Below are positions 1 through 15,168 of a stretch of 15,168 nt of DNA, in pieces. Numbering within the stretch: the stretch's first letter is position 1; every line of letters begins with the position of its first letter. This DNA is from an archaeon (GTDB taxonomy: Archaea; EX4484-52; B79-G9). The notes below the pieces were generated by a model. The model had not been told where the DNA came from. It saw only the letters and a list, made by a program, of their open reading frames with translations, and ran no database searches. Position numbers and translations under genes: made by a program. Location: the NCBI GenBank assembly GCA_043813875.1, contig JBDRKP010000072.1, positions 1-15,168 on the forward strand, written 5' to 3'.

Positions 1-574
1 GTGCAGGAAATAGAGAATCCGGAATTAGCCCAAAAGCGCATGAAGGAACTCTATAAGTCCAAAGGGTATTCTGATGACTGGATTGAAAAGAGAGTCAGGG
101 GCATTGCAATAAGGGATGAATTGACAGATGAGTCCGGTCACTACGCTTGCGCTTCGCTCCCGGCTTTTTAGCCCAAAGCGGTTGATGAATGGCTAAAAAT
201 GGAAGAATCGGGGTGTGCTGGAGGAGAGAGATTATTCAATTCTCACAGCAGAGATATCAAAAGCTACATTTGGCATGACTCCGAGCGAATACAAGATATT
301 CAAAGGATTGAAAAAAGAAAACCTGCGAGACCACATGAACGATCTAGAGCTTATATTTTCAATGCTAGGTGAAAGAGTCTCTACTGAAATCACCCGAAAA
401 GAAGATGCACAGGGATATCCTGAAGTTGAAGATGCTGCCAAAAGAGGCGGAAGAGTCGCAGGCAATGCAAGAAAAGAAACAGAGTCTGAATTAGGCCGTC
501 CAGTCACATCAAAGGAAAATTATCTTACTCTTACTGAGGAAAAAAGGAGAAAACAAATCAATTCATCACAATAG
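1..574 (+). pseudogene. Bro-N/phage antirepressor-like protein, C-terminal part (5' end outside window), interrupted by a 67-nt insertion at about 133-199
   Basis: Frame 1 reads VQEIENPELAQKRMKELYKSKGYSDDWIEKRVRGIAIRDELTDE and then meets TAG at 169-171. From 200, in another frame, it reads WKNRGVLEERDYSILTAEISKATFG...ENLRDHMNDLELIF...GGRVAGNARKETE. Removing 67 nt restores ...ELTDE|WKNRGV..., as I recall for this family. Confidence 0.75.
133..199. repeat. 67-nt hairpin-rich insertion within the Bro-N-like CDS
   Basis: Contains an in-frame stop and shifts the frame. Inverted repeats: TTTTTAGCC (165-173) / GGCTAAAAA (191-199) and CCGG (134-137) / CCGG (160-163). The boundary could equally be 132-198. 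Confidence 0.75.
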
Positions 575-579
575 CGCAA

Positions 580-903
580 TATAGTCAAAGACATAACTTT
601 TTCATGGCATTTACATGCCAAGCTTTCGAAGACTGCGTCTTCAAAATGGACAAATGTCTTTGCCATATCATTAAAAATCGTTTTACGATTTTTATGATTC
701 AGCAAACTCGAGAGTTTGCCAGAATCCTTAAAATTGCTTTGCAATTTTAGGATTTCGAAAATTTATTCTAAATTTTCAATTTTCGAAATTCGAAATGAGT
801 GAAAATTTCGAAAATCCAGTGAATCTTTGAGATTCGCCAGGATAGATTAAGGTCTATTGGTTTTTGTTGACGTTTGGTCTTGAAGGTAACGACCTTAACT
901 ATA
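580..903. mobile_element. MITE-like structured element, copy 1 (324 bp including flanking TAs)
   Basis: TATAGT...ACTATA termini. Stems CAAAGACAT (586-594) / ATGTCTTTG (654-662) and TTAAGGTC (847-854) / GACCTTAA (891-898). Long matches to copy 2 at 2712-2916. Confidence 0.85.
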
Positions 904-975
904 ATTGTAATCAGCACCGGCGGCGCCAAAAATATAATGTCTTTTATTGTTGTTCTGATGCTGTCTTTTGTCATC

Positions 976-1034
976 GGCGCTCCAGGGTCTCATCCTCTTG
1001 AGATCATGCTCTGTGGACTGACTGACCTTGCGCT
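976..1034. repeat. About 60-bp intergenic repeat, uninterrupted copy (paralog of 2684-2713 joined to 2917-2946)
   Basis: Hand alignment gives 47/60 identical columns with one gap against the joined flanks of element copy 2. Confidence 0.75.
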
Positions 1035-1122
1035 TGAAGGATCTTATATGATTGTAGGGCATATGCATGGGCATTGAGGTTTTTTTGCGTTGACGGATTG
1101 TGTTTTTATGGGATATTGGTGA

Positions 1123-1192
1123 TTTTGATATCTGACTGTCAAAAATATGCATTATTTTGATAGTGACAGTCAAAAACTTTATATATTTTGAC
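1123..1192 (+). promoter_or_regulatory. Operator-like array of alternating TTTTGA/TCAAAA half-sites overlapping the TATA box of the ATPase gene
   Basis: Half-sites at 1123, 1139, 1155, 1170 and 1186. GTCAAAA-N10-TTTTGA occurs twice, 31 bp apart. TTTATATA at 1178-1185 is preceded by an A-rich BRE-like stretch; the ATG is at 1208. Confidence 0.6.
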
Positions 1193-1207
1193 ATTCTAAT
1201 ATCAGAT

Positions 1208-2515
1208 ATGGAAATACGGCAGATTACCGAGCAGAACCCGTGGTGGGAAGATAAGTCGCTGATAAACGAGGATGAAAAGGTAAAAGAGAGCGCTGCAAGA
1301 GTACATAAAATGGAGCACGTATTCACTGAAGAGAACAGCCTGATGATCGGGCCAAGGCAGGTCGGAAAAACCACGTTCATCAAGCTTCATATAAAAAATC
1401 TTATAGATAGTGGCGTTGACCCGAAAAGAACACTCTATTTTTCGTGCGAAGTCCTGAAGGATTTTAATGATATCCTTGAGATCGTAAGGTTTTCGGATAG
1501 TCTGATTACAGGCAAGAAATACATATTTTTCGATGAAGTGACTTTTGTTAAGGATTGGCAGAGGGCGATAAAATTTATCCTGGATTCGCCTTTGTCCAAG
1601 GACAAAATCATCCATGTCACGGGATCGTCTTCTGTCGAGCTTAAGAAAGAGACGTTCCCGGGAAGGAGGATAAAGACAATCCATTTTCTGCCGCTGTCGT
1701 TTAAGGATTACTGTATGGTCTTTGGAAGCGTGAACCTTAAAAAAGAGCTTTCGGATAGTGTCATGGCTTTGGATGCAGCAGAATTGAATGAAAAGGCAAA
1801 AAAACTGCTGTTCTTTTTTGGCGAGATAGATAAGCTGTTCAGCTCTTATATCTTTTGCGGCGGGTTTCCAAGGAGCATGTATGAGTATATGGAAAACGGG
1901 AAGATTCCCGACGAAACATATGACATCTACTGGAAGTGGATTGTCGCGGATATTGCCAAGATAGAGCGCAGCGAGCGGATAACCGTATCTACGCTTTTGG
2001 GTGTGCTGAAAAACTACGGTACGCGGTTCTCGCTCAATTCGATTGCAAAGGAGATGGAAGTCGGCTCTCATGTGACGATAAGGGAGTATCTTGAGATACT
2101 TGAAAACCTTTTTGTCCTGAGGAGCATGTTTCCGATAGACTTAAGGAAGAACACAGAGGATTTTGCAAGGATGAGAAAGGCATATTTCATTGATCCTTTT
2201 CTTTTCCGCGTATTTAAAAGGGAACTTACTAAAATGGATGTCAGGGATGAGGAAATCCCGCGCCTTGTCGAAGGGGTTGTTGCAGAGCATCTTTTGCGGA
2301 GATTCGATAAGGTATGCTACTATCAACAAAAAAAGGAAGTTGATTTTTACATCAACGGCACAGGCATCGAAGTGAAATGGCAGAACAGCGTCAAGAAAAG
2401 CGATTTTTATGCTGCTGAGCTTAAGAATAAGATATTGCTTTCGAAATCCTCTTTTGAGTTCTTCGAGGATGAGAAGATGCTTATTGCGCCAGTGAGCGTG
2501 TTTTTGCTGTTGTAG
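1208..2515 (+). CDS. AAA+ ATPase, AAA_14 + DUF4143 family, with a C-terminal PD-(D/E)xK-like motif
   Basis: N-terminal QNPWW, Walker A GPRQVGKTT, Walker B FFDEV, VTGSSS, GGFP, KAYFIDP, EVDF...IEVK. Start placed at ATG 1208 (MEIRQ), just downstream of the TATA box, rather than the ORF-track start at 1157. Confidence 0.9.
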   Translation: MEIRQITEQNPWWEDKSLINEDEKVKESAARVHKMEHVFTEENSLMIGPRQVGKTTFIKLHIKNLIDSGVDPKRTLYFSCEVLKDFNDILEIVRFSDSLITGKKYIFFDEVTFVKDWQRAIKFILDSPLSKDKIIHVTGSSSVELKKETFPGRRIKTIHFLPLSFKDYCMVFGSVNLKKELSDSVMALDAAELNEKAKKLLFFFGEIDKLFSSYIFCGGFPRSMYEYMENGKIPDETYDIYWKWIVADIAKIERSERITVSTLLGVLKNYGTRFSLNSIAKEMEVGSHVTIREYLEILENLFVLRSMFPIDLRKNTEDFARMRKAYFIDPFLFRVFKRELTKMDVRDEEIPRLVEGVVAEHLLRRFDKVCYYQQKKEVDFYINGTGIEVKWQNSVKKSDFYAAELKNKILLSKSSFEFFEDEKMLIAPVSVFLLL

Positions 2516-2711
2516 GGTTTGGTTTTTGATCCTTGTTTTGATGGATATCGGTTTTCGATGGTTATTCATACTCTTAATGGTGATGTTGCATAACTGTGAT
2601 TAAATTTGACCGAATGATTGCGATTTAGCGTAAAGACGAACAAGACCTCTTCTGGCGAGATGAGCGCTTTTTCTATATTTTCAGGCGCTCTTGGGTTCCA
2701 GAATCTTGATA

Positions 2712-2916
2712 TATAGTAAACGTCATAACTTTTTCATGGCACTTAAATGCCAAGCTTTCGAGAGCTTCGCTCTCAAAATAGACAAATGACGTTTCCATAT
2801 CATTAAAAATCGTTTTACGATTTTTATGATCCAGCGAATCTGCGATTCGCCCGGATAGATTGATGTCTATCGGTTCATGGGTTATATTTGTCCAGCGAGT
2901 AACGACATCAACTATA
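2712..2916. mobile_element. MITE-like structured element, copy 2 (205 bp including flanking TAs)
   Basis: TATAGT (2712-2717)...ACTATA (2911-2916). Stems AAACGTCAT (2718-2726) / ATGACGTTT (2786-2794) and TTGATGTC (2860-2867) / GACATCAA (2904-2911). It interrupts a paralog of 976-1034. Confidence 0.88.
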
Positions 2917-3143
2917 ATGCTCTCGTGGACTGGTTGGCCTTGCGCTATTGAGCATGTGAATATCGATTCTGTCGTGTGTACTGGCTGCCTTGTGATGTAT
3001 GCGCGTTTTACTTTTCTCTTTTTGATACTTGAGGATATTGATTTTTGGGATTAGATGATTTTTTTGCGGCGGCCAGACATTAGATGTCATCCATGCTGGA
3101 AGACGGCGAGGGATATATATATTTATCGCGTTTTAGTTAATGT

Positions 3144-3965
3144 ATGCGCCAATCACGTGTGCTCAAGCTTGAGCGGCTGAAAAAGCATATTGAAAAGTCT
3201 GGCGATATGCTTATCGCGTTTTCAGGCGGTGTGGACAGCACGTTTCTTGCGAGGGTCGCGCATGACGTCCTCGGGGACAGGGCTGTTGCTGTCACTGCCA
3301 CGTCTTCGACGTATCCAAAGAGGGAGCTTCTTCTGGCAAAGAGGCTTGCGCGGGAAATAGGCATAAGGCATATGGTAATAGAGTCTCTGGAGACTGAAAT
3401 TCCGAGTTTCAGGGAGAACCTGCCTGACAGGTGCTATCATTGCAAGAAGGAGCTGTTCTCTAAGCTTAAAGAGGTCGCGCGGAAGGAAAATATAGGGAAT
3501 GTGGCGGATGCGACGAATGTTGATGATCTAACAGATCACAGGCCCGGGATGAGGGCGAAAGAGGAGCTTGGCGTGGTGAGCCCGCTTCTTGATGCAGGGA
3601 TGACCAAGGATGATATCAGGTCGCTTTCAAAGGATATGGGGCTTTATACGTGGAACAAGCCTGCTTTTGCGTGCCTTGCGTCACGGTTCCCATACGGCAC
3701 AGAGATAACAAGGGATCGGCTTTCTGTAGTAGAGCGCGCCGAGGATATAATCAGAGGACTTGGAGTTGTGCAGTCGCGCGTGAGGTATCATGGCAATATG
3801 GCAAGGATCGAGGTATGTCGCGCCGATATGCAGAAGGTGCTTGACAATTCAGGGAAGCTTGCGGAGGCTTTTTTGGAGCTTGGGTTCGTATATGTATGCC
3901 TTGATCTTATGGGCTACAGGACCGGCAGCATGAACGAGGTTTTGGAAAATGGAGAAGATGCTTAA
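3144..3965 (+). CDS. larE: ATP-dependent sulfur transferase LarE (NPN cofactor biosynthesis)
   Basis: PP-loop AFSGGVDS, RCYHCK, RPG, SPL, ACLASRFPYG, RVRYHG, ARIEV, DLMGYRTGSMN. Overlaps larB by 17 bp. Confidence 0.93.
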   Translation: MRQSRVLKLERLKKHIEKSGDMLIAFSGGVDSTFLARVAHDVLGDRAVAVTATSSTYPKRELLLAKRLAREIGIRHMVIESLETEIPSFRENLPDRCYHCKKELFSKLKEVARKENIGNVADATNVDDLTDHRPGMRAKEELGVVSPLLDAGMTKDDIRSLSKDMGLYTWNKPAFACLASRFPYGTEITRDRLSVVERAEDIIRGLGVVQSRVRYHGNMARIEVCRADMQKVLDNSGKLAEAFLELGFVYVCLDLMGYRTGSMNEVLENGEDA

Positions 3966-4677
3966 GGATTTCAAGGACGGGAAGATCACGCTAAAAGAGG
4001 TGATGGCGAGATTGAAATCCATGCCTTTTGAAGATGCGGGCTTTGCGAAGATAGATACGCACAGGACGCTCAGGAAAGGGTTTCCAGAGGTCATATACTG
4101 CAAGGGAAAGACTGTTGAGCAGGTAGTGAAGATATTTGAGATGATGGATGGGCACGGGTGCAATATACTTGCGACGAGGGCGGATGCGAAGACGTATGAG
4201 GCGGTGAAGAGAGCGCATCCTCGTGCCGTGTATAATGAGCATGCGGGGACGATCGTCATACAGAAGGAGGAGATGGAGCCGAAGAAGGGTTTGATCCTTG
4301 TCATCACTGCCGGGACGTCGGATATCCCTGTGGCGGAAGAGGCTGTGGTGACGGCTGAACTGATGGGCAACAGGGTCGAGAAGGTCTATGACGCCGGGGT
4401 GGCTGGTATACACCGGCTGCTGCATTATAAGGAGAAGATATTTGATGCGGGTGTCATAATCGTCGTCGCCGGCATGGAGGGGGCTTTGGCAAGCGTCGTC
4501 GGGGGGCTTGCGTCAGTGCCGATCATCGCTGTCCCGACCAGTGTCGGATACGGCGCGAGTTTCGAGGGTGTCGCTCCTTTGCTTACTATGCTCAATTGCT
4601 GCTCGCCGGGGGTCGCTGTCGTCAATATCGATAATGGATTCGGCGCGGGATATTTTGCGGGTATGATTAACAGGTGA
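3949..4677 (+). CDS. larB: NPN cofactor biosynthesis carboxylase/hydrolase LarB (PurE-like fold)
   Basis: AKIDTHRTLRKGFPEVIYC, AGTSDIPVAEEA, DAGVAGIHRL, AGMEGAL, PTSVGYG, NCCSPGVAVVNIDNGFGA. Confidence 0.95.
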   Translation: MEKMLKDFKDGKITLKEVMARLKSMPFEDAGFAKIDTHRTLRKGFPEVIYCKGKTVEQVVKIFEMMDGHGCNILATRADAKTYEAVKRAHPRAVYNEHAGTIVIQKEEMEPKKGLILVITAGTSDIPVAEEAVVTAELMGNRVEKVYDAGVAGIHRLLHYKEKIFDAGVIIVVAGMEGALASVVGGLASVPIIAVPTSVGYGASFEGVAPLLTMLNCCSPGVAVVNIDNGFGAGYFAGMINR

Positions 4678-4681
4678 ATTT

Positions 4682-5854
4682 ATGAAGGTAGCATATTTTG
4701 ATTGTTTTTCCGGTATCAGCGGTGATATGATCCTTGGAGCTCTTGTTGATCTCGGGGTTGATGTAGATTATCTTAAGGGTGAACTTATGAAGCTTGATGT
4801 CGGCGGCTATGAGATCTCATGGGAGAAGGTCGAGAAGGCGCATGTTTTTGGGACTAAGGTAGATGTTGCTGTCAGGGAGAAGCATGCGCACAGGGGGCTT
4901 TCTGATATCAATAAGCTGATCGATGACAGCAGGCTTGATGCTGATGTCAAGGTGTCTGCCAAGAAGATATTTCTCCGGCTCGCCGAGGCGGAGGGCAGGG
5001 TGCATAATATCGATGCGGATAAGGTGCATTTCCATGAGGTCGGGGCGATTGATTCGATCATCGATATCGTGGGCGCTGTTGTCGGGATCAGGAAGCTTGG
5101 TATCGGGAGGATATACTGCTCGTCACTCAATGTCGGCAGCGGGTCTGTCAAATGCGCGCACGGCGTGATGCCTGTGCCGGCGCCGGCGACAGCCGAGCTG
5201 ATAAAAGGGGTGCCGGTGTATTCAAGTGGTGTTGTTGGTGAGCTTGTTACGCCGACCGGTGCTGCTGTGATCACTACGCTTGCTGATTGTTTTGGCGGCA
5301 TGCCGAAGATGAGGGTCGATAAGGTGGGTTATGGCGCTGGTGATGCTGATTTTTTGCATCCGAACATGCTGAGGGTTTTTCTTGGTGAGGCGGACGGGGA
5401 CTATGATGCTGATGTCACTGATGTCATCGAGACCAATATAGATGACATGAGCCCGGAGTATTACGGGCATGTGACCGAGAGGCTGATGACTTCGGGGGCG
5501 CTTGATGTGTTCCTTACCAATATCATGATGAAAAACAACCGGCCGGCAATCAGGCTGAGTGTCATCTCGATGCCAGAGAGTACTGAGCGGCTTGTGGATA
5601 TCATATTCAGTGAGACCACGACTTTCGGGGTGAGGATATACGAGACGCGGCGACGGAAGCTGTCTGTCGAGAAGAAGGATGTGAAGACTAAGTACGGCGC
5701 GGTGAGCGTGAAGGTCGGAAGGGCGAATGGTGTGGTGAAGGTGGTGTCGCCTGAGTACAGGGACTGTAAGAAGGTGGCTGATGAGTATGGCGTTCCTTTG
5801 AGGGATGTGTATGATCTTGTTAAGGCGCTTGCGCGGGATGATATTGGGCTGTGA
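4682..5854 (+). CDS. larC: Nickel insertase (cyclometallase) LarC, single uninterrupted ORF
   Basis: FDCFSGISGDM, HFHEVGAIDSIIDI, CAHG..PVPAPAT, GELVTPTGAA, GYGAG, ETNIDD, ETTTFGVR, PEYRDC. An SD-like AGGTGA overlaps the larB stop. Confidence 0.95.
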   Translation: MKVAYFDCFSGISGDMILGALVDLGVDVDYLKGELMKLDVGGYEISWEKVEKAHVFGTKVDVAVREKHAHRGLSDINKLIDDSRLDADVKVSAKKIFLRLAEAEGRVHNIDADKVHFHEVGAIDSIIDIVGAVVGIRKLGIGRIYCSSLNVGSGSVKCAHGVMPVPAPATAELIKGVPVYSSGVVGELVTPTGAAVITTLADCFGGMPKMRVDKVGYGAGDADFLHPNMLRVFLGEADGDYDADVTDVIETNIDDMSPEYYGHVTERLMTSGALDVFLTNIMMKNNRPAIRLSVISMPESTERLVDIIFSETTTFGVRIYETRRRKLSVEKKDVKTKYGAVSVKVGRANGVVKVVSPEYRDCKKVADEYGVPLRDVYDLVKALARDDIGL

Positions 5855-5880
5855 TTGCTGTGTTTTGTTGTGTATGTCTT

Positions 5881-6224
5881 TTATGTTTTTCCTGAGTGGA
5901 TCATCAGGCTCCAGGCGTGGTCTCTGTCTTCTTTTAAGCAGTCCTTGAATGTGGTCTCTATGTCTTTTTTTCTTTTTTGCTATCTCTATCGTGTGAGCTG
6001 AGATGTCTGATGCGGTTACTGATGAGGGGCTATAGTCTCTTGTATCTCTTATGCGTCTCTTCCTGTGCCGCAGTCTGCGATGTAGATGTCTTTTCCTGTG
6101 ATGTCTATGCCGTGCTTTCTTGTGAGATTGCGCTTTTTCTTGCGCCCGACGATTGCGCCATCGTGATGAGGTTCCTGTCGTATTGTTCTGTGACTTTTCC
6201 TGTGTATTAGGGCATACTTATCAT
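5881..6224 (-). pseudogene. Degraded class I SAM-dependent methyltransferase
   Basis: Minus strand 6096-6052 reads GKDIYIADCGTGRDA (motif I-like) then TAA. In a different frame, 6019-5969 reads VTASDISAHTIEIAKKK (motif II-like). An upstream fragment YTGKVTEQYDR follows a stop. Boundaries are approximate. Confidence 0.65.
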
Positions 6225-6390
6225 TTCGTCCGTGTTGTTTTTATGTCTGGCTTAATGCGGATGAGGGCCCTTACAAAGATATATATATAGTGTCGGACAG
6301 AGAAGTGATTTGTGGACAGACGGATTACTTTGCCGTTGTAACGAGGGGACTGCAATCTGTCGCGTAGATATTATCTGATGCATGTGATGT

Positions 6391-8106
6391 ATGATGGACC
6401 TGTTTATTGAACTTAGTGCAATCCTGATCCTTACTGTCGTAATCTCCGGGCTGATGCGCCTTTTTAGGCAGCCTCTGATAATCGGCTATATACTTGCAGG
6501 GATAATCGCCGGACCTGTAGCCCTGAATGTCGTCAAGTCGCCTGAGACTTTTGCGGCTTTTGCCCAGATCGGTGTCGCTTTCCTTCTGTTCATGGTCGGG
6601 CTGAACCTGAATTACAGGGTCATCGGCGATGTCGGAAAAGCGTCCCTGTTTACGGGTGCTGGTCAGGTGTTCTTCACATCCCTGATCGGATTCAGCATAG
6701 GAAAGCTGCTTGGCTTTTCAAATATCATCTCGATATATCTTGCTGTTGCTGTCTCTTTCAGCAGCACGATAATAATCATGAAAGTGCTGTCGGATAAGAA
6801 GGAGCTTGAGACTCTTTATGGGAGAATCTCCATCGGGTTCCTGATAGTGCAGGATCTGATTGCCATATTCGTCCTGATGCTGATATCGTCCATCAGCGAA
6901 GGGGGCACCATAGGAGGCCTCTTTTTTGAATCAATAACCAAAGGCATGGGTTCGCTGATGATACTTGCCATCATCGCGATATATGTCTTTCCCAACCTGA
7001 CACAATTTATTGCAAAATCGCAGGAATTTCTTTTGCTTTTTTCTATCACATGGTGTTTTGCTGTCGCCTCGTTTTTCCATTACATGGGCTTTTCAATAGA
7101 GGCGGGCGCATTGCTTGCAGGCATAACTCTTTCGATGTCTCCCTATCATTACGAGATAAGCTCAAAGATGAAGCCGTTGCGCGATTTTTTCCTGATGCTG
7201 TTCTTTATCCTGCTGGGGTCGCAGATGATTTTTTCCAACTTCTACCAATATATAGTTCCTATCATTGTGTTCTCGCTGCTTATACTTATCGGGAATCCTC
7301 TGATCGTGATGACGCTGATGGGGGTGATGGGCTATACGAAGAGGAACAGCTTCCTTGCAGGACTTACGGTCGCGCAGGTGAGTGAATTCTCTATAATACT
7401 GATCGCACTGGGTGTCAAGACAGGACACCTGGCAAATGAGATAGTCTCCCTGATAACTGCCATAGCACTGATAACCATCGCAGGATCCACTTACATGATA
7501 CTCTATTCGCATAAGCTCTATATCTATCTTTCAAAGTATCTTTCATTGTTTGAGCGGAAAGGAAAAAAAATCGATGAGCATAAGTATCATGCGGATGATC
7601 ATTACGATATAATCCTTTTCGGGCATGATGAGATAGGGTTTGACATCACGACGTCGCTCAGGAAGATAAAGAAGAAGTTCCTTGTCATAGATTATGATCC
7701 TGGCGTCATAATCAACCTGTCCAAGCAGGGATACGACTGCAAATACGGCGACGTGAATGATACTGAGATGCTTGATGAGTTGAATTTCTCAAAAGTGAAG
7801 ATGGTCATCTCGACCATTCCTGCCATTGATACCAATCTGCTGCTTATCAGCAAGATAAGGGAGTCCAATAAGAATGTCATCATTGCTGTTGTCTCTCACC
7901 AGATTGACGGTGCTTTGAGGCTATATGATGAAGGCGCGACTTATGTCATAATGCCTCATTTCCTGGGCGGGCGCCATGCATCGACGCTGATTGAGGACAA
8001 TGAATTGAGTCTTGACAGGTTCCTCGAGGAGAAGGTCGCCCATATCGAGCATCTGAAATTGCGAAAAGAGGCAGGGCATGAACATCCTAAATATGAGGAC
8101 CATTAA
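6391..8106 (+). CDS. Cation:proton antiporter, CPA2/Kef family, with C-terminal RCK (TrkA-N) domain
   Basis: About 12-13 hydrophobic segments; GYILAGIIAGP, FSSTIIIMKVL, LIVQD, AGALLAG, LRDFFL, AQVSEFS; soluble C-terminus with VIDYDP, YGDVND, GATYVIMP. Confidence 0.92.
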   Translation: MMDLFIELSAILILTVVISGLMRLFRQPLIIGYILAGIIAGPVALNVVKSPETFAAFAQIGVAFLLFMVGLNLNYRVIGDVGKASLFTGAGQVFFTSLIGFSIGKLLGFSNIISIYLAVAVSFSSTIIIMKVLSDKKELETLYGRISIGFLIVQDLIAIFVLMLISSISEGGTIGGLFFESITKGMGSLMILAIIAIYVFPNLTQFIAKSQEFLLLFSITWCFAVASFFHYMGFSIEAGALLAGITLSMSPYHYEISSKMKPLRDFFLMLFFILLGSQMIFSNFYQYIVPIIVFSLLILIGNPLIVMTLMGVMGYTKRNSFLAGLTVAQVSEFSIILIALGVKTGHLANEIVSLITAIALITIAGSTYMILYSHKLYIYLSKYLSLFERKGKKIDEHKYHADDHYDIILFGHDEIGFDITTSLRKIKKKFLVIDYDPGVIINLSKQGYDCKYGDVNDTEMLDELNFSKVKMVISTIPAIDTNLLLISKIRESNKNVIIAVVSHQIDGALRLYDEGATYVIMPHFLGGRHASTLIEDNELSLDRFLEEKVAHIEHLKLRKEAGHEHPKYEDH

Positions 8107-8294
8107 TATAGTGAATTCAACAACTTTTGATGACTCATGGCACTAACTGTGCCAAGCTTTTGAGACAAGCTCAAAAATGTTGAATTCCCATATCTTTGCC
8201 AGTTCCTGGCAAGCTTTTGAGCTAAAGCTCAAAATAGTCAATTGAATTTGGTTTTCGGGTATGTTTTTGCTCAAAAGTAATTCAATTGACTATA
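8107..8294. mobile_element. MITE-like structured element, copy 3 (188 bp, more divergent)
   Basis: TATAGT (8107-8112)...ACTATA (8289-8294). GAATTCAACA (8113-8122) / TGTTGAATTC (8178-8187) is followed by CCATAT. Shares TCATGGCA..TGCCAAGCTTT with copies 1 and 2. Perfect 15-bp inverted repeat 8234-8248 / 8279-8293. Confidence 0.8.
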
Positions 8295-8322
8295 GTTCGA
8301 CTAAAATTATTGTTATGGCTGT

Positions 8323-9216
8323 CTATCGTTCCTGGAGGCGCTCTTCGGGCTTCAGTGTCGAGATCTCTATCCCTTTCATCGGCTCGCCGAGGTTCTTTGA
8401 GATCTGTGCCAGGATCTCGGGCTTGTCGTAGTTCTTTACTGCCTCGACCATGGCTTTTGCCAGTTTTTTCGGGTTCTGTGACTTGAATATGCCTGAGCCG
8501 ACGAATATGCCGTCGACGCCAAGGTCCATCATCATTGCGGCGTCTGCTACTGTCGCTATGCCGCCTGCTGCGAAGTTGACTACAGGGAGCCGGCCTAGTC
8601 CTGCCACTTCTTTTACGAGCTCGAATGGCACGCCGTATTCGTTCGCTTTTTTCCTGAGCTCTGTCTCGTCCTGCTTTATACCCACAAGGTATGCTATCTC
8701 TGAGTTCAGCTTTCTTGTGTGCCTTACTGCCTCTACGACGTTTCCTGTGCCTGCTTCGCCTTTCGTTCGGATCATCGCTGCGCCTTCGTTTATGCGGCGC
8801 AATGCCTCGCCGAGGTTCCTGCATCCGCATACGAACGGAATCTTGAACTTGCTTTTGTCTATGTGGTGCTCATCATCTGCCGGGGTGAGGACTTCTGATT
8901 CGTCTACCATGTCTGCGCCGAGGGCTTCAAGTATCTCTGCCTCTTTGAAATGGCCTATCCTTGCTTTTGCCATGACGGGTATTGTGACTGATTTTATTAT
9001 CTCTTCTATCTTTTCCGGGGCGGACATCCTTGCCACGCCGCCGTGGGCTCTTATGTCTGACGGGACGCGCTCAAGTGCCATGACGGCTACTGCGCCTGCA
9101 TCCTCTGCGAGCTTTGCCTCTGTTGCATTCGTCACGTCCATCACGACGCCGGATTTCACCATTTTCGCGAATCCGCGTTTGAGTGTATCTGTGCCTGTCT
9201 TCCTTGTGTCTGTCAT
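8323..9216 (-). CDS. pdxS: Pyridoxal 5'-phosphate synthase lyase subunit PdxS
   Basis: [87 protein letters not shown] 9216 is preceded by SD-like AGGTG. Confidence 0.96.
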
Positions 9217-9262
9217 GGTATTACACCTTTCGATTATTGTTTTTTTCATTTATGTCTTTGTA

Positions 9263-9381
9263 TGGGCCGAGGCAGATTTGAACTGCCGATCTTCGCCTTT
9301 CTTTCACGCAGGGAAAGAATTCAGCAAATTCTTATTTGCGTGATGTAAGGGCGACGTCATAACCAGCTAGACCACCGGCCC
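9263..9381 (-). tRNA. tRNA-Val(TAC) with a 45-nt intron (9299-9343) at position 37/38; CCA not encoded
   Basis: Minus strand: GGGCCGG-TG-GTCTAGCTGGTTATGAC-G-TCGCC-CT-TAC-A-[intron]-A-GGCGA-AGATC-GGCAG-TTCAAAT-CTGCC-TCGGCCC-A. All four arms pair; the intron helix is CACGCA/TGCGTG. Confidence 0.93.
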
Positions 9382-9485
9382 GTCAGGATTTGTTTTCTTT
9401 GGGAAAACCATGTGCGTGGTTTTGCCTCTAGTGGTTTAGTATTCCTTGAGATATTTTTATATTTGTTGCTGTTTTTTTAAGGTTT

Positions 9486-10565
9486 TTAGGGCATCCTGGT
9501 TATGATGGTGCGGGATGTGCTTTTTTTCTTGTCGATGTTCTCTATGATCGAGCTGATTTTCAAGAGCACTCCACCTATTATTATGGCATATATTATGTCC
9601 ATGTAGCCTGTGCCTGTCTTTAAAAGGTAGCTTGTTGTCGTGAAGATTATCAGGGCTATCGAGAATGTGATCGACAGGTATGTTATGTACTGGGGGAGTT
9701 TGCTTTTTTTCTGGCCCATGATGTTGCCCCATCCGAAGAAGAGGGCGGCGAAAAAGAAGAATATTATTGAGGTGTCTATGAACCTTAAGGTCGTGTATAA
9801 AATCTCTTCCTGCATTGCCGTAACTTTCGTGTAGCCGTTGAATGCGCCGATGATGAGGAATACAAGCCCTACGAGGTACATGAAGAATGATGATTTCCTG
9901 GTCCTGATCGATGTCACTAATTCTGTTGTTATCTTGTCTACAATGTTTTCGAGCTGGAAGCCTTTTATGAGCAGGTAGAAGCCGATTGTGCCTAGTATGA
10001 TCTTGCCGCCGGCTGCGCCGAAGAATGCGTAGATGAGGAGGGCGATCGCAGGGATGCCGAGAAAGAAGCGCGCTGCTTTCGGTTCGTTCAATATCTCTTT
10101 TGTTATGCTGTATATGACGTAGTATGTGTTCTCAAGTTCCGGGCTTTGTTTTATTATGACTTTTTTCGGGTAGACCATCTTTATTTTTGTCCTGAGGATT
10201 GGCATTATGTATTCGTCTTCTGCGCCGTCTGTTACAAGTATCGCTTCTTCGACGTTGTGTTTCTCGAGCACCATGTCGAGTTGTCTTGTCAGTTCGTGGT
10301 CGGATTCCATGCCGACGTGTCTGTCGCCTGTAAGGGTGACTATCTCTGCATTGTCTTTGTTTTTCAGTTCGTCGTATGTCTGCACTGCCTTGAAGATCGC
10401 GTTCAGGTCCGAGTCCCCGGGGTCGGCGAGCGCCAGTTTGTTTGCTGCTGCAAGGTTATCTTCGCGACCGATTACAGGTCCTTTCACATCTGCTTTTGAC
10501 CCGAGATCGTTGTCCCTGTCAATGCATATGACTAGTGTTGTTTTTTTTGCTGGTTTCTCAGACAT
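9486..10565 (-). CDS. DUF373 family archaeal membrane protein
   Basis: LVICIDRDNDLG, LALADPGDSDLNAIFKA, VTDGAEDE, IKQSPELENTYY, followed by several TM helices. Confidence 0.88.
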   Translation of the reverse strand: MSEKPAKKTTLVICIDRDNDLGSKADVKGPVIGREDNLAAANKLALADPGDSDLNAIFKAVQTYDELKNKDNAEIVTLTGDRHVGMESDHELTRQLDMVLEKHNVEEAILVTDGAEDEYIMPILRTKIKMVYPKKVIIKQSPELENTYYVIYSITKEILNEPKAARFFLGIPAIALLIYAFFGAAGGKIILGTIGFYLLIKGFQLENIVDKITTELVTSIRTRKSSFFMYLVGLVFLIIGAFNGYTKVTAMQEEILYTTLRFIDTSIIFFFFAALFFGWGNIMGQKKSKLPQYITYLSITFSIALIIFTTTSYLLKTGTGYMDIIYAIIIGGVLLKISSIIENIDKKKSTSRTIITRMP

Positions 10566-10632
10566 ATATAAACTTTATGGGTGTTAATTTTATTAACTCT
10601 ATGTTTTTTTAAGAAAGAGCTGCCAGGTGCTG

Positions 10633-10797
10633 TTATTCGTCCAGGATGTCGTGGAGCGTGTCGAGTGCCTGTTTGCATTTTGCGCATTGGAATATGCCTT
10701 CGAAACCATCGTAGAGGCGGCTTATGGGGATGTTGTTTGTGTGGCCGCATGCGTCGCATTCTACCTGAACGTGGGTTTCGCATTTTTTGGCTTGCAT
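10633..10797 (-). CDS. Small zinc-ribbon protein (54 aa, two CxxC); absent from the ORF track
   Basis: MQAKKCETHVQVECDACGHTNNIPISRLYDGFEGIFQCAKCKQALDTLHDILDE*. It fits the gap between map and DUF373 on the same strand, has A/C-ending codons like its neighbours, and a TATA-like TATTAAAA lies upstream. Confidence 0.75.
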   Translation of the reverse strand: MQAKKCETHVQVECDACGHTNNIPISRLYDGFEGIFQCAKCKQALDTLHDILDE

Positions 10798-10837
10798 GTT
10801 TGTGTATATTCAAAGATAGTTTTTAATAGGTTTTGAT

Positions 10838-11725
10838 TTATGCCGTCGTCACGATGGGCTTGTCGAAGACGAGGACGGTGTGCTCGGCCTGGGTGACTGT
10901 GCCTTTTCCTATCTCTTTCAATATGGGGTACTGGTGGAGCGCGCCTCTTTTTATGAGCTCTCTTATCGCCTGCTCGCGCATGAAGCCTTTCGGATCGGTT
11001 ATCCAGCGCTCTGCGAAGGGGAGGGTCTGGTACTTTTTTTCTATGTCTGTGATGAGTTTTCTTGCGGCCTGCATCCTTGTCGGCTTGTTTTGTATGAGGC
11101 GAAAGATTGTCGATTTTGAGCCGTCTCTTATTGCGCCGCTCCCGTCTGTCGCGAACGGTTCTATGGCTATCGCGTCGCCTTCTTTTAATGCGGCGTCTGA
11201 ATTTATCTTTATGTTTGGGATGCTTGTTCCTGTGTGGATTATGAATCGGCCCAGGTAGTGGCCGGACAGGTTCGATATCGGCTTGTAGCCGAAGCTTTTG
11301 ATTGTGTTCTCGATGGTCTCTCCGATTTCTGAGATTTTTGTGCCGGGTGTCGCTATTTTTATCGCGTTTTTCAGGGCATCTTCTGCTGCTTTTATCATGT
11401 CTTTTTTCTTGTCGTTGAAGCTGATTGTTGTTGCCGTGTCTGCTATGTAGCCGTCGATGTGGACGCCGATGTCTACTTTGATTATGTCATCCTGCTGGAA
11501 GGTGCGGGTGTCGTTCGGGAATGCGGTGTCGTGGGCTGCGATGTCGTTTGTCGATATGTTTGCCGGGAATGCGATCTTGCCGTTGTTTTCGGTTATTTCT
11601 GACTCTATCTTCGATGCGGCTTCTGTTATTGATGTGCCTTCTTTTATTATCTTTTTTGATTTCTCTATCGCTAGTTTCGCTATCTTTCCTGCCTGTATGT
11701 ATTTTTCTATTGTGTCTTTGTCCAT
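10838..11725 (-). CDS. map: Methionine aminopeptidase, type II (archaeal)
   Basis: AFPANIS..DIAAHDT, KVDIGVHIDGYIAD, NLSGH, IHTG, AIEPFAT, helical insert with LPFAERW, QAEHT. Confidence 0.96.
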   Translation of the reverse strand: MDKDTIEKYIQAGKIAKLAIEKSKKIIKEGTSITEAASKIESEITENNGKIAFPANISTNDIAAHDTAFPNDTRTFQQDDIIKVDIGVHIDGYIADTATTISFNDKKKDMIKAAEDALKNAIKIATPGTKISEIGETIENTIKSFGYKPISNLSGHYLGRFIIHTGTSIPNIKINSDAALKEGDAIAIEPFATDGSGAIRDGSKSTIFRLIQNKPTRMQAARKLITDIEKKYQTLPFAERWITDPKGFMREQAIRELIKRGALHQYPILKEIGKGTVTQAEHTVLVFDKPIVTTA

Positions 11726-11744
11726 TTTATCAACTCTGTCTCTT

Positions 11745-12329
11745 TTATATGTCCAGCCTGAAGCCGATGAGGTCCAGGGCGATTTTGAGGCCCGCGAGTT
11801 CTGATGTGATCTTTTTTTCTGCGAATGTTATCAGTATGATGTCGCCTTTTTTTGGGTTCAGCTGTTCTTTTATTGCTTTCGGGGGTTCTATGTCTATCTC
11901 TTTTTTGCCTATGAGTTCCAGGTTGTCATATTGCGCCATGCTGATGAGGCCGTCTGCGCCCATCTTTATCGCGCTGTCACGGAAGGTTACTGCGCCTGAG
12001 TCTGTTATGTTTTTTTCCGGGTTTCTGATTGTGTATCCTATGTTGTTGTCGTGCATCGTGTATGTTCTTATGTCGAGGATTTTGGGGTATGATATGCGGC
12101 TGTTTATCGATCCTGTCAGCTCTTTTCCTTTTTTTGTGAGCGTGTGGCCTAGAGTTGTTGTTTTTATGAGCTTTTTTGATCTTAAGGTTTTTAGCATTGT
12201 CCGTGTTGTTGATTCGCTTAGCTCCAGTGCTTTTGAGAGGGCTGAGCGGCCTTTTGGTTTTTGGTTGAGGGATCTTATGAGCATGATCAGGTGGGTTTCG
12301 TTGTAGGCGCTGCGTTTGTCTATTTTGAT
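11745..12329 (-). CDS. Winged-HTH protein, DUF4443/DUF2111-like; start uncertain
   Basis: PKGRSALSKALELSESTTRTMLKTL (HTH), GHTLTKKG (wing), RDSAIKMGADG, GDIILITFAE. The frame is open up to 12335 but the first ATG is at 12284. Confidence 0.7.
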   Translation of the reverse strand: MKIDKRSAYNETHLIMLIRSLNQKPKGRSALSKALELSESTTRTMLKTLRSKKLIKTTTLGHTLTKKGKELTGSINSRISYPKILDIRTYTMHDNNIGYTIRNPEKNITDSGAVTFRDSAIKMGADGLISMAQYDNLELIGKKEIDIEPPKAIKEQLNPKKGDIILITFAEKKITSELAGLKIALDLIGFRLDI

Positions 12330-12455
12330 TTGAATCTACCTTTTTTTTGTTGAGTTTTTGTGTCTAGTGTAATCTATCTTTCTTTCGAAATCTTTATATA
12401 CTATGATGAGCATAAATGTTTGTATATTTGTAGTGACTTATAACTGAAGAGAGGG

Positions 12456-12854
12456 ATGTTCATGATGAGAGACAGGAAAGGTATGACGATGGCTCTTGGG
12501 GTCATTATTGCGATTGTTGTATTGATTGTTGTTGCGCTTGCGGTCATTGCTGTATCAAGCGGCAGTGTAAATATATTCGGTAGAGATACCGGCGAGGCGA
12601 CTGAGAAGTCGGGCAGTAAGATTGTTGGTACTGCTTCTTGTACTGACTGCGGTTGGCGAGAGACTAAAGGGGCGGCAAGTCCTAGTGAGTTGGATGATAT
12701 ATTACATCGTAATCCTTATTATTGTGAGGATGCTAGTGCAGTGCAATATTGCTGTGACGATATCACTAAGACGCATTGTATTGTGAAATCTAACTGTGGT
12801 AACTCCTTTGATGATCGTACTGCTGCTGAAACAGATTGTGTTCAGCCAGTTTAG
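12456..12854 (+). CDS. Type IV pilin-like protein with class III signal peptide and Cys-rich C-terminus (8 Cys)
   Basis: MFMMRDRKG|MTMALGVIIAIVVLIVVALAVI: basic leader ending KG followed by a hydrophobic helix. Paralog of 13304-13573. Confidence 0.78.
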   Translation: MFMMRDRKGMTMALGVIIAIVVLIVVALAVIAVSSGSVNIFGRDTGEATEKSGSKIVGTASCTDCGWRETKGAASPSELDDILHRNPYYCEDASAVQYCCDDITKTHCIVKSNCGNSFDDRTAAETDCVQPV

Positions 12855-12858
12855 TGGC

Positions 12859-12910
12859 ATAGCACATGATTATGTGCTATCTCATCTATCTTTTTTTATA
12901 ATTTTATTTT
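12859..12910 (+). terminator. Putative terminator after pilin-like gene 1
   Basis: Perfect 9-bp stem ATAGCACAT-GATT-ATGTGCTAT (12859-12880) just after the stop, followed by T-tracts. Confidence 0.5.
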
Positions 12911-12943
12911 TATATTGCAAATGTTTTTGATGAAGGTTGTCAT

Positions 12944-13264
12944 ATGGTAAAAAAGGTCATAGGAATTGCTTCGATTGTATATTTTGTCTATATGTTTTTG
13001 CCTGTGTTCAGTCTCGGGCTTTCTGCCCTTATCACACCTTATTTCCTTCTGGGGCTGGCGTATCTTGTTGCGGGGTATCTGCTTTTGACTGACGGAAACG
13101 GGATGATTATTGCTGTCTGTGGCGTTGCTATCCTTTTGCGTCTGTTCTTGAATACTCTCGATTTATCTATCATCCTTACGCTGTTTCTTAATCCTATAGC
13201 TCTTCTTGGAGATATACTTCTGCCGCTTTCTATGGTGTATTATGGGTTCTTTGCGAATGAGTAA
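12944..13264 (+). CDS. Small hydrophobic membrane protein (about 4 TM), function unknown
   Basis: 106-aa ORF, almost entirely hydrophobic, with SD-like AAGGT upstream. Confidence 0.75.
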   Translation: MVKKVIGIASIVYFVYMFLPVFSLGLSALITPYFLLGLAYLVAGYLLLTDGNGMIIAVCGVAILLRLFLNTLDLSIILTLFLNPIALLGDILLPLSMVYYGFFANE

Positions 13265-13303
13265 GTAAGTAAGTATATATACTATTTATGGCAATTATGT
13301 TCT

Positions 13304-13573
13304 ATGTTTAGAACACATAGAAAAGGAATGCAAATGGCTCTTGGTGTGATTATCGCTATTGTTGTCCTGATTGTGGTCGCGCTTGCGGTGATTGTGATAG
13401 TTACCGGTAGCGTCGGGAATTTCGGTGCCAGTACCGGTGATGCTACGGAAAAAGCAGGTTTAGGTATCCAATGCCAGACTGAGCTTATTAATAAGTGCAG
13501 GGATATCAAGTCAGGGGATACATGTACGACATGCGACACAACTATATGTCCTACCGGCGTCAAGTGTCCTTGA
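13304..13573 (+). CDS. Type IV pilin-like protein with class III signal peptide and Cys-rich C-terminus (6 Cys)
   Basis: MFRTHRKG|MQMALGVIIAIVVLIVVALAVI; TATA-like TATATATA about 25 bp upstream. Confidence 0.78.
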   Translation: MFRTHRKGMQMALGVIIAIVVLIVVALAVIVIVTGSVGNFGASTGDATEKAGLGIQCQTELINKCRDIKSGDTCTTCDTTICPTGVKCP

Positions 13574-13599
13574 TGTGTTTCCTTTCGTTCTTTTCTTTT

Positions 13600-14622
13600 T
13601 TATGACCTTATTGCGCGGTAGAGTATGAATGTGCCTACAAGTATTATGATGACGGTCAGATAGTTGTATGGGCTTCTTTCTCCCGCGGCGTCTGCTGTGG
13701 CAAGACCTGTTATAGAATTGTCCTGGTCGGCAACTGTTTCGCTGGTATTGATTCTTATGGACGTGTTCTCTCTGCTGTCAGGTGATGTCATGTCTTCTCT
13801 CGGGCTGCCTTCCTCCTGGCTGCCTTCTGCCGGGATGTAGTTCCTGTTTATGTAGTTGCCGCTAAAGTCTGATGAATAGAGGTAATCTGATGATTTCTCT
13901 TCTGTGTCTTGGCTGGTTGTCTGGCTTGTTGTTGTTCCACTGTTGCCTGAATTGCCTGATGATGGATTTTGTTGCGGCGGGTTTTTCGGGATGATGTTTA
14001 AGATCTTCACTTTTATCTGAAATTCGCGTATCTGGCCGATTGATGCTGTCTTGCCGTTGTTTTGGTTCTTTTTGGTTTGCGTCTTTACCTGGAATATGAG
14101 ATCATATTCATCTTTTGAGTATGTGGGTTTGTCTGTGACTTTTATGTATAGTGATACTTTTTTTGCGGGTACGTATTGGTCTCCGTTTTTCCCTATGACA
14201 ATCCATGTCGTGTCTGTGTTTTTTGGCGGCACCTCTTGAGGGGCGCTTTTTTGGAGCTCGAGTTTCGGGTCTATTACAAGGAGGTCTCCTTTTTTTTGCA
14301 TGACGTATATCTGGAGGTCTTCTTTTGAGGAAGAGATTTCTATCGGGGTTATCTGTTCTATGGAGAGGTCTATGTCGCTTTCACCTGTGTTGAAGAAGGA
14401 GATGTCTATGAAGCCGTACTGGCCGGGGCTTAATTTCAGGCTGGTTTTGCTTATCGCGCTTCCAAGCGTCTGGTCGGTTGCGGCGTTGGCTGTCGATGCC
14501 ATGAGCAGTGCTGGCAGTATCGCAAATATTGCCAGGATCAGGAGATATGTGTGTTTTTTAGAGGCGGCTGTATGGCTATGATCCTTTTTTATTTTTTGGT
14601 GTGTTTGATGTATTTTTTTCAT
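13600..14622 (-). CDS. Secreted, C-terminally anchored surface protein (Ig-like domain, S/T/Q/P linker, ITG motif + TM)
   Basis: Signal-like YLLILAIFAILPALLMASTANA, beta-rich LKLSPGQ..ISFFNTG, low-complexity linker, SITGLAT, then LTVIIILVGTFILYRAIRS. Confidence 0.75.
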   Translation of the reverse strand: MKKIHQTHQKIKKDHSHTAASKKHTYLLILAIFAILPALLMASTANAATDQTLGSAISKTSLKLSPGQYGFIDISFFNTGESDIDLSIEQITPIEISSSKEDLQIYVMQKKGDLLVIDPKLELQKSAPQEVPPKNTDTTWIVIGKNGDQYVPAKKVSLYIKVTDKPTYSKDEYDLIFQVKTQTKKNQNNGKTASIGQIREFQIKVKILNIIPKNPPQQNPSSGNSGNSGTTTSQTTSQDTEEKSSDYLYSSDFSGNYINRNYIPAEGSQEEGSPREDMTSPDSRENTSIRINTSETVADQDNSITGLATADAAGERSPYNYLTVIIILVGTFILYRAIRS

Positions 14623-14626
14623 TTTA

Positions 14627-15168
14627 TCACGCTGTTGCGTTGACTTTTATCCAGACTGTGCCGTTGTAGCCGCCGACGTTTGATGATGTTCCGCGCGGGA
14701 TGTCGAGGAAGAGGACGAACTGTTTTGACTGACCGGAATAGAGGATTGTATCAAGCTGAGTGTAGTATTCCTGAAGCTCGTTTGCAGGGTCTGTGAGGCA
14801 TGCATTCGCTGAATTCGGGTTGGGGTAGTCTGTGAGGTTACCAGAGCATCTTGAGATGTTGTATGACGGGATGCGATAGGTTGAGGGGATGATTGATGTC
14901 ATGTTTGTCGCCATGAGCCAGATGCCGCTGGTTGCGTCTGATGAGGAAACTGATAGCGATACGGTCACTGCGCCTGAGGCTTGTGCGCCGTCAATTCCTG
15001 GGTCGATGTCGTTTTTTGCGGGCAGGGAGTTGTAGTTGTCGGCGGGGATTACCGGCGGGGTGTACCATGTGCTTATGGCGTTTGGCGTGACTGTGAGCGA
15101 TAATATGTATTTTATCTCGATTGTGGCATTCTGTGTTGTGTTGTCGGTTGATTGGGTGCCATCGAACA
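14627..15168 (-). CDS. Beta-rich putative surface protein, 5' end outside window
   Basis: Frame is open from 15166 (FDGTQSTDNTTQNATIEIKYILSLTVTPN...) to the stop at 14627, ending LFLDIPRGTSSNVGGYNGTVWIKVNATA. It has several N-x-S/T sequons and lies 4 bp from the next gene. Confidence 0.75.
   Translation of the reverse strand, partial: FDGTQSTDNTTQNATIEIKYILSLTVTPNAISTWYTPPVIPADNYNSLPAKNDIDPGIDGAQASGAVTVSLSVSSSDATSGIWLMATNMTSIIPSTYRIPSYNISRCSGNLTDYPNPNSANACLTDPANELQEYYTQLDTILYSGQSKQFVLFLDIPRGTSSNVGGYNGTVWIKVNATA

Follow-up and report, generated by a model that had tools for sequence, protein, structure and literature searches.

TA-flanked archaeal repeats related to IS630/Tc1 insertion sequences carry a covarying foldback at each end

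Short non-coding repeats in a 1.64-Mb archaeal genome are mobile, inserting with duplication of TA, and each of their two terminal repeats pairs with an internal complement of its own. They can probably be understood as MITEs that derive from IS630/Tc1 insertion sequences (ISs) and are moved in trans by a TA-duplicating DDE_3 transposase, with the foldback mattering for their spread. As MITEs of the IS630/Tc1 kind they belong to an ordinary class; a paired end foldback with matched changes is unusual for such elements. The complementarity may be kept by selection on the folded form or by palindrome correction.

Architecture and Families

Three copies lie in the window, by which we mean the whole stretch of 15,168 nt that was analyzed (Table 1). 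Upon re-reading the sequence, we found the layout, stem arms and inner hairpins of all three as described in the first-pass annotation. The third copy, there taken for the same element as the other two, belongs to a separate family. Copy 1 begins 5 nt downstream of the stop codon that closes the ORF at 215-574, and the loop of its left module holds an inserted hairpin pair, CATGGCA..TGCCAAG and GAAGAC/GTCTTC. Copy 3 directly follows the TAA stop (8104-8106) of a Na+/H+ exchanger gene; at its far end, 28 nt separate it from the stop of a pdxS-like gene on the opposite strand.

Table 1 Positions of the three copies and their parts within the window
Feature	Position	Strand	Description
Copy 1	580-903	+	Family-1 MITE, 324 nt, TA-flanked; read from sequence
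Copy 1, left hairpin module	580-668	+	TATAGT 580-585, X 586-594, X' 654-662, CCATAT 663-668
Copy 1, extra hairpin modules	669-841		Five modules
Copy 1, right hairpin module	842-903	+	ATAG-A 842-846, Y 847-854, loop 36 nt, Y' 891-898, CTATA 899-903
Copy 2	2712-2916	+	Family-1 MITE, 205 nt; left module 2712-2800, right module 2855-2916
Copy 2, stem arms			X 2718-2726, X' 2786-2794; Y 2860-2867, Y' 2904-2911
Copy 2, junction hairpin modules	2801-2854	+	Two modules
Copy 3	8107-8294	+	Family-2 MITE, 188 nt
Copy 3, left part			X 8113-8122, X' 8178-8187, CCATAT 8188-8193
Copy 3, right part			ATAG 8234-8237, Y 8238-8248, Y' 8279-8289, CTATA 8290-8294

The family of copies 1 and 2 has about 45 copies in this genome (45 right and 25 left modules by nhmmer) and was found in all seven congeneric genomes searched, with 8-22 matches each. 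Short, non-coding, dispersed in many copies and variably present among relatives, the elements conform in these respects to the MITE type. Their lengths range from 94 to 474 nt. The basic element of about 104 nt (94-105 nt, n = 16) consists of two hairpins, in each of which a terminal repeat is paired with its internal complement. With a slash setting off the TA, the left half reads TA/TAGT-X-(AACTTTTTRGACTA)-X'-CCATA and the right half TAGA-Y-(36-nt loop)-Y'-ACTA/TA. In longer copies, additional small hairpin modules are present, always in the left loop or at the CCATAT/AG junction.

A third family in the genome follows the same plan as families 1 and 2. All three have one scaffold in common, made up of the right-loop motif and the inner modules, while divergence between them has affected the terminal repeats jointly with the inner arms that match them. 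The two-hairpin plan recurs in distinct elements of other archaeal phyla, Aenigmatarchaeota and Thermoplasmatota. As a free-standing module the right loop was not found: 25 of its 33 pattern matches lie inside right modules, and the other eight appear to be chance hits in low-complexity sequence or a single decayed copy. Matches that could mark the inner modules as independent elements, those lying outside, are mostly parts of family-3 MITEs or generic A/T palindromes.

Target Site and Mobility

Every listed copy reads TA/TAGT..ACTA/TA, with a single TA common to the members of one tandem pair. The 56 distinct sites collected lie in AT-rich context and all have TA on both sides, although the collecting pattern itself required TA. 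There is also one base-precise filled/empty pair: a site filled in the congener G007 (L002) is empty in this genome (G000:C33, near 4164-4167), where it reads ..CACG-TA-AAGC.., giving a clean TA duplication. An empty allele, among the things that the first-pass annotation had proposed to look for, is thereby at hand. A second candidate site (L156 vs G000:C57) is too diverged for base precision. Copies are not syntenic between congeners; around the three copies in the window, the neighboring genes are spread over separate contigs in the congeners or lack a DNA match there, and no orthologous site was readable.

Relation to IS630/Tc1 Insertion Sequences

In Thermoplasmata MAGs, ISs of the IS630/Tc1 family, 1.1 kb long and with DDE_3 transposases, have as their terminal repeat the left end of the MITEs, TATAGT-nnnn-GnCATAACTTTTT. 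One of these, at L117 (1376-2470), measures 1095 bp, has the ends TATAGTTATTGACATAACTTTTTG and TATAGTGTAAGACATAACTATTTA, and carries HTH and DDE_3 ORFs with the motif PPYSPDLNPIE. Of the 18 positions that follow TATAGT, the MITE left ends have 12-15 in common with three of the four IS_T ends (L117, L118), compared with 9-10 of 18 for the left end of L118 and 7-12 for other IS types. A conserved IS630-type core, TAGT..G.CATAACTTTTT, runs through the left end, so that the earlier suggestion of ends free of fixed sequence does not hold for it. The terminal inverted repeats thus resemble those of an autonomous family member at the left, the right end agreeing with the IS repeat at only 7-10 of 18 positions. 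These alignments show the left end to be homologous to those of autonomous elements of the IS630 family, and the initial view of a non-autonomous, IS630-related, TA-duplicating mobile element is supported.

Covarying left-stem positions 7, 8 and 10 fall within 7-10, the four positions at which the four IS_T ends are not all alike. The MITE has covariation at position 12 too, where all four of those ends (L117, L118) have A. When we looked for a complement of at least 7 nt within 150 nt, three full-length ISs showed no foldback at any of their six ends, whereas MITE copy 2 scored 9 and 8 in the same test.

The window contains no transposase, as initially noted, and no matching cognate enzyme was found in this assembly or genus. 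A tblastn search of this genome (G000) with a piece of the Thermoplasmata transposase returned nothing below E = 2.5, and the ends around its one DDE_3 gene (contig C62) differ from those of the MITEs. Of eight genomes of the genus, three have DDE_3 genes, as do seven of 42 of the order, in every case with ends unlike those of the MITEs; the assemblies are 57-96% complete, and ISs often remain unassembled. 

Covariation of the Stems

Between copies 1 and 2 our recount again gives eight double substitutions, three in X, two in Y and three in the inner hairpin, all Watson-Crick. Larger alignments agree with this initial impression of covarying stems, as pairing exceeds both shuffled and slid controls. 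For the right stem we used 95 distinct modules from this genome, its congeners and public MAGs, including three mis-extracted rows; 91.2% of cells are paired (80.7% in shuffles) and 101 cells are changed on both sides (29.8 in shuffles). Neither value is reached in any of 500 shuffles, and slid partners are at most 41.3% paired. The left stem with the terminal pairs (43 short-form modules) is 98.2% paired compared with 89.5%, with 41 two-sided cells compared with 10.3 and again 0/500 shuffles reaching either, in a set that, like all left-module sets behind the haplotype and covariation counts, was collected under a rule requiring no more than 2-3 mismatches to the complement and is biased toward pairing. 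In long-form modules (n = 22), pairing of the left stem reaches 100%, and covarying pairs over all helices number nine. Left ends picked by the end motif alone avoid this bias, though for this genome (G000) only; a complement with at most one mismatch lies within 500 nt in 30 of 30. CCATAT and ATAG, at first regarded as linkers, turn out to be what the invariant TATAG termini pair with: five pairs join the termini to CCATATA and are kept in 14 of 14 sequences.

Comparison of nearest-neighbor pairs gives 16 two-sided changes in the right stem (2.6 expected), three in the short left stem (0.15 expected) and one in the long left stem (0.01 expected); one-sided changes outnumber two-sided ones by 50 to 16. 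The two stems differ in how strictly pairing is kept. A perfect 9-bp left stem is present in 65 of 72 distinct modules, with 11 perfect haplotypes. All seven multi-copy left haplotypes are perfect and all seven imperfect ones are single-copy, with 4 of the 11 single-copy haplotypes perfectly compensated. At the right, perfect pairing is not a strict requirement: stems are perfect in only 45 of 95 modules, and mismatched haplotypes, for instance with an A.G mismatch at stem position 3, reach 4-6 copies each. Some right-stem haplotypes resemble chimeras of two others; in one of these, present in four copies, the 5' arm is that of TTAACGCC and the 3' arm is of the TTAAGGTC type. A two-hairpin fold is obtained for either strand, with z of -3.3 to -4.9. 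A further stem inside the right loop was dropped, as by eye its pairings shift register between rows.

Possible Causes of the Kept Pairing

In the explanation that we favor, a DDE_3 transposase acting in trans would insert the element at TA and duplicate it, while each terminal repeat would be paired with its internal complement in single-stranded DNA or in an extruded cruciform. The foldback may matter for the spread of such very short elements, either by joining the two ends and their flanking TAs on DNA too short to loop or by presenting the ends in folded form. If so, high copy numbers would be reached only by lineages that keep the pairing. Drift would be open to those positions of the repeat that go unread by the transposase (perhaps 7-10 and 12), if the inner arm follows. 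A stricter form, in which the transposition machinery needs folded ends (two extruded hairpins or a single-stranded intermediate) and the internal complement co-defines the working end, seems to us unlikely. It would account for one scaffold in three families with co-diverged repeats and arms, for the plan in other archaeal phyla, and for full-length ISs without foldback.

The same MITE could also have acquired matched stem changes that serve no function, through replication template switching or short conversion tracts that copy changes from one arm to the other. The stems are short-loop palindromes, exchange between copies is evident from the chimera-like right-stem haplotypes, and one-step correction easily explains the four compensated single-copy left haplotypes. 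Nor is there a consistent strand bias, as the counts of G.T and A.C mismatch cells (7 v 30 in the right stem, 5 v 1 in the left stem, 1 v 11 in the inner hairpin) disagree between stems and point to opposite strands, and orientation relative to genes in co-directional contexts (16 same, 9 opposite) shows no significant bias. However, such correction leaves unexplained why the foldback is found in the MITEs and not at the six IS ends, and why the plan recurs in three families and in Aenigmatarchaeota and Thermoplasmatota. Left stems with loops of 55-61 nt are, moreover, no less perfect (22 of 22) than left stems that enclose 14-nt loops (35 of 43), and the right stem often decays one-sidedly. 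We therefore hold functionless correction to be a tentative possibility, of lower probability than a role of the foldback in spread.

Less probable still is a role for the folded RNA, in which transcribed copies would be terminator or stabilizer modules or processed small RNAs and selection would keep their stems, along lines suggested for ERIC, Correia and bcr1. Covariation and stable folds are in keeping with this idea, as are the T5 runs that the top strand has in each loop and the intergenic location of the elements, which often abut gene ends. RNA-level compensatory changes in bacterial MITE-like repeats have been published, according to the available part of PMC3184786. Nevertheless, no Rfam family reaches its gathering score in a permissive-threshold scan, in line with the initial description of the element as unrecognized; the sole matches on the copies are sX4 (23 bits vs gathering 70) and rox1 (24.4 vs 58). 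The non-significant orientation bias, the wobble asymmetry favoring opposite strands in different stems and the lack of synteny between congeners likewise speak against it. Around the elements, divergent gene pairs (15) exceed convergent ones (4), based on crude ORF calls. One of four sequencing runs that contain part of the stretch (a share of at most 0.16 each) is an RNA library, the two contigs of which cover 309-342 and 867-1059, the latter including the last 37 nt of copy 1; they carry neither strand nor level, and DNA may have been present in the library.

Movement as single-stranded DNA by a Y1/HUH transposase recognizing the end hairpins, in the style of IS200/IS605, PATE or REPIN elements, is largely refuted and very improbable: hairpins with compensatory changes at both ends, as in REPINs (available part of PMC3116915), and the genome's sole fragment of a Y1 transposase (Y1_Tnp, G000:C84:3171-3335) would fit it, but the elements duplicate TA and have an empty counterpart site, their ends are homologous to DDE_3 IS terminal repeats, their hairpins take in the very termini, and the Y1 fragment adjoins an unrelated GC-rich hairpin (CCCGCCC..GGGCGGG) without TATAGT, so that we rejected the link to it; an HUH or single-strand enzyme, as raised by the first-pass annotation, is not indicated.

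Comparison with Known Elements

Like the present elements, ERIC/MITEEc1 and the Neisseria Correia/NEMIS repeats are non-coding, multi-copy, intergenic, TA-flanked and hairpin-forming units of about 100-160 bp. They are bacterial, have no sequence relation to the present elements, and their terminal repeats pair mutually across the element. In contrast, the repeats described here each have an internal complement of their own to pair with, so that the two ends form hairpins separately, and extra hairpin modules come and go at two fixed sites. ERIC-type repeats are described with TIRs, TA flanks and effects on mRNA in the available part of PMC3184786, and MITEEc1_IS630 is named in that of PMC11602168. 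Compensatory stems as such are already known from REPINs and bcr1, which, as far as the available parts of the sources go, are also non-autonomous, with compensatory changes in hairpin arms and conservation elsewhere. REPINs, however, are tied to RAYT (Y1/HUH) transposases and do not duplicate TA, and bcr1 has 5-bp direct repeats, according to the same partial texts; the present elements have terminal repeats of IS630 type.

Archaeal IS630/Tc1 ISs (L117, L118 and those of the congeners G005/G006 and G018) share with the MITEs ends that begin TA/TAG(T/C) and lie between TA. L117 and L118 further have the core G-A-CATAAC-T(T/A)TTT in common with the family-1 left end. These full-length ISs differ in their size of about 1.1 kb, their HTH and DDE_3 proteins and the lack of an end-proximal foldback; the transposase of G005 is intact, with 346 aa. 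Sulfolobus SM1-type MITEs are archaeal elements that measure about 80 bp, target TA and are linked to an IS of the IS630 family. To our knowledge, neither a hairpin at each end nor stem covariation has been reported for them.

IS630/Tc1-type elements are thus the likely source of these DPANN repeat families. Such repeats break many contigs in MAGs of this kind, and assembly and annotation benefit once their ends and target are known. Should movement depend on the foldback, this would be a structural demand of a sort not known among cut-and-paste DDE transposons of the IS630/Tc1 family, and a simple answer to how elements below the bending length of DNA join their ends. If the foldback is unnecessary, the elements would offer a clean natural case of palindrome correction mimicking RNA-style covariation, and a caution for RNA discovery by covariation.

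Anatomy and Census of the Repeat

The genome to which the window belongs (G000; 1.64 Mb in 90 contigs, G + C 43.8%, the window being contig C72) yielded 155 BLASTN alignments at word size 7, and an iterated nhmmer census counted 25 left and 45 right modules, the two foldback halves of the element. A readable TA[TC]AGT start lies upstream of 36 of the 45 right modules; at the remaining 9 the left tip is mutated or decayed, with the left arms still present. Element length ranges from 94 to 474 nt. The basic form of 94-105 nt (n = 16 in G000) reads TATAGT-X(9)-AACTTTTTRGACTA-X'-CCATAT-AG(A)-Y(8)-loop(36)-Y'-CTATA, with X/X' and Y/Y' as the arms of the left and right hairpins.

The layout, arms and inner hairpins described for the three window copies in the first-pass annotation are all confirmed, and copies 1 and 2 indeed differ at 8 stem positions on both sides with pairing kept. 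Treating the three as one element holds for the common plan, but the arm sequences of copy 3 differ, and this copy is a member of a second family. The invariant linkers are not spacers. In the RNAalifold consensus of 14 basic copies, X/X' and Y/Y' form stems, and a further 5 pairs, each present in 14/14 sequences, join the terminal TATAG to C-ATATA of the "linker"; the invariant linkers are therefore the partners of the invariant termini. DNA folding predicts two hairpins on both strands, with z of -3.3 to -4.9 vs shuffles.

Extra hairpin modules of the longer copies are confined to two sites: the left loop, with 1-3 units per copy of the type CATGGCA..TGCCAAGCTTTYGA..TCAAAAT, and the CCATAT/AG junction, with CCTTAAAAATCG.., CCAGCGAATC..GGAT and TTCGAAAATTT.. 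modules. The 474-nt copy harbors ~250 nt of foreign sequence in its left loop, including two ATACCCCGCAGCTTGCTGCG-like hairpins.

Family 2 (copy 3 and its kin) has its own copies in G000, and a third family has the arms AAAGGCAC/GTGCCTTT and (G)TCAAGGCA/TGCCTTGA(C). Both have the two-hairpin plan of family 1, with the same CCATAT and GGATAG joints, the same junction modules (in family 3 the same inner modules in general) and the same right-loop motif TTGGTTTTTGG..TTTG(Y)(Y)CA, which is nearly confined to right modules (25 of 33 pattern matches). Either the ends and inner arms of one scaffold changed in concert, or modules passed between the families.

All three window copies are intergenic, among ordinary genes for an AAA_14 ATPase, LarE-, LarB- and LarC-like proteins, a Na+/H+ exchanger, PdxS, a DUF373 protein and methionine aminopeptidase. 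The adjacent Lar-type genes look like a lactate-racemase cofactor cluster. The tRNA probably has an intron, as its 119-nt match is to a 71-position Rfam model; ARAGORN returned no tRNA in the window. The window is archaeal, in keeping with this tRNA and the DUF373 gene.

Features of the window and of related sequences
Feature	Location	Strand	Remarks
Copy 1, family 1	window 580-903
Copy 2, family 1	window 2712-2916
Copy 3, family 2	window 8107-8294
PP-loop (LarE-like), AIR-carboxylase-like (LarB-like), nickel-insertion (LarC) genes	window 3144-5854	+	adjacent
tRNA	window 9263-9381	-	Rfam 51.6 bits
134-nt direct repeat	window 12474-12607 and 13319-13452		71% identity
Small ORFs around the repeat units	window 12456-12854 and 13304-13573		without Pfam match
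Metatranscriptome-library contig	window 867-1059		final 37 nt of copy 1 + 156 nt downstream; strandless, DNA carry-over possible
474-nt copy	G000:C13:19321-19794
Tandem pair	G000:C53:31270-31499
Family-3 copies	G000 C1:~19260, C5:~26700, C11:~11140, C26:~13400, C68:~1800, C77:~34200
Filled site	G007, L002 1501-1701		empty site on G000:C33
DDE_3 element	G000:C62 ~11870-13000 (L114 956-2070)		two-ORF IS630-type
Y1 (IS200/IS605-type) transposase fragment	G000:C84:3171-3335 (L224)		contig end, beside GC-rich hairpin CCCGCCC..GGGCGGG
IS in archaeal contig	L117 1376-2470		1095 bp, flanked by TA

Covariation of the Stems

The element has two end hairpins with covarying stems. In the right-stem set (95 distinct modules, related to each other as are the rows of the other sets; 3 mis-extracted rows kept), 91.2% of cells are paired vs 80.7% in shuffles and 101 cells are two-sided vs 29.8, both values being reached in 0/500 shuffles. 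Five of the 8 pairs covary, and slid partners give at most 41.3% pairing. Left modules entered the sets only if their complement was mismatched at no more than 2-3 positions (64 of 75 at none); under this rule, the left stem with the four terminal pairs is 98.2% paired in 43 short forms vs 89.5% in shuffles, with 41 vs 10.3 two-sided cells (0/500 shuffles reach this) and covarying pairs at element positions 7, 8, 10 and 12. Pairing of the left stem reaches 100% in the long forms (n = 22), where 5 of 10 inner-hairpin pairs covary.

Kinship was controlled by comparing nearest-neighbour pairs with the expectation for independent arms. Two-sided changes numbered 16 vs 2.6 expected in the right stem (77 pairs, 50 one-sided changes), 3 vs 0.15 in the left short stem (36 pairs, 9 one-sided) and 1 vs 0.01 in the left long stem (13 pairs, 0 one-sided). 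Perfect stems occur in 65 of 72 distinct left modules, representing 11 haplotypes; multi-copy haplotypes are perfect in 7/7 cases, and the imperfect ones (n = 7) are all single-copy. On the right, 45 of 95 modules and 9 of 39 haplotypes are perfect, and mismatched haplotypes reach up to 4-6 copies.

Palindrome correction or conversion could generate such paired changes with no function of the stems, and the chimeric right-stem haplotypes speak for it. A role of the elements as RNA would also demand paired arms, but the elements display no significant orientation bias and the wobble bias is not consistent.

Mobility and Distribution

Every copy reads TA/TAGT...ACTA/TA, and the tandem pair on C53 has one TA common to both members. 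We searched for empty sites by BLAST of the flanks of relatives' copies against G000. The mobility suspected in the first-pass annotation is borne out by one base-precise pair, ..CTGACACAGG-TA[TAGT..ACTA]TA-AAATCAAC.. in the related genome G007 and ..CTGACACG-TA-AAGCATC.. in G000, with the flank conserved on both sides. The insertion context is AT-rich (56 distinct sites). Family 1 is a TA-duplicating, non-autonomous element.

Family 1 occurs in 7/7 congeners with 8-22 matches each; in the other 33 searched genomes of the order it is faint or not found, 6 having 1-5 matches each. Contig ends cut many matches in the relatives, as expected of repeats. On L055, a contig from a Bacteroidota-labelled MAG, the flanks of a family-1 element are those of G000:C20:16535-16638, and this record probably contains an archaeal contig.

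Relation to IS630/Tc1-type Insertion Sequences

Scanning the left-end motif TATAGTNNNNGNCATAACTTTTT over one genome per species gave at least 99 stretches. Sorted by eye, the matches listed make up five classes. The first is the family itself, in MAGs labelled Nanohalarchaeota or Nanohaloarchaea, and the second comprises different elements with two hairpins, ~100-126 nt long, from Aenigmatarchaeota (e.g., L058, L028). Thermoplasmatota contribute a third class, elements with hairpin ends, and the fourth consists of contig-end copies from Thermoplasmata, Methanomassiliicoccales and one Methanosarcinales-labelled MAG. The fifth, single bacterial matches, looks like chance; a string of 18 fixed bases should turn up ~17 times or more in 596 Gb. 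Public MAGs sharing the repeat family are labelled, among the matches listed, Candidatus Nanohalarchaeota, Nanohaloarchaea and Aenigmatarchaeota. An Altiarchaeales-labelled record (L020, L093, L098, L106, L110) holds at least 5 copies of a longer repeat opening with TATAGTACCGGTCATAACTTTTTAGAC, several partly N-masked.

One contig-end type is an IS, L117, with ends TATAGTTATTGACATAACTTTTTG and, reverse-complemented, TATAGTGTAAGACATAACTATTTA; it carries one ORF for an HTH protein and one for DDE_3, the latter with a PPYSPDLNPIE motif, and L118 is a second, similar copy type. Beyond TATAGT, family-1 left ends are identical to three of the four L117/L118 ends at 12-15/18 positions, vs 9-10/18 for the L118 left end and 7-12/18 for other IS types; family-1 right ends match IS ends at just 7-10/18. 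Judged by sequence, the family-1 left end is an IS630-type end.

Covarying left-stem positions 7, 8 and 10 fall within 7-10, the four that differ among the L117/L118 ends, even between both ends of one IS. Position 12 covaries in the MITE, yet is A in 4/4 of these ends, and the core CATAACTTTTT, with which the loop begins, is conserved. A complement of at least 7 nt within 150 nt was found at 0/6 ends of three full-length ISs; thus, foldback is a MITE feature.

DDE_3 occurs in 3/8 genomes of the genus and 7/42 of the order. A piece of the L054/L117 transposase gave no tblastn match in G000 (best E 2.5). The sole DDE_3 element of this genome, on C62, has overlapping HTH and DDE ORFs as in frameshifted IS630 members, and ends unlike the MITEs; motif-defined left ends in G000 are MITE ends in 30/30 cases. 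The related genome G005 has an intact 346-aa gene with 37% identity to the L117 DDE part. Its IS, present also in G006 and G018, has ends TATAGCAA(T/A)CCAA.., whose resemblance to family 2 is no more than loose. A further IS type in G018 opens with TATAGTC(G/A)A(T/A)GCGA(T/C)AAATA.., nearest to family-3 right ends (10-12/18). Movement by an HUH enzyme is argued against by the TA duplication and by the hairpin beside the only Y1 fragment, which is unrelated.

Standing and Possible Origin of the Element

TA-flanked IS630-type MITEs (ERIC/MITEEc1) and Correia elements are already published (PMC3184786, PMC11602168), as are compensatory stems for REPINs (PMC3116915) and bcr1 (PMC3184786), and an archaeal census of 18,091 MITEs reports very high density in DPANN genomes (PMC11602168). 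In the portions consulted of the literature on DPANN MITEs and archaeal IS630 MITEs the family is undescribed; the sequence supplements of PMC11602168 may hold it.

A 44-nt element built solely of two TATAGT-type terminal repeats, which pair into one hairpin, occurs in an Aenigmatarchaeota-labelled MAG on a single contig of 209 kb (L017, L080, L092). This element may represent such MITEs at their smallest and may resemble a former half of the basic element; the C53 tandem pair hints at how two single-hairpin units could fuse.

The repeat family is real and well supported; its kind is ordinary, its end architecture unusual. We favor the reading that foldback helps very short elements to spread, in which case only lineages with paired stems would multiply.
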